In this document: piece by piece, positions 1 to 64,000 of the stretch | Layout: every line of letters begins with the position of its first letter | Position numbering within the stretch: position 1 is the first letter of the stretch | Origin: Candidatus Woesearchaeota archaeon | Lineage (GTDB): Archaea; Nanobdellota; Nanobdellia; Woesearchaeales; GW2011-AR4 | DNA: 64,000 nucleotides | Assembly: GCA_018303505.1 (NCBI GenBank) | Contig: JAGVYA010000020.1 | Span: 97-64,096 of the forward strand | Reading direction: 5' to 3' | The notes under the pieces: generated by a model | Seen by the model: the letters and a program-made list of their open reading frames with translations, nothing else | The model's database searches: none | Told to the model about the DNA's origin: nothing | Program-made: the position numbers and the translations under genes

Positions 1-357
1 GCAGAATCTTTTTCCTGTTTCTGTCGGGCCATCATCAAAAACATGCCCAAGATGTCCATGACATTTTTTGCACAAAACTTCTGTCCTTACCACGCCATGG
101 GAAAAATCTTTTCTTAACTCTACGTTTTCTGTATTTTCCGGCTTGTCAAAGCTTGGCCATCCTGTTCCAGAGTCAAACTTTGCATCTGAATAAAAAAGCT
201 CTGCGCCGCATCCAGCGCAATAGTACATGCCTTTTTCCTTATTGTTGTGGTACTTGCCGGTGAATGCCATTTCCGTGCCCTTTTCCCGCAAAACATGATA
301 TTGTTCAAAACTTAATTTCTTTTTCCACTCTTGCCCTGATTTTGGCATTGATTTCAT
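1..357 (-). CDS. msrB: peptide-methionine (R)-S-oxide reductase MsrB, 3' end cut by window edge
   Basis: Own translation from ATG at 357 running off the window: [73 protein letters not shown]...[24 protein letters not shown]. Paired CxxC and GWPSF motifs of SelR/MsrB. Absent from the ORF track because no stop lies inside the window. Confidence 0.85.
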
Positions 358-375
358 TTTGACTTTTAATTAAGG

Positions 376-855
376 TTATTTCTTATTCAATTCTGGCTCT
401 CTACCTAACTCCATTTTAATCATGGCTAATATTTCAAATTCTAACAATGCAATCCTTCCCATGGTTTGTAAATCTTGATAGTCTCGAGTTATTTTATCAA
501 CATTGCATTTTTTAGGGATTGCCGCCACAAACAATCGTTCGCCATCGTTCCATTTAGGATAGGGAATATTATTTTTGATCTCTTTAAACAAACGATTTGC
601 ACCACTATGTCCATAGCCTCTTTTTATCCCACTATCAAATTGATTTAATCTTCCAATAAGTCCGGCTCTCGAGGTAGTCATACCTACATAATAGATATCA
701 TGAATATCTACTTTTTTACCTTCCACTTGGTTCTTAGTTTTAGCAACTACATAAACTCCTGGAAATTGATTATCTTTAACATTAAAGCGATTTTCCCATT
801 TAACCCAAGTTAAAGTTTCTAATTCTTCTTTTATTTCTTTAAGTCTATTACTCAT
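376..855 (-). CDS. GIY-YIG nuclease-domain protein (159 aa)
   Basis: Track ORF 376..999 trimmed to the internal Met (MSNRLKEIK) because the upstream 48 codons run through a tRNA gene. FPGVYVV...IYYVGMTTS...RLNQF fits GIY-YIG motif layout. Confidence 0.6.
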   Translation of the reverse strand: MSNRLKEIKEELETLTWVKWENRFNVKDNQFPGVYVVAKTKNQVEGKKVDIHDIYYVGMTTSRAGLIGRLNQFDSGIKRGYGHSGANRLFKEIKNNIPYPKWNDGERLFVAAIPKKCNVDKITRDYQDLQTMGRIALLEFEILAMIKMELGREPELNKK

Positions 856-868
856 TTTACAAATAAAG

Positions 869-1032
869 GGCGGCAAGGGAGAATCGAACTCCCGCCAAGC
901 GGGTACTGCATTCGGGACTGTGAGCTGGTGAGCGAGTTTCTCGCGAACCTCGCATGTCACTGTCCCGCAAGGTGTCAACGGACTTTGCCGTTGTTCCACA
1001 GCCGCCTATTCTGCCATTAAACTATTGCCACC
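869..1032 (-). tRNA. tRNA-His(GUG) with 92-nt intron at canonical 37/38
   Basis: Cloverleaf by eye. G-1 plus acceptor GTGGCAA/TTGCCGC with discriminator C. D arm GTTT-AATGGCA-GAAT. Anticodon stem GGCGG/CCGCT, anticodon GTG at 997-999. T arm GGGAG-TTCGATT-CTCCC. Intron about 904..995 has bulge GGA, 4-bp helix CTGT/GCAG, bulge TAC. CCA not encoded. Confidence 0.75.
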
Positions 1033-1125
1033 ATAGATATTAGGATATAAAATCAGATTATAAAGATTGTGGATTTAAATTTGAATAAAATTTATAAATA
1101 ATAAATATACATAAACAAGCTTTTT

Positions 1126-1200
1126 GAGGCAACCTGGGAGGTGATGCTCACTTCGGTGGGTGTTGCTTACAAGAATCTTCGGATTCAAAAATCCAGGCCT
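1126..1200. other. small GC-rich structured element with two UUCG-capped hairpins, function unknown
   Basis: CTCAC-TTCG-GTGGG and GAATC-TTCG-GATTC hairpins enclosed by CCTGG...CCAGG. Lies between tRNA-His and rps13. Confidence 0.25.
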
Positions 1201-1324
1201 AGACAAAAAAATCAGTAACCTTTTTAAATGACCATATTATCCCAATTCTATTGCCCGAGTTCATATAAGAGCGTTTCTAGGGTTTTAAAACACGATACGC
1301 TATTTTCTCGTGGCTTTATGTATT

Positions 1325-1373
1325 GGCGAGCAATGCGGCGAGCCTAAAATTTGTGCTGAAGGCACGGATTGAA
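1325..1373. repeat. short half-copy of the GC-rich intergenic repeat family (right-end module)
   Basis: ggcgag...aaaatttgtgctgaaggcacggattgaa matches the right ends of the copies at 4133, 25613, 31473 and 60552. Confidence 0.5.
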
Positions 1374-1398
1374 AATTCAAATTCAAAAATAATAAAAA

Positions 1399-1890
1399 AT
1401 GACTGAACCAGAGCAATCAAAGCAAGAACTAAAATATTTTGTAAGAATTGCGAACACAGACCTAGATGGAAATAAGCCTATTCAGCATGCTTTGATAAAG
1501 ATAAAGGGCATAAGCTTCATGTTTTCTAATGCTGTGTTGAATGTTGCGGATATTGAAAAAACCAAAAAGGCAGGCTACCTGGAGGATAATGAAGCAGCTA
1601 AAATTGATGAGGTTATAAAGGATCCTTCAAAGTTTGGAATTCCATCTTGGCTTTTCAACAGAAAAAGTGACCCTGAAGACAATACAAACAGGCACTTGAC
1701 AGGCCCGATTTTGACTTTCACCCAAGATAATGACATAAAAATGATGAAGAAGATAAAGTCATACAAAGGAATAAGGCACTCATTGGGGCTGCCTGTAAGG
1801 GGCCAAAGAACAAAATCAAACTTCAGGAAAAACAAAGGAAAGGTTATGGGAGTCAAGAAAAAAGAAGGCTCAAAAGCAGGAAGGGTATAA
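1399..1890 (+). CDS. rps13: 30S ribosomal protein uS13
   Basis: YFVRIANTDLDGNKPIQHALIKIKGI N-terminus and basic C-tail; position in the archaeal uS13-uS4-uS11-RpoD cluster. Confidence 0.95.
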   Translation: MTEPEQSKQELKYFVRIANTDLDGNKPIQHALIKIKGISFMFSNAVLNVADIEKTKKAGYLEDNEAAKIDEVIKDPSKFGIPSWLFNRKSDPEDNTNRHLTGPILTFTQDNDIKMMKKIKSYKGIRHSLGLPVRGQRTKSNFRKNKGKVMGVKKKEGSKAGRV

Positions 1891-1892
1891 TG

Positions 1893-2025
1893 CCGCAAAT
1901 CACTGAGATGCGAGTGAGCAGTGAATTTGCGAAAGCTCGACCTGCTTGCGAGAACGCGAGCTCGCGTTCAACTCTTTCGCTCGCTTATGTCACAGCGAAC
2001 TCGCTCACAATTGTCTGATTCGCGG
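1893..2025. repeat. nested GC-rich palindromic repeat in the rps13-rps4 spacer
   Basis: Outer arms ccgcaaatcactgagatgcgagtgagc / gcgaactcgctcacaattgtctgattcgcgg match the hairpin elements at 32551-32675 and 14691-14750. The 75-nt interior (1920-1994) matches the core at 22381-22445. Confidence 0.7.
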
Positions 2026-2055
2026 ACATTTCCAAAATCAGGAGATTTTTGAAAA

Positions 2056-2580
2056 ATGGGAGACCAAAAAAAACAAAGAAAGAAATTTACAACTCCAAGT
2101 CATCCGTGGCAGAAGGAAAGAATAGCTGCGGAAAAAGAAGTATTAAAGCAGTATGGCTTGCGAAGGAAATACGAAGTATGGAAAATGGATTCGATGCTTA
2201 AAAAATTTCTCCACAGGGCAAAAACAATTATCGGGGAAAGAACACAGCAGTCAGAGCTGGAAAAGAAGCAGTTATTGGACAGGCTCTATTTATTGGGTTT
2301 GCTAAAAAAAGACTCAAAGGTTGAAGATATCTTAAATCTTACATTAAAAAATATTCTGGAGAGAAGATTGCAGACATTGATATGCAGGAGACAAATGGCA
2401 AAAACTATGCTTCAGGCAAGGCAATTCATCACGCATGAGCATATAGCGGTTGGCAGCAAAAAAATAACAAATCCATCGTACCTTGTTTCAATTGAAGAAG
2501 AGCCTCAGATTAAACTGGTTCGTGCTATGCAATTAATAGATAATACAAAAGAGCAAAAAGCAGAAAAGGTAAACCAATAA
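2056..2580 (+). CDS. rps4: 30S ribosomal protein uS4
   Basis: [39 protein letters not shown] and an S4 RNA-binding region; cluster context. Confidence 0.95.
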
Positions 2581-2584
2581 TAAA

Positions 2585-2983
2585 ATGGAGCAGCGCCAAT
2601 CAAGATGGGGAATTGCGCATATTTATGCGTCATACAACAACACAATAATCCATATAACAGATATAACAGGAACTGAAACACTGGCTGTTGGAAGTGGCGG
2701 CATGGTTGTTAAGAGCGACAGAATGGAAGGCTCTCCAACTGCTGCAATGATTGCTGCAAAAAAAGCTGCTGAAATTGCAATGGACAAGGGCATAACTGGA
2801 ATTCATGTTAAGATAAAAGCTCCAGGCGGCCATAACGGACCGACTAGCCCTGGCCCAGGAGCGCAGGCTGCAATAAGGTCATTGTCAAGAATGGGGCTGA
2901 AGATTGGAATCATAGAGGAAGTAACGCCTTTGCCGCATGACGGCTGCAGAAAAAAAGGCGGCAAACGAGGAAGAAGGGTTTGA
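2585..2983 (+). CDS. rps11: 30S ribosomal protein uS11
   Basis: [27 protein letters not shown]...[11 protein letters not shown]; cluster context. Confidence 0.95.
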
Positions 2984-2995
2984 GCAGGAGGTAAA

Positions 2996-3793
2996 ATGGA
3001 AATAAGGGTTTTAGAAAATAACAAAGAGCAAGGCAAGCTTTCTTTTATTTTAAAAGATTCCATACCTGTTTTCGCAAATACCTTAAGAAGGCTCATGATA
3101 AATGAGGTTCCAACAATGGCTATTGAGAGTGTAACATTCTCAAAAAATAATTCAATACTTTATGATGAAATGATTGCTCACAGGCTTGGCTTAATTCCAC
3201 TAAAAACAGATTTGAAATCATATAACCTTCCGGATAAATGCAAGTGCGAAGGCAAAGGCTGCAACAGATGTCAATTAAAAATGGTGCTCAAAGCCACAAA
3301 AGGATCCGGCATAGTTTATGCTTCTGAAATCAAAAGCAAAGATCCAGCTGTGAAGCCAGTTTATGGGGATATACCTATTGTAAAGCTTCTAAAGGGCCAA
3401 ACTTTGGAATTAGAGGCTACTGCTGTCCTGGGCAGGGGAAAAGACCATATGAAATGGAGCCCATGCCATGCCTATTATAAGTACAGGCCAATCGTGGAGA
3501 TTACAGGCGAGGTAAAAAATCCTGAAGCCATAATAGAAGTCGACCACAATAACATCTTCGAGATAAAAGACAGAAAACTCGTGATAAACAAGGACAGGGT
3601 ACTAGATTGCGACTTGTCATTGGATTTTTCAGAGATAGACAAAGCTGTTAAGGTGACTGCAAGCGACACAGAATTTGTTTTTTATGTTGAATCATTTGGC
3701 CAATTAAGCTGCAAGGAAATCATCAACAAAGCCATTGACATATTTGACGAGCATCTCGATGAGTTCGTAGAAGAACTCAAGAAAGCAAAATAA
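2996..3793 (+). CDS. rpoD: DNA-directed RNA polymerase subunit D (Rpo3)
   Basis: FANTLRRLMINEVPTMAIESV, LGLIPL and a Cys cluster CKCEGKGCNRC; follows rps11 as in archaeal operons. Confidence 0.9.
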   Translation: MEIRVLENNKEQGKLSFILKDSIPVFANTLRRLMINEVPTMAIESVTFSKNNSILYDEMIAHRLGLIPLKTDLKSYNLPDKCKCEGKGCNRCQLKMVLKATKGSGIVYASEIKSKDPAVKPVYGDIPIVKLLKGQTLELEATAVLGRGKDHMKWSPCHAYYKYRPIVEITGEVKNPEAIIEVDHNNIFEIKDRKLVINKDRVLDCDLSLDFSEIDKAVKVTASDTEFVFYVESFGQLSCKEIINKAIDIFDEHLDEFVEELKKAK

Positions 3794-3811
3794 TCCCCCA
3801 ATGATAATTAT

Positions 3812-3943
3812 GCGGGGGTGGCAGAGCCTGGTCAATTTCCGCAAGGAAGGCCAAATGCACTAGGTTGAGGGCCTAGTCCAAATGCACTAGGTTGAGGGCC
3901 TAGTCCCTAAGTGGGTGCGCGTGTTCAAATCACGTCCCCCGCA
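3812..3943 (+). tRNA. tRNA-Leu(GAG) with 17-nt D-loop intron and an internal 27-nt tandem duplication
   Basis: Acceptor GCGGGGG/CCCCCGC plus A. D arm GCA..AGCCTGGTCAA..TGC. Anticodon arm CTAGG-TTGAGGG-CCTAG. Long variable arm CCC-TAAGT-GGG. T arm GCGTG-TTCAAAT-CACGT. Length is 132 nt against about 88 expected. The extra 17 nt are at about 3836-3852 and the extra 27 nt at 3880-3906. Confidence 0.75.
3853..3906 (+). repeat. perfect tandem duplication 2 x 27 nt inside tRNA-Leu
   Basis: aaatgcactaggttgagggcctagtcc at 3853-3879 and again at 3880-3906, duplicating the D-stem 3' strand and the whole anticodon arm. Confidence 0.95.
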
Positions 3944-3979
3944 TTTCAAAATTAAAATTATAAAAAACGAGATAAAAAA

Positions 3980-4133
3980 TCAATCCGTCGCTTCGCGACA
4001 AAAGTTACACTCGGCAAAAATTTTTCCTGCCAATAATTTTTGCCTCGTATTTATTCAATGCATGCACAGGCGAGCCCGAGTGATATGGCAGAGAAGCGAG
4101 GGCGAGCACAAAAATTTGGCGAAGCCGAATTGA
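3980..4133. repeat. full-length copy of the GC-rich TIR/hairpin element (MITE-like)
   Basis: Termini tcaatccg...cgaattga. Terminal hairpins GTCGC-TTC-GCGAC and GGC-GAA-GCC. Internal hairpin GGCAAAAATT/AATTTTTGCC. Colinear with 25457-25613 and 53442-53650. Confidence 0.75.
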
Positions 4134-4166
4134 AATTAAAAACAGATAATAAAACTTAAAATCAAA

Positions 4167-4532
4167 ATGTCAAAAAGAACTGGTCCAAGCAATCCAATAT
4201 TGCAAAATTTAATTCAAGAATTAAAGAAAAAAAGTAGAGAGCAGTCCATAAATTTATGGAAGCGAGTTGCGACTGATTTAGAGAAGCCTACAAGGCAAAG
4301 AAGGATTGTTAATCTTTCAAGCATAAGCAGATACACAAAGGAAAATGAGATTATTGTGGTGCCGGGAAAGGTTCTTGGAGCCGGTGTTTTAGAGCACAAA
4401 CTGACAATATCTGCTTTCCAGTTTTCAGATGGCGCAAAGGAAAAGATTGAGAAAGCTGGCGCAAAAATAGTTCCACTACTGGAATTAAGCAAAGAAAATC
4501 CAAGTGGAAAGGGAATAAGGATAATTGGTTAA
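4167..4532 (+). CDS. rpl18e: 50S ribosomal protein eL18 (L18e)
   Basis: NPILQNLIQELKKKS...WKRVATDLEKPTRQRRIVNLS...VVVPGKVLGAG; conserved position before rpl13. Confidence 0.9.
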   Translation: MSKRTGPSNPILQNLIQELKKKSREQSINLWKRVATDLEKPTRQRRIVNLSSISRYTKENEIIVVPGKVLGAGVLEHKLTISAFQFSDGAKEKIEKAGAKIVPLLELSKENPSGKGIRIIG

Positions 4533-4555
4533 AAGAAATTGTTTTAGGAAGAGAA

Positions 4556-4867
4556 GTGGAATTAGCAAAAGTCTTGCTTCAAAAGTTGATAGATTTGAGT
4601 TCATCATCAAAAGGGATTTCTGCGGTTGATTTATTGCATGCATCTAAAGATGGTTTACATGAAGTGGAGAATAGATATGAGAGATACGAGCATAGAGATG
4701 ATAGGCGCCTTCTAGATGATTATTATCAACTATTAGAAAAACTTGATAGGGCCAGATATATTGATGTTTCAGGAACGCCCCTCCGGGTGGTGTGGGGACC
4801 TGCGATATTGTCAATGCCCGAAGTTGCCAAAGAATTTTTTATAAAAACCTACTCGCCATCACATTAA
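4556..4867 (+). CDS. hypothetical protein (103 aa, GTG start) inserted between rpl18e and rpl13
   Basis: Track ORF. Locally GC-richer and not K/I/N-rich. No motif recognised. Confidence 0.45.
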   Translation: MELAKVLLQKLIDLSSSSKGISAVDLLHASKDGLHEVENRYERYEHRDDRRLLDDYYQLLEKLDRARYIDVSGTPLRVVWGPAILSMPEVAKEFFIKTYSPSH

Positions 4868-4868
4868 A

Positions 4869-5354
4869 ATGATAATCGACGCTAAAGACGCAATTTTAGG
4901 AAGGCTAAGCAGCTATGTTGCAAAGCAGGTTTTGCTAGGCAGCAAAGTAGATGTTATAAACTGCGAGGAATGTAGGCTAAGCAGCTATGTTGCAAAGCAG
5001 GTTTTGCTAGGCAGCAAAGTAGATGTTATAAACTGCGAGGAATGTGTTATTAGCGGAAGAAAACATGCAATATTAAATGAGTACATAAGAAGGCTTCATA
5101 GAAAGGCTCCAACAAAAGCTCCTTATTTCTACAGAAGGCCTGACATGCTTGTCAAAAGAACAATAAGGGGCATGATTCCATTCAAAAGAGCGAGAGGCAG
5201 GGACGCTTTCAAAAATGTAAAATGCTATATTGGCGTTCCTGAAAATTTAAAGAACGAAAAGGCTTTGACTGTTGGAAGCGCAGGGGTTGAGAAGCTGCAC
5301 TCTGCAGATTATTTAAAAGTCAAGGACGTATGCAAAGCAGTAGGCACAAAATGA
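4869..5354 (+). CDS. rpl13: 50S ribosomal protein uL13 carrying an in-frame 24-aa duplication
   Basis: MIIDAKDAILGRLSSYVAKQVLLGSKVDVINCEEC then RLSSYVAKQVLLGSKVDVINCEEC repeated, then VISGRKH...; uL13 N-terminal pattern. Confidence 0.9.
   Translation: MIIDAKDAILGRLSSYVAKQVLLGSKVDVINCEECRLSSYVAKQVLLGSKVDVINCEECVISGRKHAILNEYIRRLHRKAPTKAPYFYRRPDMLVKRTIRGMIPFKRARGRDAFKNVKCYIGVPENLKNEKALTVGSAGVEKLHSADYLKVKDVCKAVGTK
4902..5045 (+). repeat. perfect tandem duplication 2 x 72 nt inside rpl13
   Basis: Unit aggctaagcagctatgttgcaaagcaggttttgctaggcagcaaagtagatgttataaactgcgaggaatgt at 4902-4973 and 4974-5045. Confidence 0.95.
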
Positions 5355-5752
5355 AAAAGATTCACGCATCTGGAAAAAGAAAAACAGCAATTGCAAGAGC
5401 CACATTAAAGCATGGAAATGGCTTAATTAGGGTTAATAATATCTTAATTGATTTTATAGAGCCGAGAATATCGAGGCTTAAATTGCGTGAACCGCTAATA
5501 TTGGCTGGGGATGTTGCTGACAAAGTTGATATTGATGTAAGCGTTGCAGGAGGAGGCACAACTTCACAGGCAGAAGCATCAAGATTAGCTATTGCAAAAG
5601 CATTAGTCAACTTTACAAAAAGCGACAAATTGAAGGAAGTTTTTTTGAATTATGATAGAAACTTGCTCGTTGCAGACGTAAGACGCAAGGAAACTGCAAA
5701 GCCAAACAGGCATGGACAGGCAAGGTCAAAAGTGCAAAAGAGTTACAGATAA
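5351..5752 (+). CDS. rps9: 30S ribosomal protein uS9
   Basis: MKKIHASGKRKTAIARATL...RRKETAKPNRHGQARSKVQKSYR. ATG at 5351 overlaps the rpl13 stop (ATGA). Track ORF trimmed. Confidence 0.92.
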   Translation: MKKIHASGKRKTAIARATLKHGNGLIRVNNILIDFIEPRISRLKLREPLILAGDVADKVDIDVSVAGGGTTSQAEASRLAIAKALVNFTKSDKLKEVFLNYDRNLLVADVRRKETAKPNRHGQARSKVQKSYR

Positions 5753-6039
5753 GACAGAATAAGTCTTTTTTTACTAAAAAATAATCAATTTATTCTTCAA
5801 TTACTAAAATAATATTAAAAAAGCTTTATTAATTGATTATAAGCTCTATTTAACCTATTTAATTCCTCGACCACTGGACATCTTCGTGTGAACTTTATAA
5901 AGGACAAATTCTACAATTTTTTTGATTAGCTCGTTATTTTAATCACCTCAAACAATGTTTCAACTACCAAATTATCATTTTTGCTAAAGCTAAAAATGGT
6001 TTACGCAGTCTCAACCAAGTAAAAACTCGGTGATTCAAA

Positions 6040-7149
6040 ATGAACTCGCTTAAACATCAAAAAATTAAAACTAGAAATTATTATTTAAAAGGCCTAGAAA
6101 TTGGTAGGAAGTTTAGAAAGAAACAGCTAGAAGAATTTAGAAACGAAATTCCAAAAGTTAATGAACTTATTAAAGATAATTCCTTAAATTTCGAAAAATG
6201 GTTTGATTATTACCAAAAATTAATCAATTTTGGATGTAGAGAAATAAAAAGTATTGAAAGAGAAAACAATAAATTAAAAATTACATATACAAATTATGCT
6301 AATGGTAAAAAGAAATTATTCTCAACATTATTTCCTAGAAAAATAGAAATTGATGAAGATTTTTTATATTTCTTTGGTTTATGGGTAGGAGATAAAGCAG
6401 GTGGTGGAAGATTAGGTATTATGAATAAAAATAAAACAATTAACCTCTATACAGCACAATATTTAAGAAAACTTTTCCAGCAACCAGAATTCGTTTTACA
6501 TGTTCATGATAATAATATACCAAAATTAAGTTATAAAATCGATAAAATAGTAAGAATAAACAGCGTAAGGAATGGTTATTCTATTTCTGTTCATGCAACA
6601 AATAGTATGTTAAAATCATTTTTTGAATACCTAGAAACTGATTTGGATAGTTTTCTTAGTTTAGTTTCTAATAAAAATATTTTCTTTGCTGGACTCTTTG
6701 ATGCAGAAGGTAATGTGTTTTTGGAAGACAAATGCTTTAGATGGTCATCTAAGAATGAACGAAATATCGAGATTTTTACTAAACATCTCAAAGAGTTAAA
6801 TTTATTTAAAAGATTTGATGGTTGTAACTTAGTAACCTACAATAAAGAAATTTTCTTAAAGAAAATCCTACCCTACATAAAACATCCTCAAAAGATTAAT
6901 GACACAAACCTTATCCTATATAAGACAGGTACTTTGAGTATGAGATTTAATAGAATACTTAAATTCGTTAATGATAATCCAGGGAAAACTGCGAAAGAAA
7001 TTGCGAAAGCTTTAAAAATGGTCAAGGTCTACTCTCAGATAAAGTTCTTAGAATATTTAGAACTAATAAAAGCTGAGGATTATCCGCGTAAAATGTTTAT
7101 AACTAATAAAAGTTCGGGAGTATTGCTCCGAGGGGGGAAGGATTTATGA
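6040..7149 (+). CDS. free-standing double-motif LAGLIDADG homing endonuclease with C-terminal HTH-like region
   Basis: FFGLWVGDKAGG and FFAGLFDAEGNVF motifs. C-terminal GKTAKEIAKALKMVKVYSQIKFLEYLELI. Sits between rps9 and rpoN, which are normally adjacent. Confidence 0.8.
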   Translation: MNSLKHQKIKTRNYYLKGLEIGRKFRKKQLEEFRNEIPKVNELIKDNSLNFEKWFDYYQKLINFGCREIKSIERENNKLKITYTNYANGKKKLFSTLFPRKIEIDEDFLYFFGLWVGDKAGGGRLGIMNKNKTINLYTAQYLRKLFQQPEFVLHVHDNNIPKLSYKIDKIVRINSVRNGYSISVHATNSMLKSFFEYLETDLDSFLSLVSNKNIFFAGLFDAEGNVFLEDKCFRWSSKNERNIEIFTKHLKELNLFKRFDGCNLVTYNKEIFLKKILPYIKHPQKINDTNLILYKTGTLSMRFNRILKFVNDNPGKTAKEIAKALKMVKVYSQIKFLEYLELIKAEDYPRKMFITNKSSGVLLRGGKDL

Positions 7150-7344
7150 TCATACCTATCCGTTGTTGGTAGCTGCGGCAAGCCAATTGCTCATTTATGG
7201 GAAAGTTATGTTGAAAGAGTCAACAAAGGCGAAGACAGGAAAAAGGTAATGGATGACTTGGGCTTGCAGAGGTACTGCTGCAGGGCAATGTTCCTCGGCC
7301 ATGTCGATTTGATTGATACGGCGGCGCAGTTTAAGAAGTTTTGA
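7146..7344 (+). pseudogene. rpoN: RNA polymerase subunit N (Rpo10) interrupted by a +1 frameshift after codon 8
   Basis: ATG at 7146 gives MIIPIRCW then TAG. Skipping T7170 continues SCGKPIAHLWESYVERVNKGEDRKKVMDDLGLQRYCCRAMFLGHVDLIDTAAQFKKF, stop at 7342-7344. Together 65 aa with the RpoN RCxxCGK and RYCCR signatures. Confidence 0.75.
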
Positions 7345-7389
7345 ATTATTATTTTTCTTTATTATTTTTTAATTTTGTTTATTAAAAAA

Positions 7390-7915
7390 ATGAAATTCAT
7401 TATAGAACACCTTGAACCTGAACTTTGTGAATGGTGTTTAATAGAGTACGAGCATATTTCTAAGATTGTAGATAAAAATAATCTGATTTTTACCAACATT
7501 AAAAATAAAAAAAATATTGAAAAATTTAAAAAATATGGGGCTGTTTATAGAAAAGGTATCGCTGAATTGAATTTTAACAATATTTGTGCCTTATCCCAAT
7601 ATTCTAAAAAAACATTAACAACAAAAGACAAAAATAAGTTTCAATATTTTGTTTTTGGCGGCATTTTGGGCGACAATCCAGCAAAAAAAAAGAAACCTTG
7701 GCAAGAAGCAGATGCCTACTGATACTGCAATTTATGTCGCAAAGAAAATTTTAGATGGAATAAAATTAAGTGATTTCAAGTTTGTTGACGAATTGGAAAT
7801 TGAAATTAATGAAAATGAAAGTGTTACTTTGCCTTTTAGGTATGTTATTGAGAATAATAAATTGATTATAAATGAAAAATTGGTGGAGTATTTGAGGAAT
7901 AGGAAAGAGTTTTGA
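7390..7915 (+). pseudogene. SPOUT-like (DUF431-type) putative methyltransferase split by a frameshift in an A9 run
   Basis: Track ORFs 7375..7722 and 7649..7915 join as ..FGGILGDNPAKKK / RNLGKKQMPTDTAIYVAKKILDG.. across the A-run at 7683-7691. Family call is from memory of FIIEHLEPEL-type N-termini. Confidence 0.5.
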
Positions 7916-7920
7916 TTGAG

Positions 7921-8250
7921 CTATTTATTTTTAAAAGGCACTAAACACATATCTCTATCTATTTCATCTTCAATATTATTACACACTTGGCTATCATTAC
8001 TTAATGCAGCAACAATTGTATAACAACCTTCCCTATCACCTTCGTACTCGATTTTTTTGCAAAGTGAAGGGTCCAATGTTTCAAAAATAAGATTTAAGAG
8101 GCATTGATCTCTTTCTGACTCATTCTTAATACTTTTACAAAAGGAGACGTCTTGATTTTTTAAATTCGTATTGTTCTTAAGGTTCATGAAAACTAATGCT
8201 ACTATGAATAGAATACTGAAAACAATAAGGACTAGTATAAACTTCTTCAT
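7921..8250 (-). CDS. small membrane-anchored or secreted Cys-repeat protein
   Basis: N-terminal hydrophobic segment, then four C...(E/D)RD.C-like repeats. Confidence 0.55.
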   Translation of the reverse strand: MKKFILVLIVFSILFIVALVFMNLKNNTNLKNQDVSFCKSIKNESERDQCLLNLIFETLDPSLCKKIEYEGDREGCYTIVAALSNDSQVCNNIEDEIDRDMCLVPFKNK

Positions 8251-8348
8251 AAACTATTTTTTATACACTCATATAAAATACTTTTTATTGTTACGTAATA
8301 AAAATAATACATAATCTTTAAAAACCAAAATATAAAACTCATTCTGAA

Positions 8349-11102
8349 ATGACTGATACTGTTGATTTTAATGCCATTGCCAAAAAATGGCAGAAGAAGT
8401 GGGAAGAAAAGCAGATATTCAAAGTTAGAGAGGATCCTAAAAAGAAGAAGTTCTATTGCTTAGAGATGTATCCCTACACAAGCGAGCGTTTGCATATGGG
8501 TCATTTAAGAAATTATTCTATTGGAGACTCATTTGCAAGATATAAAAGAATGCAAGGCTATAATGTGCTTTATCCAATGGGGTATGATGCATTTGGATTG
8601 CCTGCTGAAAATGCAGCCATCAAGCACGGAATAGACCCTGAAAAGTGGACATTAACAAATATGGACACTATGAGGCAGCAGCAAAAGGACATGGGTTTTT
8701 CTTATGATTGGGATAGAGAGATTGCAAGCTTGCACGAAAATTATTACAAATGGAACCAATGGATTTTCTTAAAATTTTATGAAAAAGGTTTAGCTTACAA
8801 GAAAAAGGCTGCTGCAAATTGGTGTCCTAGCTGTGCAACTGTGCTTGCAAACGAGCAAGTCATAGACGGAAAATGCTGGCGCTGCCAAAATGATGTGACA
8901 GAAACTTTTCTTGAGCAGTGGTTTTTCAAGATTACAGATTACGCAGAGGAGTTATTGCAAGACATAGAAAAGCTTGAGCATTGGCCGGAAAGAGTAAAAA
9001 TAATGCAAAAAAACTGGATTGGAAAAAGCCATGGTGTAGAGATAGATTTCAAAATAAAAGGAACAAACAAAACAATTTCAACTTTCACCACAAGGCCAGA
9101 CACAATTTTTGGAGTTACAGCCTTAGTATTTTCAGTCGAGCATCCAATGGTTTTGGAACTGGTTGGAGGAACAAAATACGAAAAACCTGTTAAAGATTTT
9201 ATAACTGAAACAAAGAAGAGAAGCAGAGCTGAGAGGATATCAGCTGAAACTGAAAAGAACGGAGTTTATGTTGGAAAGCATGCAATTAACCCTGTAAACA
9301 ATGAAGAAATACCGATTTATGTTGCCGATTACGTATTGATGGACTATGGTACAGGTGCTGTTATGGTAGTTCCTGCTCATGACCAGAGAGATTTTGAATT
9401 TGCCACGAAATACTATTTAAAAATTAAAGAGGTTATAAGCCTTACAGGTAAACCACAGGGAATTCTTAAAGCAAGTTGTGAAGATTATGGAATATTGATA
9501 AATTCTGGAAAATATTCTGGAATGAAGAGTGAAGAAGCTATCGAAAAAATAGCAGAGGAGTTAAAAAACAATAAACAAGGAAAGCGTAGCATAAATTTTA
9601 GACTTCGTGACTGGCTCATATCAAGGCAAAGATACTGGGGCACTCCTATTCCAATAATTTATTGCGATAAATGCGGCATTGCGCCAGTTCCATATGAGGA
9701 TTTGCCTGTTAAACTTCCAAAACCAGAAAAGTGCAAGTTTACAGGCCAAGGCAATCCACTTGAAACTTGCAAGGAATTTGTAGAAGCAAAATGCCCAAAA
9801 TGCCATGGCAAAGCAAAGCGTGAAACAGATACAATGGATACTTTTGTCGACAGCTCATGGTATTTCTTAAGATATTGCAGCCCTAAATATGATAAAGAAC
9901 CTTTTGACAAGGAATCTGCAGAATACTGGATGCCAGTTGACCAGTATACTGGAGGCATAGAGCACGCAATATTGCATTTGCTTTATGCGAGATTTTTTAC
10001 AAAAGCATTGCGCGATTTGGGCTTGGCAACAGTTGACGAGCCTTTTGCAAGGCTATTAACACAAGGAATGGTCATAAAGGACGGAGCAAAAATGTCAAAG
10101 TCTCTTGGCAATGTTGTTGACCCAGCTGAGATAAGCGAGAAATATGGGCCTGATACAGCTAGGCTTTTTATTTTATTTGCTGCACTGCCAGAAAAAGAAC
10201 TAGAATGGAGTGATAAGGGAGTTAACGGCTCATTTAGATTCCTAAACAGGGTTTATAATTTGGTTAATGACAACATCCAGAATATTTCTCATAAGCATTA
10301 CGACGAGCATAAATTGAATGACACAGACAAGTATGTTCTGAGCAAGATGCACCTCACAATAAAAAACGTAACAAAACATGTTGAAAATTTTGAATTCAGC
10401 TTGGCAATCGGAAAGATTATGGAATACTTTGATGTTTTGCAGAAATACAAGGAAAAATCCTTCAGAAACAAAGTTTCTGGGGAACTTGAAAATCAAAGAT
10501 TTTCAAGTAACAAAGAGGTTTTTGGAGAAGCTGTTAAAAACCTTGCTTTGATGATGCTGCCTTTCACACCTCATTTAAGCGAGGAAATATGGCGTATGAT
10601 AAAATGCGAAAGATTTGCTTCGTTGCAGAAATGGCCAAGCTATGACGAAAATAAGATTGACAAAAGGGCTGAAGCAGTTGCAATGCTTGTAGAAAACACT
10701 AGAAAGGACATTATTGAAATTTTAAAGTTAACAAAAATAGAAAAACCATCAAAGATTACTTTATTCGCTGCAGAAAAATGGAAATATGACTTTATGGAGA
10801 AACTAGGAGAAGAGATGAAAAAAACAAGAGATGTAAATGATTTAATTAAAATATTAATGTCTAGTGATTTAAAGGTTTATGGACATGAGATAACTAAATT
10901 GATTCCAAAACTATTGAATGATACAACAAAAATTCCGCAGATTGTTTTAAGTCAAGAAATTGAGTTTCATGCTTTAAATGACTCATCTAAAGACTATGAA
11001 GAAGAGTTCAAATGCAAAGTTGAGGTTATAGTGGCTGAAAAAGCAGTGGAAATCAAAGCAAAGCAGGCATTGCCATCGAAAGCAGCTATTTTAATTGAGT
11101 GA
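8349..11102 (+). CDS. leuS: leucyl-tRNA synthetase, bacterial-type architecture
   Basis: HMGH and KMSKS motifs. [20 protein letters not shown] and [26 protein letters not shown]...[16 protein letters not shown]. Confidence 0.93.
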
Positions 11103-11554
11103 TTACTTTCTTTTCTTGGAAGATTTTTCATATTCACTTACTAATTTTTCTGATTTGTAATTAAACAAAGTCTTTAATTTATCAAAAAAAGTTTTAGGGT
11201 AATGTTTTATCTTTATCTTTCCTAGTCTTTCTAGCCAGAACTCTTCCCTCACTTCTACAAAATGCGAAGCTATTATTGACAAGCCGTATAATGCAATTGC
11301 AACTCCGGCAAATGCATAAATTATTGTGAATATTTTACCAAAATCTGTTTTTGGCGTTATGTCGCCATAGCCAACGGTTGTCATTGTTGCTGCTGAGAGG
11401 TACAGCGCGTCTATATAGCGAATTTTTCTATATAATGGTAAAAAGTTGCACCTCCGAATAAAAATAGCAGTATTACAATAACAATATAGTAAATTCTTCT
11501 ATGAAATCTTCTATGCTCTTCCTCCTCTGCCTTCATCAATTCTTTTTTGTCCAT
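11103..11554 (-). pseudogene. two-TM potassium channel interrupted by a frameshift in a 5-nt homopolymer
   Basis: Own translation: MDKKELMKAEEEEHRRFHRRIYYIVIVILLFLFGGATFYHYIEK in one frame. IRYIDALYLSAATMTTVGYGDITP... follows in the track ORF frame. The shift is at the T5 run 11423-11427 (plus strand). TVGYGD selectivity filter present. Confidence 0.75.
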
Positions 11555-11645
11555 TTGAAATATTAATTTTTAAAACTCTATATAAACTTTATGCTAAACG
11601 AAAACAATATAAATAAGAACTCAAATCAAATAAAAGCTTTCTAAC

Positions 11646-12758
11646 ATGAACTACAAGATTGCTGTTTTTCCAGGAGATGGTGTCGGACCAGAATTAATAA
11701 ATGAAGGAATAAAAGTAATTGAGAAAGCAGCTGAGCTTGACAAGTTTGAGATAGAGTGGATAAAATATCCCCACGGAGCAGAGCACTACCTTGAAACAAA
11801 AGAGGTATTAAGTAAAAAAATCCTAAAGGAGATTAAGAATTCGTGCAATGTGATTTACTGCGGCGCTTTTGATGCTATAGGAGAGCAGAAGGTTTCTAAT
11901 TTAATAAGGACTTATTTTGACCAATTTGTCAGTTTAAGGCCAATAAAACTATTGCCAAGCGTTGAAAGCCCATTAGCTAACAAAACTCACAATGAGATTA
12001 ATTTTGTTATTATAAGGGAAAATACCGAAGACTTTTATGTTGGGGCTTATGGAAGAGTAAAAAATGGTAAAAATAAGCAACAGCTTGAGATTGACAATAA
12101 TACACTTAAAGCAAAATTTGGGCTGAGCATAGAAACAAAAGAGAGTATTGCTTATTCAATCGGAATTTTAAGCAGAAAAGCTTGCGAAAGAATTATAAGG
12201 TACGCTTTTGAGTATGCAAAAAGAAAAAACATAAAAAAAATAGTTGCTATTGATAAAGCAAATATGATTGAGGCTTATAATTTTTGGCGTGAAAGTATTG
12301 ATAAAGTTGGAAAAGAATATCATGGAATAGAGTACGAGTTTAACCTAATTGATGCTGCTGTAATGAACTTCATAAGGCAGCCAGAGAAATATGAAGTGAT
12401 TGTTGCTCCTAACATGTTTGGCGACATTTTGGGCGATTTGGGAACAGTAATACAAGGTGGGTTAGCTTTTGCCACACAAGGAAATATCAATCCAGAAGGT
12501 ATTTCTATGTTCAAGCCAGTGCACGGAAGTGCTGCAAAACTAAAAGGCCAGGGCATTGTCAACCCTATTGCAACAATATGGGCAGGCGCTCTGATGCTCG
12601 ATACAATTGGACAGCAGAAATCCGGCGATTTAATAATCAAAGCGATTGAAGCTGTTTTGAAAGAAAGCAGGACAAGAACGCAGGATTTAAGCGGAAACAA
12701 CACAACATCAGAGATGGGAGATGCAATCGTAGATAAATTCATTGAAATTCACGATTAA
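11646..12758 (+). CDS. isocitrate/isopropylmalate dehydrogenase-family oxidative decarboxylase (tartrate dehydrogenase-like)
   Basis: KIAVFPGDGVGPEL, IIRENTEDFYVG, APNMFGDILGDL, HGSA motifs. Confidence 0.8.
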   Translation: MNYKIAVFPGDGVGPELINEGIKVIEKAAELDKFEIEWIKYPHGAEHYLETKEVLSKKILKEIKNSCNVIYCGAFDAIGEQKVSNLIRTYFDQFVSLRPIKLLPSVESPLANKTHNEINFVIIRENTEDFYVGAYGRVKNGKNKQQLEIDNNTLKAKFGLSIETKESIAYSIGILSRKACERIIRYAFEYAKRKNIKKIVAIDKANMIEAYNFWRESIDKVGKEYHGIEYEFNLIDAAVMNFIRQPEKYEVIVAPNMFGDILGDLGTVIQGGLAFATQGNINPEGISMFKPVHGSAAKLKGQGIVNPIATIWAGALMLDTIGQQKSGDLIIKAIEAVLKESRTRTQDLSGNNTTSEMGDAIVDKFIEIHD

Positions 12759-12802
12759 AATAATCAATAATAAGATTAATATTGAAAAAATAATTTGCAA
12801 AA

Positions 12803-13231
12803 ATGAAACTGCCGCGCCCAAATTATTATCAAGGAATATTGCAGCTTAGGGATATAAATGATGAAATACTAAATTTTGTTTGCAACCAGATTAAAAAAAG
12901 AGCAGATGTGGCTATAACAAAAACTGTGAAATTTGACAATGGCGTGGACTTCTATATAACATCGCAGAAATTCATAAGGATATTGGGCAAGAAGCTGAAA
13001 GAGAGTTTTGGGGGCGAATTGAAAGTAAGCTCAAAGCTTCATACAAGAAGCAGGCATGGAAAAGACCTTTACAGGGTAAATGTGCTCTTCAAGCTGTCAA
13101 AATACAAAAAAGGCGATGTTGTTTCAGTAAGAGGAGACAAGGTAAGGCTTATAAGAATTGGCAAAAAGATATTTGCAAGAGACTTAAAGACCGGAAATAA
13201 AGTCACGATAAGAAATAGCGATCTAAATTAG
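12803..13231 (+). CDS. NMD3-like domain protein (short)
   Basis: YYQGILQLRD... resembles the NMD3 core. No N-terminal Cys fingers. Weak call. Confidence 0.4.
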   Translation: MKLPRPNYYQGILQLRDINDEILNFVCNQIKKRADVAITKTVKFDNGVDFYITSQKFIRILGKKLKESFGGELKVSSKLHTRSRHGKDLYRVNVLFKLSKYKKGDVVSVRGDKVRLIRIGKKIFARDLKTGNKVTIRNSDLN

Positions 13232-14389
13232 CTCCTCTTTCTCTCTTCTGTAGTCATCAATGATTTTCTTAATCCAGTTAACCTTGCTCTTTTCAGTTTC
13301 AAAATGCCTTTTTTCTGCAAATGCAAAATGTTCGTATTCGTCAATTTTGAGGCTTTTGGCGCTGATAAACAAAAATGGAAGTTCAGCTTCAATCTTCTTG
13401 CTGATTGGCTTTTTATGAACAATGACAAAAACCTTATTTTTTAATAGGTTTATTATGCTGGCGCTTGCAATATTCGGGTTATCAATAAGAAGAAGGTCAT
13501 TAGTTTGTATATTTAATATTTTATTTTTAAAATTAAACTCATTAATGCCTAATGTATCAAGCTTTTTTAGTATATAAAAATTGTTTATATCAGATATGAT
13601 TTTATTGAATTTTTTAATTAATAAGTTTAAATACTCTATATCTTTTTCTCTGGATTTAAGTCGGTTCTCCAAAAATCTGAGCCTGTTTTCTTTGAAATCT
13701 ACAAATTTTTTATTGTTATTTTTTGGCTCCTCTAATTTATCCTGTTTTTCCAAATTGCTTATTCTTTTCCTTAAATTGTTGTTATATGATTTTATAAGGT
13801 TTAGTTCTGCCTCATATTTTTTCAGCTTATTGTACAATTTCAAAAAATCATTTTCACTTAGCTTTTTCTCAGCAATAACTTTTTCTATTATTTGGGATTC
13901 TTCATCTCCTTTCTCAATTATGCTGGCTGCATTTTTTATGCTCATTTTCTTTGTGATGACAAGCTCTTTTATTTTATCCCTGATGCTATGCTTTTTAGCA
14001 TCTTCAACAAAAAAGTCTATCTTATCAAGCAGGGTTTTTATTTCCTTGTAGGCAAACAGTGCAGAAGCCAGGGCATCGCCTTGATGCTCATCATTGAAGT
14101 TAAAATTGCTGATCATTTTTCTTTTTTCATAAACTTTTATATCTTCTTGAGGGCTTGCAATTCTTGCTCCAAATTTTGCTGCAAACGCCTCAATCAAGCC
14201 AGGCACTTTTACTTTGTCTGTGCCGACTAAAACAACTTTGCCAAAATCCAATGTTTTAGAAATTAATTTTTTTAAGTCGAGCTGCTTTGAAGAATCAAGG
14301 TGAATTAAGTTCCCTTCAATGTCAAGAACCGCAAAGCCTGTGGTTGTCCCTGGGTCAATGCCAACAATAAGCAGTTTCTTGTTTACCAT
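13223..14389 (-). CDS. DUF460/COG2433-type RNase H-fold putative nuclease with coiled-coil
   Basis: LLIVGIDPGTTTGFAVLDIEGNLI...VLVGTDK...EHQGDALASALFAY. Trimmed to ATG (MVNKK) because the GTG-extended part of the track ORF overlaps a hairpin repeat. Confidence 0.6.
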   Translation of the reverse strand: MVNKKLLIVGIDPGTTTGFAVLDIEGNLIHLDSSKQLDLKKLISKTLDFGKVVLVGTDKVKVPGLIEAFAAKFGARIASPQEDIKVYEKRKMISNFNFNDEHQGDALASALFAYKEIKTLLDKIDFFVEDAKKHSIRDKIKELVITKKMSIKNAASIIEKGDEESQIIEKVIAEKKLSENDFLKLYNKLKKYEAELNLIKSYNNNLRKRISNLEKQDKLEEPKNNNKKFVDFKENRLRFLENRLKSREKDIEYLNLLIKKFNKIISDINNFYILKKLDTLGINEFNFKNKILNIQTNDLLLIDNPNIASASIINLLKNKVFVIVHKKPISKKIEAELPFLFISAKSLKIDEYEHFAFAEKRHFETEKSKVNWIKKIIDDYRREKEELI

Positions 14390-14469
14390 CTGCTTAAGAG
14401 AATGATTTGCCGGTTTAAAAATCTTTGCGCCATAAGCTTTATAAGTGAAATTAGAATACTTGATTGTGT

Positions 14470-14750
14470 CAAAAACCACCCATCATAGATGGGTGGCATG
14501 AAGCGGAAGCTTAATTATAGGCTTGAATTGATGGTGGTTTTTGAGCATCTCAAAAATGTCCTACATTTTTGATGATCATCGGAAATCTTTTGATTTCCGA
14601 GATGCTCGAGAATATACCATCTTGTACAAGCACATCTGACTTACGTCCATTAGTCATATGTCGGTAAATGCTTTGCATTTCCGAGCACACTCGAAAATCT
14701 GTCGAATGTGAGCGAGTTCGCGAGCTCACTCGCATCTCACTGATTTTTGA
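14470..14750. repeat. array of GC-rich hairpins (same superfamily as 32551-32675)
   Basis: CCACCCATC-ATA-GATGGGTGG, CAAAAACCACC...GGTGGTTTTTG, TCGGAAATC-TTTT-GATTTCCGA and CGGTAAATGC-TTT-GCATTTCCG. Long hairpin at 14691-14750 with a GTGAGCGAG..CTCACTCGC core. Confidence 0.7.
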
Positions 14751-14775
14751 TGGACTAATGGTATATTTTCGACAT

Positions 14776-15614
<839 letters not shown>

Positions 15615-15615
15615 A

Positions 15616-16020
15616 ATGACAAAGCTTGGTATGGTTGTTTCATTGTTTAATTATGAGATAACAGGAGAGATGAGCAAAAAAGCACAAGAAAGGGTAAAAG
15701 AATTAGGTGCAAAAATCATTAAAATAATAGAAGTGCCAGGCTCTTTTGAAATACCCTTGGCTGTTAAGGAATTGCTTAAAGACAAAAACATAGAAGGTGT
15801 TGTTACAATAGGCACGATCATCAAAGGCGGCACAGACCATGACACTGTTGTTGCTCATTCTGTTGCAAGAAAGCTTCTAGATTTGTCAGTTCAGTACAGC
15901 AAGCCAGTTTCCCTAGGTATTTCTGGACCTAATATAACATGGCAGCAGAGCGAGAAAAGAATTGATGAGTATGCAATAAGGGCTGTTGACAGCGTTGTGA
16001 AGATGCTTAGGAGAAGCTAA
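15616..16020 (+). CDS. ribH: 6,7-dimethyl-8-ribityllumazine synthase
   Basis: VVSLFNYEIT...EVPGSFEIPLAVKELL...; rib cluster context. Confidence 0.85.
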   Translation: MTKLGMVVSLFNYEITGEMSKKAQERVKELGAKIIKIIEVPGSFEIPLAVKELLKDKNIEGVVTIGTIIKGGTDHDTVVAHSVARKLLDLSVQYSKPVSLGISGPNITWQQSEKRIDEYAIRAVDSVVKMLRRS

Positions 16021-16088
16021 TTTATTATAAAAAAAATTTATATATAAATACGCGCCCTCCTATATTATAAAATTTTTTATTATTAACC

Positions 16089-16664
16089 ATGAAGCACATT
16101 GTACCAATCCTAATATTTATCATGGCATTGTTTGTTGCTATAGCTAGCCTCGTTGGATGTACGCCACAGTTAGAGGGGCCTTTGCCACCACTAGAGATAA
16201 AGTTGCCAGATTTGATAATTGATTCAATTTCTTATAGAATTATACCGCCAAATGACTCGTTGGGGATGCCGGCGCTTCCGGATATAGCTTATATGGAATT
16301 CACAATTAAGATAAAAAATATTGGTGACGCTTCTATCACTGACCCTTTTTATATCGCAAACACCAAGTCCAATCTAGATTTAACGCGTGGTTATTACTCT
16401 AAAGTCCAAATAGTCAATCAAGACAAGCGAAGGCTAAACCCAAATGAGACTTTTGAAGTAATAGTGTTAGAGTCTATCGATTTAGCTCCAAATGAGCCAT
16501 TTGAAGTAACAGTGTTAACTGCTGTCGATTCTGATGTCGATAGGGTACGTTTTCTTATTGTTCCTTATAGTGAGGATTATCAAAAAGACAAATTACCAGC
16601 ATTGTTTCCAGGAATTGAAGAGCGAGACTATCAAAACAATATATATGAACTGCTGATTAGGTAG
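16089..16664 (+). CDS. putative lipoprotein, CARDB-like beta-sandwich
   Basis: Signal peptide with LVGC lipobox. IKIKNIGDASITDPFYI pattern. Confidence 0.5.
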   Translation: MKHIVPILIFIMALFVAIASLVGCTPQLEGPLPPLEIKLPDLIIDSISYRIIPPNDSLGMPALPDIAYMEFTIKIKNIGDASITDPFYIANTKSNLDLTRGYYSKVQIVNQDKRRLNPNETFEVIVLESIDLAPNEPFEVTVLTAVDSDVDRVRFLIVPYSEDYQKDKLPALFPGIEERDYQNNIYELLIR

Positions 16665-16700
16665 GATAATTTCTAGCCAAAGAAAACTTTATTTTAATAT

Positions 16701-17489
16701 TTAAAAAAACTTCCCCAAAGTCGTTTCCAATTTTCTTGCTTTCTTCGGCTTGGTAAGTTTTCTCATATTCTCCTGCTCCATCAAGGAATTCAAAAACAGT
16801 TTCCTGGTTTTCTTATTCAAAACATTGTGCTCAAGCATTTCCGCCATCTCCGCAGCTTTCAGGCCAGAATTCTTCAGGATTGCTGCTAATCTATCCACAT
16901 TTGTCTTTCTGAACTCCTTGACAATTTCGTCATTACTCAAAATATTTGATAAAAATTCCTTTCTTGAATTTGATGTGAATGAGTCATTTACAAGCAGCTT
17001 TGCCATCTTTGCAGGCTCGCTCAGAAGCAAAAATTTTGTCAATTGCAAAGTCCTTATTATATCATTTTTGTAATACTGCGTGTCAAGGTTTTCCATGACA
17101 TCATATAGAATGTTTTCAAACTCCATTATTTGGATATCCATAATGCCAAATTCTTTTATTATGCCTGCCTTTTTTGACTTCGGCAGGGAGCCCAGCACAA
17201 GAACCCTCCTTATTGCAGGATTTTCAATGGAACTTATATTTTTTTGAACTACTTCCAAAATCGAATTATCATAAAATTTTTCCTCTGATATTTTTTCTGC
17301 GGAAATTCCCATCTCTTTGGAATCAATCGTGCCTGTCAAAGAACAGATTACTTGTACATGAAATACTTCCTGTGATTTGGGATTAATTGCAAGAATTCCA
17401 AGATCCTTGTTATTTGTTTTGATATTATTAATAGTGAAAAGCCCCTTTTTATTGTACCAATAATTAACTATCTCCTTTTCAGCACTCAT
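16701..17489 (-). CDS. hypothetical protein (possible nuclease-like N-terminus)
   Basis: Track ORF trimmed to MSAEKEIVNYWYNKKGLFTINNIK. No firm motif. Confidence 0.5.
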   Translation of the reverse strand: MSAEKEIVNYWYNKKGLFTINNIKTNNKDLGILAINPKSQEVFHVQVICSLTGTIDSKEMGISAEKISEEKFYDNSILEVVQKNISSIENPAIRRVLVLGSLPKSKKAGIIKEFGIMDIQIMEFENILYDVMENLDTQYYKNDIIRTLQLTKFLLLSEPAKMAKLLVNDSFTSNSRKEFLSNILSNDEIVKEFRKTNVDRLAAILKNSGLKAAEMAEMLEHNVLNKKTRKLFLNSLMEQENMRKLTKPKKARKLETTLGKFF

Positions 17490-17544
17490 AAACCATCCCC
17501 TTTTGAAGCAATAGATTAGTTTTTGTTTATAAGGTTTGTGGTTT

Positions 17545-17964
17545 TTAAATATCAAGAAGGTTCAGCCCGATAAAATCATCGTGCTTTCTGTTTATATTTG
17601 CGTTCAATTTCACCAGAATAATCTCGCATGTTGCAGCTATGGTTCCTTCTTTAATGTGTCCAGCAATTGCGTGCATTTTCTCATCGCTCAATACTATGTG
17701 GCAGTGCAAATATATTTCATTATTCATTGTTGTGATGTTGCCAGTCATATTTACTATTTCCAATGGCTGTTTGTAGGTTTTTGAAGTGTACTTCTTGTTC
17801 TCAACGATATAATGCGCTAACTCAACTTCGTTTAAAGCGCCAATTCCAAAGAAATAGCCGCATTTTATCTTGTTTTTATTGCAGAAATTCTTCAGCGTTT
17901 CAATTATTTTTTCTCCCCTGTCTAATCTTATGAAATAAGTGTCTTTAATTTGCTTATGTTTCAT
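17545..17964 (-). CDS. PPC (DUF296) domain protein
   Basis: YFIRLDRGEKIIETL...LEIVNMTGNI...HCHIVLSD...AGHIKEG pattern. Confidence 0.65.
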   Translation of the reverse strand: MKHKQIKDTYFIRLDRGEKIIETLKNFCNKNKIKCGYFFGIGALNEVELAHYIVENKKYTSKTYKQPLEIVNMTGNITTMNNEIYLHCHIVLSDEKMHAIAGHIKEGTIAATCEIILVKLNANINRKHDDFIGLNLLDI

Positions 17965-18674
17965 TTTCTTTTTAGAATAATAATATTGCCTCTTCCCTTT
18001 TTTATTTTTTCAATAATCCCCTTGTGCTCTAACTCAGCTATCATCAAGCTTATCTTTGCCTCTGAAAGAGGAATTTGCTTCCTTATGTATTTCTGTGTTG
18101 TTCTTCCGCCTTCCCGCTTGATTATTTTTATCAAATGCTCCAAATCATTATCCTCATATTTTTCCCCTGTTTTTTCTTCTTCAATTTTTATTGATTCTTT
18201 TTTTTGCGTTGTTCTTTTCTTAAAATAGTGCAATCCAATTAAAATAAACCCTAATGCAAGCAATATCATAGTGCCAACAGAAATTTTATACTTGCTTTTG
18301 TCTGTTTCAACAATATCGCCGTTAACATCAATATCAATATCTTCAATGCCTTCTTCAATATCCGGAAATAAAATTAGGTCAAGAACATAATTGCCGTCTT
18401 GCTTTATTGTTATATTTTCTTCAATTGATGCAAGCACAGTATTTCTTTGTATTAACTGAGCTTTTATTTTGTATTCCCCATTTGGCACAATAAAAGAATA
18501 AGAGCCATTTTGAGCAACAATAAATTGCTTAGGTGTAGTGCTGATTTCAACTCTTGCATTATCAACTTTTTTTAATGACAAATCATATATTGTGCCATAA
18601 ATCGTAGCTGCATTTGCTATGTTAGCGATTAAAGCGCATATAAAAATACAAATTAAAATCTTTAACTTAATCAT
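17961..18674 (-). CDS. membrane protein with extracellular beta-domain and cytoplasmic winged-helix
   Basis: Signal peptide, central TM segment, C-terminal TTQKYIRKQIPLSEAKISLMIAELEHKGIIEK. Confidence 0.55.
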   Translation of the reverse strand: MIKLKILICIFICALIANIANAATIYGTIYDLSLKKVDNARVEISTTPKQFIVAQNGSYSFIVPNGEYKIKAQLIQRNTVLASIEENITIKQDGNYVLDLILFPDIEEGIEDIDIDVNGDIVETDKSKYKISVGTMILLALGFILIGLHYFKKRTTQKKESIKIEEEKTGEKYEDNDLEHLIKIIKREGGRTTQKYIRKQIPLSEAKISLMIAELEHKGIIEKIKKGRGNIIILKRK

Positions 18675-18927
18675 AAAAAATCAATATTTTAATTAGTATA
18701 AAAACATTTTGAAATTGGAAATCATTTTAAAGTCTTTTTAACATTAAAAAAAAGAAAAATGCCTTTATAAAGCAAAAGAAAGCCGAATAAAGCTTTGTAA
18801 AGTTTTAAAATGGCTTAAAAACCATTAATTTTTAAACAAAAAAAGTTTGTTTATAAATAACAAGCCTATAACTCATTCAAGATTTGATAAAATCAATAAA
18901 AAATTCAAATAAAATTTGGAAGTCAAA

Positions 18928-20349
18928 ATGAAAAAAACAATCGCTTTGTCATTAATTGCAATATTTATTTTTAGTTTAATACCACTGGCTTTTGCTGAAT
19001 CTGGAGGAGGGCCAAGTGGAGATGTTTCTGCAAATGCTGAGGCAGATGCAGAATCAGGCTCGGGAAGATTAGGGGTTCTTGTTAGCGCTAGAGAAATTAA
19101 AGAGGAGCATAAAGAAAGATTAAGAATTCTAAAAGAAGATCAGAGAGCAAAAATAGAAGCATTGAATGCAGAAAAAATAGGGAGGCTTTCTAATTTAAGC
19201 AGTGAAAAATTGCGAAAAATTGCAGAGCTTGACAAAAGGCAAATAGACAGGCTGTCTGCATTAAACATGAAAAATCTTGATAAGATTACAGAGCTAAAAA
19301 AAGAAAGGCTTGAAAGAATATCAAAGCTTAGTGAAGAAAAGCTAAAAAGACTTGCAGAACTCGATAAAGAAAAGCTTGAAAAAATTTCTGATTTAAACGA
19401 GACTGAAATAGAGAAGTTAGCAGTGTTGAATAGGGCAAGACTTAAAGAATTAGCCAAGCTGGAAAAAGAAAAAATAAAGTTAGAATTAAGGGCTTACAAA
19501 ATCATTAGAGTGAAGAATATAAAAGATTTGAATGATAAGAATATAACAGATGAGGAGCTTGCATTATTAAGGCAAAGATTTGAAGATGCAAAAGCTAATT
19601 TAAGTGCAGCGAAAGAGGAATTAAATGAGGCAAGAAAGGCGCTAAAAGAAGCGATAAATGAAAGAAAAGAAGAATTAGTATTGCTTAATTCAAGATTTTA
19701 TTTGTTAAAGAGCATAAACTTGCTGATATTCCAATTGGAAAAGACAAAGATTGTGGTTAAGGCAAATGAGCATATTTCAGATGAAGAAGAAGCACGCATA
19801 ATAGCAGATATTGACGCACAAATTTCTGATTTGAACTCTTTTAAAGCAGAAGTAGAGGCTGCAACGACAAAAGAGCAGTTTAAGGAATTGGCAGGAAAAT
19901 TACGTGAAAAATGGCGTGAATTAAGGGAAGTAAAGCTATTGTTGCATGCTGAAATAGTGATGGTTGCAAGAGTCAAAGGCTTAGTCAAGAGAACAGAAGT
20001 GCTTGAAAAAAGGCTTGATAAAATATTGGCAAGAGCAAATGAAATCAACATATCAATTAATGTCAGTTTAGAGATGGAATTGTTCAGCGAGAAAATTGCA
20101 ACTGCAGAAGACAAGTATAAGCAAGCACAAGCCAAATTAGCTGAAGCTTTTAACTTAAGCTTGACAAATGAAACAGCTAACATCGATACGACAAAGGAAT
20201 TAATAAGGGAGGTAAGAGAACTCAGAAAGGAAGCGCATGAGGCATTAAAACAAGCGCATGATGTATTGAAGATAATAGTATTAAGGATAAGGATAGCAAA
20301 GCTCGATGCAGATATCTCAGCTGATATTGAAGTTGAAGTTGTTCAGTGA
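18928..20349 (+). CDS. secreted coiled-coil protein with 11-residue repeats
   Basis: MKKTIALSLIAIFIFSLIPLAFA signal. About nine units of xLxx(I/L)(S/A)xLxxE between about 19170 and 19470. Confidence 0.65.
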   Translation: MKKTIALSLIAIFIFSLIPLAFAESGGGPSGDVSANAEADAESGSGRLGVLVSAREIKEEHKERLRILKEDQRAKIEALNAEKIGRLSNLSSEKLRKIAELDKRQIDRLSALNMKNLDKITELKKERLERISKLSEEKLKRLAELDKEKLEKISDLNETEIEKLAVLNRARLKELAKLEKEKIKLELRAYKIIRVKNIKDLNDKNITDEELALLRQRFEDAKANLSAAKEELNEARKALKEAINERKEELVLLNSRFYLLKSINLLIFQLEKTKIVVKANEHISDEEEARIIADIDAQISDLNSFKAEVEAATTKEQFKELAGKLREKWRELREVKLLLHAEIVMVARVKGLVKRTEVLEKRLDKILARANEINISINVSLEMELFSEKIATAEDKYKQAQAKLAEAFNLSLTNETANIDTTKELIREVRELRKEAHEALKQAHDVLKIIVLRIRIAKLDADISADIEVEVVQ

Positions 20350-20406
20350 ATTTTCGGAAAAATTTAAATATAGAAAATATAGTGTTTGCAAAATGGGTGC
20401 TATTTA

Positions 20407-20661
20407 ATGAAAAAATTGTTGTTTTTTATTTTTGTATTGATGCTTATTTCTATTGCTGCATGCAAGCAGGCTGCTAAGGAAGAGGTTATGGAGAAGAAAG
20501 AAGAAGTGACAGCACCTGAAGCGCCAGTTGAAGCAACTGGAGAAGTGGTTGTTGATGCAGTTGGAAATGATTTAAACAGCATTCAAATTGTTGAGAAAGA
20601 CTTAGGCACAGAAGACTTAAATGAGCTCGATTCTGGACTGCAAGATATAGAGAATATTTGA
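20407..20661 (+). CDS. small acidic lipoprotein
   Basis: MKKLLFFIFVLMLISIAAC lipobox; track ORF trimmed. Confidence 0.5.
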   Translation: MKKLLFFIFVLMLISIAACKQAAKEEVMEKKEEVTAPEAPVEATGEVVVDAVGNDLNSIQIVEKDLGTEDLNELDSGLQDIENI

Positions 20662-20722
20662 TATGCTGGTAAATCAAAGATATTTAACAACGTTTAAATA
20701 AAAACTCTATTTCTTTCGTTGC

Positions 20723-21817
20723 ATGATTAAAATTGACGGAAATTACGGAGAGGCCGGCGGACAAATTGCTAGAACAGCTTTAGCTCTCTCCACAATCACT
20801 CAAAAATCATTTGAAGTTTATGGCATAAGAAAAGGAAGAAGAGACTCTGGCTTGAAAAACCAGCACCTTTATTGTGTGAAATCATTGCAAGATCTCTGCA
20901 ATGCAGATGCAGAAGGCGCAGAGCTAGGCTCTTTATATTTGAAGTATTATCCAAAAAAAATAATGGCTAAAAACCTCAATATAGACATTGAAACAGCTGG
21001 CTCAATAACGTTATTGCTTCAAGCTTTATTGCTGCCGGCAATGTTTGTGTCAAAACCAATAACAATTACCATTAAGGGTGGTACGGACACCAAATTTAGC
21101 ATGCCTTTCGACTATTTCAATAATGTTTTATTGCCACAATTACAAAGATTCGCTAAAATAGAAGCAAAATTGTTGAAGCGAGGATGCTATCCAAAAGGCA
21201 ACGGCAAGGTTGAAATTAAAATAAATCCAAAATACAAGTTAAATGATTTCTCAAATTTTGATGAATTTCATCATCATTTAATACAAAATGTGCATAAATA
21301 TAATTTAATTGAACAACATCATTTAATACAAATAAAAGGCATCTCACATGCTTCAAGAAATCTGCAGCAAACAAAAGTTGCTGAAAGGCAAGCAGAAGCT
21401 GCACAATCAATATTAAAACAAAAATACAATGTCTCCATTAAAATAATAACAGAATATCAAGACACATTATCAACAGGCTCTGGCATTACTCTCTGGGCGA
21501 TTTTTTCTAAGAATAAAGAAGACATAGATGAAAACAACCCAATAAGGCTTGGAGCAGACTCTCTTGGCGAGCAAGGGAAAAGGGCAGAGATTGTAGGGGA
21601 AGAAGCTGCTCATAATTTAATAAAAGAAATAGAAAGCAAAGCGCCGGTTGACAGGCATTTGGCAGATCAAATACTGCCATTTATGGCATTAATTAAAGAT
21701 TCTAAAACAAAAGTTTCTGAAATAACAAACCACTGTAAGACAAATATTTACACAATACAGCAGTTTCTTGGAGAGATTTTTGAAGTTGATGAAAAAAACA
21801 ATACAATTTCAATATAA
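20723..21817 (+). CDS. rtcA: RNA 3'-terminal phosphate cyclase
   Basis: IDGNYGEAGGQIARTALALSTITQKSFEVYGIRKGRRDSGLKNQHL. Confidence 0.88.
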   Translation: MIKIDGNYGEAGGQIARTALALSTITQKSFEVYGIRKGRRDSGLKNQHLYCVKSLQDLCNADAEGAELGSLYLKYYPKKIMAKNLNIDIETAGSITLLLQALLLPAMFVSKPITITIKGGTDTKFSMPFDYFNNVLLPQLQRFAKIEAKLLKRGCYPKGNGKVEIKINPKYKLNDFSNFDEFHHHLIQNVHKYNLIEQHHLIQIKGISHASRNLQQTKVAERQAEAAQSILKQKYNVSIKIITEYQDTLSTGSGITLWAIFSKNKEDIDENNPIRLGADSLGEQGKRAEIVGEEAAHNLIKEIESKAPVDRHLADQILPFMALIKDSKTKVSEITNHCKTNIYTIQQFLGEIFEVDEKNNTISI

Positions 21818-21856
21818 AAACAAACCTTTTTAAATTAAAATCTTATCCCAAAGCGA

Positions 21857-22033
21857 ATGACAGAGAAACAAGCAGTATGCACATCATGCAAAAAAAGGAT
21901 TTCTAATACAATTGGCTCTACAAGGTTTATGTGCCCTCGCTGTGCAAAGATTGAAATTGTAAGATGCAACCACTGCAGGGATATAGCTGCAAAATATACT
22001 TGCGCATCGTGCCACTTCGAAGGCCCAAATTAA
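21857..22033 (+). CDS. zinc-ribbon protein (COG2888-type) preceding aEF-1beta
   Basis: Own translation, 58 aa: MTEKQAVCTSCKKRISNTIGSTRFMCPRCAKIEIVRCNHCRDIAAKYTCASCHFEGPN. Four CxxC pairs. Below the ORF-track cutoff. Confidence 0.7.
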   Translation: MTEKQAVCTSCKKRISNTIGSTRFMCPRCAKIEIVRCNHCRDIAAKYTCASCHFEGPN

Positions 22034-22034
22034 G

Positions 22035-22313
22035 ATGGCAAGCGTGGTTATTACTTTTAGGATAATGCCTCAAAATACAAGCATAGACTTGTCTAATTTA
22101 GAAGCCGAAGCGAAAAAAGAGATTGTTGAGTTTTGCAATTCACAGGAATTCAAGATAAGTATCGAGCCTATAGCATTCGGGCTTAAGGCTCTTAATATAA
22201 TTTTTGTCATGGATGAGAGCAAAGGCAGCACAGAAGAGCTTGAAAAGAGAATAAGCCATATTGAAGGAGTTGAATCTGTTGAAGTTACTGATGTAAGGAG
22301 AGCGATTGGTTAA
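22035..22313 (+). CDS. ef1b: elongation factor 1-beta
   Basis: VVITFRIMPQNTSIDL...IEPIAFGLKALNIIFVMDE...VESVEVTDVRR. Confidence 0.88.
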   Translation: MASVVITFRIMPQNTSIDLSNLEAEAKKEIVEFCNSQEFKISIEPIAFGLKALNIIFVMDESKGSTEELEKRISHIEGVESVEVTDVRRAIG

Positions 22314-22342
22314 TTTGAAAATTATTGACTAAAAACAAAATT

Positions 22343-22457
22343 TTATCTGCCTTCGGTAAATTTTTGGCTCGCCAGTGAGATGCGAAAGCTCGACCTGCAT
22401 GCGAGAACGCTCGCATGCTCGCGTTCATCTATTTCGCTCGCTTAGCTACCTGCTCGC
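22343..22457. repeat. GC-rich repeat copy, inverted orientation
   Basis: tatctgccttcggtaaattttt resembles the reverse complement of the tttgccgaaggcggattgaa end. Core gatgcgaaagctcgacctgcatgcgagaacgc..gctcgcgttca..tttcgctcgctta matches 1930-1990. Confidence 0.65.
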
Positions 22458-23576
22458 CTATTTATTGTTTAATATTCTTACCAATTGGTTTATTTGGATA
22501 TTGCTCCTGATACCTTCTCCCTTAAAATGAGTATTGCTAACCTGATACCTTGATTTCTTAATTTTATTCATAATTTTTTCTTTTTTTTGCAAATTTTTAA
22601 TTTTATTTCTTTCACAAATGTCATGCAGGTCATAAAATCCAATAGCATGTATTTTTGATTCTTCTTTAATTGTTTGCAGAAATTTAATTAGTTGTTTATT
22701 ACTATTAAAAATTTTATTTTTAAATGCGTTTTTATGTATTTTATCAACTAAATTTTTATCCCATAAATTCCCAAGCCACATTGGCCCTGCATCATTAAGC
22801 ATTCCGTGCAATTTCAATGCTTCATCAACCTTATTCTTTCCTTTTATATTTTTTAAAAAAACCCTCATGTAATGCTCTTTAGAATAAGAATATATTGGAG
22901 TAAGCGCTTTGTCATACTGTGCGGCAATTAGCTGTATTTTTCTTATCAAAATTCTTAATCCACTTTCATGCATTATTGCATCCTTCTTAGGCATTGCCCA
23001 GTATTTCCTGATGCATGCCTTTGGAAATGTGCCGCATAATGCAGATGTGTCGGTAGCTGTAACTGCAAGTATGCCGTCTCTTGCCAATCTTTTGCATGCG
23101 CTGTCCAGAAATGCTCCGGGATAACCAAACGGGTCAATGTCAATGTAATCAAAGCCTGTGGAATTAAGCAGAAACAGATTTGCATCTTCATTACTTAAAA
23201 ATACTTTATTTTTAAGTTCCACCGAAACAAAGTTTCTGTAGGGTGCAATTAAAATTTTTTCATTATTTGTATATTGAATCTTATTTAATGCTAAATTTTG
23301 TTTTATCAATTTCGTTGAATCATTACTATAGTCATTAATATATATTTTTTTTATTTTATTTTTTCTTAGTTCTTTCAAAAATCTAATGCTTCTTACACCA
23401 GTCGCTGCCAATGGGTCTGCTATCTGCAGATTATTCTTATTTATAGAATTTAACAACAAAACAGAAATGTCTCTATTTAAGCGCATTGCAGGATTGTAGA
23501 AAACCCCCATTTCTTTTGATACCTTATCTGCTTTTGGTACTTTCAGTTTGATTGAGCCTTCTGTAATAATCCTCAT
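22458..23576 (-). CDS. trm1: tRNA (guanine26-N2)-dimethyltransferase
   Basis: FYNPAMRLNRDISVLLL, DPLAATGVRSIRF, IDIDPFGYPGAFLDSA. Confidence 0.9.
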   Translation of the reverse strand: MRIITEGSIKLKVPKADKVSKEMGVFYNPAMRLNRDISVLLLNSINKNNLQIADPLAATGVRSIRFLKELRKNKIKKIYINDYSNDSTKLIKQNLALNKIQYTNNEKILIAPYRNFVSVELKNKVFLSNEDANLFLLNSTGFDYIDIDPFGYPGAFLDSACKRLARDGILAVTATDTSALCGTFPKACIRKYWAMPKKDAIMHESGLRILIRKIQLIAAQYDKALTPIYSYSKEHYMRVFLKNIKGKNKVDEALKLHGMLNDAGPMWLGNLWDKNLVDKIHKNAFKNKIFNSNKQLIKFLQTIKEESKIHAIGFYDLHDICERNKIKNLQKKEKIMNKIKKSRYQVSNTHFKGEGIRSNIQINQLVRILNNK

Positions 23577-23664
23577 AACAGCGAAAAACCTTATTTTTAA
23601 TAAAAAGCTTTCTTATTACACAACGTTTAAAAACAAAATATGTTTACTATAATCTGACTCAAAA

Positions 23665-25425
23665 ATGCTAAGACAGCCAATTATTGTTGCCATGGGCAAC
23701 GTCGATGCCGGAAAGACCCAACTGCTAGATACAATTAGAGGTACCGCTATTGTTGATTCCGAGCCTGGAAAAATAACCCAAAGCATTGGATGCTCACAAA
23801 TTCCAATCGATGTTGTCAAAAAGATTAGTGGGACATTACTTCAGAAAGCTAAAATTGAAATCAGAATACCTGGGTTTCTTATAATCGATTCGCCTGGGCA
23901 TGCAGCTTTCACAAACTTAAGAAAAAGAGGAGGCAATCTTGCAGACATTGCCATTCTAGTTGTTGACATTAATGAAGGCATTAAGCTTCAAACAGTAGAG
24001 TGCATAGACATACTTAAGCAGTATAAAACGCCTTTTGTAGTAGCATTAAATAAGATTGACCTTTTGCCAGGGTGGAAATCAAATACCAATGCTCATTTGC
24101 TAGACAACATAAAAAAGCAAAATGAAAATTCAATGCTTCTTCTTGAAAAAAAGCTTTACGAGATTGTCGGAAAGCTAAGCGAATTTGGATTTAATGCTGA
24201 AAGATTTGACAGGGTTGAAGACTATACAAAACAAATTGCAATAATCCCAACTTCTGCAAAAACTGGGGAAGGATTGCCTGAATTATTGATGTTTATAACG
24301 GGTTTGTCTCAGAAATTTCTTGAAGAAAGTTTAAGGATAAGTATTGAAGGTAATGCAAAAGGAACTGTTTTAGAAGTGAAAGAAGAAAAAGGACTAGGAA
24401 CAACAATTGATTTAATTATTTATGATGGTTCCTTGAAAAAGAATGACATAATTGTCATAGGTTCATTAGGTGAACCAATTGTTACAAAAGTCAAAGCATT
24501 ATTTGAGCCTATGCCATTGGCAGAAATGCGCGATAAAAAAGCCAGATTCAAATCTGTTAAGCAGGTAATGGCTGCAACAGGCGTTAAGATTTCAGCACCT
24601 GAGCTTGATAATGTTGTTGCAGGCATGCCATTAAGAAGCTGCTTGCCTGGCGAGATTGAAAAAGTAAGGGAAGAAATAAAAAAAGAAGTTGAGGAAGTAA
24701 TAATAGAAACAGACAAGCAAGGAATTGTTATAAAGGCTGATTCTCTTGGAAGCTTAGAAGCGCTTGTAAAAATATTGAAGGAAAAGAATATTGAAATCAA
24801 AAAAGCCAGCATTGGCAACATCTCAAAAAAAGACATCTCAGACGCGGAAATAAATTACGAAAAGGAGCCTTTGCAGAGCGCAGTTCTTGGATTTAATGTC
24901 GAATTACTGCCTGAGGTCAAGGCAGGAAATGCTAAAGTCTTGTGCAACGACATAATTTACAAGCTCATTGAAGATTTTGAAAAATGGCAGCAAGAGGAAA
25001 GAAAAAGGCTTGAAGCAGAGCAGACTGAATATTTGTACAGGCCTTGCAAGATACAAATAATGAAAGGCTATATTTTCAGGCAGAATAATCCAGCTGTTGT
25101 TGGAGTTGAAGTGCTTGCAGGCACTTTAAAGGCAAACACCCCATTGATGAAAAAAGACGGCTCAGTGATAACAGAGGTAAAAAGCATCCAGCAGGAGCAG
25201 GAAAATTTAGAGAAAGCTGAGAAAGGCAAGCAAGTCGCTGTTTCATTGCCAAATGTGACTATTGGCAGACAAGTACATGAAAGTGATATTTTATACTCCT
25301 CAATTCCCGAAGAGCATTTCAGGAAATTAAAGGAATTTAAGAAGTATTTAACACAAGAAGAAATTGATATTTTGAAAGAAATAGCAGAGATAATGCGCAA
25401 GCAAAATCCAATGTGGGGGATTTGA
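23665..25425 (+). CDS. infB: translation initiation factor aIF5B (IF2-type GTPase), divergent P-loop
   Basis: RQPIIVAMGNVDAGKTQLLDTIRG, IDSPGH, NKID. Domain order and length fit aIF5B. Confidence 0.88.
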   Translation: MLRQPIIVAMGNVDAGKTQLLDTIRGTAIVDSEPGKITQSIGCSQIPIDVVKKISGTLLQKAKIEIRIPGFLIIDSPGHAAFTNLRKRGGNLADIAILVVDINEGIKLQTVECIDILKQYKTPFVVALNKIDLLPGWKSNTNAHLLDNIKKQNENSMLLLEKKLYEIVGKLSEFGFNAERFDRVEDYTKQIAIIPTSAKTGEGLPELLMFITGLSQKFLEESLRISIEGNAKGTVLEVKEEKGLGTTIDLIIYDGSLKKNDIIVIGSLGEPIVTKVKALFEPMPLAEMRDKKARFKSVKQVMAATGVKISAPELDNVVAGMPLRSCLPGEIEKVREEIKKEVEEVIIETDKQGIVIKADSLGSLEALVKILKEKNIEIKKASIGNISKKDISDAEINYEKEPLQSAVLGFNVELLPEVKAGNAKVLCNDIIYKLIEDFEKWQQEERKRLEAEQTEYLYRPCKIQIMKGYIFRQNNPAVVGVEVLAGTLKANTPLMKKDGSVITEVKSIQQEQENLEKAEKGKQVAVSLPNVTIGRQVHESDILYSSIPEEHFRKLKEFKKYLTQEEIDILKEIAEIMRKQNPMWGI

Positions 25426-25456
25426 AAATTTTATTTTAAGAATCCAATAATAAAAA

Positions 25457-25613
25457 TTCAATCCGTTGCCTTAGGCAACCAAATTTACACTCAGCGAAAA
25501 TTGTTTTGCCACTAATTTTCGCCTCAAATTTATTAAATGAATAAATCGGCGAGTTGTCGCGCAATGGCAGAAAAGCGACAACGAGCACTAAAGTTTGCCG
25601 AAGGCGGATTGAA
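25457..25613. repeat. full-length copy of the GC-rich TIR/hairpin element
   Basis: ttcaatccg...cggattgaa termini. Hairpins GTTGCC-TTA-GGCAAC, GCGAAAATT/AATTTTCGC and GCC-GAA-GGC. Confidence 0.75.
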
Positions 25614-25643
25614 AAAATAAAAATATACAAATTACAAATAAAA

Positions 25644-26099
25644 ATGCCAGAACTTAAAATCTTGAATAATAAAGAAATAAAAGAAATTTATGGATTTATA
25701 GAAAAGCAATGGGGTGCAAAAGTAAAGCTTGATTATGGTTTTTTGAAGAACAACAAAAATCGAGTTTTTATAATTAGCAAAGATATTTCAAAAATTGACA
25801 TTTCAAAGTTAAGGTTGAATTCTGCAGGCATGTATTTTTGCGAGATTGATAATAAAGGGATAAGGCTTAGCATTGAAGGCGCTCAAATTATTGGGCAAAA
25901 AGCAGCAAAAAATACAGTTGAGCTGAATGAAGAAGAAACGAAGAAATGGTTTAAGGGAGAAGATCTGGAAAAAGAATGCAAAGATTGCAGCGGGTTTGTT
26001 ATATTAAAGCATAATAAAGATTTTCTTGGCAATGGGAAATATACAAATGGCAGGATTTTGAATTATGTGGGGAAGACGAGGAGGGTGAATTTACTTTAG
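25644..26099 (+). CDS. NIP7-like PUA-domain protein
   Basis: Track ORF trimmed to MPELKILNNKEIKEIYGFIEKQWG.... C-terminal ..GFVILKHNKDFLGNGKYTNGRILNYVGK resembles a PUA fold. Confidence 0.5.
   Translation: MPELKILNNKEIKEIYGFIEKQWGAKVKLDYGFLKNNKNRVFIISKDISKIDISKLRLNSAGMYFCEIDNKGIRLSIEGAQIIGQKAAKNTVELNEEETKKWFKGEDLEKECKDCSGFVILKHNKDFLGNGKYTNGRILNYVGKTRRVNLL
26055..26090 (+). repeat. direct repeat copy 1 (36 bp, perfect)
   Basis: attttgaattatgtggggaagacgaggagggtgaat, identical to 26968-27003. Lies inside the 3' end of 25644..26099. Confidence 0.95.
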
Positions 26100-26567
26100 T
26101 ATCTCCTGTTTGTTTATTATGATTACTTTATCTTTGGTTTCGATATCATTAATTATTTGTTTAAGCTGATTCTTATTTACTAATTCCTTTAAAGAATATA
26201 AAATTGTTTCTAAGTCAACTACATTAATGTTTAAATTCTCTGCTAACTGAATGGCTTTATTATCGTTTGTTACCAATGTGAAATTTCTCATTTTGCATAT
26301 TGCAATGCATTCTACCTCCCCTCTCCCGAGATTTTTTTGATAATAAATATTTTTCACCAAATTAGACTCTTGTAAGCTTAGCTTTGGATGTTGGAAAATT
26401 TTTGATGCAAGAACATCTTTCACTAATGGTAATTTTGAACGTGCCAAGTCTGATATGACGGCAGGTGGGATTAAGAGATAACTCTTGCCGAATAATCTTT
26501 TTAGCAAGCTTAATTTTTTAATTTTCGCAAATGTGCTGAGCACATCTGCATCAAACACGAAAGCCAT
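26091..26567 (-). CDS. PIN-domain ribonuclease (VapC-like toxin)
   Basis: FVFDADVLSTF, GEVECIA, LVTNDNKA acidic residues in PIN order. Paired with the upstream antitoxin-like gene. Confidence 0.75.
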   Translation of the reverse strand: MAFVFDADVLSTFAKIKKLSLLKRLFGKSYLLIPPAVISDLARSKLPLVKDVLASKIFQHPKLSLQESNLVKNIYYQKNLGRGEVECIAICKMRNFTLVTNDNKAIQLAENLNINVVDLETILYSLKELVNKNQLKQIINDIETKDKVIIINKQEILK

Positions 26568-26571
26568 TAAT

Positions 26572-26901
26572 TCACCTTCTAGCTTTCCTTATTATTTCAA
26601 GCCCTTTTTTTACTCGTTTGTTAGAAGACTTAATAACGCGCACAATGCCTCTTTCAGCCAACGCATCCTTGAAATCTGCAGTATTCATCTCTGCAATCTC
26701 TGAGGCTTTGCCCAAGCTGACTTCTCCTGAGTTATATAGTTCAACTGCAGCAGTTATTTTTAAATGTGGCTTATGCTCAAACAGACATCTTAATGCATCT
26801 TTTGCAACATCTGATTTGCTTGAGTAAAATCCAGCCCTGACTAATGCGGAGATCTCATCACTAATTATTTCAGGTAAACTAAAAGTCTCGGCTTGCGGCA
26901 T
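26572..26901 (-). CDS. UPF0175-type antitoxin-like protein
   Basis: C-terminal GEVSLGKASEIAEMNTADFKDALAERGI pattern. 4-nt gap to the PIN gene. Confidence 0.65.
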   Translation of the reverse strand: MPQAETFSLPEIISDEISALVRAGFYSSKSDVAKDALRCLFEHKPHLKITAAVELYNSGEVSLGKASEIAEMNTADFKDALAERGIVRVIKSSNKRVKKGLEIIRKARR

Positions 26902-26967
26902 TTTTTCTCATATTTATTAATATCTGTTAATATATATATTTTTCTGTTTTTTGAGATTTAATTAAGA

Positions 26968-27003
26968 ATTTTGAATTATGTGGGGAAGACGAGGAGGGTG
27001 AAT
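26968..27003 (+). repeat. direct repeat copy 2 (36 bp, perfect)
   Basis: Identical to 26055-26090. Followed by att aat gtt taa, which would terminate the same reading frame. Confidence 0.95.
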
Positions 27004-27016
27004 ATTAATGTTTAAT

Positions 27017-27877
27017 TCACTTTTGGTATAATCCATGAGTAGACAACCTATAATCGTTACTAGAATGCACCCAATAAGCAATGATGCCTTCTCCAATCTT
27101 ATCCAACTTAGTTTGTGGTTGGACTCCCGTTAATAACAAACCCCACTTCCTCAATAGACCAACATACCGTTCTAATGCATCTAGCAAATTGCCATAATTA
27201 TCACTCCCTCTGAACCCGCCCATACCTTTCATTATGAGTGAAAAAATTCCATTTTTTACCATAACCTCCATTGCAGGTTTAACTTTTGTTGCATCAGCTT
27301 TAACAAAGTAGAGTGTTCTTTGCGTGTTTCCTACTTTATATCTTACTTTTGTAGTATAATTTCTATTATCAACTCTGTCAATATCGGCACCATATTTTTG
27401 AAGTCTTTGTACTACGCCATCAATAGTCTCTCGGCTTATTTGTGGATCAATCATTATATGTTTCGTTGCGTTGAATAGGACTCCATGCTCCACATCATCA
27501 AAAGAACCTAAATCGACACTAGGATATTTTTTTCTCTCTGGATTTTCTGCAGATTTTTTTATTATTTCGTATGCAAAAGGTTTATCCATAATACCTTGGA
27601 TTGCATTAGCTAAAAATACTCTTTCCTCTTGACTCAAATTTATGTCATCAAGAAGTCCCACTAATTCAGATGAGTCCCTTCCATTTACGACAAACTTGAC
27701 ACCTTCGTCAGTTAGTCTTGGAGTAGTCTCAGGGCTTGAAATAAATTGATGACTATACAACTCATCTAAAATAAGTCTAACAGTTGGATTACTAGTTGAA
27801 ATTGGTTTTCCAGCCCAAAGGTCCCTAATTACTTCTTCTTTTAATAGATGGTGTTCCATCAAAATCGCCCATATCAT
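27017..27877 (-). CDS. hypothetical protein, third gene of the RelA/SpoT-like cassette
   Basis: Track ORF, 286 aa. N-terminal VRLILDELYSHQFISSPETTPRLTDEGVKFV looks winged-helix-like. The rest is unrecognised. Confidence 0.6.
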   Translation of the reverse strand: MIWAILMEHHLLKEEVIRDLWAGKPISTSNPTVRLILDELYSHQFISSPETTPRLTDEGVKFVVNGRDSSELVGLLDDINLSQEERVFLANAIQGIMDKPFAYEIIKKSAENPERKKYPSVDLGSFDDVEHGVLFNATKHIMIDPQISRETIDGVVQRLQKYGADIDRVDNRNYTTKVRYKVGNTQRTLYFVKADATKVKPAMEVMVKNGIFSLIMKGMGGFRGSDNYGNLLDALERYVGLLRKWGLLLTGVQPQTKLDKIGEGIIAYWVHSSNDYRLSTHGLYQK

Positions 27878-27946
27878 TACTATGAATTACCCTATTTAAA
27901 TCTTTCGTTTTTTGACTACTTAGAAGTGGTTATTATTAGTGTCAAA

Positions 27947-28981
27947 TTACCGCTTGGCTTGTGTATATATCTTTGATAGTGGACTCGGCTTCAATCCAAA
28001 CAATTCCCTTAGCTGTATATTAAGCTCAAACCACGATTGTCCAGTTTTTTCTCTTGCCTCCTTGATAACTTGTCTGTATACCCTATGTGCGGCATCTGGG
28101 TGTAATTTATTAAAATCATACTTTTCTGTATCAACTATTTGAATCTCATGAAATAAGCCACAGTAGCTTATGACCAAATTAATGGCCTTATAACCGTTAT
28201 TTTTAGGATGTTGGATATAATCCTTTACACTAACAATAGATATATCCTTTCTCCCCTTTATATATCCTAAAACTATATAGCACATATTTTGGTTCATTGT
28301 AATAAATCTTATGCCACTCAAATCTTTCACTTCATCATTTTCGCTAGGTATTTTATCAACTCTGTAAATTTTATCGATACCAAAGTTTCTATCTGTTATT
28401 TTATCCGCTAAATCGCCTGGTGATTTTATTCTACCAGTGATTCCGATAACATCTCTTTTTTTTCTTTTAAGTTGTTCTTCAATTTCACCAAAAGAAGAAG
28501 ATCTTGAACTTATAATCTTCCTTACAAAATTATCTGGAGCATATATCAAAAAGGATTTTTCCACTTCTACTGGAACATTATGTGCTTTGCATGTTTGTAA
28601 TTCACTATGTCTTGCAGTAATCATATTAGTTAATTCTTCATCTGTTGATTGCAAAGCAATAATATCTGGTCTCGTTAGATCTTCAACTACAACTATAGGG
28701 TTATTGTGGAATCTGTACGCACATAAGCCTTCTAGCGTCATAGCTGGCTTAACAGGAAGGCCATGCCAATATCTACCTAAGAAAGTGTGAACTAAAGCGT
28801 GAGTCCTTGCTTCTGCATTTCTCATTTCCTCTTTGTATGCTTGTTGCACTAACTCTATTTCGTCTGATGGCAAAGAAATTCTTTTATGTTCTTTGTAAGC
28901 ACGTTTTATTTTTCTGACTGATTCTTTTATATCCTCATTATCAAAAATAGCTTCCAAATGTGATAAACTTTCAACTGTCAT
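27947..28981 (-). CDS. RelA/SpoT-family nucleotide pyrophosphokinase (small alarmone synthetase-like) with N-terminal extension
   Basis: Ordered motifs ITGRIKSPGDLADKI, DLSGIRFIT, DYIQHPKNNGYKAINLVI, FHEIQIVD...HPDAAHRVYR. Confidence 0.75.
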   Translation of the reverse strand: MTVESLSHLEAIFDNEDIKESVRKIKRAYKEHKRISLPSDEIELVQQAYKEEMRNAEARTHALVHTFLGRYWHGLPVKPAMTLEGLCAYRFHNNPIVVVEDLTRPDIIALQSTDEELTNMITARHSELQTCKAHNVPVEVEKSFLIYAPDNFVRKIISSRSSSFGEIEEQLKRKKRDVIGITGRIKSPGDLADKITDRNFGIDKIYRVDKIPSENDEVKDLSGIRFITMNQNMCYIVLGYIKGRKDISIVSVKDYIQHPKNNGYKAINLVISYCGLFHEIQIVDTEKYDFNKLHPDAAHRVYRQVIKEAREKTGQSWFELNIQLRELFGLKPSPLSKIYTQAKR

Positions 28982-29045
28982 TTTATTATGAGAAATTAGT
29001 TATTATTTAATATTTTTTGGATTTTTTGTTAAAAACCTCTTTAAG

Positions 29046-30758
29046 CTATTGGCTACCATTTGGTCTTCTGTAGTCTGTAATCATCTCTGAATGGTCTGGC
29101 AATAGCCTCATCAAAAGATTAAAGTCGTCAAGAGTGGAAAAAATATGTTTTCTAGGATCATAATCGCCAGGACTATTTAGTGTGGCAAGTTGACGAGAGT
29201 CCCTTCTTGCATGTTTGTCATACACCATAGTAAATTTTGGAAGCAGTATTTCTAAATGTCTTGCATCTTTGTAGCTTTCTATTCTTTCTTTTGTATCTCT
29301 ATCTAATGCGTCAATACTTTCTCTACCGCCTGCATCTCTTGCGAGCCAAGTCCCAATAAATCCAGGATCAGTTATCCTATAATAAAATGTAGTTCGTTTT
29401 TTTCTTTCAATTAATTTATCAACTAGGGGTTTAATTGCTTTTATTTCTGGATCATCCTCGTATATTTTTATTGCAGATTGTGCCAACCTTAATTTGGCAT
29501 CTACTAAATCGCTTATTGCATAAACTGCAAGTCTCATTAATTGATGTGTACCTTCATTTACTTTTCCAGAGACCGTGGGTATACCATAACTATTAAAAGT
29601 TCGGTTTGCATATTGCATGCCTGAAACCCCTGCTACCGAGTTTGCCACACGCATTGCAGCACTCATTGATTTTCCGTCTTTTTCTAGGCTTCCAAACCTT
29701 TTTGTAAACTCTTCTCCAATAACATAACTAATTTCATTACCATCTACAGAACCAGTAATTATCCTTCCATTTTTAGAGGCCATTCTTAATTGTTGCATTA
29801 CCTCGGCAGGAATAGGATCAGTTTCATCACTATTACTTATCAAATCAGCACTTTTTACAACAAATCTTCTAAAAGTTTGATCAAGCCCCTCACCACCATC
29901 TCTTGAGAAATCATGTCTTAGGGAGTAGGCATAAGAATTTTTATCTGTAAATCTTGTAGCATCCATTACGATTCTTACAGCTTTAGTGTGATATTTCCTG
30001 TAATCTTCTCTTTCAGCTCCTTTCACACCTTGGGGAATGTAACCATTTAATCTCCTTTCGAGTTCTTCAGCCTTTTTTCTTCTTGCTTCGGTTAATAACC
30101 CAGAATATTTTTTTAAATTAGCCCCATCATTCCTAAAAAGAGCATCTAGCCAATTATTTTCAAACCCTTTTATTTCTGGATCTTCTTCAATTTTGTCATG
30201 CAGTAAGGCTGCAATAAAAATTATATAATCAAGGGGCACACCAGCCTTTAATGATATTTTAAGCGCTTCTTGTAAATCACTATAGATATGGGAACTTGCA
30301 GGCAATGCGCTGTGCCTTCTTTGCCCAATTGCTATAAAATCTTTTTGTACATCTTCTTCAACTCTAGCCGCTATTTCTTTTAGCGGGTCTTTCAAATATC
30401 TGCCATATTTATCTTCAGTCTGTTTAAAATTAGGTGAATCTAAAAAACTTCCAAAAAACAAGTGCTTTTTTAGCCATTCTTCATAATCATTTCTCCTTGT
30501 GGGGCTGGGGTGTAATATTTCATTAACAAATAACTCATCGATGGTTAGAACATATCTTCCGTTAGGAGACGCATAAACATCATATCTCGGCTGTGGAGTT
30601 ACTTCTGTAGACTGTTGAATTGCTTTATCTATTTCTGGAGTTTCAACAATAACTGGTGATGGACTTTCTTGTCTAAACCACCCCAAAAATCCTACTGCCA
30701 TTGTCCCAACCTTTGTTGCTCTTTTCAAAAATTTTTCCAAATCGTCTTTCTGTGACAT
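29046..30758 (-). CDS. SpoT-type HD-domain (alarmone hydrolase-like) protein, 570 aa
   Basis: SHIYSDL...IFIAALLHDKIEEDP and VVKSADLISN resemble the H..HD..ED and KLADRLHN motifs of RelA/SpoT hydrolase domains. Large flanking regions are unrecognised. Confidence 0.7.
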   Translation of the reverse strand: MSQKDDLEKFLKRATKVGTMAVGFLGWFRQESPSPVIVETPEIDKAIQQSTEVTPQPRYDVYASPNGRYVLTIDELFVNEILHPSPTRRNDYEEWLKKHLFFGSFLDSPNFKQTEDKYGRYLKDPLKEIAARVEEDVQKDFIAIGQRRHSALPASSHIYSDLQEALKISLKAGVPLDYIIFIAALLHDKIEEDPEIKGFENNWLDALFRNDGANLKKYSGLLTEARRKKAEELERRLNGYIPQGVKGAEREDYRKYHTKAVRIVMDATRFTDKNSYAYSLRHDFSRDGGEGLDQTFRRFVVKSADLISNSDETDPIPAEVMQQLRMASKNGRIITGSVDGNEISYVIGEEFTKRFGSLEKDGKSMSAAMRVANSVAGVSGMQYANRTFNSYGIPTVSGKVNEGTHQLMRLAVYAISDLVDAKLRLAQSAIKIYEDDPEIKAIKPLVDKLIERKKRTTFYYRITDPGFIGTWLARDAGGRESIDALDRDTKERIESYKDARHLEILLPKFTMVYDKHARRDSRQLATLNSPGDYDPRKHIFSTLDDFNLLMRLLPDHSEMITDYRRPNGSQ

Positions 30759-30946
30759 TTTCTTTTAATCTTCTCCAATATTAACATTCATTCCGTCCTC
30801 TATTTATCAACCTCTTTTCCTTCTCGAGAACCAAAAGTTTACAGCTCCCCTAAGTAATCCATAATGATTTATTCATTTAAAAAGTTATCTGTTTTTGGTG
30901 ATAAAAATTCTATATAAAATATATAGAAAATGTTTTATTTTCTACT

Positions 30947-31360
30947 TTATTCTTCTTTATTTTCAATGATAACACCTATTCTATTCTTTTTTTCTTTTAA
31001 AAAACTAATTAAATGCCTATCCAAGTCAAATGCGGCCTTATTTGCCCTTATTGCAAATGTCCTTTCAGAAACGAAATTAGTCTTTCTAATTACGAGTTCC
31101 TTACTGCTGTTGAAGCTTGGATTAAGTTCTGCACTAACTGTTTCCTGATATTTTTTATCCTCTGATGCAATTTTTATTATTATTCGATTATTTTTAGAAT
31201 CTTTAATGAATTCCTTTATTTTGATTAAATCAAAATCAGCTTTAACTGCAACAATGCAGTCTCCTTTCAAGCTGACTTCTTTGTCTTTTGTAAATTCTAG
31301 TGTTGTTTTATGAGTTGCTAATATGTTTGGATGACCATAAGCATTGAATTTGTAAATCAT
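30947..31360 (-). CDS. DUF371-family protein
   Basis: AYGHPNILATHKTTLEFTKD...GDCIVAV pattern. Confidence 0.55.
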   Translation of the reverse strand: MIYKFNAYGHPNILATHKTTLEFTKDKEVSLKGDCIVAVKADFDLIKIKEFIKDSKNNRIIIKIASEDKKYQETVSAELNPSFNSSKELVIRKTNFVSERTFAIRANKAAFDLDRHLISFLKEKKNRIGVIIENKEE

Positions 31361-31381
31361 TTTATTTGTTTAAATATAATA

Positions 31382-31473
31382 GGCGAGGAGGTTTAATGTC
31401 AGTGAGTTGGTGAGCGAGTCTCTCGCGAGTCTCGCATGTCACTAGCACAAGAGTTTGCCGAAGGCATATTGAA
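31382..31473. repeat. half-length GC-rich repeat (right-end module)
   Basis: ggcgaggagg..cagtgagttggtgagcgagtctctcgcgagtctcgcatgtcactagcac..tttgccgaaggcatattgaa; near-identical layout to 60463-60552. Confidence 0.75.
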
Positions 31474-31585
31474 TTTTTATTTTTTGGTTAAAGTTATCCT
31501 TCAGTTAATTTAGTTTGTGCTTCTTGCCCTAGACAATTAGGCACTCACAATAATAAAATTTAATTAAATAAAAATAAATCAAAAA

Positions 31586-32497
31586 TTACTTTACTAATAA
31601 ACTCTGCAGATAATCTTTCTTAAACTTAAAACCTTTCTTTTTAGCTAATTTTTCTATCCCATTTACAAAATTGCTTCCATATTGGGCAGCTTGCTTCTTG
31701 CGCCATGCAAACTCTTTTTTTAACCCAATAAATTCTGCTGCCTCTCTTAGTATTATTTTTTTATTATTCTTGTCTAATTTAAACATTGGATGTATATTCA
31801 TTGCAGCTTTTATCAGCTCTTTGTCCAAAAATGGTGCTCTTAAATCCAGCCCAAGGCTTTTGGCAATTGTAAAATCCCTGACTAAATCCCTTTGCCGCAT
31901 ACTCTTCAATCCATTCCAGCATTCTCTATGAAGGCTCTCAAAGTTATTTTCCTGCAAAGCGCTTTCATGCCTTTGGTAGCCAGCAAATAACTCCTCGCTT
32001 CCCAAGCCGCCAAACAATGCATTGTTCCCGTCTGCCAATGCCAATTTTCCAGCAGCGTACAAGACAGCGCCAACGCTTGCTTTTACAATGTCCGCATCAT
32101 TCAGCAGCTTAACCGCATTTTTCAATATAATCTCCAATTCATCCAATTCAAATATTTTATATTTAAAATTAAATTTGTACTCATCAGCAACTTTCTTTGC
32201 CCATTCAATATCGTCAGAGCCTTCAATTCCAACAGTATAACAAGTGAAGTTGCATTTAAGCTGCTTGCAAACAAAAGCTATTAATGAGCTGTCTACTCCG
32301 CCAGAAAACAAAACTCCAAATTTTGGCACAATTCTTTTTTTGATTGCATTGATTATCGCTTCTGCCAATTCCCTTTTTGCCCTTTCCTTGTTGGTTTCTA
32401 GGTTCTCAAAATCATTCTCCAGGCTTTTTACAAACTTCATCCACATATCTTCTGGAATAAGCTTGCCTTCCTTTACAATGCCTAAAACTTTGGTCAT
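31586..32497 (-). CDS. asparagine synthase-like PP-loop ATPase (no glutaminase domain)
   Basis: FGVLFSGGVDSSLIA PP-loop and an AsnB C-terminal-like layout. Confidence 0.65.
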   Translation of the reverse strand: MTKVLGIVKEGKLIPEDMWMKFVKSLENDFENLETNKERAKRELAEAIINAIKKRIVPKFGVLFSGGVDSSLIAFVCKQLKCNFTCYTVGIEGSDDIEWAKKVADEYKFNFKYKIFELDELEIILKNAVKLLNDADIVKASVGAVLYAAGKLALADGNNALFGGLGSEELFAGYQRHESALQENNFESLHRECWNGLKSMRQRDLVRDFTIAKSLGLDLRAPFLDKELIKAAMNIHPMFKLDKNNKKIILREAAEFIGLKKEFAWRKKQAAQYGSNFVNGIEKLAKKKGFKFKKDYLQSLLVK

Positions 32498-32550
32498 AAT
32501 ACTATGTTATATATGTTTTTTTAAAAATCTTATCAAAAACCTTGGTTCAT

Positions 32551-32675
32551 CGAAAATCTATGATTTTCGGAGTGTTCGGAAATGCGAAGCATTTGCCGAC
32601 ATTTGGGAATGCTCGGAAATCTGTGAAATGCGAGTGAGCTAGTTGCGAACTCGCTCACATTCGACTGATTTCCGA
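32551..32675. repeat. array of three GC-rich hairpins
   Basis: CGAAAATC-TAT-GATTTTCG and CGGAAATGC-GAA-GCATTTGCCG. Long hairpin TCGGAAATC..gcgagtgagc tagtt gcgaactcgctcac..GATTTCCGA. Confidence 0.7.
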
Positions 32676-32719
32676 CATTTTTAGAAATCCTTATATACTA
32701 ATCCATTTTAATTTCTATA

Positions 32720-32935
32720 ATGCCAAAAGACATAAGCAAGGACGAGCAAGTTGGATTTCACAAGGGCTCTTTGACAACGCTTGCAAAGGAAAGGGAAGAA
32801 ATGCTAAAAATATTGTCTATAGTAGAGCAGTTAATGCAGATGCATATAAAAAGCCTGCAAGACCTGGGAGTTGACTTGCAAAAGACAGCTCAGCAAACAA
32901 AGACAAAAAAACCAATTGAAGACGTTTTAAGGTAA
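32720..32935 (+). CDS. small hypothetical protein (71 aa)
   Basis: Track ORF with helical, coiled-coil-like composition. Confidence 0.4.
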   Translation: MPKDISKDEQVGFHKGSLTTLAKEREEMLKILSIVEQLMQMHIKSLQDLGVDLQKTAQQTKTKKPIEDVLR

Positions 32936-33010
32936 GATTATTTCTTAAACTGCCATCAATCTTTATAAAAACATAACTTATTAAATCCTTATAGTTTTTA
33001 ATATTTTAAA

Positions 33011-33931
33011 ATGAAGCACACGCCTAGAGTAATTATTGCCTTGGTTTTATTTTTCTTCATAGCGCAATTCACAGGCTTGCTGGTGATAAATCATTACATT
33101 GACCACAAAAAGACTATTGAAACAAAAGCAGTTGCTTGGCAGCCATTGCCGTACAACCTTGAAAGGCCTGAAGTGAAAAATCAAAGTGCATCTTTCATTT
33201 ATATAACCATAGCAATTTTAATTGGCACAATTTTGGTCTTGCTGCTGATAAAATTCAACAAGCCGTTTATTTGGAAACTATGGTTTTTTCTTACAGTATG
33301 GCTTACTCTGGCAATTGCATTTGCAGCATTCATAAACAATATTATTGCAGCTGTTATTGCTTTGATAGTATCAATTTTAAAATTATACAAGCCTAACATA
33401 ATTATACAAAATCTTTCTGAAGTATTTATTTATGGCGGATTAGCTGCGATATTTGTTCCAATAATCAATTTATTTGCTGCATTTATGCTTTTAGTGGTTA
33501 TATCAATATATGACTATATATCTGTCTTTAAAACAAAGCACATGATAAAAATGGCTAAGTTCCAGTCAAGCTCAAATGTTTTTGCAGGATTGCTTATTCC
33601 TTATGAAAAAGATAAAGTTCAACTAAATCAATCTTCAATTTCAAAATTTAAAATTAAAAAATCTATTAAAATTCCAAAAAAGCAGTCTGTTGCTATGCTT
33701 GGCGGCGGTGATATTGGCTTCACACTGATATTTGCAGGTGTAGTGATGAAAGATTTGATGCTGCAAGAAACAGTGTTAATAGGGTTCTTAAAAACTTTAA
33801 TAATACCATTTTTTGTCAGCTTAGCCTTGTCAATTTTGCTGCTTAAAGGGCAGCATAACAAATTTTATCCAGCAATGCCTATTCTTAGCTTAGGTTGCTT
33901 TGTTGGTTATTTGGTTGTTTTGATAATTTAA
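33011..33931 (+). CDS. presenilin/signal-peptide-peptidase family intramembrane aspartyl protease
   Basis: Multi-TM. ISIYDYISVF (YD), MLGGGDIGF (GxGD), YPAMP (PAL-like). Confidence 0.75.
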   Translation: MKHTPRVIIALVLFFFIAQFTGLLVINHYIDHKKTIETKAVAWQPLPYNLERPEVKNQSASFIYITIAILIGTILVLLLIKFNKPFIWKLWFFLTVWLTLAIAFAAFINNIIAAVIALIVSILKLYKPNIIIQNLSEVFIYGGLAAIFVPIINLFAAFMLLVVISIYDYISVFKTKHMIKMAKFQSSSNVFAGLLIPYEKDKVQLNQSSISKFKIKKSIKIPKKQSVAMLGGGDIGFTLIFAGVVMKDLMLQETVLIGFLKTLIIPFFVSLALSILLLKGQHNKFYPAMPILSLGCFVGYLVVLII

Positions 33932-33944
33932 AATAGCATAAACA

Positions 33945-33951
33945 TTTAAAA
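33945..33951 (+). promoter_or_regulatory. TATA-like box upstream of the RNA candidate
   Basis: tttaaaa centred about 26 nt before the GGGAGG start at 33974, the usual archaeal spacing. Confidence 0.3.
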
Positions 33952-33973
33952 TCTGTTATGTATTCTATCGTAT

Positions 33974-34319
33974 GGGAGGACTCTGCCGGGAAGCTAGCAC
34001 TCTCCTGTCAGCGCAAACGTGCTTTAGGCGCGGTGAAGCTCTTGAAGCAGCTTGAGTCTTTGCATTTAGTCTTGCTGCTGGCGTAGAAGCTCTGCCTTAT
34101 AGGGCTTGTGCTTTTGAAAATCCGTAAGGTCTGGAAAGAAATCAACTGCGAAATCAGTTGACACTTTGTGGGACATAAAGTCCCACGTGCTCACTACGTT
34201 CGCAAAATTGACTTAAAGCAGCGGTAATCTTGAGCATTGGTGCTTATGAGTAACAGAGTGGAGTCGGTAACAAGGTAGCTGATTGCAATAACTTTTGCCC
34301 ATTCTTGAGCATGTCCTCC
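33974..34319 (+). ncRNA. unclassified structured RNA candidate (SRP RNA or RNase P RNA are the leading guesses)
   Basis: GC-enriched non-coding island in AT-rich DNA. GGAGGAC (33975-81) pairs with GTCCTCC (34313-19). Long-range helix 34050-63 with 34202-19. Hairpins CAACTG-CGAAAT-CAGTTG and GTGGGAC-ATAAA-GTCCCAC. AGGTCT-GGAA-AGA and CCTGTCA motifs. G-U pairs favour the plus strand. Confidence 0.5.
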
Positions 34320-34336
34320 TACTTAATTTTGATGAA

Positions 34337-34723
34337 ATGAAACTTGAAAATTATCTTAATAATGGAAAATTCTATATCTGGAAAGGAAAATTTGCAATAG
34401 TTAAATCCAGAAAACCTTTGCCAGATTCTTTTGCAGTCATAAAAGACAAAAATGAAATCACAGCAATAATTGGACAATCAGAAATTAATAAAAATAAAAA
34501 ACATATAATAAAGATTGATAAGAATTGGAAAATAATAACCTTTGATATGATTCTGCCTTTTGGGCTTGTAGGTTTTTTAGCTAAAATCTCAAAAATTCTT
34601 GCTGATGAAAAAATAAGCATTTTTGTTATCTCTGCATATTCTACTGATCATATTTTGATTAAAGAAAAAGATAGTAGTAAAGCAATAAATAGATCAAAAA
34701 GTATAGGATTAAAAATTAAATAA
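34337..34723 (+). CDS. ACT-domain protein
   Basis: ITFDMILPFGLVGFLAKISKILADEKISIFVISAYSTDHILIKE. Trimmed from the TTG start to ATG (MKLENYL). Confidence 0.6.
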   Translation: MKLENYLNNGKFYIWKGKFAIVKSRKPLPDSFAVIKDKNEITAIIGQSEINKNKKHIIKIDKNWKIITFDMILPFGLVGFLAKISKILADEKISIFVISAYSTDHILIKEKDSSKAINRSKSIGLKIK

Positions 34724-34740
34724 ATATCTTAAATTTTAAA

Positions 34741-35706
34741 ATGCAACTAATCTACAACAAAATATTTCTTGAACATAAAGCAGAAAATCACCCAGAAAGT
34801 CCAGCAAGACTTCTTGCTTTTGGTGATTTGGAGCAATCTGAAATAGAAAATGGAAAAAAATATCTTAACTTAGTTTATGATGATGAATATATTAATCTGA
34901 TTAAAAATGCAAGTGCAAAAGAAATGAATTTAGATGAAGATACCTACACAAATTCCAAAAGCTACGAGGTTGCCTGCTATGCAGTCGGCGCAGCGATAAA
35001 GGCGGCAAAGCAGAATGATTTTGCATTAATAAGGCCGCCTGGGCATCATGCAACAAGCAACAAAGCAATGGGATTCTGCCTGTTCAACAGCATTGCAATT
35101 GCATGCAAGTGGCTGAATGAAAGAGGAAAGAGAGTTTTGGTTGTCGATATTGATGGGCATCATGGTAATGGCACTCAAGATATTTTTTATAAAACCGATA
35201 AAATTCTTTATCTATCAATCCATCAATTCCCCACGTATCCAGGAACGGGGTGGGTTAACGAAATAGGAGAAAGTAAAGGTAAATATTATACAATAAATGT
35301 TCCAGTTCAGCCTTACACTAGTGATGATTTATTTGTAGATATTTTATCTAAGATAATACCAGTAATAAAAAATCAATACAAACCAGATATAGTGGCTGTA
35401 TCAGCTGGATTTGACGGGCATAAAGATGATCCACTTTTGCAATTGAATTTGACAGTAAATTCATATTACGAGGTTGGAAAACTATTATCTGCTAATTTTA
35501 ATAATATTTTTGCATGCCTGGAAGGCGGCTATAATGCAGAAGTATTGCCGCATTGCGTTTCTGCCTTCCTAATGGGAGTAAATAATGAAAAGGCAAAACT
35601 AAAGTTTACTGAGCAGAGAACAACATCAGCAGCAAATGTACAAAGGGAATTTGAGGCAAGAAAAAAAAGCTTAAGATTAAGCCATGATGGCTTTTGGGTT
35701 TTCTAA
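34741..35706 (+). CDS. histone deacetylase/acetylpolyamine amidohydrolase family protein
   Basis: RPPGHHA, VVDIDGHHGNGTQDIFY, SAGFDGH motifs. Confidence 0.88.
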   Translation: MQLIYNKIFLEHKAENHPESPARLLAFGDLEQSEIENGKKYLNLVYDDEYINLIKNASAKEMNLDEDTYTNSKSYEVACYAVGAAIKAAKQNDFALIRPPGHHATSNKAMGFCLFNSIAIACKWLNERGKRVLVVDIDGHHGNGTQDIFYKTDKILYLSIHQFPTYPGTGWVNEIGESKGKYYTINVPVQPYTSDDLFVDILSKIIPVIKNQYKPDIVAVSAGFDGHKDDPLLQLNLTVNSYYEVGKLLSANFNNIFACLEGGYNAEVLPHCVSAFLMGVNNEKAKLKFTEQRTTSAANVQREFEARKKSLRLSHDGFWVF

Positions 35707-36674
35707 ACTCTTAGCCTTTTGAAATGATCAAACCCACTTTTAATATTTTCTTTTTTATTATTTTTTATTAATTTAATTCCATGTTTTTTAGCCACAATTT
35801 GTCCAATAACTTTAACATCAAATTTTTTTAATTGTTTTATTTTATTTTTATTTGCTGTGAATATCAACTCAAAATCTTCTCCTCCATAAAGAGCAAAATC
35901 AAGCGGATTTTTGTTTATTTTTTTAGCATCATTTATCATTTCTTTTGATATTGGAATTTTATCAGCATAAATTATTGCTCCAACATTTGATTCATTGCAA
36001 ATATGCCTAACCTCTGATGCAACACCATCGCTAATGTCTATCATGGAATTAATCCCAACTTTGACCAATTTCCTTGCTAAACTCAATCTTGCTTCCGGCT
36101 CAAGATGCTTTTTTATTGATTTTCCTTTGAGATTGCACCTTAACAACTCTAAACCAATACTTGAAGAGCCAAAATTTCCGCTGCAAAAAATCACATCGCC
36201 AATTTTTGCTCCGCTCCTTAATGCCAAATATTTCTTCTCTACAAACCCAATTAATGCAACGCTGACAACAATATCTTTTGAATGCATTATATTTCCGCCA
36301 ACAATACTTATTCTGTACTTTTTTGATTTTTGGTTGACTCCACTGTACAATTTATCAACAAAATCAACATCAATTTCATTTGGCAAAGCCAGCGAAACAA
36401 GAGCAAATTTGGGAATGCCGCCCATAGAAGCTATATCGCTTGCATTCTGCTCAATTGCCTTCATTCCAATCTGCTGCGGATTTGAATATTTTAAGGAGAA
36501 ATGGTCATTTTCAACAAGCATGTCGGTAGTGAAAAGAAGATAATTATTTTTGTCATACTTTAAAACAGCGGTATCATCTCCAATTCCTGCAACAATGCCT
36601 TTTGAAAATAATTTAATTTTATTCTTAATTCTATCAATTAATCCAAACTCGCCCCCAATATCTCTTATTTTCAT
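35703..36674 (-). CDS. thiL: thiamine-monophosphate kinase
   Basis: GEFGLIDRI, GIGDDTAVL, TTDMLVENDHF. Confidence 0.85.
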   Translation of the reverse strand: MKIRDIGGEFGLIDRIKNKIKLFSKGIVAGIGDDTAVLKYDKNNYLLFTTDMLVENDHFSLKYSNPQQIGMKAIEQNASDIASMGGIPKFALVSLALPNEIDVDFVDKLYSGVNQKSKKYRISIVGGNIMHSKDIVVSVALIGFVEKKYLALRSGAKIGDVIFCSGNFGSSSIGLELLRCNLKGKSIKKHLEPEARLSLARKLVKVGINSMIDISDGVASEVRHICNESNVGAIIYADKIPISKEMINDAKKINKNPLDFALYGGEDFELIFTANKNKIKQLKKFDVKVIGQIVAKKHGIKLIKNNKKENIKSGFDHFKRLRV

Positions 36675-36676
36675 AT

Positions 36677-37582
36677 TTATTCAACATAAGTAAGCCATTT
36701 ACTGTACTTCTTGTCTTTTCCCCTTACAATATTGTAGTATTTGTCTTTGGTTTTTGAGGTTATTTCTCCAACTTTTCCGTTTCCAATCTTTTTGTTGTCA
36801 ATGGATATTACAGGCGCTATTTCAGTTGCAGTGCCGCAGAAGAAAAGCTCGTCAGCGTTTTTGACTTCTTTAATAGTCACTTTTCTCTCATAAGCTCTAA
36901 TTCCAATATCGCGGCTTATTTTTAATATCGATTTTCTTGTTATTCCAGGCAGCGCGCTCCTGCTATTAGGTGTTATCAAAGTTCTGTTTTTAACAAGAAA
37001 TATATTTTCAGCAGGGCCCTCCGCAACATAGCCGTTAAGGTCAAGCATCAATGCTTCGTCAAAACATTTTTTTCTTACCTCATACATTGCAAGAATCGAG
37101 TTTGCATAATTGCCGCTTATCTTTGCGCCAAAAACAGATGATTTTTCAGAATGCCTTGCATACTTAGATATCATAATCCTCAAATTTGTTGAATAATAAT
37201 GCTCCCACGGCACGGTTATGATAGCCACATTAGTCGGAACATCTTTTGGGAAAACTCCAATGTTCCCATAACCATAGTAAACGACTGGCCTTATATAAGC
37301 GTCACTTACTTTATTTATTTTTATCAGGTTTTTGATTGCGTCCTTTAATTGCTTTTTTGTAAATTTAAGCTTCATGCTCAAAGCATTTGCAGAATGAAAA
37401 AGCCTGTCAAGATGGTCGTCAAGCCTAAATATAGCAGTTCCGTCATCTGCCTTATAGGAATGTATTCCCTCAAATACAGCGGACCCGTAGTGAATTGCAT
37501 GAGTTAGAATATGTACTTTTGCATCTTTCCATTTCACAAACTTTCCATCCATCCAGATGAATTTTGTTTTAATTATAGCCAT
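36677..37582 (-). CDS. ilvE: branched-chain amino acid aminotransferase
   Basis: Class IV aminotransferase pattern: HYGSAVFEGI, RPVVYYG, EGPAENIF, PGITR. Confidence 0.88.
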   Translation of the reverse strand: MAIIKTKFIWMDGKFVKWKDAKVHILTHAIHYGSAVFEGIHSYKADDGTAIFRLDDHLDRLFHSANALSMKLKFTKKQLKDAIKNLIKINKVSDAYIRPVVYYGYGNIGVFPKDVPTNVAIITVPWEHYYSTNLRIMISKYARHSEKSSVFGAKISGNYANSILAMYEVRKKCFDEALMLDLNGYVAEGPAENIFLVKNRTLITPNSRSALPGITRKSILKISRDIGIRAYERKVTIKEVKNADELFFCGTATEIAPVISIDNKKIGNGKVGEITSKTKDKYYNIVRGKDKKYSKWLTYVE

Positions 37583-38361
37583 ACTGCATTAAGATGCCTA
37601 TCTGACAGTTTTATTGTTGCTTTGCTTCCGTTTTTGAAACTATACTCCCTGCTGACAGAATCAGCTATTAAGACTCCATCAAGCATCTCTGAAACAATTT
37701 TTATTTTTTGGTTTTTATTTAATATTCCATATTTAAATTTGTAGTTTTTGAAAACCTTGCCTTCATATGGCTCGCGCACAACAAACTGGCAGTTTTTTGA
37801 ATTTAATGGCAAAGTTTTGTTGCAGCAGGATTTGGCCCATGCATAGCTTCCAGTTGGCGTAGTTACCAGAATGCCGCTGCTTTTCTGCCTTTCATTTTTG
37901 CTGCCCACTTGTATTGTGTACTTTGCCGCATGATATGATTTTCTTGCCCCAATAAAGAATTCATTCAAAGCAAAAGTTTCAATTTTTTTGTTGTTAATGC
38001 AAGCCTCTAATCTCGGCAGTTTCCTGACGTTGAATTGATTTTTAATTATTTTTTTTAGTTTTTTTTCAAAATCATTTTTATTGGATTTCATGAAAAACCC
38101 TTCCTTGTTTTTCACATCAGCGTTCACTCCAAGCAAAAGCTGGTTTTCAACAAAATGCGCAGCCCTCAGGAAAGTGCCATCACCTCCAACGGCAATCACC
38201 AAATCCTTGTTTTTGAATTGATTTTTATTTAAGTTGTCCCTGTTGGACAATCTGCAGTTTATATTATATTTTTTAATTATTTTTTTGACTATTTCCAAGG
38301 TTGATTTTTGCTCTTTGGTTCTTGGGGACGTGTAGACCACCAATATGTTATTGATTTTCAT
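37573..38361 (-). CDS. nadK: NAD kinase
   Basis: VIAVGGDGTFLRAA and a C-terminal beta-domain pattern. Confidence 0.85.
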   Translation of the reverse strand: MKINNILVVYTSPRTKEQKSTLEIVKKIIKKYNINCRLSNRDNLNKNQFKNKDLVIAVGGDGTFLRAAHFVENQLLLGVNADVKNKEGFFMKSNKNDFEKKLKKIIKNQFNVRKLPRLEACINNKKIETFALNEFFIGARKSYHAAKYTIQVGSKNERQKSSGILVTTPTGSYAWAKSCCNKTLPLNSKNCQFVVREPYEGKVFKNYKFKYGILNKNQKIKIVSEMLDGVLIADSVSREYSFKNGSKATIKLSDRHLNAVWL

Positions 38362-38463
38362 TATATAATTAAGTATTCAATTTGTTTATATGCTTTATTG
38401 TTTTTTTGCAGGGATTAAGTACAGTAAGATTTTTAAAGTAAACATCACAATTTCATATTTAAA

Positions 38464-39252
38464 ATGTTAGAAAAATATATCCCAGGGACATACACAATAC
38501 CGGAATTGGTATTAGGGAAAAAGATGGTTCTTAGAGATATTAATATTGAGGTTTTTAGCGATAGATCATTTCCTAGGGACAAGCTAATCGTTGGCTTTAT
38601 GGGTTCTGCTGGAAAAGAGCCTGATATGAATGGGTATGTATTCGAGCCAACACCTGAACTAAAAGTCAGGGGAGAGATGCTAGGAAAGATAGTTGCTGAA
38701 GAAGATGGAATTGCAAGTAATGGTGCTGTCTGGGGAGCTCCTTACTATCCAATTCGTGGCGCTCATGAAAGCGGAGGTTTTACAATGGGCGTGTCCCCTT
38801 TCCCGGACGAGAAGTCCCATGTCAAATCAAACCCCATTAAGCACTTAGATTTACTGATTTACCTCGGTATTGGTTGTTTCATCAACCCTAGGGCAGATTT
38901 TACTTTTAGGGACTGGTGTAACAGTATTTTTCCCGATGTGTTTTTTTCAGAAGATGGAAGGTGGGGTACTGCAAATGAAGTTACACAATACATTGAAATT
39001 GGAGGGATCTATGTTCCAGCAAAGGGGAGTGGTGGAGCTACAGACATGATTGTGGATGCTTATGAATCTAAAAAAATTGTTAAGGACACTGGCGCAATCT
39101 TTGTTATTCAAGATGATTTAGAAGATGGGTTGGAGTATAAACTTAGAAAGGCGATGGCTCTTGCCAAGGAAAGATGGAAGAAAGAAGGCAGGGCACAAAA
39201 CCGGTTTTCTTATGTTGCAGACGAATTAGAAAAAGTAATGTTTGCAAAATAA
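38464..39252 (+). CDS. LOG/SLOG-type Rossmann-fold nucleotide-binding protein (COG1611/TIGR00725-like)
   Basis: IVGFMGSAG...NGAVWGAPYYPIRGAHESGGFTMGVSP...GRWGTANEV. Confidence 0.5.
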   Translation: MLEKYIPGTYTIPELVLGKKMVLRDINIEVFSDRSFPRDKLIVGFMGSAGKEPDMNGYVFEPTPELKVRGEMLGKIVAEEDGIASNGAVWGAPYYPIRGAHESGGFTMGVSPFPDEKSHVKSNPIKHLDLLIYLGIGCFINPRADFTFRDWCNSIFPDVFFSEDGRWGTANEVTQYIEIGGIYVPAKGSGGATDMIVDAYESKKIVKDTGAIFVIQDDLEDGLEYKLRKAMALAKERWKKEGRAQNRFSYVADELEKVMFAK

Positions 39253-39356
39253 TTGCATAACTATTTCTTTTTAAACACGGCATTGAAATTTTGTTGTTAT
39301 TCAAACTCTGCTTAAAAAATCAAAACCTTTTTATTCTTTTTGCAAAAGCTCAGTTT

Positions 39357-39977
39357 ATGAAGAATTGGAAGAAAAAATGGAAGAAAATATGGTATTTTAT
39401 ATGGGAGGATAACAGTATTTGGAGCTGGGTTGTCAACATTTTAGTGGCTTTTGTGCTTATCAAGTTTATTGTTTACCCTGGTTTGGGGCTGGCTCTTCAG
39501 ACATCCCATCCAGTTGTTGCTGTTGTGAGCGAAAGCATGGAACACAATAATGGGTTTGACAATTGGTGGCAAAAATCAAGCAATTGGTACATTAACAACA
39601 GCGTAAACAAAGGAGATTTTGACAAATTTCCATTGAAAAATGGATTTAATAAAGGCGACATAATGGTTTTGAAAGGCAAAAAGCCTGAAAATATTGAAAT
39701 TGGCGATGTTGTTGTGTTCTGGAGCGCTAAAAAGGACCCTATAATCCATAGGGTTGTCAAGAAATGGCAGGATAACAATATTTATTACTTCCAAACTAAG
39801 GGGGATAACTATAAAACAAACCCCATGTCCATAAAAAGCGCTTTTCTTGATGAAACAAAGATAAGCGAAGAGAGTATTGTAGGCAACGCTGTCTTAAGAA
39901 TTCCTTTGCTTGGCTATGTCAAGATATTGTTTGTGGAAGCATTCAATATTTTAAAGGGCATTACCCAAAAAGGTTAA
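39357..39977 (+). CDS. signal peptidase I, archaeal/eukaryal type (S26B)
   Basis: VVSESMEH, GDIMVLKG, IIHRVV, TKGDNYKTNP. Track ORF trimmed to MKNWKKKW. Confidence 0.8.
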   Translation: MKNWKKKWKKIWYFIWEDNSIWSWVVNILVAFVLIKFIVYPGLGLALQTSHPVVAVVSESMEHNNGFDNWWQKSSNWYINNSVNKGDFDKFPLKNGFNKGDIMVLKGKKPENIEIGDVVVFWSAKKDPIIHRVVKKWQDNNIYYFQTKGDNYKTNPMSIKSAFLDETKISEESIVGNAVLRIPLLGYVKILFVEAFNILKGITQKG

Positions 39978-40013
39978 ATTTATATAGAATTTGTCAAAGT
40001 TTTTAGATTTAAG

Positions 40014-40331
40014 ATGTTTTGCCCTAAATGCGGCTCAATTCTTGTGCCAAGGAAAGAAGACAGCAAAAAGATGCTTGTTTGCTCTTGCGGATACAAAACA
40101 ACGCAAGTAGCTGGCGCTACAGTCAAAGAGACTATTATAAAAACAGACAAAGCTGTTGAAGTGATAGACAAAGGCGAGCTGCAGACACTGCCTAAAACAA
40201 CTGCAGAATGCCCTAAATGCGGGCATAAAACAGCTTACTTCTGGCTTGTGCAGACAAGAGCAGGGGATGAGCCGGAAACAAAGTTCTTAAGGTGCGAGAA
40301 ATGCGGGCACACTTGGAGAGATTATGATTAA
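40014..40331 (+). CDS. tfs: transcription factor S
   Basis: MFCPKCGSILVP...CPKCGHKTAYFWLVQTRAGDEPETKFLRCEKCGHTWRDYD. Confidence 0.92.
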   Translation: MFCPKCGSILVPRKEDSKKMLVCSCGYKTTQVAGATVKETIIKTDKAVEVIDKGELQTLPKTTAECPKCGHKTAYFWLVQTRAGDEPETKFLRCEKCGHTWRDYD

Positions 40332-40702
40332 GTTGGTTCTTGTGGCTTTTGCCTAATTATTCGGTCAATATCTTTCACGTCAAAAGGTTTTATAATCAAT
40401 TTGTCTCCTGCTACCATTCTAGCCTTATTAAATAATTCACCTACAGTCTCGGCTGCCATTATATAAACATTTTTTATACCCCTAGAAAGTGCATAGTTCC
40501 AAACTTCTACACCAGTTGGTGTTTGCTTTAGGTCAGTAAATACGAAGTCATAAGGGTTCTGTGCCAGTTTGTAGAGTCCTTCTTGAGTAGTTTCTGCATA
40601 GTCCGTATTTACGCCAAGGCCTTTTAATATCCATTCAAACGATTCCCTCACACCAAGTTCATCATCAATTATCAGTGCTGTCAGCGTTCTTTGTCCTTCC
40701 AT
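40328..40702 (-). CDS. single-domain response regulator (REC)
   Basis: ALIIDDELG, DFVFTDLKQ, LIIKPF. Trimmed to MEGQRTL. Confidence 0.75.
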   Translation of the reverse strand: MEGQRTLTALIIDDELGVRESFEWILKGLGVNTDYAETTQEGLYKLAQNPYDFVFTDLKQTPTGVEVWNYALSRGIKNVYIMAAETVGELFNKARMVAGDKLIIKPFDVKDIDRIIRQKPQEPT

Positions 40703-40706
40703 TTTA

Positions 40707-41126
40707 TCAGAGTCCTTTATCTGATTTAATTTTTTTGATATATTCCTGAATAGTATCAAGCGAAAATGGTTTTTGTATTACACCATCGGGTCCTAATTGC
40801 CCAAGCAAGCCATAGAGTTTTTTGTAAGTATCATCAGACTGACGTCCTGTTACAACATAAACTGGTGTTGGTTGAGATATGCCCTTAATCCGTTTAACTA
40901 CTTCTATCCCACTTGCTTCTGGCATATTTAAGTCTGTGAATACTGCGTCATATGGTTTTCCCCCATTAAACATTGAAACATATTTTTCTATACCATCTTT
41001 TCCATTCAAAGCTGTAGTAACATTTGCCCCACATGGCTCGATTATTTCCTTTAGAAAGTCTCTAATTAAAGGATCATCATCTATGACTAAGACTTCTAGC
41101 CGTCTACCTTGGTTTATTTCTGGCAT
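40707..41126 (-). CDS. single-domain response regulator (REC)
   Basis: VLVIDDDPL, DAVFTDLNMPEASG, VIQKPF. Confidence 0.8.
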   Translation of the reverse strand: MPEINQGRRLEVLVIDDDPLIRDFLKEIIEPCGANVTTALNGKDGIEKYVSMFNGGKPYDAVFTDLNMPEASGIEVVKRIKGISQPTPVYVVTGRQSDDTYKKLYGLLGQLGPDGVIQKPFSLDTIQEYIKKIKSDKGL

Positions 41127-41230
41127 ATGGGTATATAATGGTATGTCTATTTATAAATCTTTTTATTTTTGTTATTATAAAGTGGTGAAAAATAGAAAAG
41201 TTTAAATACTAGTTTTAAGGTGATTATGCT

Positions 41231-41461
41231 ATGAGAAATGAGAGAATAGTTAGTGTTGATTTGACTAACCCATATTTAATTGCCATAGTAGCAGAACTAA
41301 TTGGTTTAAATAATCAACCAAAAAAAGAAAGACCAAAACCTGAAAAAAGAGAGGGTATTCAACCTGTACCACCAGTTTATCATACTTATGATAGCCAAGG
41401 CAGGCTTCCAAAGTATGGAGAAAGACCGCCACAATATGTTCCTATTGATTTGAGAGTATAA
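41231..41461 (+). CDS. small Pro-rich hypothetical protein
   Basis: Track ORF only. Confidence 0.35.
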   Translation: MRNERIVSVDLTNPYLIAIVAELIGLNNQPKKERPKPEKREGIQPVPPVYHTYDSQGRLPKYGERPPQYVPIDLRV

Positions 41462-41542
41462 ATTTTACACCATATAGCTTTTTCTTAAAACCAATAAATA
41501 TTTAAAAATAAACAAATATGGCAATTAAAAAGAGGTATAAAT

Positions 41543-42463
41543 ATGTTATTCTCTAAACTTAAGCATAAAGATGAAGAGCTTCTTCCGCCTCCACCTCCGT
41601 TTCCTAATCTGGAGTTTGAAGAACAAGCTGAGGAAAAGCCCAAGTTCTTTGACGAAATCATAAAGCCAAAAAAAGCTGAAACTTTTCCTGAAGAAAAGGA
41701 GTTTAGCGAATTAGTAAAAAAAGTGGAAGAATTAAAGCCAAAAAAAATGTTAAGCAAAAGGGAAAAAACAATTGCAAAAAAACGATTCAAAAAAATAACT
41801 CAACAAAAAAAAATAAAGGTAAAGAAAGCGCAACCAATAAAAATAATTCAAGTTAAACCAATAAAAGAAAAGAAAATAACATTAAAAAAACCTTCAATAA
41901 AACAAGCTAAAAAACCTTTACCAAAAATAAAACAAAAATTACCAATTAAAAAAACAAAAACACCAAAAATTGAACTGCCTGAGTTGAAAGAAGATTTTCT
42001 TAAGGATATTGACTTTGGGCTTCCAAAAAAACTTGAAAAATCTAAAGAAGGAACTGGATTTCCGGAAACATTAGAAGATTTTGATATTGAGGGGGAATAT
42101 AAACAAAAACCTAAAGAAATTTTAGAGGCTGAAGAGGAGATAAAAAGCGCTATTGAAAATATAAAAAAGCAGGAAAATAAATCTATATTAAAGAGGTTAT
42201 TTTCAAAGAAGTTAAAAGAAGAAGCGCCAGAAGAGCGTCTAATGCTTGAACTTCCAGCAGTAGATAATCTTTCCAAAATACAAAATAAAATAAATGAAGC
42301 AAGGCAGGCATTGATGAAATTTGACTTGAAGACGGCAAAGAGGAACTACATTGAGGCAATGAGGCTCTACAACAATATAAGCCCGGAAGATAAAGCCAAA
42401 GTCTACCATGACATAAAAGAACTTTATTTTGAGAGAAAAAGCGCAGAGGAACTAAAGGTTTAG
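41543..42463 (+). CDS. Lys/Pro-rich low-complexity protein with helical C-terminal domain
   Basis: N-terminal ELLPPPPPFPNLEFEE. C-terminal ..AKRNYIEAMRLYNNISPEDKAKVYHDIKELY. Paralogous to 42838..43773. Confidence 0.6.
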   Translation: MLFSKLKHKDEELLPPPPPFPNLEFEEQAEEKPKFFDEIIKPKKAETFPEEKEFSELVKKVEELKPKKMLSKREKTIAKKRFKKITQQKKIKVKKAQPIKIIQVKPIKEKKITLKKPSIKQAKKPLPKIKQKLPIKKTKTPKIELPELKEDFLKDIDFGLPKKLEKSKEGTGFPETLEDFDIEGEYKQKPKEILEAEEEIKSAIENIKKQENKSILKRLFSKKLKEEAPEERLMLELPAVDNLSKIQNKINEARQALMKFDLKTAKRNYIEAMRLYNNISPEDKAKVYHDIKELYFERKSAEELKV

Positions 42464-42499
42464 CTGATTTCTATCTTCTCCCCCACTTTCAACCTTAAC
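42453..42499. repeat. direct repeat copy 1 (47 bp, 3 mismatches to 43804-43850)
   Basis: taaaggtttagctgatttctatcttctcccccactttcaaccttaac. Confidence 0.9.
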
Positions 42500-42837
42500 T
42501 AGACCAAATCGTAAATAATTGCTCGCAATTAATCGGCGAGTTTATTGTATTTTACTCTTTTAATTATGAATTAATAATTACGAATCAGTGCACTTAATCT
42601 TTTTTTTGGCTTTAATCTTTCCATTTCCTTCAGCAGGTCTTCAAATTCCTCATCTTTATCCTTGGCTTTTTTTGGCTTTGCGTCAGTAGAAATATCCGGC
42701 TCTTTTTCCTCCTCAAGCTCCATGCTTGGAAAAGCCGGCGAAATAACCTTAAATATAAAGAATAAATTTTATGATGTTGTGAGGGGAATATACAAAAAGT
42801 ACAGGCAACGGCTCGCCTATGCTGATTAAACAATAAT

Positions 42838-43773
42838 TCATTTCAAACTGTTGTACAAATCCATTAATTCACCATAAACTTCCTTTTTCTCGTGGTATTC
42901 CATGCTCATATAAAGATTTCTCACCTCTAAGTATAGCTTCTTGGCTTTTGCAGCATTGCCCTTGCTAATGGATTCTTTTGCCTCATGCAAAGCTTTGTAG
43001 CATTTGCCAAAAGCTTTGCTTTTTCCTGTGAGCTTGATCTTAGGCTTTTCCTCTTTTACCTTTTCTTTTGCCTTGACAACCTCTTTTTCAAAGAATTTCT
43101 TTTCTGGAGATATTTTTTCTTCTTTTATTGGTGTTGATTTTTCCTCTTTTTTCAGCAGCCTCTCAAATATGCCTGGCTTTTTCTTCGAAATTTCGAATTT
43201 ACCCTTTTCCATCTCCTTGAAAAGCCCCAAGCTTTTGATTGCCTCCTCTAATTCCTCTGCTTCGCTGGCTGGCTTTGATTTTTTTGGCTTTTCTTCTACC
43301 TCTTCAGGGACAGCTTCTATTTTTTCTGAAATTGGCTCTTGAGCCTCTCTTTTGCCGAACAGTCTTCCTAAAATAGTAGGCTTCTCCTCAAGGATTGGTT
43401 CTTCTTCCTTTAACTCCTCTTTTATCTCTTCCCGCTCATGCTCTTTCTTCCTGAACAAGCGCTCAAACAAGCCGGCTTTCTTTTCTTCCTGCTTCTTTTC
43501 TTCTATTTCTTTTTGTTTTGCTAATGACTCTTGCTTAATCTTTTCTTCTTTCAGCCTTAGCCTCTCCTCCAAAGCCTTTCTTTTTTCCTCTTCTTTTTCT
43601 TTCCTTATTTTTTGTGCCCTTTCCTTATAGCCAGACACCAGATTTTTTAAGAAAGTCAAACTAAACTTTGACAGCTCTGCTTTATTCTGAGCTTTTATTT
43701 GAGCCTGCCTTTGCTTTTCCAACTCCTTTTGTGCCCTTTCCTGTTCTTTTGCCCTTCTCTCATCATCCTTCAT
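42838..43773 (-). CDS. Lys/Glu-rich low-complexity protein, paralogue of 41543..42463
   Basis: C-terminal ..AKAKKLYLEVRNLYMSMEYHEKKEVYGELMDLY aligns with the C-terminus of the neighbour. Confidence 0.6.
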   Translation of the reverse strand: MKDDERRAKEQERAQKELEKQRQAQIKAQNKAELSKFSLTFLKNLVSGYKERAQKIRKEKEEEKRKALEERLRLKEEKIKQESLAKQKEIEEKKQEEKKAGLFERLFRKKEHEREEIKEELKEEEPILEEKPTILGRLFGKREAQEPISEKIEAVPEEVEEKPKKSKPASEAEELEEAIKSLGLFKEMEKGKFEISKKKPGIFERLLKKEEKSTPIKEEKISPEKKFFEKEVVKAKEKVKEEKPKIKLTGKSKAFGKCYKALHEAKESISKGNAAKAKKLYLEVRNLYMSMEYHEKKEVYGELMDLYNSLK

Positions 43774-43803
43774 CTTCTTTTCCTCTTCAGATTTTCTTTT
43801 TGG

Positions 43804-43850
43804 TAAAGGTTTAGCTTATTTCTATCTTATCCCCCACTTTCAATCTTAAC
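43804..43850. repeat. direct repeat copy 2 (47 bp)
   Basis: taaaggtttagcttatttctatcttatcccccactttcaatcttaac; contains the last 12 codons and stop of 43811..44536. Confidence 0.9.
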
Positions 43851-44536
43851 CTTTTAGATGCTTTGGAATTTTTTACAGAGATTTCAAGCGTGCCAGAGCT
43901 TCCTTTGATGAGAAACAGCTTATTTAAAGGTGCTGATTCATAAGTTTTGTAAAGGCTTAATTTTTGATTAAAATGTCCTGTTTTTACTTTGTATGATTTT
44001 TTATTTAACGAACTCAAGTTTGTTATTATATTGCTGAAATTATCAATCCTCACAACTTCGCCTTCTCTGCCTTCAATATGAAAATCAAGCTTTGTTTTTA
44101 TTGTTGTTTGCTTGCCTAGTTTATCAATTTTAACTCCTTTTTCAAGCATTGCTGCTGCTTTTGCAAACACATCTCTTCCGTGAAAAGTCATCGATGTGTT
44201 TTTTACAGGCAATTTGACTGCAGCAACAAATCCATCTTCAAAAGCTGCCTTGTGCATCAACCCATTATCAGGTCCCACAAAAAAATAATTCCTGGTTTTG
44301 ACGGCCAGGCACTGTCTTTTGCTTCCAACTCCGGGATCAACAACGCATAAAAATATGGTATTTTTTGGAAAATACCTGTAGTTCTTATATAATATCCATG
44401 CGCCTTCCTTTATGTTATGGTGAGTCACAAAATTAGACAAATCAACTATTTTTGTGTTCTTTTTAATAGAATAAATAACCCCCTTCATCACACCCAGATA
44501 CTCAGAATGCCCAAAGTCCGTCAATATCACAATCAT
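43811..44536 (-). CDS. SAM hydroxide adenosyltransferase family protein (DUF62)
   Basis: MIVILTDFGHSEYLGVMKGVIYSI... N-terminus. Confidence 0.7.
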   Translation of the reverse strand: MIVILTDFGHSEYLGVMKGVIYSIKKNTKIVDLSNFVTHHNIKEGAWILYKNYRYFPKNTIFLCVVDPGVGSKRQCLAVKTRNYFFVGPDNGLMHKAAFEDGFVAAVKLPVKNTSMTFHGRDVFAKAAAMLEKGVKIDKLGKQTTIKTKLDFHIEGREGEVVRIDNFSNIITNLSSLNKKSYKVKTGHFNQKLSLYKTYESAPLNKLFLIKGSSGTLEISVKNSKASKRLRLKVGDKIEIS

Positions 44537-44617
44537 ACAGCAAAGTTATTATACATTTTATTTAAAGTTTTGCGATTTTGCATAAATTTAATAAATTAGC
44601 TTGAAATCTCAAAGTCT

Positions 44618-45241
44618 ATGAAAAAAGGAATTTTTATTGTTGTTGACGGCATTGACGGCTCTGGCAAAAGCGAGATAGTCAAGATGCTGCACAACTACCT
44701 TTTTTCAAAAAGCAAGAAATACGGGATTTTGACAACAAGAGAGCCAACAAATGGAATATATGGAAAGCAAATAAGACAAATGCTAAGAAAAGAGAATGAT
44801 CCGGAAAGCAGCAGCAAAAAATTGATGAGCCTATTTATAAAAGACAGGGCAGAACACTTAAAAAATACAATAGAGCTGTTTTTAAAAAAATCTAATAAGC
44901 ACGAATTAAACATTGTGCTTTGCGACCGCTATTATTATTCGACAATTGCTTTCCAGAGCGCGCAGGGATTAAACATTAAAGATATGATTGAAAAAAATAA
45001 GATATTCAGAGAGCCTGATATAGCATTTATCCTTGATGTTGAGCCTTACTTGGCGCTAGAAAGAATAGAATACAGGAAAAAAGAAAAGTTCGAGCAGCTT
45101 GAATTCATGAAAAAGATAAGAAAGAATTTCCTTAGATTGCCAAAATTATTGAGCGATAATATAAGAATTATAGACTCTTCAAAGCCTTTAAAGAAGGTTT
45201 TTGAAAGTGTAAGGAAAGAAGTGGATAGAATATTAAATTGA
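44618..45241 (+). CDS. tmk: thymidylate kinase
   Basis: GIFIVVDGIDGSGKS P-loop, CDRYYYST, lid region. Confidence 0.88.
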   Translation: MKKGIFIVVDGIDGSGKSEIVKMLHNYLFSKSKKYGILTTREPTNGIYGKQIRQMLRKENDPESSSKKLMSLFIKDRAEHLKNTIELFLKKSNKHELNIVLCDRYYYSTIAFQSAQGLNIKDMIEKNKIFREPDIAFILDVEPYLALERIEYRKKEKFEQLEFMKKIRKNFLRLPKLLSDNIRIIDSSKPLKKVFESVRKEVDRILN

Positions 45242-45885
45242 TTATTTTGAATATTTTTTTCTTACCACAGCATTATCAATAGTCATTATAAAATTTTTAT
45301 AAAATATTCTTAAAATATCGTCAACATTATGGGTTTGCCAACCATTTTGAATCTCTATTCTTCTTATATTTCCAACAACACCTGCATCCCTCATCTCATA
45401 TTCTGCCATTAACTCTTCTGGGAACATCACTTTTCTGGGAACGCTAAAGTAAGCATGACTGCGTTCCGGGAAAATTTCAATATAATGATCCCCGCCAGGC
45501 CCATTCGGACTTATTTTTTCTTTTCCTATGTACAGTCCACCTTTGATTGGAAATGGACTTACATATTTCCCAGAATCTACTTGGCGAATTTGACCTAGCT
45601 TTATTTTTGAGTTTGAGGGTCTCGCTCAAAAGATTCAAGTTCAAACTGAATACCAACTATCTTGCCTTTTACTGCTTCTAAATCTTTGACTGTATCTTCA
45701 AGTGCTTCGCCAAGAACAGAAACTGCAAGCTCTACATCAATTCCTTCTTCTCTCATTGAAGGGTGGTAAGGTGGTAGCCAAATTCTTTCAAAATCATAGA
45801 ATTTCTTGCCATCTCTAGTCTTTGCTTCAACAATCTCGACAGGAAAATGCTCCCTCTGAAACAATAATCGAGAAATATCTGTCAT
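45242..45885 (-). pseudogene. hypothetical protein split by a frameshift in a 5-nt homopolymer
   Basis: Track ORF 45601..45885 ends ..DPQTQK-stop at caaaaataa. Adding one A continues K-I-K-LGQIRQVDSGKYVSPFPIKGGLYIGKEKISPNGPGGDHYIEIFPERSHAYFSVPRKV into track ORF 45242..45430 with no intervening stop. Confidence 0.55.
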
Positions 45886-45893
45886 TTTGAAAA

Positions 45894-46289
45894 TTAGGGC
45901 GTTCTCACATTGCTGTCGCTTTTGTAATAAGGCTCTGAAATGTCTTCAACTGGTTCTTTTTCTTCAATTTTCTCCATAACAGCTTGCTTCTGCTCTTTTC
46001 TGAATCTAAGCTCTCCGCCTTTAAAAATCCATGCTGAAATTACTATCGCCAAGCCTATTATTACAGCAGGCCAGAATAAGTTATATTGGACAATTGTTTT
46101 CTGTATTGTTGGATAAGAATGGCATGAAAAATCAGAGCCGCAATATGACTCTGAGCCGCAGTCTCTATTAACCTTGCATTCTCTTTGGCTAACATTAATA
46201 AGCCAGCCTAGAAAAAATACTATAACTATGATTACTAGTAAAGTAGTAGCTGCTTCTGACTTCTTATATAGCCACCCCATAACAAGCAA
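45894..46289 (-). CDS. membrane protein with extracytoplasmic Cys-rich loop
   Basis: Two hydrophobic segments flanking RECKVNRDCGSESYCGSDFSCH. Confidence 0.5.
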   Translation of the reverse strand: MLVMGWLYKKSEAATTLLVIIVIVFFLGWLINVSQRECKVNRDCGSESYCGSDFSCHSYPTIQKTIVQYNLFWPAVIIGLAIVISAWIFKGGELRFRKEQKQAVMEKIEEKEPVEDISEPYYKSDSNVRTP

Positions 46290-46346
46290 GTTATATAGAT
46301 GTATTTTTAAATCTTTTCTTAATGACTACTTGAAAGTAAGTAAGAA

Positions 46347-46472
46347 CTAGTCAACTAGTTGTTGCTCTTCTTGATTAATTGGTTTAGCTTCATCAGCAGC
46401 AAATTCCGCCAGTTTCGTGTTTTTCTGTACTGTCTTGAACCTTATCGGCTTGCTTGTATCCTTGCCCATCAT
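46347..46472 (-). CDS. possible small protein (41 aa)
   Basis: Own translation: MMGKDTSKPIRFKTVQKNTKLAEFAADEAKPINQEEQQLVD. Preceded by GAGGTGGG. Directly downstream of dut. Confidence 0.3.
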   Translation of the reverse strand: MMGKDTSKPIRFKTVQKNTKLAEFAADEAKPINQEEQQLVD

Positions 46473-46482
46473 CCCACCTCTT

Positions 46483-46917
46483 TTACTCTAAACCAGTGCT
46501 TCCGAACCCCTGCTCGTTTCTTGTAGTTTCTTCAAGCTTGTCAATTTCCTCAAAAACAGCTTCCTCTACTTTTGTAAACACCATCTGGCCAATTTTCTTG
46601 CCTTTTTCTATTTTGTATGGCTTGTCGCTGAAATTAATCATTGGTATTTTTATCTCTCCCCTATAGGATGAGTCAATTGTGCCTATGCTGTTGGCATGGC
46701 TTATGCCATGCTCCAAAGCCAAGCCGCTTTTTGGCCTTATTTGAGCTTCATAACCATAAGGAATTTCTATCTTAATGCCAGTTCCAATCAATTTTCTTTC
46801 CATTGGCTTTAGCAGGTAATCCTCAGCAGCATACAAATCAACTCCTGAGTCGCCTTTGTGGGAATAGAAAGGTGTTTTGACATCAGCAACTTTTTTGATT
46901 TTAACCTTTAAGTCCAT
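46483..46917 (-). CDS. dut: dUTP diphosphatase (trimeric type)
   Basis: GDSGVDLYA, IRPKSGLA, IDSSYRGEI, GFGSTG motifs. Confidence 0.88.
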   Translation of the reverse strand: MDLKVKIKKVADVKTPFYSHKGDSGVDLYAAEDYLLKPMERKLIGTGIKIEIPYGYEAQIRPKSGLALEHGISHANSIGTIDSSYRGEIKIPMINFSDKPYKIEKGKKIGQMVFTKVEEAVFEEIDKLEETTRNEQGFGSTGLE

Positions 46918-47022
46918 TTTAATCACAAAGAAAACTCAATTTTTAACAGCTTACTTATATTTAAATAATTCGCAATTTAAAAATATAGTTTTATTAAGTT
47001 ATGTTGATTAGTTTATATTGCT

Positions 47023-47526
47023 TTATTCTTTTCTAAAAGAAAGTATGGATGAAAGATTGTGCTCAAGCACCTTGCCATTGGATGCATCTATTTTAATATT
47101 TAAAGTGTTGAAAGCTTCTGTTATATATGTTATGTTCCATATATTGCCTAGGTTTGGCATGTTTTGCAGTATTGCAATAGTCTTTATGCTTTTGTCCTTT
47201 GGAAAGTTTTTTTGCTGGAATTCATCTGCTTTTCCAATAGCACTGTCAAATGTTATCTTCACCTTGTCCAGCTGTATTTCATTCACTTTCATTCCTTCCT
47301 TTTTGAAGATTTCTTCTTCTGGCCTTATCTTAATGTTGTCTCCTGCTATGACAAAAGTGGTTATTTTGTCTTTTTTGGAGTTATAGAAGCCAAACTGCCA
47401 GTCATTTGAGCCCATTTCCTGCGGTATTTTAAAGGCATAAGAGAAATATGTATTTTTGTTTTTTTTATGCCATACCTTGAAATCTGGGCTTTCCTCAAGC
47501 TTTTTTAACGCAGGCTTTAAGTCCAT
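47023..47526 (-). CDS. hypothetical protein
   Basis: Track ORF trimmed to MDLKPALKKLEESPDF, since the upstream part overlaps the taw1 start region. Confidence 0.5.
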   Translation of the reverse strand: MDLKPALKKLEESPDFKVWHKKNKNTYFSYAFKIPQEMGSNDWQFGFYNSKKDKITTFVIAGDNIKIRPEEEIFKKEGMKVNEIQLDKVKITFDSAIGKADEFQQKNFPKDKSIKTIAILQNMPNLGNIWNITYITEAFNTLNIKIDASNGKVLEHNLSSILSFRKE

Positions 47527-47578
47527 AAGAAGTTTGAAAACCTCAAAATTTATATAGATTTGTATTTTATTTATAGGC

Positions 47579-48529
47579 ATGATAACAGCAGATGTAAAGT
47601 TAATGTTAAAAAAGCAGCAATATGAAGTAGTTGGCAACCATACAAGAGTCAAGACATGCCACTGGACTAAAAGCGACTTGAGAGGAGAAGGTGGCTGTTA
47701 TAAAAACAAGTTTTACGGCATTAACAGCCATCAATGCGTCCAGATGACTCCTACATTTACTTGCAACAATGCCTGTGTCTTTTGCTGGCGTGATTTAAGG
47801 TATCATACACAGCCTGCTATGGAAGGAAGCATAGATGAGCCAGAAGAAATTGTTGAAGGCACAATAGAGGCCCAAAAAAAACTGCTTTCTGGATTTGGAG
47901 GAAATGAAAAAACGAGCAAAGAGAAATTCGAAAAGTCAATGCATCCGCAGCATGTTGCCATATCATTGGATGGAGAGCCAACTTTGTATCCAAAGCTGAC
48001 AGAGTTAATTAGGGCATATAAAAAAAGGAATTTCTCGACATTTGTTGTGAGCAATGGCTTGTTGCCTGAAAGAATTGAGAAATTGCTTGAAGAGCCGCCA
48101 ACGCAGATTTACATCAGCGTAGACGCTCCAAATGAAGAACTTTTTAATATCATTGACCGACCTATTATTAAGAATGCGTGGCAAGGCTTGATGAAAACTT
48201 TCGGTATACTGCCAAAATTAAGAGAAAGAATGAGAACTGTTTTACGATTTACTTTAATCAAAGACCTTAACATGATTTATCCTGAGCAGTGGGCTGAAAT
48301 CATAAAGCTCAGCAACCCGATGTTTGTTGAAGCCAAAGCATACATGTGGGTGGGCATGTCAAGAGAAAGACTGCTGCAGGAAAATATGCCAAGCCATGAA
48401 GAGGTAAAGCGGTTTGCTCTTGAGATAGCAAAGCACGCAGATTACAAGCTGATAGACGAGCATGAGCCTTCAAGAGTTGTTTTATTAATGAAAGGGGATT
48501 TTGAAGGAAGGGTTATGAAGTTTGAGTGA
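47579..48529 (+). CDS. taw1: 4-demethylwyosine synthase (radical SAM, Tyw1/Taw1)
   Basis: VKTCHWTKSDLRGEGGCYKNKFYGI...CNNACVFCWR. Confidence 0.88.
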   Translation: MITADVKLMLKKQQYEVVGNHTRVKTCHWTKSDLRGEGGCYKNKFYGINSHQCVQMTPTFTCNNACVFCWRDLRYHTQPAMEGSIDEPEEIVEGTIEAQKKLLSGFGGNEKTSKEKFEKSMHPQHVAISLDGEPTLYPKLTELIRAYKKRNFSTFVVSNGLLPERIEKLLEEPPTQIYISVDAPNEELFNIIDRPIIKNAWQGLMKTFGILPKLRERMRTVLRFTLIKDLNMIYPEQWAEIIKLSNPMFVEAKAYMWVGMSRERLLQENMPSHEEVKRFALEIAKHADYKLIDEHEPSRVVLLMKGDFEGRVMKFE

Positions 48530-48667
48530 AGATTAATTGTAGTTGTTTCAATTAAAGCGAATTTTGAACCTGACAACTCACCTTAATTACAAGATTGTCA
48601 GTTCATATTTACGGGGGTTGAGCTTTGGGAAGAAATATTTAAATACCTAAATCCATATTTTTTAAAA

Positions 48668-48889
48668 ATGAATAAAAGTGATAAGCCAGTTAGGATTATC
48701 GTTAATCATGTATACCACAATCCTCCTAATCCTAACGAAGGTTCAGGAGCTCCATTATTTTTTGGAATAATTATTTTTATTATATCTGTGCTTGGAGTTT
48801 TTGCAACACCTATTGAGGTGTGGAATTTCATTGCTCTTGGTGTGGCTATTCTATTAGGTAAATGGTTGTATGGTCAGTTCTTTACTTAA
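48668..48889 (+). CDS. small membrane protein
   Basis: Two hydrophobic segments; track ORF. Confidence 0.4.
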   Translation: MNKSDKPVRIIVNHVYHNPPNPNEGSGAPLFFGIIIFIISVLGVFATPIEVWNFIALGVAILLGKWLYGQFFT

Positions 48890-48970
48890 ACAACTGGTAA
48901 AATGTTTAATGTAAGTACAAGCTGGATTAAGATAAAGTTTAATATTATGATATTTAGGTTTAAATGTGAG

Positions 48971-49144
48971 ATGAATAAGGAAGTAAAAAAATATTTTGGA
49001 GGGGGATTGTTAATTCTCGCTTTAGGTATTTCTATTATATTGGTGTCATTAATCCCATATTATAGATTTTTTAGAATAGTGGGTTATTCAGTTATTTTTT
49101 TAAGTTTAGTTCCTTTTGGTATTGGAATTTGGTTATACAAGTAA
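48971..49144 (+). CDS. small membrane protein
   Basis: Track ORF trimmed to MNKEVKKYFGG; two hydrophobic segments. Confidence 0.4.
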   Translation: MNKEVKKYFGGGLLILALGISIILVSLIPYYRFFRIVGYSVIFLSLVPFGIGIWLYK

Positions 49145-49250
49145 TTAAAAAAGATAGGATATACTAGATAGGCATTAAAATTATTGTATATACGTTGACT
49201 TAATTGTTTTTTGTAATTATGGTGTTTTATAAATACATTCTCACACAATA

Positions 49251-49279
49251 AAATACGTAAGCCCCCAACTTTTCAGTCT
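49251..49279. repeat. direct repeat copy 1 (29 bp, 4 mismatches to 49996-50024)
   Basis: aaatacgtaagcccccaacttttcagtct. Confidence 0.75.
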
Positions 49280-49448
49280 TTCGAACATCTACTCTGCTTC
49301 GCAGTAATTCATGCATGCTGATAATCTTAAAAAAATAACGAAAAACGGCTGTCCCGCCGTCCCAAAGTTTGCTTATTTCATTCGTAAAAAATCAAAACAT
49401 TTATATATCTATGATATATATCAGTAATATATCTCGCTGGTGACTTTC

Positions 49449-49733
49449 ATGAATTTCACTTACAAGGGAAAGCCAATACTTCCAACCAAAACGGCGTTAA
49501 ATGAATTAAGCGATATTAATGTAAATTTGTATGAAGTCCCAGAAATTTTGGAAAAAGGCTTTGAAGTCAGAAAAAGAGCGAAGAACATTACTGAAAGAGG
49601 CATTCAAAGGGGAAAGAAAGTGATAAATGTTGTAGTGGTTGATTTGGGAGACTACTACAAGTTAATTCATGCGGGCGAATTTACATTAAGTAAAAAATTC
49701 AAAAAATTAATGAGGTATAAAAATGGAATTTGA
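49449..49733 (+). CDS. small toxin-like protein (DUF4258-like, weak)
   Basis: MNFTYKGKPILPTKTALNEL...ITERGIQRGKKVINVVVVD. Confidence 0.4.
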   Translation: MNFTYKGKPILPTKTALNELSDINVNLYEVPEILEKGFEVRKRAKNITERGIQRGKKVINVVVVDLGDYYKLIHAGEFTLSKKFKKLMRYKNGI

Positions 49734-49818
49734 AAATCTAAAGCTGAAATGCGAATGCGGCGGAAAGATGGAAAAGATAAGAACAGAATGGAAAGGAATA
49801 GAAGTAAGAGGATGGTAG
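49723..49818 (+). CDS. 31-codon zinc-ribbon ORF (YgiT/MqsA-like finger)
   Basis: Own translation: MEFENLKLKCECGGKMEKIRTEWKGIEVRGW-stop. Start overlaps the upstream stop. Confidence 0.35.
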   Translation: MEFENLKLKCECGGKMEKIRTEWKGIEVRGW

Positions 49819-49985
49819 AAATAGAAAGGGCTAGAAAGAAAAATCTCCTTACTGTAAAATTAAGGAAGGTAGGAAAAAGCAATGTTGTTACAGTGCCGCA
49901 GCCAATAATAGAAGCTGAAAACCTAAAAGAAGGGCAAAAATTGGAATGGAAGATAGAAGCTGGTAGATTAGTTTTGAGCCCGTAA
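49812..49985 (+). CDS. AbrB/SpoVT-like antitoxin-type DNA-binding protein
   Basis: MVEIERARKKNLLTVKLRKVGKSNVVTVPQPIIEAENLKEGQKLEWKIE. Internal Met of track ORF 49749..49985. Overlaps the previous ORF by ATGGTAG. Confidence 0.55.
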   Translation: MVEIERARKKNLLTVKLRKVGKSNVVTVPQPIIEAENLKEGQKLEWKIEAGRLVLSP

Positions 49986-49995
49986 ATATATAACG

Positions 49996-50024
49996 AAATA
50001 CGCAAGTCCTCAACTTTTCAGCCT
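49996..50024. repeat. direct repeat copy 2 (29 bp)
   Basis: aaatacgcaagtcctcaacttttcagcct; abuts and overlaps the stop codon of 50023..50676. Confidence 0.75.
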
Positions 50025-50676
50025 AAATCTCAACAATCTTCCCAAACGGCCCAGGGTTTACAACTTTTGTATGCTTTATTTTATCTTCTTTTCCAAAATT
50101 TTCATGCAAATGCCCGCAAATCAACAAATCAATTTTATTCTTTTCAATAAAATGCCTTATTGGTTTGTTGCCGCAATGCCCTCCAACAAGTTTGTCAAGC
50201 TTTGTTTTGTAAGGAGGAGCATGAGTCACAAGAATTGTTTTTTTATCTTTGTTGTCACTTAAAAATCCTTGATTTTTAAGTTCCCCAGAAGCTTCGCTTC
50301 TGTAGGATTTAATTATTTTTTTGAATTTTATTGCAATTTTCTCAAACTCCTTATCAACCATAGAAAAGCCTCCTCCTCCATAGCCAAGGAATAATGTGTT
50401 GTTTTTTATAAAATGATTTTTATGTATAAAGATAATATTCTTGAATAATTTTGATAATTTTCTAAAAGTAGTATCATCTTCATGGTTGCCATGAATTATT
50501 ATAATTTTCTTATTTAATCTATTTAGCCTTCTAATTATACCAACGATTCCATGCTCGAAAATAGAGATATCTCCAGCACAAACTAGCAAATCAGGTTTTT
50601 GAGCTTTTGTTTTTTGTTCTATTCTTCTCAAAGCCGATAAAGAGCCATGAGTGTCTGTAAAAGCTAGTAGTTTCAT
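50023..50676 (-). CDS. metallophosphoesterase
   Basis: FTDTHGS, CAGDIS, IHGNHED, VTHAPP, GHLH motifs. Confidence 0.8.
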   Translation of the reverse strand: MKLLAFTDTHGSLSALRRIEQKTKAQKPDLLVCAGDISIFEHGIVGIIRRLNRLNKKIIIIHGNHEDDTTFRKLSKLFKNIIFIHKNHFIKNNTLFLGYGGGGFSMVDKEFEKIAIKFKKIIKSYRSEASGELKNQGFLSDNKDKKTILVTHAPPYKTKLDKLVGGHCGNKPIRHFIEKNKIDLLICGHLHENFGKEDKIKHTKVVNPGPFGKIVEI

Positions 50677-50737
50677 ATTTCAGAGTAATTTAAAGGTGTA
50701 TTTAAAGGTAATTGTTACTACTTATCAAGTAAGAAAA

Positions 50738-51124
50738 ATGGAAAGGTTTATAAAGGGAGTAATTACAATATTTATTATGAAATTTGAAAATTCTGGTGAT
50801 GAATTTATCTATAATATGCGTGTAGCACGGTGGGTAGTAAATGGAAGTCTAGATGACAAACTTGAATTAAAGTTAACTCCAGACCATTCAAGGCTGCGAG
50901 TGAGGGCAAGAATAGAAAAATTGCCCGATGATAGTTATAGAACAAGGAGGATGATTTATTTTAGAGGAGGGAAAAGGACACAGAGTACATATTACAGCTC
51001 CACCAAGTATCAGGTAATGGTTGATTTTAGAAGAATAATTGATAGTTTGGTAGCAGCTTGTATTGATGGAGAAACAAACGATCCGAGATTATTAAAATTT
51101 TATGAAGCTCACAAAGTCAAATAA
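50738..51124 (+). CDS. hypothetical protein
   Basis: Track ORF trimmed to MERFIKG. Not K/I/N-rich. No motif. Confidence 0.4.
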   Translation: MERFIKGVITIFIMKFENSGDEFIYNMRVARWVVNGSLDDKLELKLTPDHSRLRVRARIEKLPDDSYRTRRMIYFRGGKRTQSTYYSSTKYQVMVDFRRIIDSLVAACIDGETNDPRLLKFYEAHKVK

Positions 51125-52304
51125 CGCTATAATAATCCTCCAACACTAATTTGTCAACATTCTCCAAATTTCTAACAACATAAAGCCTGCCTTCTCCTAA
51201 CTCAACTATTTTCTCTGCCAATTTCTTTCCTTTTTCATCCAAGTTAATCCCAATTAAAGAAATAGTTATGCCCTTGCTTCTTACAATAGATGCTTCTTCA
51301 AGAGTTGATTTTTCAGGCTCATCTCCTTTTGTCGGCAAAGCATCTGTTATCAAGATCAAGTGCTTTGTTATGTTTTCGCTAGGAAAAATCTCAATTGCTT
51401 TCTGCAGTGTTGAAACAATATCAGTTTCTTTAGAAGCTCTTATCCTTGTTATTTCCTTAAGCAACGTTGTAAAATCCAATGTTGGCTCTATTGTTTCTTT
51501 TACTTCAGAGCCAAACACAATCAATCCAACTCTGTCTTTTTCATTTATTGCTTTATAAGCAAGCGCAATTCCAGCTTTTTTACATGCGTCTATCTTCTTT
51601 CCTTTCATCGAGCCAGACGCATCAAGCGCATAAACAATATAAGTCTGGCCTTTGCTTTGCTTTTCATAAACCTGCAAGTCTTTGTCATCAAAATAATTAT
51701 GTCCTCTTCGTACAGCAAGCTTGACAGATTTTTTTAGTGCAATGTCCCTGTACCTGTCTCCTTTTTTATAAAGCCTTGAGTTTTCCTTTTCACCATAGAC
51801 AAAAGTTTTTTTGCTTATTTTTTCTCCTATAATTCCTTTTGGCACTATCTTGTCAAGCTCTTCAAAATATAAAACCAAAGAAGCAAGCTCAACTCCTTTC
51901 TCTGATAAAGAATTATCTTTCAGCAAAAAACCTTCTTCTTTTAGATCTTCAATCTTCTGCTGTATTTTCTCTTTCAGCTCTTTCTGGAATTCTGGAATGC
52001 CTATGTTTTTCTTTATGTAATCAGGCTCGTACCCAGAAACAAGCCTTATGATTGACTCGCCATATATTTGCTTAGCCAATTGATAGCTTTTGACAAGCTG
52101 CTCAAACATCAAATCCGGTGAAAAAGAACTCATGCCTTGGTTTATTGCGTCGCTTATTAGTTTGCCGCTGTCAATTATTTTCTTATCGTTCTCAAGAACA
52201 GAATGCATAAACTTGTCTTCTAATTGTTGAAATGCCAATTTGCCGCTTAATTCTTCTGCTCGGCTTAATTGCTTTACTTCTAATTTTTCGCTACCGTAAA
52301 TCAC
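51117..52304 (-). CDS. von Willebrand factor A domain protein
   Basis: YIVYALDASGSMKGKKID...GLIVFGS...ITDALPT MIDAS-type pattern in the C-terminal half. Confidence 0.75.
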   Translation of the reverse strand: MIYGSEKLEVKQLSRAEELSGKLAFQQLEDKFMHSVLENDKKIIDSGKLISDAINQGMSSFSPDLMFEQLVKSYQLAKQIYGESIIRLVSGYEPDYIKKNIGIPEFQKELKEKIQQKIEDLKEEGFLLKDNSLSEKGVELASLVLYFEELDKIVPKGIIGEKISKKTFVYGEKENSRLYKKGDRYRDIALKKSVKLAVRRGHNYFDDKDLQVYEKQSKGQTYIVYALDASGSMKGKKIDACKKAGIALAYKAINEKDRVGLIVFGSEVKETIEPTLDFTTLLKEITRIRASKETDIVSTLQKAIEIFPSENITKHLILITDALPTKGDEPEKSTLEEASIVRSKGITISLIGINLDEKGKKLAEKIVELGEGRLYVVRNLENVDKLVLEDYYSVI

Positions 52305-53334
52305 CAGATTCTTGCTCTTCTTCCAAGTGGTTTTGCCATTTAGTTGCTTCTATGTTTTTGTGAAATTGTTCTTTTATGTAATCTTCAATGCTTTGCAAAT
52401 ATCTAACAGATGGCTTTAGCCTTATCCTATGCGATAAAACAGAAACAAGCACATCTTTTATGTCTTCAAACTGCACATTTTTTCTTCCATTAAGCAAAGC
52501 ATTTGATTGTGACCTTTCATATAATCCAATTGAAGCTCTTACGCTTGGTTTTTTCTCCAATTTTTCATCATTTCTAAGCAATCTTATCAAATAAACCATT
52601 AAATTTAGCAAATCATCACTTACATTTGCAATCTTTTTTCCTTTCATTACAACTATTTGCTTTTCAATATCTATACTTTCAGGATAGTCCATATAGATAA
52701 TGTCAAATCTATCCAATAAAACATCGCTAAGCTTTTCAGTTGATGTATCTTCTGGATTCATGGTGGAGATAAAAATGAAATGAACATCAAAATCAACATC
52801 ATAAGAGCCGATAGTTGCTTTTCCTTCTTCAAGAACCTGCAATAATGCATTTTGCAGCTTTTCAGGGCATCTGTTTAGCTCGTCAAAAAATAAAACTCCA
52901 TTGTTGGCTTTGAATATCTTGCCAGGAGTGAAAGCTTCAAGGCTCAAAGGACCAAACTTTAATGCTTTGATTGGGTCTATGTCACCTAGCAAGTCTTCTA
53001 CTGTTAAGTCTGGGCTTCCTTGAATCCTGACAAATCTCTTTATGCCCTGTAGTTTTACAGTTTTATGTTTTGTTTTTTGCTTGCATGACGGGCATATTGG
53101 GTTTGAAGGGGTGCAATGGTAAGAGCAGCCATCAATGACTTCTATATCCGGCAAAAGCTTTGCTATGTTCTTTGCCAAAGTTGTCTTGCCAATTCCAGGA
53201 GCTCCAACTATTATTATGTGCCTGTTCATGAGCAAAGCTGACTTCATGCCCTGCTTTGCACTTTCCTGCCCAAGTATGTCTGTAAAGGGGTCTTTGTTTT
53301 TTAGGAATATTTCTTTTAGTTGTTCATTTAGCAT
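52291..53334 (-). CDS. AAA+ ATPase, ChlI/MoxR-like
   Basis: IIIVGAPGIGKTTLA Walker A, VLFFDELNR Walker B, Cys-rich insert CSYHCTPSNPICPSC. Overlaps the VWA gene. Confidence 0.8.
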   Translation of the reverse strand: MLNEQLKEIFLKNKDPFTDILGQESAKQGMKSALLMNRHIIIVGAPGIGKTTLAKNIAKLLPDIEVIDGCSYHCTPSNPICPSCKQKTKHKTVKLQGIKRFVRIQGSPDLTVEDLLGDIDPIKALKFGPLSLEAFTPGKIFKANNGVLFFDELNRCPEKLQNALLQVLEEGKATIGSYDVDFDVHFIFISTMNPEDTSTEKLSDVLLDRFDIIYMDYPESIDIEKQIVVMKGKKIANVSDDLLNLMVYLIRLLRNDEKLEKKPSVRASIGLYERSQSNALLNGRKNVQFEDIKDVLVSVLSHRIRLKPSVRYLQSIEDYIKEQFHKNIEATKWQNHLEEEQESGDLR

Positions 53335-53441
53335 TTTACAAAATAATTTAAGCCACAGAGAAAGGAAATGATTGTTTATAAAGGTATTGTTAAATTAATA
53401 AAGGACATTAATTTTCGGACACTTTCTTTGTGACATAAAAA

Positions 53442-53650
53442 TTCAATACGTTGCTTCGCAACAAAAAATAGTCTCGGCGAAAATTCTCCTGCCAATGAAT
53501 TTTCGCCTCGCAATTAATTCAATATTAATGAATAAATAGGCGAGGCTTCGCGAGTAGATGAGCGAGCGAGAGGCGAGCTCTCGCATTCGACTGGCAGAAC
53601 ATCGAAGCCTAGCACCATAATTTGTGAGCGTAAGCGAACAGATGATTGAA
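53442..53650. repeat. full-length, expanded copy of the GC-rich TIR/hairpin element
   Basis: ttcaatacg...gattgaa termini. GTTGC-TTC-GCAAC and GGCGAAAATTC/GAATTTTCGCC hairpins. Enlarged gagcgagcgagaggcgagctctcgc core. Confidence 0.7.
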
Positions 53651-53689
53651 GATTTAAATTTATATTTGTCCAATTACTTACGTCGCTGA

Positions 53690-54283
53690 CTAAATAATCC
53701 TAACCAGCCAAACAGCAGCTCCAGCAACAAAAGGCACTATCAAATTGTCCTCTACTTGTTGTGTGCCTATCTTTATCTCAACTGCTTCAACAATCATAGC
53801 TGCGAAAGATGCCAAAAGGGCGTCCCACCAAGGCAGGAACACAAAAGCACCTATGAATCCGAATATTATGCCTGCAATTGTGCCTTCAAGAAACTTTGTT
53901 TTTGAAAATGGATGCTTTATTTTGCCATAATGCAGACCATAAAGATGTGATACAGAATCTCCTAATGCTAATACCATTATAGAAGCCATTGCTATGTCTT
54001 TTGGAAATAACAGCAAAGCAGCATAAGCCCCTATAAAATAAAAGATAATTCCTTTGCCAGGAAATTTCTTTATATCCTCTTTGCGCTCAAATATTTCCAG
54101 CAAATTGTATATCACAGGAATATTTATTTTTTTGCTTAAATAAGATATAATAATGCCTGTAATAATTATTATTAATATTATTTTTTTGTCAATAAAATCG
54201 TACAAGAGCAATGCTACTATTGCAATGCCTAAAAAAATGTGAAAAAACTGCCTGTTCCACTCAAATGAATTTAGATTTTCCAT
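53690..54283 (-). CDS. polyprenol/dolichol kinase-like CTP-dependent membrane enzyme
   Basis: Multi-TM. LALGDSVSHLYGLHYGKIKHPFSKTKFLEGTIAG. Confidence 0.45.
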   Translation of the reverse strand: MENLNSFEWNRQFFHIFLGIAIVALLLYDFIDKKIILIIIITGIIISYLSKKINIPVIYNLLEIFERKEDIKKFPGKGIIFYFIGAYAALLLFPKDIAMASIMVLALGDSVSHLYGLHYGKIKHPFSKTKFLEGTIAGIIFGFIGAFVFLPWWDALLASFAAMIVEAVEIKIGTQQVEDNLIVPFVAGAAVWLVRII

Positions 54284-54837
54284 AATTTGCCTTTATCTTT
54301 CAGCTCCAAAAAGTAATCTCCGATAAAGTAGCCTGCCAAAGCGCCAAAAATAACGTCGCTGAGGAAATGAAATCCTAGGTACACTCTAGTGAAAGCAACT
54401 AAAAACGCAAAAGAAATCGAATAATACCTATATTTTGGAAGCTTTTTTATTAATATCGGTAGCAATGAAAAAACAACTATGGAATGCGTGCTTGGGAATG
54501 AATAATTGATTATGTTGAGAAAAGGGTATGTGAATGTGTCTACAGGCCTAATTCTATGAACAACTAATTTTACGATAAAATTCAAGATGAAAGAAACTAT
54601 AAACGCCAACCAAAGCAAGTAAATGGAATCTTTATTTTTTCTGTAAAGAATAATGGAGGGAATAAACAGCATTACCACCAAAACAAATCCGAAATTTGTG
54701 ATAATGCTGAAAATAAAATCAAAAAATGCAAATTGTGATTCTTGAAAGAAAGAGCTTATTTGTCGGTCAAAATTATAAGAAAGAATATACATCAATATTG
54801 ATACTACAAAAATCACAATTCTATTTACTTTTTTCAT
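54271..54837 (-). CDS. PAP2-family phosphatase
   Basis: RIRP, SFPSTHS, RVYLGFHFLSDV motifs. Confidence 0.8.
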   Translation of the reverse strand: MKKVNRIVIFVVSILMYILSYNFDRQISSFFQESQFAFFDFIFSIITNFGFVLVVMLFIPSIILYRKNKDSIYLLWLAFIVSFILNFIVKLVVHRIRPVDTFTYPFLNIINYSFPSTHSIVVFSLLPILIKKLPKYRYYSISFAFLVAFTRVYLGFHFLSDVIFGALAGYFIGDYFLELKDKGKLWKI

Positions 54838-55438
54838 TTTTTCTCTTATGGTGCTTCCACACAAAATAGATCAAAAACAAAACAACTACTGCAATAAAAA
54901 TGATATCTAATTGCTGGGAATATTCATGTATTTTCTCCCAATGATCTCCTAGCTCAAATCCTGCATACAACAAAATAAAGTTCCATATTGATGCTCCTAA
55001 AAGAGTATAAATCAAAAATTTTTGCATGGACATTTTTGCTATTCCCGCCGGTATTGATATCAAATGCCTCACAACAGGCACAAACCTGCTTATGAATATT
55101 GTTTTTTCTCCATGCCTTTTGAACCATTTTTCTGTCCATTCAAGGTGCTCCTCTTCAAGCAATAAGTACTTGCCGAATTTCAATACAAAAGGCCTGCCGC
55201 CATAAACGCCAATATAATAGGACAAAAGTGAGCCAAAAATAGAGCCTAAGCTGCTAACTGAGACAGCAATCCAAAAATCAAATCTGCCTTGCAGAACTAA
55301 GTAGCCTGCAAATGGCATTACAACTTCGCTTGGCACAGGAGCAATCATGCTTTCCAGTGCCATCAGAATAAACAAGCCAAAATACCCCCCTATAGACATC
55401 CCAATAGTTATATACTCAACAATTTTTTCAACAATCAT
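54821..55438 (-). CDS. DedA-family membrane protein
   Basis: ESMIAPVPSEVVMPFAGYLV...GRPF...RFVPVVRHLISIPAG. Confidence 0.8.
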   Translation of the reverse strand: MIVEKIVEYITIGMSIGGYFGLFILMALESMIAPVPSEVVMPFAGYLVLQGRFDFWIAVSVSSLGSIFGSLLSYYIGVYGGRPFVLKFGKYLLLEEEHLEWTEKWFKRHGEKTIFISRFVPVVRHLISIPAGIAKMSMQKFLIYTLLGASIWNFILLYAGFELGDHWEKIHEYSQQLDIIFIAVVVLFLIYFVWKHHKRKNEKSK

Positions 55439-56424
55439 TGAACATCATGCTCGATATTTTTGTTTTTGATTTTCTTATTAGGCCATATTTTGCAATGTTT
55501 AATCAGAACATTTTTTAATTTCACATTATCTGATATTATTGCATTCAGCGCATTTCCCTTAAAGCTTACATTTTCACCAATAACAGAATTTTCAACAATA
55601 GAGTTCTCATCAATAATTGTTTTATCCATTATTATTGAATTTTTTACAATTCCCTTTATAATACAATTTTTTCCGATGCTGGTATTTTTGACATTGCCAA
55701 GGATTTTTGTATTTTTGCCAATAATGTTTTTGTTTTTTCTCAATTCCTTGTCTGCTTTTAACAAATCAGAAGCATAAACAATTGGCAACCATTTTTTGCT
55801 TTTGACAATATGTATTTTCTCTTCTTTCGCCAATAATTTGATTGCATCCGGCATTTCAAGCTCATTTCTTTTTGATTTTTTAATTTGTCTGATGTAATTG
55901 AATATTTTCTTGTCAAGCGAATAAAAGGCAGTGCTTGCCGTATCAGAAACAAATTTTTTTGGTTTTTCCACAAACCCAGTTAAAATTCCGTTTTTTTCGA
56001 TTACAACGCCAAAATTTTGCGGGTTTTCAACCTTTTTTGTCAATATTGAATATCTGTATCGAATGCATTTTTTCATGTCTTCTCTTGAATATATATCATC
56101 ACCCATCAGCAAAACAAATCTGTCTTTAATATGCCCCTCACCTAAAGAAACAGCATGGGCAGTTCCAAGCTGTTGTTTTTGCTCAACAAACTTTATTTTC
56201 AGATTTTTATATTTATTTCCAATATATTTTTTTATTAAATTTTTTTTGTAGCCGACAACAATGATAACTTCATCTGCAATGCCATTTAAATTATCTAAAT
56301 TATGCTCAAGCATTGTCTTGTTGGCAACCTTAAGCAACGGCTTTGGCTTTGTAAGTGTCAAAGGGTATGTTCTTGTTGATTTTCCAGCTGCCAGTATTAC
56401 TGCTTGCATTTTAGAAAACTTCAA
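55435..56424 (-). CDS. sugar-phosphate nucleotidyltransferase with C-terminal left-handed beta-helix
   Basis: AVILAAGKSTRTYPLTLTKPKPLLKV and hexapeptide-like repeats at the C-terminus. Confidence 0.8.
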   Translation of the reverse strand: MKFSKMQAVILAAGKSTRTYPLTLTKPKPLLKVANKTMLEHNLDNLNGIADEVIIVVGYKKNLIKKYIGNKYKNLKIKFVEQKQQLGTAHAVSLGEGHIKDRFVLLMGDDIYSREDMKKCIRYRYSILTKKVENPQNFGVVIEKNGILTGFVEKPKKFVSDTASTAFYSLDKKIFNYIRQIKKSKRNELEMPDAIKLLAKEEKIHIVKSKKWLPIVYASDLLKADKELRKNKNIIGKNTKILGNVKNTSIGKNCIIKGIVKNSIIMDKTIIDENSIVENSVIGENVSFKGNALNAIISDNVKLKNVLIKHCKIWPNKKIKNKNIEHDVQ

Positions 56425-57667
56425 CTTTTATTAATTTAGATCTTTCTTTTACAAATTGGTTTTTTACAATATTTTTTAATAAGTCAATAGGTTTTGTGAA
56501 ATTTCTTTGCTCTAAGGCATATATTTTGTTTTTCTTGACAAATGTTTTTTTGTGAATTTTTTTAAAATTATCAGCATGCTGCTTTATTTTAAGAGGCGGG
56601 CCTTCAATCTCAACAAATTTTGGCAATGGCTTATTGTCGAATAAAAAATAGAATACTGCATCGCTCTTTTTATACCATTCCCAATCAGTTTTTTTTATTC
56701 GGAAATCATGCTTCTGCAATTTTTCATTTAAAAATTCATAAATTTTCAGTAATTTGCTCCCAACAACATCTATTTTTCCGCTTAATGGGTCTGCTTTGAT
56801 TATTATTAATTTTGAATTGCTTGTTTTTTCTTTTAAGAACAATGATTTTAAATCTTTCCTGGCAAAAAATTCTTTTGATGGTTTTTTTAAGAATTCAATT
56901 GAAGCCTTTTTGAAGGCTTCAAATTTTTCGATGCTTAAGGCTGCTGCGGCATTCCTGTCTTTCTGCACAGGATCAATGACTATTAATGGCGATATAAGTT
57001 TTGATGTATTGACTAATTTAAAGACATCTTTGCCCTTGTAGTATCCTTGTGCATCTACAATAACTCTGCTATTCCATTTGGCTGCATTTTTTATCAAATT
57101 CAAAAAAGAGCCATAATAAACAGTCAGTATTTCGCATATATATCCGGAAAATCCTCTTATGTAGCTTTCTGCGCCATAAATATTTTGAGCCTGACAGAAC
57201 TGCTTTGTAAGCTTCATCTCATTGACAAGCTTTTTATGCCTTGAAACCCATTTTGAGTGCAGCGGGCTTGCATCAGTTATATTCTTGGCCTGCTCTGATT
57301 TTTGGATTTTTAATATAGGAACAATCTCAAAAGTGAAATTGCCTTGCTTAATCTGAAAATAATCTCTTGAGCCATGCAGCCTTAGAACATTTTTGAATCT
57401 CTTCTTCAATATTTTTTCCAGAATATCAGACAATTTGTCGCTTTTGTCCTTAAATTTTTTATAATCAAATAAAGCAAAAATGTCAGCGTCAAACGTCTTT
57501 AACCAAGTGCCTTTAGCTCCAGAACCTCCTAAAATTGCCTTGATATTTTTTTGGTTTTGGTTGATTTTTTTAATGATGAGGTCTAGTTTTTCAAATATTT
57601 CTTTCTCGTAATTTTTATCAGGCTGTATTTCCTTAAGCGCTTCGTCAAGTATTTGCTTGATTTTCAT
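56411..57667 (-). CDS. cca: CCA-adding enzyme, archaeal class I
   Basis: ILGGSGAKGTWLKTFDADIFALF nucleotidyltransferase motif. Consistent with tRNA genes that lack encoded CCA. Confidence 0.85.
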   Translation of the reverse strand: MKIKQILDEALKEIQPDKNYEKEIFEKLDLIIKKINQNQKNIKAILGGSGAKGTWLKTFDADIFALFDYKKFKDKSDKLSDILEKILKKRFKNVLRLHGSRDYFQIKQGNFTFEIVPILKIQKSEQAKNITDASPLHSKWVSRHKKLVNEMKLTKQFCQAQNIYGAESYIRGFSGYICEILTVYYGSFLNLIKNAAKWNSRVIVDAQGYYKGKDVFKLVNTSKLISPLIVIDPVQKDRNAAAALSIEKFEAFKKASIEFLKKPSKEFFARKDLKSLFLKEKTSNSKLIIIKADPLSGKIDVVGSKLLKIYEFLNEKLQKHDFRIKKTDWEWYKKSDAVFYFLFDNKPLPKFVEIEGPPLKIKQHADNFKKIHKKTFVKKNKIYALEQRNFTKPIDLLKNIVKNQFVKERSKLIKVEVF

Positions 57668-57715
57668 AGATAGAAATTAACTTTAATTGCTATAAAAAAG
57701 TTTGGGTTTTTAGAA

Positions 57716-60166
57716 TTACTTTCCATTATTCTCTCTCGGCACCTTTACAGCTGCAACAACCTTGTCATTTTCTTCCAATTTCATTATTTTAACTCCTTGA
57801 GTGTTTCTTCCAATTACAGAAATGTCAGTTGCAGGCACTCTTATGATAATGCCATTCTTGCTTATGAAAATAATATCATCATTTTCTGTCACAGGACAGA
57901 TAGAAACAACTTTGCCATTTCTTTCACTGCATTGTATGTTAATGACGCCAGAGCCTCCTCTGTTAATCAAGCGATATTCTGCTATTGAAGTTCTTTTGCC
58001 ATAGCCGTTCTCTGTGACAGTAAGCAAAGTATTTTCATCAGATGCAACAACCATGCCCATAACCTCGTCATTGTCCTTCAAGCTTATTCCCCTGACCCCT
58101 TGCGCAGATCTTCCCGTAGGCCTTACATTTCGCTCTTCAAACCTTACAGCAAGCCCATTTTTGGTTGCTAAAATAATCTGCCGGTTTCCATCTGTCAGCT
58201 CGACATTAATCAATTCATCATTTTGCTCAAGCTTGATTGCGACAATTCCATGCCTTCTGGGGTTGCTGTAAGCCATAAGCTCTGTTTTCTTGACAGTTCC
58301 ATTTTTTGTTGACATTATGAGATAATGCTCGTTGTCAAAATTCTTGACAGGTACTAATGCTGTAACAGTCTCGTCATTCCCAAGCTCAAGAAGATTCACA
58401 ATGGCTTTGCCTCTTGCTTGCCTGCTGGCTTCCGGAAGATTATATACTTTAATCCAGTGCACTTTTCCTTTGTTTGTAAAAAAAAGAATGCAGGAATGTG
58501 TGCTTGCAACAAAAATGTCCTTTACAATGTCCTCATCTTTTGTTGTTGTTGCAATTATACCTTTGCCTCCTCGATGCTGAAGCTTGTATGTCTGCAATGG
58601 CAATCGCTTGATGTAGCCGGAATTTGTTATTGTTATTGCCATTTCCTCGTCTTTTATCAGGTCCTCGGTTTCAAGCTCTGCATTTTCAAGCTCTATGATT
58701 TGGGTTCTTCTTGCGTCATTATACCCTTCTTTTAATTTGCTTAATTCTTTTTTAATTATGTCCAGTATCTTTTGCGGATTTGAAAGGATTGATTCAAGCT
58801 CTTCAATCAGCTTCAGCAAATCAATATGCTCCTGCCTTATTTTTTCTTGCTCTAAAGAAGTCAGCCTTTGCAACCTCATCTCCAGAATTGCAACAGCCTG
58901 CTCATTTGTCAGATTGAAATTTGATGCCAAGGCTTGCTTTGCAGTTTCCACTGATTTGCTGTCCTTGATTAATTTAATGACATTATTTATATTAGTCAAT
59001 GCCACTATCAAGCCTTCAAGAATATGGGCCCTTGTTTGCGCCTTGTTTAAATCAAACAAAGTTCTTTTTCTTACTACATCTTTTCTGTGCTCTATGTAAT
59101 AATGGATTAACTGCTTAATGCTCAGGACTTTTGGCTCGTTATTGACAAGAGCAAGCATTATTATGCCAAATGTTGTCTGCATTCTTGTGTGCTGGAATAA
59201 CTGGTTAAGCACAATGCTTGAGTCTGCATCTTTCTTGAGTTCAATGACAACCCTTATTCCATGCCTGTCGCTTTCATCCCTTAAATCAGAAATGCCAATA
59301 ATTTTTTTATCGCTCACAAGATCTGCTATTTCCTCCAAAAGCTCTGATTTATTGACCATAAATGGTATTTCGCTTATAATAATCGCAGATTTATTTTTGC
59401 TTTGCTCAATGCTCGTTTTTGCCCTTACAAGAATTTTGCCTCTTCCGGTTGAATATGCCTCCTTAACCCCATTTCTGCCGCAAATGAATGCTCCTGTTGG
59501 AAAATCAGGCCCATGGATAATGCGCATTATTTCTTCTATATCTAAATCAGGATTGTCAATTTGTTTTATTGCAGCATCAATTATTTCTCCAATGTTATGG
59601 GGTGGAATGTTTGTTGCCATCCCAACTGCAATTCCAGAGCTTCCATTAATCAGTAAGTTAGGCAGCTTTGAAGGCAAGACTGTTGGCTCTGTTGTGCTGT
59701 TGTCAAAATTTGGGATAAAGCGCACAGTTCTTTTATCAATATCCTCAAGCATTTCTTCTGCGAGCTTTGTTAGTCTACACTCGGTGTAGCGCATTGCGGC
59801 ACTCGGATCCCCATCGATCGATCCCAAATTGCCTTGCCCATCAACAAGAGGATACCTCATTGAGAAATCTTGGGCTAAACGAACTAGAGTGTCGTAAATT
59901 GCTGCGTCAGAATGGGGATGAAATTTTGCCATGCAATTTCCTACGACATTTGCAGATTTTTTGAATGGTTTATCGTGGGTTAGCCCGATATCCCACATTG
60001 TATAAAGCACACGTCTATGTACAGGCTTAAGACCATCACGAACGTCTGGAAGAGCTCTGCCAACAATCACACTCATAGAATAATCTAAATAACTCTTTTT
60101 CATCTCATCTTGGATGATTCTGGGGATTATTCTTGTCCCTAATTTCTGTTGACTTTCTTCTGCCAT
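57716..60166 (-). CDS. gyrA: DNA gyrase subunit A
   Basis: SVIVGRALPDVRDGLKPVHRRVLY, AAMRYTE and C-terminal beta-pinwheel repeats. Confidence 0.95.
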   Translation of the reverse strand: MAEESQQKLGTRIIPRIIQDEMKKSYLDYSMSVIVGRALPDVRDGLKPVHRRVLYTMWDIGLTHDKPFKKSANVVGNCMAKFHPHSDAAIYDTLVRLAQDFSMRYPLVDGQGNLGSIDGDPSAAMRYTECRLTKLAEEMLEDIDKRTVRFIPNFDNSTTEPTVLPSKLPNLLINGSSGIAVGMATNIPPHNIGEIIDAAIKQIDNPDLDIEEIMRIIHGPDFPTGAFICGRNGVKEAYSTGRGKILVRAKTSIEQSKNKSAIIISEIPFMVNKSELLEEIADLVSDKKIIGISDLRDESDRHGIRVVIELKKDADSSIVLNQLFQHTRMQTTFGIIMLALVNNEPKVLSIKQLIHYYIEHRKDVVRKRTLFDLNKAQTRAHILEGLIVALTNINNVIKLIKDSKSVETAKQALASNFNLTNEQAVAILEMRLQRLTSLEQEKIRQEHIDLLKLIEELESILSNPQKILDIIKKELSKLKEGYNDARRTQIIELENAELETEDLIKDEEMAITITNSGYIKRLPLQTYKLQHRGGKGIIATTTKDEDIVKDIFVASTHSCILFFTNKGKVHWIKVYNLPEASRQARGKAIVNLLELGNDETVTALVPVKNFDNEHYLIMSTKNGTVKKTELMAYSNPRRHGIVAIKLEQNDELINVELTDGNRQIILATKNGLAVRFEERNVRPTGRSAQGVRGISLKDNDEVMGMVVASDENTLLTVTENGYGKRTSIAEYRLINRGGSGVINIQCSERNGKVVSICPVTENDDIIFISKNGIIIRVPATDISVIGRNTQGVKIMKLEENDKVVAAVKVPRENNGK

Positions 60167-60292
60167 TTTTGAAAGAACTTCATAACCACTTTATCGTCTA
60201 TAAATCGGTATGTTTTATGATTTATAAGGGTTATGTTTTTGTATTCTTTTCTATATAGAAAATTTCAATATGGAAAATAAGTCTATATTGCT

Positions 60293-60433
60293 CTAAATTT
60301 TCTTCACAATTGCCTTATTTATAGAAAAACTATGGTTGCAATAAACACACTTTTTCTTTTTTCCAGAAAGATATATATCTTTACTTTGGTACTTCATTTT
60401 ATTTTTACATTTAGGGCATTGCAGAATGAACAT
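60293..60433 (-). CDS. possible small zinc-ribbon protein (46 aa)
   Basis: Own translation: MFILQCPKCKNKMKYQSKDIYLSGKKKKCVYCNHSFSINKAIVKKI; CPxC...CxxC. Confidence 0.35.
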   Translation of the reverse strand: MFILQCPKCKNKMKYQSKDIYLSGKKKKCVYCNHSFSINKAIVKKI

Positions 60434-60462
60434 TTTAACCAATTTTTTATTTTACAATGTAT

Positions 60463-60552
60463 GGCGAGGCGGAGCAGTGAGATGGTGAGCGAGTTTCGAC
60501 GAGCGAACCTCGCATGTCACTAGCACTAAATTTTGCCGAAGGCGGATTGAAA
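60463..60552. repeat. half-length GC-rich repeat (right-end module)
   Basis: ggcgaggcgg..cagtgagatggtgagcgagtttcgacgagcgaacctcgcatgtcactagcac..tttgccgaaggcggattgaa. Confidence 0.75.
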
Positions 60553-60683
60553 TTATCTTTTCAATTTTAATTTAGTTCTTTTATTTGTTATTTTAAGCGT
60601 TATTCTTTATGTCATTTATTTTGTATATTTCACAACGCATTAATCTATAATTCTTCAACAATAAAATTAATTTTTCAAAAAAT

Positions 60684-61703
60684 TCAAACTTCCTTATTTT
60701 CTTCTTTACTTTCTTTTTGTGCGCCAATTATTTGCTCAACTTTTTTATCAACTATTGCTTCCATTTCGGAAGTCATCTTGATGCCCTCGCTTTTCTTTTT
60801 TTGTTTTGCTTTGGGTTGTTGCTCTGCAGATTGAATTGCCTGCTCTGTTTTCTGTGGCTGCATATATGGAATTTGTTTTTCTTTTTTTGGCTTTGGTTTT
60901 TGCTCTTCTTCAATTATCTCCATTTCGCCAATTTTCTCTTTTTCAACAATCAAATTTCCTTCTTTTTCAAAACCAGCTCTGATGGTGCCGAACTCGGTTC
61001 GAGCATCTTCAGAAATAAGCTCTTTTGATTTTGCCTCATAAGTTTTCAATGGAACTCCAAATTCTTCTTCAGCTTCATCCAATGATTCAATTTCCTTCTT
61101 TATTTTTTCATCTTCTTTTTTCAGCTCCTCTGCTCTTTTGCGCTGCTCTTCCTTTATTTTATCGACTTCTTCCTCTTTTTCCTTGATTGCCTTTGCTATG
61201 CTCTCAAAATCCTTGAACTGCTCTTTGAGCTTTTCTTCTGTTAGGTCAAAATACCTGAAGAATTTTTCAGTTAACTTGATTAAATTGGTTCTGCCGTGCT
61301 TCTGCCTTGATATGTAGCCTGACTTTTCCAGCTCTGCAAGATGTTCATAAGCCTTATTGGTCCTTATCTTTATCAAATCTGACTGCAGGATTGGGTACTT
61401 AAAGGCTATAACAGAGAGTGTTTCAAGCACGCTCTTTGTAAGCTCTGTCTCTGTCACAATTTTTCTTACCATAGAAATAAAATGGTCCCTGACTGTGAAT
61501 TTCCAGAATTCCCCTTCTTCAACAAGCATCAAGGATGATTGCTTTTCATCATACTCTTTTTGCAGCTCTTTAAGCGAAGAAATCACATCTTCTTTTCTTG
61601 AGCGGCACAGCTTGCTTATCTCTTCCAAGCTTATCCTGTTGCCTGTAGAAAAAAGCACCGCTTCCACCTTGCTTTTCACGCTAGGTTTTTTTAGTTCCAT
61701 CAT
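60684..61703 (-). CDS. scpB: segregation and condensation protein B with long E/K-rich tail
   Basis: VEAVLFSTGNRISLEEISKL and a second winged helix ..AYEHLAELEKSGYISRQKHGR. Confidence 0.8.
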   Translation of the reverse strand: MMELKKPSVKSKVEAVLFSTGNRISLEEISKLCRSRKEDVISSLKELQKEYDEKQSSLMLVEEGEFWKFTVRDHFISMVRKIVTETELTKSVLETLSVIAFKYPILQSDLIKIRTNKAYEHLAELEKSGYISRQKHGRTNLIKLTEKFFRYFDLTEEKLKEQFKDFESIAKAIKEKEEEVDKIKEEQRKRAEELKKEDEKIKKEIESLDEAEEEFGVPLKTYEAKSKELISEDARTEFGTIRAGFEKEGNLIVEKEKIGEMEIIEEEQKPKPKKEKQIPYMQPQKTEQAIQSAEQQPKAKQKKKSEGIKMTSEMEAIVDKKVEQIIGAQKESKEENKEV

Positions 61704-62284
61704 GCCAAGCTGTATAACTCATTCTCTTTTTTAATTTTGTTTTCTTTAAGCAGCTTTTCAACAAAAATTTCAAGCTCTTTTTTGTCAACGCCTGTTATTT
61801 GGGAAAGCTGTTCCAAGGAAAGCCTGCTTACTTTTAAGCAGATTAATATTGCATTATGGAGTATCGCATTCATGTTGTGCTTCAAAAAATCATTCTCTGC
61901 CTTCAATTGCTTAACAATCATGTCAACATTATGCAGTCTTGCCTGCAAGTCATTAAGAAAGTTAGAAAGCTCGGGATTTGTCATTACCAAATGCTCTGGC
62001 TTGACAACTTCAATAGAAGAAGGCATGTACTCAAAGCAAAAGCCAATTAGTTTTTTTGTTCCTTTTACAACCAAATCCAATTCAACAAATTTGCTCCATA
62101 ATGGGCCTTGCTCCTTAATTTCAGAGTAATCTTCATTTAAGATTACAAGCTCAGAATCTTGTTTGATATGCTCAATATATTCCTTTATAGCATCCTCAAC
62201 ATACTCTTTTGGCTTGCCTAAAACCTCTATAATAGTCCTGCATCTAATATGAGCATGCTCGCCTTGTTTTTCAGCTTCAACCAT
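61700..62284 (-). CDS. hypothetical protein translationally coupled to scpB
   Basis: Track ORF with 4-nt overlap to the scpB start. C-terminal LSLEQLSQITGVDKKELEIFVEKLLKE looks wHTH-like. Confidence 0.55.
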   Translation of the reverse strand: MVEAEKQGEHAHIRCRTIIEVLGKPKEYVEDAIKEYIEHIKQDSELVILNEDYSEIKEQGPLWSKFVELDLVVKGTKKLIGFCFEYMPSSIEVVKPEHLVMTNPELSNFLNDLQARLHNVDMIVKQLKAENDFLKHNMNAILHNAILICLKVSRLSLEQLSQITGVDKKELEIFVEKLLKENKIKKENELYSLA

Positions 62285-62340
62285 GAGTTTTCAAAAACTA
62301 AATTTGTTTAAAAATGTTTCCTACGAAACCTATTTATAAA

Positions 62341-63063
62341 TTACCTTTTCCATATCAGTATTATATTCAATAAAATTGACAATGTCAAGAGAAATATCAT
62401 AATCCATCCTTTTACTCTTTCATTGCTTGATTCATAAACAATTTGAGGAGTTTGTATTGTGCTGGATGTTATTGGTTTTGATTCTTGGATTTTTTGAGTA
62501 TTTTTATTTGCTAATTGGATGGTGTTTTCTATTTCTTCATCAGTTGTTTTTGGAGCGGTTTTTGCTGGTTTAGTTGCGGTTTGTTTGTTATCAGCATCAT
62601 TAGTCAATGTATTTTCAGTCTTTGCTTCAATATCTTCATTTTTGCTTTCCTTATTATTTGCTTTCTCTATCTCGCCTTTTATTTTTATTTCTTTTTTATC
62701 TATATTGTTGTCCTTGTTTGTATCATCACATTCAACGCTTATCTCTGCAGTTATCTCATAATTGCCAGGCTTCAAGTTTGGAGTGTACTCGCTTGAAGTT
62801 TTTTGCTTTGAAATTGATTGAGAAGTCCATGGCTTGTAGCTTTTTACAGTTTTGCCATTTGAATCCTCTATTTCAGCTGTTCCTGTTATATTAGTGGATT
62901 TTCCTTCTATTTTAGTAGCCCTCATCCTCCACTTGAAATCCTCTATTTCAAATTCTTCACCGTCAATTATAATTTCAACTTTATAATCGCAAGCTGGCTG
63001 CTGTGCAAGAGAAATATTCATATAAACAAGCCCCAAAAGCAAGAAAATAACCAGTTTCTTCAT
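62341..63063 (-). CDS. secreted protein with C-terminal membrane anchor
   Basis: Signal peptide MKKLVIFLLLGLVYMNISLA, T/N/K-rich linker, C-terminal hydrophobic segment. Confidence 0.6.
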   Translation of the reverse strand: MKKLVIFLLLGLVYMNISLAQQPACDYKVEIIIDGEEFEIEDFKWRMRATKIEGKSTNITGTAEIEDSNGKTVKSYKPWTSQSISKQKTSSEYTPNLKPGNYEITAEISVECDDTNKDNNIDKKEIKIKGEIEKANNKESKNEDIEAKTENTLTNDADNKQTATKPAKTAPKTTDEEIENTIQLANKNTQKIQESKPITSSTIQTPQIVYESSNERVKGWIMIFLLTLSILLNIILIWKR

Positions 63064-63187
63064 TTTATTAGATATGTACTTGGATTATTTATTTTTTATG
63101 CTAGCAGGAATATATACTTTACTATTGAATAATGCTAACAAAAATTTTAATAAGAACGGCTTAGTATATGCAATAGGGTGCGTAAGA

Positions 63188-63847
63188 GTGGGTTTTTTAA
63201 AATTCTTAAAGAGGGAGAAAAAGGACACTTTAGATGAATTAGATTTGCCGCCTGCTCCTCCTCCATTAGAGGGCTTTGAAGAGAATATGCCGGAGTTGCC
63301 CGATTTTCCGGATTTTGGCGATGAAAAGGGTTCTGGCATGGAAATGCCAAATTTGGATTTTCCTGAAGAGGAAAAGAATATTCAAGATTTTAGCAAAGAA
63401 GAGACTATGCCGGAATTTCCAAGCTTTCCAGAAATGGATGAAAATCCAACGCCTATTCAACCTGTTAGTTCAAATTTACAAATTCCAGAGCCTCTATCAA
63501 CGCCCCAGCCAGAGTTTGAGCCTGAGCAAGAAGAGATTAGTGAAGAGCAGCCTATGCCATCAGACACTTATCCAAAAACTGCTGGAAGGCTTTTTAGCCA
63601 GGAAAAAAGAATTTTAAGAGAAAGGCCAAGTGCAAAAACAATTTATGTAAGTGTAGACAATTTTAAAGCGACGCTTGGAAGCATTAACATGGTCAGGAGC
63701 GATTTAAGAAAGTCTGAAGAAGCCTTAATGAAATTAGAAAGCATAAAGAATGCAAAAGACAAGTCATTTGACAAAATGAAAAGTTCGCTTGATGACTTGC
63801 AGAGAAAGCTTATTTTTGTTGATAAAACTTTATTCAAGGGTGAGTAA
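63188..63847 (+). CDS. acidic Pro-rich protein related at the N-terminus to 41543..42463
   Basis: Suggested GTG start (VGFLKFLKREKKDTLDELDLPPAPPPLEGFEE), by analogy with MLFSKLKHKDEELLPPPPPFPNLEFEE. The track ORF starts at 63074. Confidence 0.5.
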   Translation: MGFLKFLKREKKDTLDELDLPPAPPPLEGFEENMPELPDFPDFGDEKGSGMEMPNLDFPEEEKNIQDFSKEETMPEFPSFPEMDENPTPIQPVSSNLQIPEPLSTPQPEFEPEQEEISEEQPMPSDTYPKTAGRLFSQEKRILRERPSAKTIYVSVDNFKATLGSINMVRSDLRKSEEALMKLESIKNAKDKSFDKMKSSLDDLQRKLIFVDKTLFKGE

Positions 63848-63849
63848 AA

Positions 63850-64000
63850 ATGAGAGAGCAAAAAAGCGGCATGCCTGTTTTTGTGAAGGTTGATGAGTAC
63901 AAGGAGATTTTGGATGTTTTGGAGATGATAAAAAGCAAGATAAAGGAAATAAGGGCCGCATTAGGCGATATAAATGCTCTGCGAAATGAAGAGGATGCAG
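63850..64000 (+). CDS. hypothetical protein, 5' part only (runs off window)
   Basis: Own translation: MREQKSGMPVFVKVDEYKEILDVLEMIKSKIKEIRAALGDINALRNEEDA. Confidence 0.45.
   Translation, partial: MREQKSGMPVFVKVDEYKEILDVLEMIKSKIKEIRAALGDINALRNEEDA

Follow-up and report, generated by a model that had tools for sequence, protein, structure and literature searches.

The histidine tRNA gene of the DNA stretch analysed here (64,000 nt, hereafter the window) appears, with a probability that we put at roughly 65%, to carry a bulge-helix-bulge (BHB) type intron of two hairpins, in one of which a 43-nt hairpin of a mobile family replaced a 5-nt loop after the lineage had split from its closest sampled relative. 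In this reading the intron, at position 37/38, would be of the archaeal, protein-spliced kind, and the terminal loop of its hairpin 2 would have given way to a 43-nt non-coding module (the core), the family of which would spread through Woesearchaeota genomes and usually settle in the loop of an existing hairpin. The insert would only lengthen the distal hairpin, leaving undisturbed the geometry of anticodon stem, 4-bp helix and bulge that is read by the endonuclease; the core would leave with the excised intron at no cost to the tRNA, and selection would then purge one of its orientations from stable RNA genes. The locus would record, dated and at base resolution, how a repeat was gained within an intron of which close relatives keep the unmodified form.

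The window is a segment of an archaeal chromosome with 34% G+C, an S13-S4-S11-RpoD-L18e-L13-S9 operon and an archaeal SRP RNA. Proteins matching its S4 and RpoD with at least 90% identity bear the names Candidatus Woesearchaeota or Nanoarchaeota archaeon. The tRNA-His(GUG) gene lies on the minus strand at 869-1031, with the 5' exon at 996-1031, the 3' exon at 869-903 and a genome-encoded G-1 at position 1032, and the joined exons form a complete tRNA. An earlier sequence-only reading of the stretch had called this gene, and had named failure of the call as a reason to give up its interpretation; the call stood, with the Rfam tRNA model scoring 40.5 bits on the minus strand of 869-1031 (gathering score 29) and placing a 95-nt insert in the anticodon loop, and with ARAGORN, when introns were allowed (-i), returning tRNA-His(gtg) c[868,1031] i(38,92). 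The 92-nt intron had been placed at 904-995, and these bounds proved exact when the gene was split into exons and intron at GGCGGCUGUGG / ... / CCCGCUU, at the canonical 37/38 site. ARAGORN at default settings gave no tRNA-His call in the window, and long, non-canonical introns like that of tRNA-His conceal tRNA genes from default gene finders. A tRNA-Leu(GAG) gene at 3811-3944, which has a short non-canonical insert near the D-loop, was likewise missed by default ARAGORN and by Rfam; its anticodon arm is also duplicated in tandem (27 nt, perfect; 3851-3906), a feature that was seen in the window only, contigs L001-L003 being without it, and that may be a true variant or an artefact of assembly. 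In the ribosomal protein L13 gene a 72-nt unit is perfectly repeated in tandem (4902-5045), which doubles 24 amino acids; this duplication is not found in contig L117 and may also have arisen in assembly.

Reading along the tRNA strand (minus), the intron begins with hairpin 1 (976-993, CAACGG-CAAAGU-CCGUUG), which was recognized from invariant columns across six introns or insertions (alignment A2) and from a regular-expression survey, and continues through the linker ACACCUUG (968-975), the two together forming a conserved backbone module. Hairpin 2 (913-967) follows, identified by folding and by comparison with relatives, in which the core is held by a clamp of CGGGAC (962-967) and GUCCCG (913-918), the stem that the sequence-only reading had described; the hairpin folds at -26.3 kcal/mol (z = -4.45). 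In the relatives hairpin 2 has the same clamp stem around a 5-nt loop.

Archaeal BHB introns present two 3-nt bulges with a 4-bp helix between them at the splice sites (hBHBh'). In the predicted fold of the pre-tRNA the anticodon stem is kept, a 4-bp helix CUGU/GCAG is formed, and a 3-nt bulge UAC (UA/C) lies at the 3' splice site; a 5' bulge GG/A can be drawn and the outer helix h' is not evident, so that the motif is a relaxed BHB at best. The fold suggests that the intron is excised by the splicing endonuclease, and because the core lengthens its hairpin away from the splice sites, the geometry presented to the endonuclease should stay intact. The core is probably neutral within this intron, and the earlier proposal that an intron is a safe harbour for it would be compatible with the data. 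In other archaea the tRNA-Trp intron carries a C/D box sRNA, in which the C box (RUGAUGA) and D box (CUGA) form a K-turn. The tRNA-His intron resembles that case as a structured RNA module inside a tRNA intron but differs from it in K-turn geometry, which is absent, and in having neither box anywhere in its 92 nt, and a C/D box sRNA was rejected; a scan of Rfam for known RNA families gave nothing at the gathering threshold or at E values up to 5 besides the tRNA and a sub-threshold SRP RNA.

The inserted core occupies 919-961 (minus strand), is matched by covariance model R1 at 916-972 (39 bits, E 2.9e-8), and has the structure GUGA / 3-nt bulge CAU / GCGAG-G-UUC-GCGA-GAA-A-CUCGC / UCAC, plus CAGCUCACA, which assigns it to the subtype termed A-type below. 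The plus-strand string by which it had been described earlier was found at 919-963, and its reported recurrence at 31405-31445 and 60475-60520 was borne out by a BLAST search of 861-1040 against the window, which matched 31402-31443 (90.5% over 42 nt, E 2.3e-9) and, around a loop 3 nt longer, 60477-60497 (95%) and 60503-60521 (100%). The sub-motifs GGTGAGCGAG and CTCGCATGTCACT occur 7 times each against 0.6 and 0.5 expected from shuffled sequence, an excess of about tenfold, and the three A-type copies of the window carry compensatory changes in the inner stem (UUC/GAA, CUC/GAG and UUCG/CGAA). The E-values, the shuffle controls and the compensatory changes rule out chance or low-complexity similarity.

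Five strong and three weak, degenerate copies were found in the window with R1. The other two A-type copies, at 31397-31454 (minus strand, 38.4 bits) and 60473-60532 (minus strand, 42.6 bits), lie within composite elements at 31381-31473 and 60462-60551, the former having the form GGCGAG...GAGCAC...GATTGAA and lying some 20 nt before gene 30947-31360 starts. A second subtype, B-type, is represented at 14696-14752 (minus strand, 62.8 bits), at the tip of a GAAAATC/GATTTT host hairpin in a multi-hairpin element of about 14650-14790, and at 32611-32670 (plus strand, 65.9 bits), also in a host hairpin; arrays of hairpins UGUCGG-(A)AAU..AUUUCCGA-GCA were noticed at about 14650-14790 and at 32540-32720. 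The host element of the 14696 copy, without a core, was found in the T-loop intron of the tRNA-His gene of L122 (4768-4828), so that further modules are common to tRNA introns and intergenic elements. A 165-nt intergenic element between S13 and S4 (1891-2055, plus strand; weak R1 match at 1895-1981) also contains a B-type core, the tip of which holds a further nested module, and in this element the loop of a small hairpin displays AGGAG just before the S4 ATG. In L117 and L122, S13 stop and S4 start are separated by only 1-3 nt and the element is missing; these two contigs are also without an element found upstream of S13 in the window, and both elements are other lineage-specific insertions of related modules.

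A second repeat family was noticed in the window, built of GGCGAG, a variable hairpin, (G)AGCAC, WAANUUUG, a small covarying hairpin and then GGAUUGAA. The loop of the variable hairpin is often AUGGCAGARAA and sometimes contains the core, and the stems of the small hairpin are GCC/GGC, GGC/GCC, GUGC/GCAC or GUUGCC/GGCAAC. Copies are located on the plus strand at 1325-1373, 4068-4133, 25546-25613, 31381-31473, 53538-53650 and 60462-60551, and on the minus strand at 3972-4060, about 22340-22458, 25457-25523 and 53444-53515. Those at 1325, 4068 and 25546 end some 30-40 nt upstream of a start codon, and no downstream start codon was seen for those at 31381 and 60462; the copy upstream of S13 is missing in L117. 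The family may be a mobile promoter or leader element.

Comparison of tRNA-His introns among relatives, which the sequence-only reading had proposed as a check, was made by scanning metagenome contigs for the final 20 nt of the 5' exon. Thirteen contigs were recovered, 12 of them with a tRNA-His gene, L128 being a chance match in an unrelated high-GC contig and L119 being identical to the window. Among the 12 contigs, which have the same 5' exon, about ten different intron configurations were found: the intron at 37/38 is missing from L116, short introns, 13-21 nt long, occur in L117, L118 and L124, and L116, L120, L122, L123, L124 and L126 have an additional intron in the T-loop (29-130 nt), with content unrelated between lineages. 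In L125 and L127 the 5' exons are identical to that of the window and the intron is that of the window without the core, namely AACAACGGCGAAGTCCGTTGACACCTTGCGGGAC-ATGAA-GTCCCGAATGCAGTA (54 nt; also given as AACAACGGCGAAGUCCGUUGACACCUUGCGGGAC-AUGAA-GUCCCGAAUGCAGUA), the same loop containing 5 nt (AUGAA or AUAAA) in these relatives and 43 nt (919-961) in the window. The closest relative found is L125, about 90% identical in the S13 and msrB flanks (L127, about 80-86%), and a derived 3'-exon variant, CCCGCUU, is common to the window and L125 alone. With two relatives lacking the core and a derived exon base shared with the nearer one, a single gain in the lineage of the window is the shortest history, and the comparison supports insertion of the core into the hairpin-2 loop of a pre-existing intron, one of the two origins that had been suggested for the repeat in the intron. 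A clean junction of empty site plus insert is not visible at the intron site, where 3 nt of the old loop were replaced rather than flanked.

The intron as a whole is also variable, one of two forms being found in contigs with 98-99.97% identity to the window around the gene. Allele A (92 nt) is present in the window, L002, L003 and L119, and allele B (111 nt), which is unrelated to allele A, is found in L001 and L004 at the same site between identical exons. The flanks on either side in L004 are 98-99.8% identical to those of the window, which shows that the intron alone was exchanged. As a dispersed repeat, allele B was matched neither in the window nor across about 0.95 Mb of related loci, and its 3' end resembles the intron of L126. 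An open reading frame of 159 amino acids (376-855, minus strand) was noted 14 nt past the 3' end of the tRNA-His gene; it is missing from L001, L125, L127 and L117, in which msrB directly follows the tRNA, and its presence or absence combines freely with alleles A and B. Its assignment as a GIY-YIG endonuclease was rejected, the resemblance being motif-like by eye only, with no match in Pfam or the PDB.

The backbone of allele A, consisting of hairpin 1 (NNNNG-CAAAGU-CNNNN), the linker ACACCUU and hairpin 2, is not confined to tRNA-His. Within the window it recurs without a core, and with loop AUAAA, as an insertion of about 76 nt at 34136-34212 (plus strand) in helix 8 of the SRP RNA (33974-34320), where it was identified by Rfam alignment, regular expression and alignment A2. 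The Rfam SRP alignment has 85 nt where the model has 8, and the score of 77 bits against a gathering threshold of 96.5 is explained by this insertion, which lies on the 3' side of helix 8 immediately ahead of the conserved AGCAG loop. It is probably an intron; it showed no polymorphism among near-identical strains. The backbone was also found in a tRNA-Pro intron (L113) and in the T-loop intron of tRNA-His in L120, so that homologous intron sequence occupies different RNA genes and positions (tRNA-His 37/38 and T-loop, tRNA-Pro and SRP RNA), as is expected of transposed introns. Elsewhere it stands inverted in front of protein genes, directly before their Shine-Dalgarno sequence and start codon. 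In L083 (1591-2062) and L085 (minus strand, about 4229) the inverted backbone with an A-type core adjoins GGAGG and the ATG of the L7Ae gene, in an L7Ae-S28e operon, and the same arrangement was seen at a gene for a 49-aa zinc-ribbon protein (L108) and at a further gene (L066). The loci in L083 and L066 had at one stage been taken for tRNA-Trp genes, an assignment that was dropped for that of protein-gene 5' leaders with the module inverted.

Members of the backbone family carry an A-type core (window, L083, L085), a B-type core (L049, L066, L113) or none (L120, L125, L127, L108 and the SRP RNA of the window), which requires at least two independent acquisitions of a core in the same loop. The suggestion that introns and repeats share an origin gains a measure of support at one level only: the core needs no such origin, whereas the backbone, two hairpins and a linker, is itself a dispersed module. 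A broader proposal, which we regard as possible but doubtful, is that the protein-spliced introns of Woesearchaeota would be assembled or remodelled from small mobile hairpin modules (backbone and nested core, moving at the DNA or RNA level), creating or reshaping introns wherever the host RNA stays cleavable. This would amount to an archaeal counterpart of the eukaryotic introner elements, and to a direct, observable mechanism of intron gain in archaeal RNA genes.

The same distribution bears on the direction of change in tRNA-His. Were the core ancestral in the intron, the window would retain the old state and L125 and L127 would have lost the core by slippage across its palindrome; long palindromes are easily deleted, part of the core in the window lies between short repeats (GACA...GACA), and presence and absence are patchy over the backbone family. 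That history, which we consider distinctly unlikely, would take two losses in place of one gain, given the two successive relatives without the core and the exon base derived in common with the closer one. In addition, the short loop ACAUAAAGU is common to three distant hosts (L127, the SRP RNA of the window and L108), which indicates a core-less ancestor, and the two core subtypes occupy the same loop in different lineages. Gain of the core by a pre-existing intron is the preferred direction.

Beyond the window the core was sought in species-representative genomes with a 21-base degenerate pattern (GTGAGCGAGT, a gap of 5-30, and CTCGCATNTCAC). Among the matches listed there were more than 109 loci, nearly all in Woesearchaeota or Nanoarchaeota MAGs, some of these mislabelled Methanosarcinales; the bacterial-labelled loci among the matches listed were three, of which two are chance matches in coding sequence and the third, L023, looks like a genuine core copy and is probably in a mis-binned contig. 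No viral contig with the core pattern was found. Covariance model R1 was built from 110 copies (alignment A1), and gave 145 matches in 712 kb of related loci, about one quarter of them lower-scoring matches on the opposite strand to the same copies. On the tRNA strand the base of the hairpin is conserved as GUGA / 3-nt bulge NAU / GCGAG(U)...(A)CUCGC / UCAC, and the tip is variable. The two subtypes read GCGAG-R-YUC-GCGA-GAR-A-CUCGC in the A-type of the intron and GCGAGUGAGC...GCGAACUCGC in the B-type; divergent copies keep their stems by compensatory changes (GCAAG/CUUGC in L058, GCGUG/CACGC in L099, GUGG/CCAC in L086). The copies are mostly intergenic, not intronic. The flanks fold together at -8 kcal/mol or lower for 71% of copies, compared with 25% of mismatched flank pairs (p = 1e-23), so that by this folding measure most copies are predicted to sit at the tip of a longer host hairpin, and cores are nested in other cores in L047, L077 and L086. 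As in MITEs, there are many dispersed copies without coding capacity and there are orthologous empty sites (tRNA-His in L125 and L127; S13-S4 in L117 and L122); a target-site duplication flanking a copy was visible neither at the intron site nor in host hairpins. A Pfam scan of ten window ORFs adjoining elements found no transposase, and literature searches turned up no account of the core family in Woesearchaeota or DPANN, nor of tRNA introns there that bear repeats.

Copies within tRNA genes were located by deleting variable stretches around each core and rerunning ARAGORN, upon which eight tRNAs spanning the deletion appeared: His, Trp(CCA), Pro(GGG), Met(CAT), Pro(CGG), Ile(GAU), Leu(GAG) and Val(GAC). 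The introns are at canonical and non-canonical positions, and the orientation of the core relative to the tRNA is the same in all eight. The same orientation is found for a B-type core at 2393-2452 of L098, inside a Woesearchaeota 16S rRNA gene (1091-2627, minus strand); this core is about 190-230 nt from the 5' end of the 16S rRNA, in the region of helix 9/10 by our reading, and may be an expansion segment or a mini-intron. Random insertion of DNA would not lead to one fixed orientation in tRNA and rRNA hosts, which requires selection or a directional mechanism. With respect to protein genes, the five informative cases in the window all agreed in direction with their neighbours, but 23 co-oriented and 28 opposite copies were counted in relatives, as expected at random, and co-orientation with genes was set aside as chance. 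The hairpin family is clade-wide, with its orientation fixed only inside stable RNA genes.

Constant orientation in the eight tRNA hosts and the one 16S rRNA could mean that the core is a functional RNA module, protein-binding or stabilizing and selected wherever it is present, for example to mark or stabilize excised circular introns or to recruit an RNA-binding protein. The sequence is strongly conserved among genomes whose housekeeping genes are only 75-85% identical, which would equally suit a functional motif, RNA or DNA, and to that extent speaks against mobility. The tRNA strand would form GNRA loops (GCGA or GCAA) in A-type copies and tandem G.A near the tip in B-type copies, and in L083 and L085 the L7Ae gene has copies in its 5' leader; in other archaea L7Ae regulates its own mRNA through a structure in the leader. 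Several observations count against this reading. In RNAfold predictions the strand opposite to the tRNA folds better, on average by 1.3-2.2 kcal/mol, and the GYGAG/CUCRC units of which the core sequence is built allow alternative pairing registers; loops and tandem G.A favour the tRNA strand and folding energy the other, and either of them, if any, may act as RNA. The tip is highly variable, and in some B-type copies Watson-Crick pairs take the place of the tandem G.A. A K-turn or K-loop, the binding site of L7Ae, has tandem sheared G.A pairs adjoining a 3-nt bulge or loop; in the A-type core of the intron G-C and C-G pairs follow the 3-nt bulge and tandem G.A is absent, and no K-turn could be drawn in the L7Ae leaders of L083 and L085. 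With C/D boxes and any fitting Rfam family also lacking, with orientation to protein genes random, and with the same intron present in the closest relatives without the core, a selected function is rather unlikely.

The conserved base of the hairpin raises the question of movement as RNA. On the tRNA strand the helix GUGA/UCAC, the 3-nt bulge NAU and the next helix make half of a BHB, and a second UCAC 3 nt downstream could re-pair after excision, such that the core might be a nested mini-intron that is cut out and rejoined by tRNA endonuclease and ligase, put into other RNAs by reversal of that reaction, and made permanent through reverse transcription and recombination. Its constant orientation in transcribed RNA hosts would agree with this, as would the exchange of the intron alone in L004 between near-identical flanks, which is expected if exon homology guides replacement. 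A canonical nested BHB mini-intron was nonetheless rejected: the second bulge has 7-9 nt instead of 3, and the second UCAC lacks conservation, reading CGAC, UGUC or UACC in many copies. Removal of the core at those sites would not restore the sequence of the empty site, of the intergenic copies half run antisense to the genes beside them, and no reverse transcriptase was seen. Movement through RNA is accordingly very improbable, and we infer that the module moves at the DNA level. Our best guess, by analogy, is that the mover would be a trans-acting enzyme that recognizes a folded hairpin, as for REP, IS200/IS605-type elements or REP-loop transposases; gene conversion between similar host hairpins may contribute.

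Known counterparts of the core family include the bacterial palindromic repeats, among them REP/BIME with their RAYT transposases, the Rickettsia palindromic elements, and IS1397 and ISKpn1, which insert into REP loops. Such repeats are short, imperfect and non-coding, present in tens to hundreds of copies, conserved within a clade, bulged at fixed places and nested at hairpin loops, and the Rickettsia elements also land in RNA and protein genes. The core family resembles REP/BIME-type repeats in these traits, a likeness that does not establish membership in REP/RAYT; it differs in its archaeal host, in the lack of a transposase among the ten ORFs scanned, and in copies within introns predicted to be spliced and within a 16S rRNA gene, where orientation is fixed.

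Evidence for the gain, movement and diversification of archaeal tRNA introns has so far come mainly from similarity among Thermoproteales introns and from one population study. In the Thermoproteales, similar introns recur across tRNA species and positions within the clade (Fujishima et al. 2010, Mol Biol Evol 27:2233, as summarized in PMC4033280). Set beside those, the present introns are alike in that the backbone is found in tRNA-His at 37/38, the tRNA-His T-loop, tRNA-Pro and SRP RNA, and the core in at least eight tRNA species; they are unlike in belonging to a DPANN clade, the Woesearchaeota, in a unit that is modular and nested (core in backbone), in copies that are mostly intergenic, and in an orthologous core-less intron that is available for comparison. 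The population study concerns Caldiarchaeum subterraneum, in which co-occurring, near-identical genomes differ in the intron content of one tRNA gene (Sugahara et al. 2012, PMC3293823) and a 1.8-kb element encoding a recombinase was implicated (PMC3293823). Alleles A (92 nt) and B (111 nt) between identical tRNA-His exons are comparable, the intron here being wholly replaced in co-occurring strains, but the change in tRNA-His involves no coding element: a whole short intron was swapped, and a 43-nt hairpin gained.

Eukaryotic introner elements are derived from transposons, carry splice sites and depend on the spliceosome (PMC11282704). The present elements are like them in being dispersed and non-autonomous, and in being tolerated, or made into introns, through removal by host splicing, here a predicted step; they are unlike them in that the predicted removal relies on an RNA structure read by a protein endonuclease and that the core supplies no splice sites. 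The case brings no new principle, but it is uncommonly clear and open to test, with its modular nesting and its link between tRNA and SRP RNA insertions through a backbone common to both in one genome. The core-less intron of relatives and the core-bearing intron of the window give a before-and-after view of the remodelling of an archaeal intron, and intron turnover in DPANN thereby becomes testable with existing metagenomes and simple biochemistry.

Follow-up and report, generated by a model that had tools for sequence, protein, structure and literature searches.

Introduction

Short palindromic repeats have been described in several unrelated settings. Rickettsia palindromic elements (RPE), of about 100-150 bp, populate a small AT-rich genome, where they lie in frame within protein and RNA genes and are tolerated; recursive nesting of one such element in the tip of another is not known among them. 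In the mitochondria of fungi, which are eukaryote organelles, mobile GC clusters or double-hairpin elements are found in spacers, in introns and occasionally in genes. They leave characteristic short target duplications, and we know of no enzyme that has been assigned to them.

The REP, BIME and REPIN sequences of Proteobacteria are described together with RAYT (Y1) transposases (PMC2817692, PMC3333891, PMC3116915), and REP hairpins are in turn targeted by insertion sequences such as IS1397, ISKpn1, ISPpu9 and ISPpu10 (PMC1525189, PMC12288879). In a census of prokaryotic MITEs, a Woesearchaea genome was among the archaeal genomes richest in conserved MITEs (PMC11602168).

Here we analyse the spacer between the ribosomal protein genes rps13 and rps4 of a Woesearchaeota archaeon, which probably consists of mobile DNA palindromes, non-coding and non-autonomous, stacked one within another. 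The window is the whole stretch of 64,000 nt of one contig that was analysed. Its source genome (G000) is a 1.3-Mb metagenome assembly in 77 contigs, with 35% GC and 88% completeness, and its ORFs were called with a simple ORF heuristic.

Results

Four palindromes nested in the rps13-rps4 spacer

An initial annotation of the window had read the spacer as a two-level nest, in which outer arms (1893-1919 and 1995-2025) matched the hairpin at 32607-32675, with only TAGTT as its loop, and enclosed an inner segment (1920-1994) found again elsewhere. Both matches were confirmed, with a third copy of the arms on the minus strand at about 14691-14750 and a second copy of the inner segment at about 22375-22451 (blastn, 86% identity over 64 nt), and the element does adjoin rps13, the hairpin beginning at the third base past the TAA stop. 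The count of levels was mistaken: the nest consists of four concentric layers, H, A, B and C, the former outer arms being H plus A and the inner segment B plus C (Table 1).

All of the sequence between the stems of H is inserted exactly at the dyad centre of H. This AT-rich H module is made of two hairpins, and A occupies the centre of the first. The B consensus folds into a 7-bp inner stem (GCGAAAG/CTTTCGC) and an outer stem, while the core of C is a perfect 18-nt palindrome, GAACGCGAGCTCGCGTTC (1952-1969). When folded, the spacer is a single long rod, with a predicted energy for the plus strand of -55.7 kcal/mol as RNA and -35.0 as DNA, and the opposite strand folds equally well; a 151-nt fold of the region has z = -2.7. 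The only candidate for a target duplication at this site is a 4-nt AATG repeat (1889-1892 and 2055-2058), too short to count.

The repeats fall below the word sizes with which assemblers usually work, and the source is a metagenome; the nest might thus be an artefact of short repeats mis-threaded by the assembler. We find this hardly credible, because the flanking S13 and S4 genes are syntenic, other samples, assembled independently, contain stacks of a similar kind, and all four layers are symmetric and complete in the sequence.

Table 1. Coordinates of the nested spacer, its flanking genes and the comparator copies in the window.
Feature	Positions	Strand	Details
rps13 (S13) CDS	1399-1890	+	ORF list; Pfam Ribosomal_S13, E 1.8e-33; stop TAA 1888-1890
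rps13-rps4 spacer, 165 nt	1891-2055	.	Lineage-specific insertion; spacer comparison across 30 genomes
Layer 1, AT-rich host hairpin H	1893-2025	.	Stems CCGCAAATCA (1893-1902) and TGATTCGCGG (2016-2025); one mismatch
Layer 2, GC-rich palindrome A	1903-2015	+	At dyad of H
Left arm of A	1903-1919		CTGAG-ATGCGAGTGAGC
Right arm of A	1995-2015		GC-GAACTCGCTCAC-AATTGTC
Layer 3, element B	1920-1994	+	In tip of A
Left arm of B	1920-1939		AGTGAATTTGCGAAAGCTCG
Right arm of B	1974-1994		CTTTCGCTCGCTTA-TGTCACA
Layer 4, element C	1940-1973	+	In tip of B
Second small AT-rich H-type hairpin	2032-2051	+	CAAAATC-AGGA-GATTTTTG; sequence, fold
rps4 (S4) CDS	2056-2580	+	ORF list; Pfam S4 domain
S11 CDS	2585-2983		ORF list, domain assignment; after rps4
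Comparator, H + A without guests	32613-32675	+	H stem TCGGAAATCT / TGATTTCCGA; A at 32623-32665 (43 nt), apex TAGTTGC
Comparator, H holding a 40-nt A	14691-14750	-	A at 14701-14740, apex TCGC
Comparator, second B(C) stack	22375-22451	+	C at 22393-22431

The layers recur elsewhere in the window far more often than expected: ATGCGAGTGAGC is present three times against 0.02 expected, and GCGAAAGCTCGACCTGC, from the inner segment, twice against 0.03. The minus-strand copy of H and A sits in a 299-nt hairpin array (14476-14774) that is missing from relatives and has imperfect 9-bp flanking direct repeats (TGTCAAAAA/TATGAAAAA). The second B(C) stack occupies the central slot of a 144-nt MITE (22324-22467), which also has imperfect 9-bp flanking direct repeats (TTGAAAATT / TTTAATATT) and is not present in G017, one of the two nearest relatives. 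Both blocks are ordinary MITE-type insertions that serve as hosts for the GC hairpins.

Other repeats lie near the ribosomal protein genes. At 1318-1373, between a promoter-like AACCTTTTTAAATG (about 1218-1231) and the start of rps13, there is a copy of a repeat family of the form GGCGAG...GCCGAAGGC(G/A)GATTGAA with about 20 copies in the genome; this copy is probably in the 5' leader of the rps13 operon. Farther downstream, a perfect 72-nt tandem duplication (4902-5045), equal to 24 codons and in frame, lies within the ORF at 4869-5354 in the ribosomal-protein gene cluster.

The layers belong to one dispersed superfamily

A, B, B2 and C, the GC-rich units, constitute a single superfamily whose members have their ends in common, with the motif GT-S-R-N ATGCGA at the left and TCGCTNA NNT-S-AC at the right. 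The 1.3-Mb source genome carries about 91 GC-hairpin islands, most of them intergenic, and each of the three GC-rich layers of the spacer is also present alone, in about 22 (A), 8 (B) and 10 (C) solo copies; eight B copies have just 1-2 nt between their arms.

The best defined unit is A, a near-perfect hairpin when folded. Its exact 31-nt core was found on 42 contigs from more than 25 other Woesearchaeota/Nanoarchaeota assemblies, from groundwater, marine and other sites, in a search that demanded the exact core and is therefore uninformative on sequence constraint. In an alignment of the 42 exact-core copies, conservation extends beyond the core by 5 nt on its left and 7 nt on its right, which defines a 43-nt element with sharp ends and unrelated flanks. 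The left end reads GTGAC, GTCGA or GTGAG and the right end AANTCAC, so that terminal inverted repeats are present (GTGA...TCAC, plus an imperfect inverted repeat some 19 nt long). Between species the tip of A is hypervariable, with TCGTTGC, GAAGT and TTCGTTCTAAGC among its versions. Within the genus, exact A arms are present in 30 of 43 genomes, which, being related, are not independent samples in this or any other genus-wide count.

Combinations of layers are dispersed as well. The B(C) junction of the spacer recurs at 22393 and in another genome (G051), and the B2(C) junction recurs in G013 (four copies), G034 and G005, often inside an A of opposite orientation. Stacks spread as units, and given these recurring junctions the rps13-rps4 stack may have arrived partly pre-assembled. 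B and B2, which share the same C junction, differ by a compensatory stem change (GCGAAAG/CTTTCGC versus GCGAGAG/CTCTCGC), from which it follows that the stem matters for propagation.

A recent insertion at a repeatedly invaded junction

S13 and S4 were found in 30 genomes from the genus and the order, and the spacers between them were compared. The 165 nt of the source genome contrast with 3 nt in G017 and 1 nt in G013, the two nearest relatives, whose rps4 products are 93% and 91% identical to that of G000, respectively; in most of the 30 genomes the spacer is 19 nt or shorter (0-19). The stack is therefore a recent insertion. Other hairpin arrays of the window are likewise missing from relatives, among them, in G013, the one around 32613-32675.

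The proposal that mobile repeats had been inserted here is thus upheld, since the layers occur solo in the genome and the nearest relatives have a spacer of only 1-3 nt. Relatives do not carry the composite as a single conserved unit, and its inner and outer parts are separable. The related suggestion that one family member had landed in the loop of another survives in part: the nested mobile repeats are real, but the landing need not have happened between rps13 and rps4, because ready-made stacks spread.

Four other genomes carry unrelated hairpin-bearing inserts at the same S13-S4 junction, of 114 nt (G001, locus L011), 120 nt (G003, L006), 66 nt (G019, L019) and 57 nt (G027, L025). As these inserts are independent, the junction has been invaded repeatedly. 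The four-deep stack, together with the empty sites of sister species, offers a clean before-and-after record of such invasions.

Preference for hairpin tips

The flanks of unique A copies were inspected for pairing, with flanks exchanged between A copies as the control. Among 56 unique copies, 24 are enclosed by a perfect flank stem of 6 bp or more; in the shuffled flank pairs the share averaged 7% and never exceeded 15%. Roughly half of the A copies lack an obvious host stem; several adjoin the T-arm of tRNA genes. Because the host stems differ in sequence, the target appears to be a structure; integration would thus seek out unpaired hairpin tips whatever their sequence.

Filled and empty versions of the same kind of tip support this reading. 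Unoccupied H-type hairpins are frequent in the genome, for example CGAAAATC-tat-GATTTTCG and TCGGAAATC-tttt-GATTTCCGA; the latter, which also exists with caaa at the tip, compares with the filled paralogue at 32613-32675. Similarly, the hairpin GGGAC-ATAAA-GTCCC is empty in an insert of the SRP RNA gene and occupied (GGGAC...GTCCC) in the intron of tRNA-His. Nested guests replace the few tip bases of their host. No direct target duplication is visible at the GC hairpins, and what remains of the host after removal of A is a palindrome, perfect or nearly so; because the junctions can be placed only to within 1-2 nt, a duplication of that size is possible.

No microhomology rule was found at the junctions. 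Filled and empty alleles of one site were not seen within one population, and a metagenome scan for strain variants with the 3' end of rps13 gave no match. Gene 3' ends are not preferred, with 3 of 91 islands in convergent gaps; among the 60 islands that lie cleanly in tandem, divergent or convergent gaps, this is 5%, against 12% of the intergenic length.

Copies in tRNA and SRP RNA genes

We detected 7 tRNA genes in the source genome with ARAGORN and 15 with the Rfam tRNA model. Most of them carry inserts of 15-105 nt (e.g. C7:4735-4894, C35:8963-9157 and C66:54883-55083), and the intron of the tRNA-Met(CAT) gene on contig C7 holds an A in reverse orientation. In six other Woesearchaeota assemblies (L058, L062, L065, L082, L090 and L092), tRNA genes have an A directly after the hairpin of the variable arm and before the T-arm (..GGTTCAAATCC), where it may be spliced out or may be tolerated as an enlargement of the variable arm; the tRNA at L090 reads as a class II tRNA-Ser.

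The SRP RNA gene of the window (33974-34320) scores 77 bits against its Rfam model, below the gathering score of 96.5, and carries an 85-nt insert. The insert (..CAGTTGACACTTTGTGGGAC-ATAAA-GTCCCAC..) resembles the tRNA-His intron (..CCGTTGACACCTTGCGGGAC..GTCCC..), with a compensatory change in the first hairpin, and could represent an SRP RNA intron that belongs to the same family. The ORF that follows tRNA-His has no Pfam match.

These occurrences raise the alternative that the layers are intron-like RNA elements, cut out by the archaeal splicing endonuclease as tRNA introns are. Family members do lie in tRNA introns, those of tRNA-His (window 869-1031) and tRNA-Met (C7:4735-4894), in a genome whose tRNA genes are mostly interrupted. 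The boundaries of the layers, however, form no bulge-helix-bulge motif (a 4-bp helix between two bulges of 3 nt each). Inspected by eye and in folds, they have unpaired stretches of 2-3 nt against 6-7 nt, unstaggered, within a rod that has small asymmetric internal loops. A hand check of the element/exon ends at tRNA T-arms likewise found them without the required pairing. Inside tRNA genes the elements sit at a hairpin tip within a larger intron, and the reading frame stays open through the copies found in coding regions, which speaks against splicing being required. With no motif at the boundaries and the elements lying inside larger introns, we reject the bulge-helix-bulge intron, and consider the intron-like reading as a whole very improbable.

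The stack within the operon

Orientation relative to transcription is unbiased, both in tandem gaps (13 copies in the same and 17 in the opposite direction) and inside genes (4 and 4). At least six copies lie within long ORFs, and the element leaves the frame open in both orientations (..SNASE.. versus ..VSEF..LTRI..). In the source genome, long ORFs with an in-frame A or A(B2) are found at C66:53340-54830, C17:24683-26230, C3:2470-3756 and C75:1684-2391; one in-frame copy lies at the N-terminus of a 497-aa ORF.

We searched the spacer for Rfam families and for a hairpin-plus-T-run terminator, and found neither. A K-turn or C/D-box reading of GUGA...CUGA was also considered and rejected on inspection, as there are no tandem G-A pairs after a 3-nt bulge. 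Given the lack of orientation bias, the open frames and the absence of a bulge-helix-bulge, an Rfam match or a terminator, we favour the view that the elements are palindromes at the DNA level, carried passively into transcripts.

The last 40 nt before rps4 contain no archaeal TATA-like motif, hence rps4 would have to be read from the operon transcript. An AGGAG word (2040-2044), 11 nt before the ATG of rps4, matches the anti-Shine-Dalgarno end of the 16S rRNA, whose 3' end is GGATCACCTCC, and is a putative ribosome-binding site of rps4. With this word in place, rps4 should still be translatable from a read-through transcript. The junction inserts of G001, G019 and G027 likewise end with GGAG-like words.

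It might be argued that the stack is instead a functional RNA of the rps13-rps4 transcript, acting in processing, stability or translational control and perhaps separating the expression of S13 from that of S4. Its predicted fold is indeed very stable (-52 to -56 kcal/mol), AGGAG lies in the loop of the last small hairpin ahead of rps4, and hairpin inserts are found at the same junction in G001, G003, G019 and G027. Yet the stack is missing from the nearest relatives, it consists entirely of dispersed repeats with no orientation bias to transcription, it has no Rfam match or terminator-like site, and both strands fold equally well, as expected for DNA palindromes. We therefore hold a functional RNA to be improbable. 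That close relatives lack the whole stack points to selfish mobile DNA tolerated by the operon and not to a regulatory device. The initial annotation had proposed that the element must be "tolerated, or used" in the polycistronic mRNA; passive tolerance is supported by our analysis, while nothing that we found shows a use.

How the elements might move

Profile searches of the source genome (88% complete) detected no Y1 transposase (PF01797), TnpB or Cas1, and there are no multicopy ORFs in it. The recombination genes that it does have are one DDE_Tnp_1 locus, with unrelated surroundings and ends, and three tyrosine recombinases, none of them linked to the elements. IS110-type genes are present in 6 of 43 genus genomes but not in G000, and a scan of viral contigs for A found none.

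The likeliest mechanism, which we put forward tentatively, is a transfer between tips. A single strand folded as a hairpin would be moved into the tip that another hairpin exposes on single-stranded or cruciform DNA, in a way akin to the "peel and paste" of IS200/IS605 and REP-RAYT systems, by an enzyme that would act in trans and whose gene would lie outside this assembly. As the inserted element is itself a hairpin, it would offer a new tip, and Russian-doll stacks would be the outcome.

A more specific version is that these are archaeal counterparts of REP/REPIN or IS200/IS605-derived palindromes moved by a Y1 (HUH) transposase of the population. Hairpins without visible target duplication, inserted into single-strand-like tips, are what such an enzyme would be expected to leave; Y1_Tnp genes are present in 23 of 43 genus genomes, in up to 9 copies, and in an assembly of 88% completeness the gene may have been missed, since insertion sequences often fail to assemble. 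Nevertheless, no Y1 gene was found in G000, G001, G005, G034 or G017, the latter four of which carry 5-13 exact A copies, with 13 in the well-assembled G001. Y1 and A counts are uncorrelated across the genus (Spearman rho 0.04), the three Y1 loci that we inspected have their own unrelated end hairpins with no A, B or C nearby, and the GTAG/CGTC head by which REP super-families are defined (PMC3733652) is missing from the elements. We thus judge movement by a Y1 transposase to be rather unlikely. The best Y1 match of the genus (L106, G011:C156) is on a short contig whose long overlapping ORFs translate as arginine/glycine-rich sequences, unlike those of the AT-rich genus genomes; this contig may be a binning contaminant.

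Alternatively, no dedicated transposase may be involved. Palindrome tips would be cut by host nucleases or would stall replication, and another abundant hairpin would be ligated or copied into the break by template switching or filler capture. The replacement of loop bases without duplication, the hypervariable A tip across species and the lack of an enzyme candidate agree with this scheme. Random capture, however, does not predict guest ends that are sharp and conserved across many species, and no microhomology rule was found at the junctions; we regard host repair as unlikely. To a similar degree we doubt that the elements represent a new mobile class which joins a folded single-stranded hairpin into an opened tip by structure alone. 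Integration of that kind would rely on a housekeeping enzyme of the host or an undescribed one, and a transposase of a known family would not be needed. Tip transfer by an enzyme acting in trans stays our preferred, if tentative, mechanism.

Discussion

Although the genomes of DPANN archaea are very small, this lineage harbours a previously undescribed superfamily, made up of tiny palindromes that invade hairpin tips in the spacers of essential operons, in tRNA introns and in coding regions. The system provides a way to seek a structure-targeted integration activity in archaea. It may also account in part for the unusual gene structures seen in these genomes, among them long tRNA introns and additional peptide segments, and it carries a warning for annotation: GC-rich islands of this kind should not be read as regulatory RNAs.

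Like RPE, these palindromic repeats are tolerated in frame within protein genes, a likeness of behaviour and not of homology, as a relation in sequence is neither expected nor seen. With the fungal mitochondrial GC clusters they have in common that GC-rich palindromes are scattered through a very AT-rich genome, again with no shared sequence.

The insertion sequences IS1397, ISKpn1, ISPpu9 and ISPpu10 are similar in their choice of site, in that there too a mobile element lands inside a palindromic repeat and the hairpin is the integration target. Their guests, however, are full insertion sequences that encode a transposase, whereas here the guests are gene-less palindromes of 34-43 nt. The elements are MITE-like in being non-autonomous repeats with inverted ends. 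They differ from DDE MITEs in that the GC hairpins have neither a target duplication nor a partner insertion sequence and choose hairpin tips. PATE-like palindromic repeats derived from IS200/IS605 insert in a strand-specific way 3' of a set tetra- or pentanucleotide and leave no duplication. The lack of duplication here would fit such an origin; what the flanks have in common is a structure and not a sequence word.

In overall form the elements resemble REP sequences. Both are short, GC-rich, imperfect palindromes in tens to hundreds of copies, mostly intergenic, arranged in mosaic clusters, conserved across species and without ordinary target duplications. The archaeal elements depart from REP in lacking a conserved GTAG/CGTC tetranucleotide end (PMC3733652), although one B2 sub-variant begins with GGTAG, and from REP-RAYT systems in that G000 has no RAYT gene and the genus shows no link between Y1 genes and element load. 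They are nested concentrically in each other's tips and not placed side by side, copies are also found in coding regions and tRNA introns, and their host is an archaeon. We found no published description of such elements in the literature, and conclude that A, B, B2 and C represent a genuine and so far undescribed variant of the REP/MITE-like palindromic elements.

Follow-up and report, generated by a model that had tools for sequence, protein, structure and literature searches.

Introns in the D-arm of archaeal tRNAs, at positions such as 20/21 and 22/23, constitute a documented class and have been described in Crenarchaeota, Nanoarchaeota and ARMAN-2. D-arm introns and several introns per tRNA occur in archaea with broad-specificity endonucleases, including a DPANN lineage (PMC4090602; PMC3239211). 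For metagenome assemblies produced with IDBA-UD and CLC, duplicate sequence at unmerged scaffold joins has been reported together with other local errors (Chen et al. 2020, Genome Res 30:315, PMC7111523). Both subjects are touched by a single tRNA-Leu(GAG) gene of a Woesearchaeota (DPANN) groundwater archaeon, located in the window, i.e. the whole analysed stretch of 64,000 nucleotides.

The locus is flanked by rpoD and rpl18e. As read from the sequence, the gene is of class II and has the acceptor stem GCGGGGG/CCCCCGC, the discriminator A and the anticodon GAG. Divided into structural elements, the plus strand reads GCGGGGG-TG-GCAG-AGCCTGGTC-AAT-TTCC-GCAA-GGAA-GGCC-AAA-TGC-A-CTAGG-TTGAGGG-CCTAG-TCC-[AAATGCACTAGGTTGAGGGCCTAGTCC]-CTAAGTGGGTGCG-CGTGT…, with the 3' end CCCCCGC-A. 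The following features were assigned:

3812-3943, plus strand: tRNA-Leu(GAG) gene as assembled, 132 nt (sequence reading, intron-mode ARAGORN, orthologue alignment)
3812-3835, plus strand: exon 1, comprising the acceptor 5' strand, U8 and G9, the D-stem 5' strand GCA(G) and the D-loop through A21 (…GGTCAA) (alignment to 86-nt intron-less orthologues)
3830-3833, plus strand: 5' strand GGTC of the central 4-bp helix of the bulge-helix-bulge (BHB) motif, exonic, pairing with 3849-3852; in orthologues the pair is U.G, C-G or U-A
3836-3854, plus strand: 19-nt D-loop intron at position 21/22, T-TTCC-GCAA-GGAA-GGCC-AA (sequence, orthologues, independent contigs)
3837-3848, plus strand: inner helix h' TTCC/GGAA with a GCAA (GNRA) tetraloop (sequence)
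3849-3852, plus strand: 3' strand GGCC of the central 4-bp BHB helix, intronic (sequence, orthologues)
3853-3879, plus strand: copy 1 of a 27-nt unit, containing the last intron nucleotides, A22, the D-stem 3' strand, A26, the anticodon arm (anticodon GAG at 3867-3869) and the start of the variable region
3880-3906, plus strand: copy 2 of the 27-nt unit, a perfect repeat, surplus and absent from independent assemblies
3907-3943, plus strand: remaining long variable arm, T arm (GCGTG-TTCAAAT-CACGT), acceptor 3' strand and discriminator A

In its true form, the gene most likely measures 105 nt, made up of an 86-nt mature tRNA and the 19-nt intron. It was missed in the 64-kb window by default ARAGORN, which called no tRNA at all, and by the Rfam tRNA model, the sole match of which was another intron-bearing tRNA at 869-1031. 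In the intron mode of ARAGORN, a tRNA-Leu(gag) was obtained at the locus with the extra sequence lumped as one 45-nt intron. Because the default ARAGORN and Rfam searches miss the gene, the orthologous tRNAs from 40 related genomes were collected by BLAST and gap-tolerant alignment to the 86-nt mature sequence. The other tRNA of the window (869-1031, minus strand; His, GUG by ARAGORN) has its intron, about 92-95 nt in length, in the anticodon loop or close to it, and most of the tRNAs that ARAGORN finds in the genome contain introns.

The D-loop intron and its relatives

The central helix GGTC (3830-3833)/GGCC (3849-3852) is formed by the pairs G-C, G-C, U.G and C-G. The bulges AAT (3834-3836) and AAA (3853-3855) lie on opposite strands, each 3' of its helix strand, and the inner hairpin TTCC-GCAA-GGAA (3837-3848) provides the helix h' within the intron. 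The helix, the two bulges and the hairpin had been described in the first-pass annotation and were recovered as such. The D-loop insert, for which 17 nt had been claimed, was corrected to 19 nt, the difference between the 105-nt single-copy gene and the 86-nt intron-less orthologues. The motif had also been called a textbook BHB. Strict geometry is indeed seen in the central helix, in the 5' bulge and in the inner helix. The outer helix h, however, is not continuous: six unpaired D-loop nucleotides (G13-U17a) face the 3' bulge and the D-stem pairing GCA/TGC is reached only beyond them. Since these six nucleotides oppose the 3' bulge, the motif is a relaxed one and not a strict hBHBh'.

Removal of 3836-3854 leaves the D-loop AGCCTGGTCAA followed by ATGC, as in the 86-nt intron-less orthologues; the spliced D-loop sequence GGTCAAATGC equals theirs. 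This product would require each of the 3-nt bulges to be cut behind its second nucleotide (AA/U and AA/A, the slash marking the cut). In the proposed pathway, the intron and exon of tRNA-Leu(GAG) would fold into the relaxed BHB made of GGUC/GGCC, the two bulges and the hairpin UUCC-GCAA-GGAA; the archaeal splicing endonuclease would cleave at both bulges as indicated, and ligation of the exons would probably restore the normal D-loop.

The same intron was found, identical, in 12/12 tRNA-spanning loci of independent assemblies of the same population. These loci represent nine distinct contigs, three of which appear twice. Three JGI contigs of a sister species, the flanking genes of which are about 80% identical, contain the identical 19-nt intron and a single anticodon arm. 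The D-loop site of the window is used in eight further orthologues (L006, L011, L012, L025, L026, L027, L029, L048), and at least eight species of the same genus (e.g. L002-L005, L007-L009, L014) have an intron-less gene of 86 nt with the D-loop …GGTCAAATGC…. Introns of 11-13 nt at position 37/38 were detected in L010, L013, L015, L016, L023, L026 and L029, and T-loop introns in L021, L024 and L030, the last of which also has an intron elsewhere in the D-loop, after G19. In the order as a whole, introns of tRNA-Leu(GAG) occupy at least four positions (21/22, after G19, 37/38 and the T-loop), with at most two per gene.

At the shared D-loop site, the central helix is GGTC/GGCC in the window, GGCC/GGCT in L006, GGTC/GACT in L011, L012, L026 and L029, and GGTC/GACC in L025 and L027. 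The changes are compensating, the pairs varying between U.G, C-G and U-A and between G-C and G.U. The inner hairpins resemble one another in neither sequence nor length, and their helices comprise 4-8 bp. The 5' bulge always begins with AA, which is exonic (A20b, A21), and its third nucleotide is variable; in the 3' bulge, the first two are variable (AA, AT, TC, CC, TG) and the third is invariably A, corresponding to A22 of the mature tRNA. This pattern of fixed exonic and variable intronic nucleotides fits cleavage after the second nucleotide of the bulge. In every case, intron removal gives the GG(T/C)CAAATG(C/A) of intron-less orthologues. An exact-pattern scan of the genome contig collection gave no match to the D-loop insert.

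A gene for the splicing endonuclease was also identified in the genome. This open frame, some 204 codons long, scores 68 bits against PF02778 and 91.7 bits against PF01974 and encodes an EndA alpha-type subunit; it was the only alpha-like endonuclease gene detected. The reading as a BHB intron at a non-canonical position was thus upheld, and it was strengthened by the orthologue comparison. Judged from the sequence comparisons, the D-loop intron is real and belongs to a known type of non-canonical tRNA intron of archaea, here in a relaxed BHB form.

For work on how archaeal tRNA introns are gained and lost, the tRNA-Leu(GAG) genes of this genus offer a good natural series, as the close relatives have no intron, D-loop, 37/38 or T-loop introns, or combinations of these. 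A separate observation concerns the anticodon loop. U33 is almost universal in tRNAs; the tRNA-Leu(GAG) of L004, L009, L022, L046 and L047 has C at position 33 (loops TCGAGGG or CTCGAGG) and is otherwise intact.

The 27-nt duplication in one assembly

The perfect duplication of 27 nt (3853-3879 and 3880-3906), also reported in the first-pass annotation, was confirmed by Tandem Repeats Finder with 100% identity, a period of 27 and 2.1 copies over 3851-3906. The register of the array is ambiguous by 2 nt. As just two perfect arrays are present in 64 kb, this one and the 2 x 72 nt array at 4902-5045, a chance origin is negligible.

For comparison, contigs of independent groundwater metagenome assemblies were found by exact-protein look-ups of RpoD and L18e. 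The spacing between RpoD and L18e is 374 nt in the window and 347 nt in all the other assemblies. All 12 tRNA-spanning loci of the population contain a 105-nt gene which matches that of the window save for one copy of the 27-mer, and their flanks are 99.8-100% identical to the window. Scaffold L032 equals the window over 991 to 4534 except for the extra copy. The three sister-species contigs from JGI likewise have a single 27-mer. Taken as a proxy for sequencing reads, the assembled contigs thus show one copy in 15/15 independent cases. The duplication was found in 0/15 independent contigs (12 population loci and 3 from JGI) and in 0/30 orthologous loci, and exact-pattern scans of the metagenome and genome contig collections returned zero other records with the junction CCTAGTCC/AAATGCAC (3879/3880).

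The second copy is not the only peculiarity of this region. In comparison with every other assembly, the window differs at three places within 1.2 kb: by +27 nt at 3879/3880, -11 nt at 4534/4535 and +72 nt at 4973/4974. The two neighbouring features are:

4534-4535, plus strand: loss of 11 nt (TGGAAAAGCTG), which are present in 4/4 contigs of the same haplotype
4902-5045, plus strand: private perfect tandem duplication, 2 x 72 nt, within the uL13 gene (comparison with other assemblies)

The 11-nt loss deletes the ATG of the next ORF (114 aa, after rpl18e). It coincides with a branch point between haplotypes, and the contigs behind L032/L039 and L045 stop at exactly this site. The uL13 protein has 161 aa with a 24-residue repeat in the window versus 137 aa with one copy in 6/6 independent contigs covering uL13. 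An A/T SNP was found at 3909; the region is strain-variable and contigs of other assemblies break in it.

The segment of 327/338 nt between rpl18e and rpl13 (window 4535-4865) is a presence/absence polymorphism bracketed by TTAAAA. This cassette is present in L031, L034, L035 and L041 and absent from L033, L040 and L042-L044, and its 114-aa ORF had no Pfam match. Further along, downstream of rps9 across a short intergenic gap, lies an ORF of 369 aa (6040-7149, plus strand), which was also detected in the independent contig L040. It contains …FFAGLFDAEGNVF…, which we take to be a LAGLIDADG-like motif, and the ORF may encode a free-standing homing endonuclease.

Similar duplications were found throughout the genome. 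Perfect two-copy tandem duplications number 17 in total, their periods ranging from 15 to 72 nt, and 15 of them lie outside the window (C4:13236, C8:1978, C39:838, C49:462, C61:2140 and ten more sites, among them a 49-bp duplication at C66:41819). At least five of the 17 interrupt ORFs, and collapsing one copy restores a longer frame, for example 794 codons from 681 and 149, or 433 codons from 323 and 151. The 40-nt duplication at C4 splits GatD; it is absent from 5/5 independent scaffolds, all of which encode an intact GatD of 431 aa. The flanks of these scaffolds could be aligned over as much as 3.9 kb to one side of the duplication and 378 nt to the other, at 99.97-100% identity, with no mismatch in four scaffolds and a single mismatch in one.

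The first-pass annotation had left open whether the locus was a broken tRNA, an assembly or population artefact, or an enlarged intron. We consider it highly probable that the 27-nt duplication is an assembly artefact of this one genome, its absence from the source sample being deduced from the other assemblies. The case rests on three legs: the independent assemblies, the recurrence of the defect and biological implausibility. The second copy would be a local error of the metagenome-assembled genome and most likely originated when two overlapping assembly pieces were joined end to end with the overlap unmerged. The 72-nt duplication in uL13 is an artefact of the same kind. Three observations count against the artefact. 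The lengths of the duplications, 15-72 nt, fit no single k-mer size. In scaffold L032, the position of the 27-nt join is internal to a contig and not at its end. Both duplications of the window are multiples of three, as real in-frame variants would be, although the periods of 12 of the 17 duplications in the genome are not.

Two simple technical causes were discarded. The identity of the duplication length with the assembler k-mer was rejected as a simple explanation, the lengths of 15-72 nt having no common value. N runs with overlapping flanks were considered as a source of duplications; the genome has two N runs, neither of them flanked by an overlap.

Of practical relevance to users, this public Woesearchaeota genome, described as the representative of its species, carries spurious perfect tandem duplications which corrupt the tRNA, uL13, GatD and several other genes. 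In annotation, in tRNA inventories and in claims of pseudogenes or repeat expansion, the duplication sites should be collapsed or re-checked.

Readings with a genuine second copy

If the duplication were real, it could have broken the gene, leaving a pseudogene with two anticodon arms and the CUC/CUU codons to be read by another tRNA-Leu. A search for a second tRNA-Leu(GAG), proposed in the first-pass annotation, found none by intron-mode ARAGORN in the 1.3-Mb, 88%-complete genome; the same program called tRNA-Leu(aag) and tRNA-Leu(caa) genes elsewhere in it. These results favour the pseudogene. It is very improbable nevertheless, since the duplication is private to one assembly, where it stands alongside other gene-breaking duplications, and the gene is perfectly conserved without decay apart from the surplus copy.

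If the tandem duplication were real and had arisen very recently in the sampled strain, its other fate would be toleration, with the two copies pairing into a BHB at the canonical position 37/38. The outer helix would be formed by the 5' stem of copy 1 and the 3' stem of copy 2, and the inner helix by the 3' stem of copy 1 and the 5' stem of copy 2. The central helix would consist of U32-U33-G34-A35 against its own copy (U-A, U.G, G.U, A-U), flanked by the bulges GG/G and GG/G. This pairing is possible only because the U32-U33-G34-A35 segment is self-complementary. Excision of exactly 27 nt (3871-3897) would then yield a normal tRNA. A strict 3-4-3 hBHBh' can be drawn at 37/38 with the correct geometry and with cut sites one repeat period apart. 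The site is spliceable in this group, as related species carry introns of 11-13 nt there in the same tRNA, and a 2-nt microhomology (CC) where the repeats meet is compatible with slippage.

Against these points, the duplication was seen in none of the 15 independent contigs and in no other public record searched, and it co-occurs with other private, gene-breaking duplications in the same assembly. At -11.0 kcal/mol, the BHB conformer is also about 10 kcal/mol less stable than a competing fold at -20.8 kcal/mol, an extended helix containing a 3x3 internal loop. The placement is unremarkable as well: if 27 nt of the gene were duplicated at random, the whole anticodon arm would be included about one time in ten. 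A real duplication tolerated by copy-copy pairing is accordingly very unlikely, and that it is newly arisen and in fact spliced out at 37/38 appears more doubtful still. As the main explanation, a self-formed 37/38 BHB was demoted on the population and energy comparisons. If true, it would be a canonical tRNA intron caught in the act of being born by tandem duplication of an anticodon arm. Whether or not a real instance is at hand, the tandem repetition of an arm whose 32-35 segment is self-complementary can, on paper, imitate the splice motif, and this mimicry is testable in vitro.

The enlarged intron put forward in the first-pass annotation would extend from the 5' site in the D-loop to the second CC-AAA-TGC, removing the first anticodon arm. 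Its length is 46 nt (19 + 27) and not 44 nt as had been stated. The arithmetic works, as the removal of 19 + 27 nt gives an 86-nt tRNA, and the intron-mode ARAGORN result of one 45-nt intron points the same way. The U-U mismatch in the alternative central helix (GGUC versus GUCC), already recognised at that stage, speaks against it, the perfect first 3' site would compete, and such an intron was seen in none of the relatives or population contigs. This option is extremely improbable, and the excision of 27 nt at 37/38 is neater than it. Of the possibilities originally left open, the artefact thus gained support and the enlarged intron, without an orthologue or a population contig to match, lost it.

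Comparison with known introns and assembly errors

The D-loop intron resembles the catalogued non-canonical BHB introns in its 4-bp central helix, two 3-nt bulges on opposite strands, inner hairpin and location in the D-arm. It also shares with them the patchy distribution among close relatives, the presence of several introns in some orthologues and an endonuclease encoded in the genome. It differs in the discontinuity between the outer and central helices, which places the 3' bulge in an asymmetric internal loop (HBh'-like), and in its host, here a Woesearchaeota lineage.

In comparison with canonical hBHBh' introns at 37/38, the duplicated arm is alike in that it can be drawn as a strict 3-4-3 motif at a site where orthologues have introns of 11-13 nt. 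In contrast to it, the introns of the relatives are short and not exon-like, and the duplicated form is not the lowest-energy one and occurs in one assembly only.

The closest match of the 27-nt duplication is to the errors described by Chen et al. (PMC7111523). As in those, there are exactly two identical copies, absent from otherwise identical assemblies; the defect recurs across the assembly, breaks genes and lies in a strain-variable region where the contigs of other assemblers break. The difference is that Ns stand between the duplicated flanks in the published cases, whereas the copies in the window abut without an N.

Follow-up and report, generated by a model that had tools for sequence, protein, structure and literature searches.

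Interspersed palindromic mosaic repeats with a maintenance enzyme are well studied in bacteria, and to our knowledge they have no established archaeal counterpart. In the REPINs, mobilization is carried out by RAYT, an HUH-Y1 enzyme, and in the IS200/IS605-derived elements subterminal hairpins are recognized in single-stranded DNA (ssDNA). Genomes are very small and streamlined in DPANN archaea, the Woesearchaeota included. No RAYT/REP system is known in Archaea, all reports so far coming from Bacteria (PMC6006769). A MITE-Tracker census counted ~105 MITEs/Mb in a Woesearchaeal genome, placing it among the most MITE-dense archaea, though the elements were not described (PMC11602168); that count probably includes the doublets characterized here. 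We found no published account of the repeat unit, of how its doublets are built, of its covariation or of its connection with hairpins in tRNA introns.

The window, the whole 64-kb stretch of DNA analysed here, is an archaeal chromosome segment of ~35% GC. It encodes the archaeal SRP RNA, tRNA-His and tRNA-Leu genes that both contain introns, and a set of housekeeping genes including the S13-S4-S11-rpoD-L18e-L13-S9 cluster, aIF5B, gyrA, scpB, the CCA-adding enzyme and Trm1. The L18e protein of the window has homologues under the names Woesearchaeota or Nanoarchaeota, which places them in DPANN, and contigs near-identical to the window come from groundwater metagenomes. More than 1% of the window consists of hairpin-unit elements; they are found within core operons for ribosomal proteins, RNA polymerase and translation factors, and they extend to tRNA introns. 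A GC-island scan confirmed that these elements stand out from the AT-rich background, as the first-pass annotation had stated.

That annotation described three colinear copies (3980–4133, 25457–25613 and 53442–53650) of an element bounded by terminal inverted repeats (TIRs). The three copies are real, with a mean column identity of 71% and nhmmer E-values of 1e-44 to 1e-50 against a profile built from them. The proposed anatomy of left, internal and right hairpins around a variable GC core gave way to a simpler one, in which each element contains two diverged copies, L-type and R-type, of a single unit. The unit is ~69 nt long and reads (A)AUAGGC-GA-[P2, 8–11 bp]-loop (R)AUGGCAGA(A)-[P2']-GA-GC(A)C-UAAAAUUU-[P3, 3–6 bp, GAA loop]-(C)GGAUUGAA. 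It folds into a long hairpin (P1, tandem G·A, P2) capped by a conserved apical loop of the RAUGGCAGA type (R-AUGGCAGA), followed by a mini-hairpin with a C-GAA-G loop and then the invariant tail; the conserved flanks are the head AATAGGCGAG and the tail GGATTGAA. L-type units have an AT-rich P2 (GGCRAAAATT) and the P3 GTCGC-GAA-GCGAC, and R-type units a GC-rich P2, different in every copy, and the P3 GCC-GAA-GGC. P3 loops other than GAA (GCA, AAA or TAA) are rare.

With all units extracted, the reverse complement of the left half of a doublet proved to share the architecture of the right half, and both the unit HMM and the covariance model match the left halves on the minus strand. Each TIR-bounded "full-length copy" is therefore a head-to-head inverted doublet of one ~69-nt unit, and the terminal inverted repeat is a by-product of this placement: the "TIR" TTCAATCCG/CGGATTGAA is the two unit tails, the former "internal hairpin" is P2 of the L unit and the former "variable GC core" is P2 of the R unit. 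The inverted termini are perfect in the second copy (TTCAATCCG...CGGATTGAA), carry one mismatch in the first (TCAATCCG / CGAATTGA) and are degraded in the third (TTCAATACG / ATGATTGAA). All the hairpins quoted earlier are present, except that the right hairpin of the third copy is GUGAGC-GUAA-GCGAAC with tandem G·A rather than GCC/GGC. The 79 loci contain 31 pairs of closely adjacent units; every one is head-to-head, 29 with heads 7–27 nt apart, and none is tandem or tail-to-tail. Doublets are intergenic, span 151–215 bp and have terminal inverted repeats, most ending in TTCAATCCG...CGGATTGAA; their arms pair with each other solely at the 9-nt tails.

The count of three also proved too low, since units lacking an inverted partner are present as well. 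Repeat finding and the profile uncovered 3'-half copies at ~31380–31475 and ~60455–60555 and a short one at 1321–1374; the unit at 22341–22461 was added later by the covariance model of the unit, R1, whose search supplies the bit scores and E-values below. R1 recognizes 10 units in the window, which are listed here with the associated modules (c1 to c3, the three doublets).

913..960, unstranded: GTGAG-type GC hairpin module in the tRNA-His(GTG) intron (repeat family D15; intron by ARAGORN)
1322..1373, plus strand: partnerless unit with a degenerate P2 (R1 29.2 bits)
1926..1990, unstranded: free-standing GCGAG-rich GC hairpin in the S13-S4 intercistronic spacer (GC-island scan and sequence comparison)
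3979..4052, minus strand: L-type unit of doublet c1 (R1 36.1 bits, E=3.7e-07; unit HMM match as reverse complement), with tail GGATTGAT, P3 GTCGC-GAA-GCGAC and AT-rich P2 GGCAAAAATT/AATTTTTGCC
4066..4134, plus strand: R-type unit of doublet c1 (R1 82.5 bits, E=7e-20), with GGCGAG, P2 GCCCGAGT..GCGAGGGC containing an internal tandem G·A, P3 GGC-GAA-GCC and GAATTGAA
22341..22461, minus strand: unit right after the Trm1 stop codon (R1 26 bits; sequence read)
25457..25531, minus strand: L-type unit of doublet c2 (R1 26.8 bits), its tail 32 nt from the aIF5B stop codon
25545..25613, plus strand: R-type unit of doublet c2, near-consensus (R1 89.3 bits, E=9e-22)
31379..31473, plus strand: unit with a GTGAG-type GC hairpin (R1 41.1 bits)
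53442..53514, minus strand: L-type unit of doublet c3 (R1 36.4 bits)
53536..53650, plus strand: R-type unit of doublet c3 (R1 27.4 bits; sequence read)
53666..53684, plus strand: outer flank module TTGTCCAATTACTTACGTC (approximate pattern search)
60460..60551, plus strand: unit with a GTGAG-type GC hairpin (R1 40.2 bits; sequence read)

The R units of c1 and c2 lie 33 nt upstream of the L18e start codon and 31 nt upstream of the start codon of a PUA-domain gene, respectively. The c3 R unit has a GCGAG-rich GC hairpin inserted in P2 and the P3 with tandem G·A described above. The unit at 22341–22461 contains a GC-rich insert, and a T-run comes after it. The units at 31379–31473 (between the DUF371 and Asn synthase genes, its tail followed by TTTTTATTTTTT) and 60460–60551 (between gyrA and scpB) are antisense to both of their neighbours. 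The unit tail motif, searched as a 20-nt pattern, has four exact matches in the window, and five at up to three mismatches against 0.56 expected.

The proposal of compensatory base changes was confirmed statistically on three alignments. In the fitted alignment of 60 matches, 91% of cells are paired and double changes are seen in 16 of 17 pairs; none of the shuffles scores as high. An unfitted MAFFT alignment of 13 sequences gives 89% paired cells, against 29–40% with the partners slid. In an independent set of 44 metagenome units outside model building, 95% of cells are paired and none of 500 shuffles reaches the score; here as many as four pair types occur at a P2 position, and each position has 11–24 double versus 0–1 single-side changes. 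Orthologous copies upstream of S13 differ by compensatory changes too, and units that are retained keep their structure. Almost all non-Watson-Crick cells of P2 (25/27) are tandem G·A/A·G, and the GA/GA at the P1/P2 junction is essentially invariant (41/44 and 44/44). The tandem G·A always stands in a pyrimidine-GA-purine (Y-GA-R) context and recurs inside P2 and P3, and G·U pairs make up less than 1% of P2. A K-turn or L7Ae site was rejected, because the G·A tandem forms a symmetric 2x2 internal loop that has no 3-nt bulge.

Covariation of this kind could in principle reflect a mutational mechanism rather than selection, if the units were neutral palindromes perfected by intrastrand template switching or arm-to-arm conversion. 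The large excess of double over single-side changes and the near absence of G·U intermediates are what such a process would produce. Template switching would, however, erase mismatches, yet the Y-GA-R tandem G·A is kept at the P1/P2 junction, and conservation of the loops and of the unpaired tail spans MAGs of 30–41% GC, which makes a neutral origin improbable.

The structure is strand-specific, with 43 of 49 units folding more stably in the sense strand than in the complementary one under RNA and DNA parameters alike, and the initial reading that it acts in a single-stranded nucleic acid holds up. As to which nucleic acid, P3 contains exactly GCGAAGC in L-type and CCGAAGG in R-type units, the DNA mini-hairpin motif in which a GNA triloop is closed by C-G. 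These heptamers form extraordinarily stable DNA mini-hairpins with sheared G·A pairs, at ssDNA priming and promoter sites (PMC13037366), and their RNA versions are far less stable (PMC13037366, PMC3201870). P3 thus shares its GCGAAGC/CCGAAGG motifs with the ssDNA initiation mini-hairpins of the phage G4 origin, RSF1010 ssiA and the phage N4 promoters (PMC13037366), which are single phage or plasmid ssDNA sites, whereas the archaeal units are repeated along the chromosome at about 100 copies per Mb. The mini-hairpin loops favour an ssDNA form of the unit, as does the avoidance of G·T pairs while Y-GA-R tandem G·A is tolerated.

The strongest alternative is that the unit works as a structured RNA: a small RNA bound by protein, or an element acting in cis in mRNA leaders or between cistrons, such as a stabilizer or processing signal. 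A doublet would then consist of two divergent RNAs, or would present one and the same element to transcripts of both strands. The strong covariation, the conserved loops and junctions and the position of the units as GC-rich islands in an AT-rich archaeal genome all suit an RNA. So do the tandem sheared G·A motifs and the apical loop, which is identical to the D-loop of tRNA-His, AAUGGCAGAA; both are also typical RNA motifs and to that extent count against a REP-like reading. Against an RNA stand the near absence of G·U pairs from P2 and the C-G-closed GAA triloops, weak in RNA and very stable in DNA. No unit matched an Rfam 15 model at gathering score or at E<=10, whether the query was the window, copy c2 by itself or any of eight related loci. 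Specific RNA classes were considered separately: alignment inspection revealed no RUGAUGA/CUGA or ACA boxes of C/D or H/ACA guide RNAs, the variable part being fully base-paired, and a tRNA-like cloverleaf, split tRNA, RNase P-like RNA and hammerhead were ruled out on inspection. Pairing of the apical GGCA with the UGCC of P3 into a pseudoknot is contradicted by the loop, which stays GGCA when P3 flips from GCC/GGC to GGC/GCC (L038 and c1; L labels denote the related loci and genomes compared with the window).

The orientation of the units relative to host genes bears on the same choice. Among partnerless units flanked by co-directional genes, 15 are sense and 15 antisense in the raw count, and ~14 and 11 after doublets with a missed L unit were reclassified by hand; this near parity runs counter to an RNA, and the indifference of unit orientation to host transcription favours an ssDNA form. 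The 7–27 nt between doublet heads are too little for promoters starting transcription upstream of P1, and the want of room for promoters inside doublets likewise points to ssDNA. Partnerless units have no consistent promoter upstream either, a further difficulty for an RNA. More congenial to an RNA are two sets of oriented units. Composites of an R unit with the X module (CGAGAGCGACTTTT...GTGATAAAAGTAAACCGCTT), which like the X' module lies on the head side of the unit, mostly point toward the downstream gene (~12 versus 4 in a manual count), an orientation bias that does not sit easily with a REP-like family. Upstream of S13, a sense unit lies between the conserved promoter and leader and the start codon in five of six genomes (the window and L127–L130), and in the window the unit at 1322–1373 separates the conserved S13-operon leader from a start codon 26 nt downstream; in L126 the unit is missing and the leader abuts the ATG. 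At least one unit, that in the S13 operon 5' UTR, is transcribed, which is also an awkward fact for a REP-like family. Weighing these points together with the dispensability of units at given loci described below, we regard the structured RNA as doubtful, though quite possible; the first-pass suggestion of a dispersed structured RNA is weakened by the roughly even orientation, the scarcity of G·U pairs and the DNA-type mini-hairpin loops.

Unit tails lie 25–56 nt from start codons or 25–33 nt from stop codons, unit heads lie 15–34 nt from divergent start codons, and T-runs follow the tails that face gene ends. Such regular spacing, together with a position that is conserved across genomes both ahead of S13 and in the DUF371-AsnS spacer, would be expected if the units were immobile host regulatory DNA or RNA cassettes at gene boundaries, placed upstream of promoters or acting as terminators or insulators. 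In genomes as compact as these, however, spacers are so short that closeness to gene ends is expected anyway, and the same genes in close relatives do without the unit. The host promoter consensus AACCTTTTTAAATA lies outside the unit, and BRE/TATA or oligo-T signals need no covarying stems with conserved non-Watson-Crick pairs; we give the cassette explanation little credence. The tail itself was considered as a BRE/TATA promoter and set aside, because its distances from start codons fit but the host promoter consensus differs and is located elsewhere. Integron attC sites were also rejected, the units flanking core housekeeping genes in both orientations rather than forming same-orientation cassette arrays by IntI.

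Comparison of orthologous spacers showed that the units are facultative, being gained and lost. Between tRNA-Leu and L18e the window has a 156-bp doublet, whereas the spacer in L126, L127 and L129 is just 21–40 nt long and has no doublet, in L129 despite an almost identical tRNA-Leu gene; L130 has a different composite, X plus a unit, and L128 neither. Between aIF5B and the PUA gene, where the window has a doublet, L008 (82% protein identity) carries X, an R unit and a solo tail. The DUF371-AsnS spacer holds a unit both in the window, with a GC insert, and in L067, where the insert is a different one; in L008 a solo tail is all that occupies it. The coexistence of filled and empty orthologous spacers indicates that the units are dispensable for the neighbouring gene. 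Within a genome, copies are 70–80% alike and every R-unit has a different P2 stem; the copies are not recent and show no burst from a master copy, unlike REPINs, which tells against a REP-like reading.

The presence/absence polymorphism, together with the 151–215 bp size, the terminal inverted repeats and the intergenic location, recalls a classical cut-and-paste MITE with long TIRs mobilized in trans by a DDE transposase, the partnerless units then being broken halves. The high MITE density found in a Woesearchaeal genome by the MITE-Tracker census (PMC11602168) fits as well, and small TIR-bounded intergenic repeats are known in archaea in the form of the Sulfolobus SM elements. In 30 of 31 doublets, however, flank-match lengths at the ends follow the distribution of the shuffled-pair control, so that target-site duplications (TSDs) are absent; the sole TSD-like exception is the L171 doublet, whose identical 10-nt flanks a MITE would explain. 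The partnerless units begin at one precise point, AATGAATAAATA-GGCGAG, not at random breakpoints, and combine with other specific modules; stems stay perfect in diverged copies, which is unexpected for decaying MITE fragments. Unlike MITEs, the doublets lack TSDs and, in the loci examined, a parent IS, and they consist of modular units with conserved structure rather than of decaying copies.

A mobilizing gene was sought in the same loci. In the 620 kb of unit-bearing loci, where a single-copy gene is easily missed, there was no Y1/HUH transposase, TnpB or other mobilizing gene, and tblastn with approximate IS608 TnpA and E. coli RAYT queries gave nothing at E<=1. Pfam annotation of 29 window and locus proteins showed no transposase beside units, the genes between convergent units are housekeeping genes, and no autonomous IS with unit ends was seen in the loci examined. 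The only transposase encountered, an rve-family protein in the precomputed annotation of L127, is unrelated to the units, although its presence is a point in favour of a DDE-driven element. We therefore consider a classical MITE unlikely; of the original proposal of a MITE mobilized by a hairpin-recognizing transposase, an HUH/Y1 enzyme is the part that is still plausible.

Elements derived from IS200/IS605, such as the haloarchaeal PATEs, resemble the family in being known from archaea, strand-specific in structure and free of TSDs. They differ in that their left and right ends are unlike each other and lie in direct orientation, with a fixed target tetra- or pentanucleotide 5' of the left end, whereas the ends of the archaeal doublet are inverted copies of one unit with varying left flanks, and no TnpA or TnpB was found in the loci searched.

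The family extends well beyond the window. R1 detected 132 units in 79 loci (620 kb overall), nearly all of them intergenic, and the unit-bearing loci are all Woesearchaeota/Nanoarchaeota MAGs or groundwater metagenome contigs; the repeat family proposed from three copies is thus borne out. Two outcomes that the first-pass annotation had named as refuting it, a lack of supported covariation and a lack of further copies, are both contradicted. Within the limits of pattern matching, to which the genome and metagenome scans were confined, a scan of GTDB species genomes with the tail pattern yielded 116 loci including ~30 true relatives, all Woesearchaeota/Nanoarchaeota MAGs, some under other labels, and a stricter pattern yielded 47 metagenome contigs, mostly from aquifers. 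Viral contigs gave three pattern matches, and the one inspected was a chance match.

Units occur alone, in head-to-head L+R doublets, or in mosaics with other modules (X, X', solo tails and GC-rich GCGAG hairpins). Solo tails are found 35–40 nt downstream of units in L008, L044, L045, L070 and L078. A further mosaic partner is the outer flank module TTGTCCAATTACTTATGTC, which as TTGTCCAATTACTTACGTC recurs beside doublets in L008, L017, L041, L078, L099 and L118, in the last of these upstream of the 5S rRNA promoter. Unit loops also contain inserted GC-rich GCGAG hairpins, and similar hairpins occur in either orientation in the tRNA-His intron (window and L129) and free-standing between S13 and S4. 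The module at 913–960 lies in the 92-nt intron of the tRNA-His(GTG) gene (869–1031, minus strand) and is shared with the units at 31379 and 60460, though relative to the tRNA it runs the other way; the L129 ortholog has a 39-nt intron with a related GC hairpin. The insert of the unit at 22341–22461 reappears, reversed, as the free-standing hairpin at 1926–1990. That units and tRNA introns have GC hairpin inserts in common is again compatible with a structured RNA. The BHB splicing motif is absent from unit and doublet boundaries, and the inserted GTGAG module alone has a bulge(3)-4 bp-bulge(3) arrangement, which lacks an outer helix.

Taken together, the reading we tentatively prefer, as the leading possibility rather than a settled conclusion, is a REP/BIME-like interspersed mosaic palindromic repeat family of Woesearchaeota that acts or spreads as single-stranded DNA. 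Like REP, BIME and REPIN sequences, the units are abundant short extragenic imperfect palindromes, GC-rich relative to the spacers, that lie in intercistronic and 3' regions of housekeeping operons. Paired units are always inverted with specific linkers, single units occur too and mosaics are formed with other short motifs; the repeats are vertically persistent, polymorphic between relatives and free of target-site duplications. The differences are substantial as well. The host is archaeal; the unit is about twice as long as a REP, with two hairpins and a conserved 12–14 nt apical loop; the conserved tag is the 3' GGATTGAA tail rather than the 5' GTAG/CGTC of REP; the doublet arms form no single long hairpin, in contrast to REPINs; each copy has a stem sequence of its own; and the loci searched yielded no RAYT-like gene. 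The pairing of the arms at the 9-nt tails alone, the failure to find an enzyme in those loci and the restriction of known RAYT/REP systems to Bacteria also weigh against a REP-like family.

In the REP-like model, the folded form would be single-stranded DNA, exposed in replication or transposition, and not RNA. A protein that recognizes the hairpins and the tail is predicted to maintain and spread the units, and given an ssDNA form the likeliest agent would be a hairpin-plus-tail-recognizing enzyme of the HUH/Y1 type, similar to RAYT or IS200 TnpA. The units may double as ssDNA signals for the host.

A more far-reaching possibility, to which we attach low confidence, is that the units are functional single-strand signals new to Archaea, either the first archaeal REP/RAYT-like repeats with a domesticated enzyme or a protein-binding RNA class with a tRNA D-arm-like loop, accompanied by independently mobile GCGAG hairpins that colonize unit loops, operon spacers and tRNA introns. 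The family supplies a covariance model, more than 100 independent copies with compensatory evolution and clear filled and empty sites between relatives, and so lets public groundwater metagenomes and metatranscriptomes discriminate between RNA, ssDNA and a mutational mechanism as the cause of structure conservation. It also carries the practical caution that an RNA gene is not identified by covariation alone. If the GCGAG hairpins are independently mobile, intron content would be linked with intergenic repeats in DPANN archaea.

Two more conserved structured modules of about 60 nt, X and X', combine with the two-hairpin repeat units in mosaic loci from related Woesearchaeota/Nanoarchaeota MAGs and groundwater metagenomes (loci and contigs with L numbers).

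L008 5095-5165: X module; further copies in L038, L093, L045, L098, L129, L131-L133, L155 and L175.
L027, L044, L048, L159, L170: X' module.

Both modules often abut an R unit, the repeat type with a GC-rich P2 stem, on its head side, and are multi-copy within a single MAG. A C-box-like GUGAURA is present in X, and neither module has a match in Rfam.

A GC-rich hairpin of the GTGAG type is found within two repeat units of the window and in a tRNA intron.

31401-31442: GTGAG-type hairpin.
60478-60521: GTGAG-type hairpin.
913-960: GTGAG-type hairpin in the tRNA-His intron.

The predicted fold consists of a GCGAG/CUCGC helix, a 3-nt bulge, a 4-bp GUGA/UCAC helix and a 3-nt bulge on the opposite strand, a bulge-helix-bulge-like geometry in which the outer helix is not convincing. 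This fold hints that the inserts may be splicing endonuclease substrates. In L130, the tRNA-Leu ortholog carries a GCGAG-rich insert in the D-arm region (4860-4925) and is no longer recognized by ARAGORN. LAGLIDADG-like ORFs (L128 886-2424; L130 1436-2155) are inserted in regions that are otherwise syntenic.

Several further repeats were observed in the window.

3851-3904: perfect 27-nt tandem duplication (aaatgcactaggttgagggcctagtcc twice), intron/variable region of tRNA-Leu(GAG).
4902-5045: perfect, in-frame 72-nt tandem duplication within ORF 4869-5354.
42453-42499 and 43804-43850: 47-nt direct repeat, 94% identical.
23193-23258 and 50257-50322: 66-nt repeat, 77% identical.

The 27-nt sequence is present as a single copy in five public contigs (L120-L122, L124 and L125) that are otherwise near-identical to the window. 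Judged by its position, ORF 4869-5354 should be ribosomal protein L13, which has 137 aa in relatives versus 161 aa here, a difference of 24 aa; its internal duplication may represent strain variation or an artifact of assembly. The 47-nt repeats flank a 1.35-kb segment containing ORF 42838-43773 and could represent either a duplication or an insertion boundary. One hairpin, ACTTAAAAA..TTTTTAAGT, opens the 66-nt repeat, and another small hairpin comes after it.

Two stretches bear on structured RNA genes.

1115-1205: conserved non-coding stretch with two UUCG-type hairpins, gaggcaaccugggaggugaug-cucacuucggugggug-...-aaucuucggauuc.
33974-34320: archaeal SRP RNA.

The former, a possible small RNA gene for which Rfam returned no match, also occurs in L129, and its first hairpin differs between the window and L129 in a compensatory manner. 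Since the SRP RNA was detected only below the Rfam gathering score (77.4 versus 96.5 bits), it is a divergent DPANN version.

At 1218-1312 of the window, upstream of the S13-S4-S11-rpoD operon, a strong archaeal promoter, GTAACCTTTTTAAAT, precedes a structured leader with the conserved pattern CCCGAG..AAGAGCG..CGCU..CUCGG; L126-L130 have orthologs of this region. The same promoter consensus occurs at 21822-21835 and precedes the 5S rRNA in L118. The leader is a candidate ribosomal-protein autoregulatory element, for which the bacterial alpha-operon leader is proposed as an analogue.
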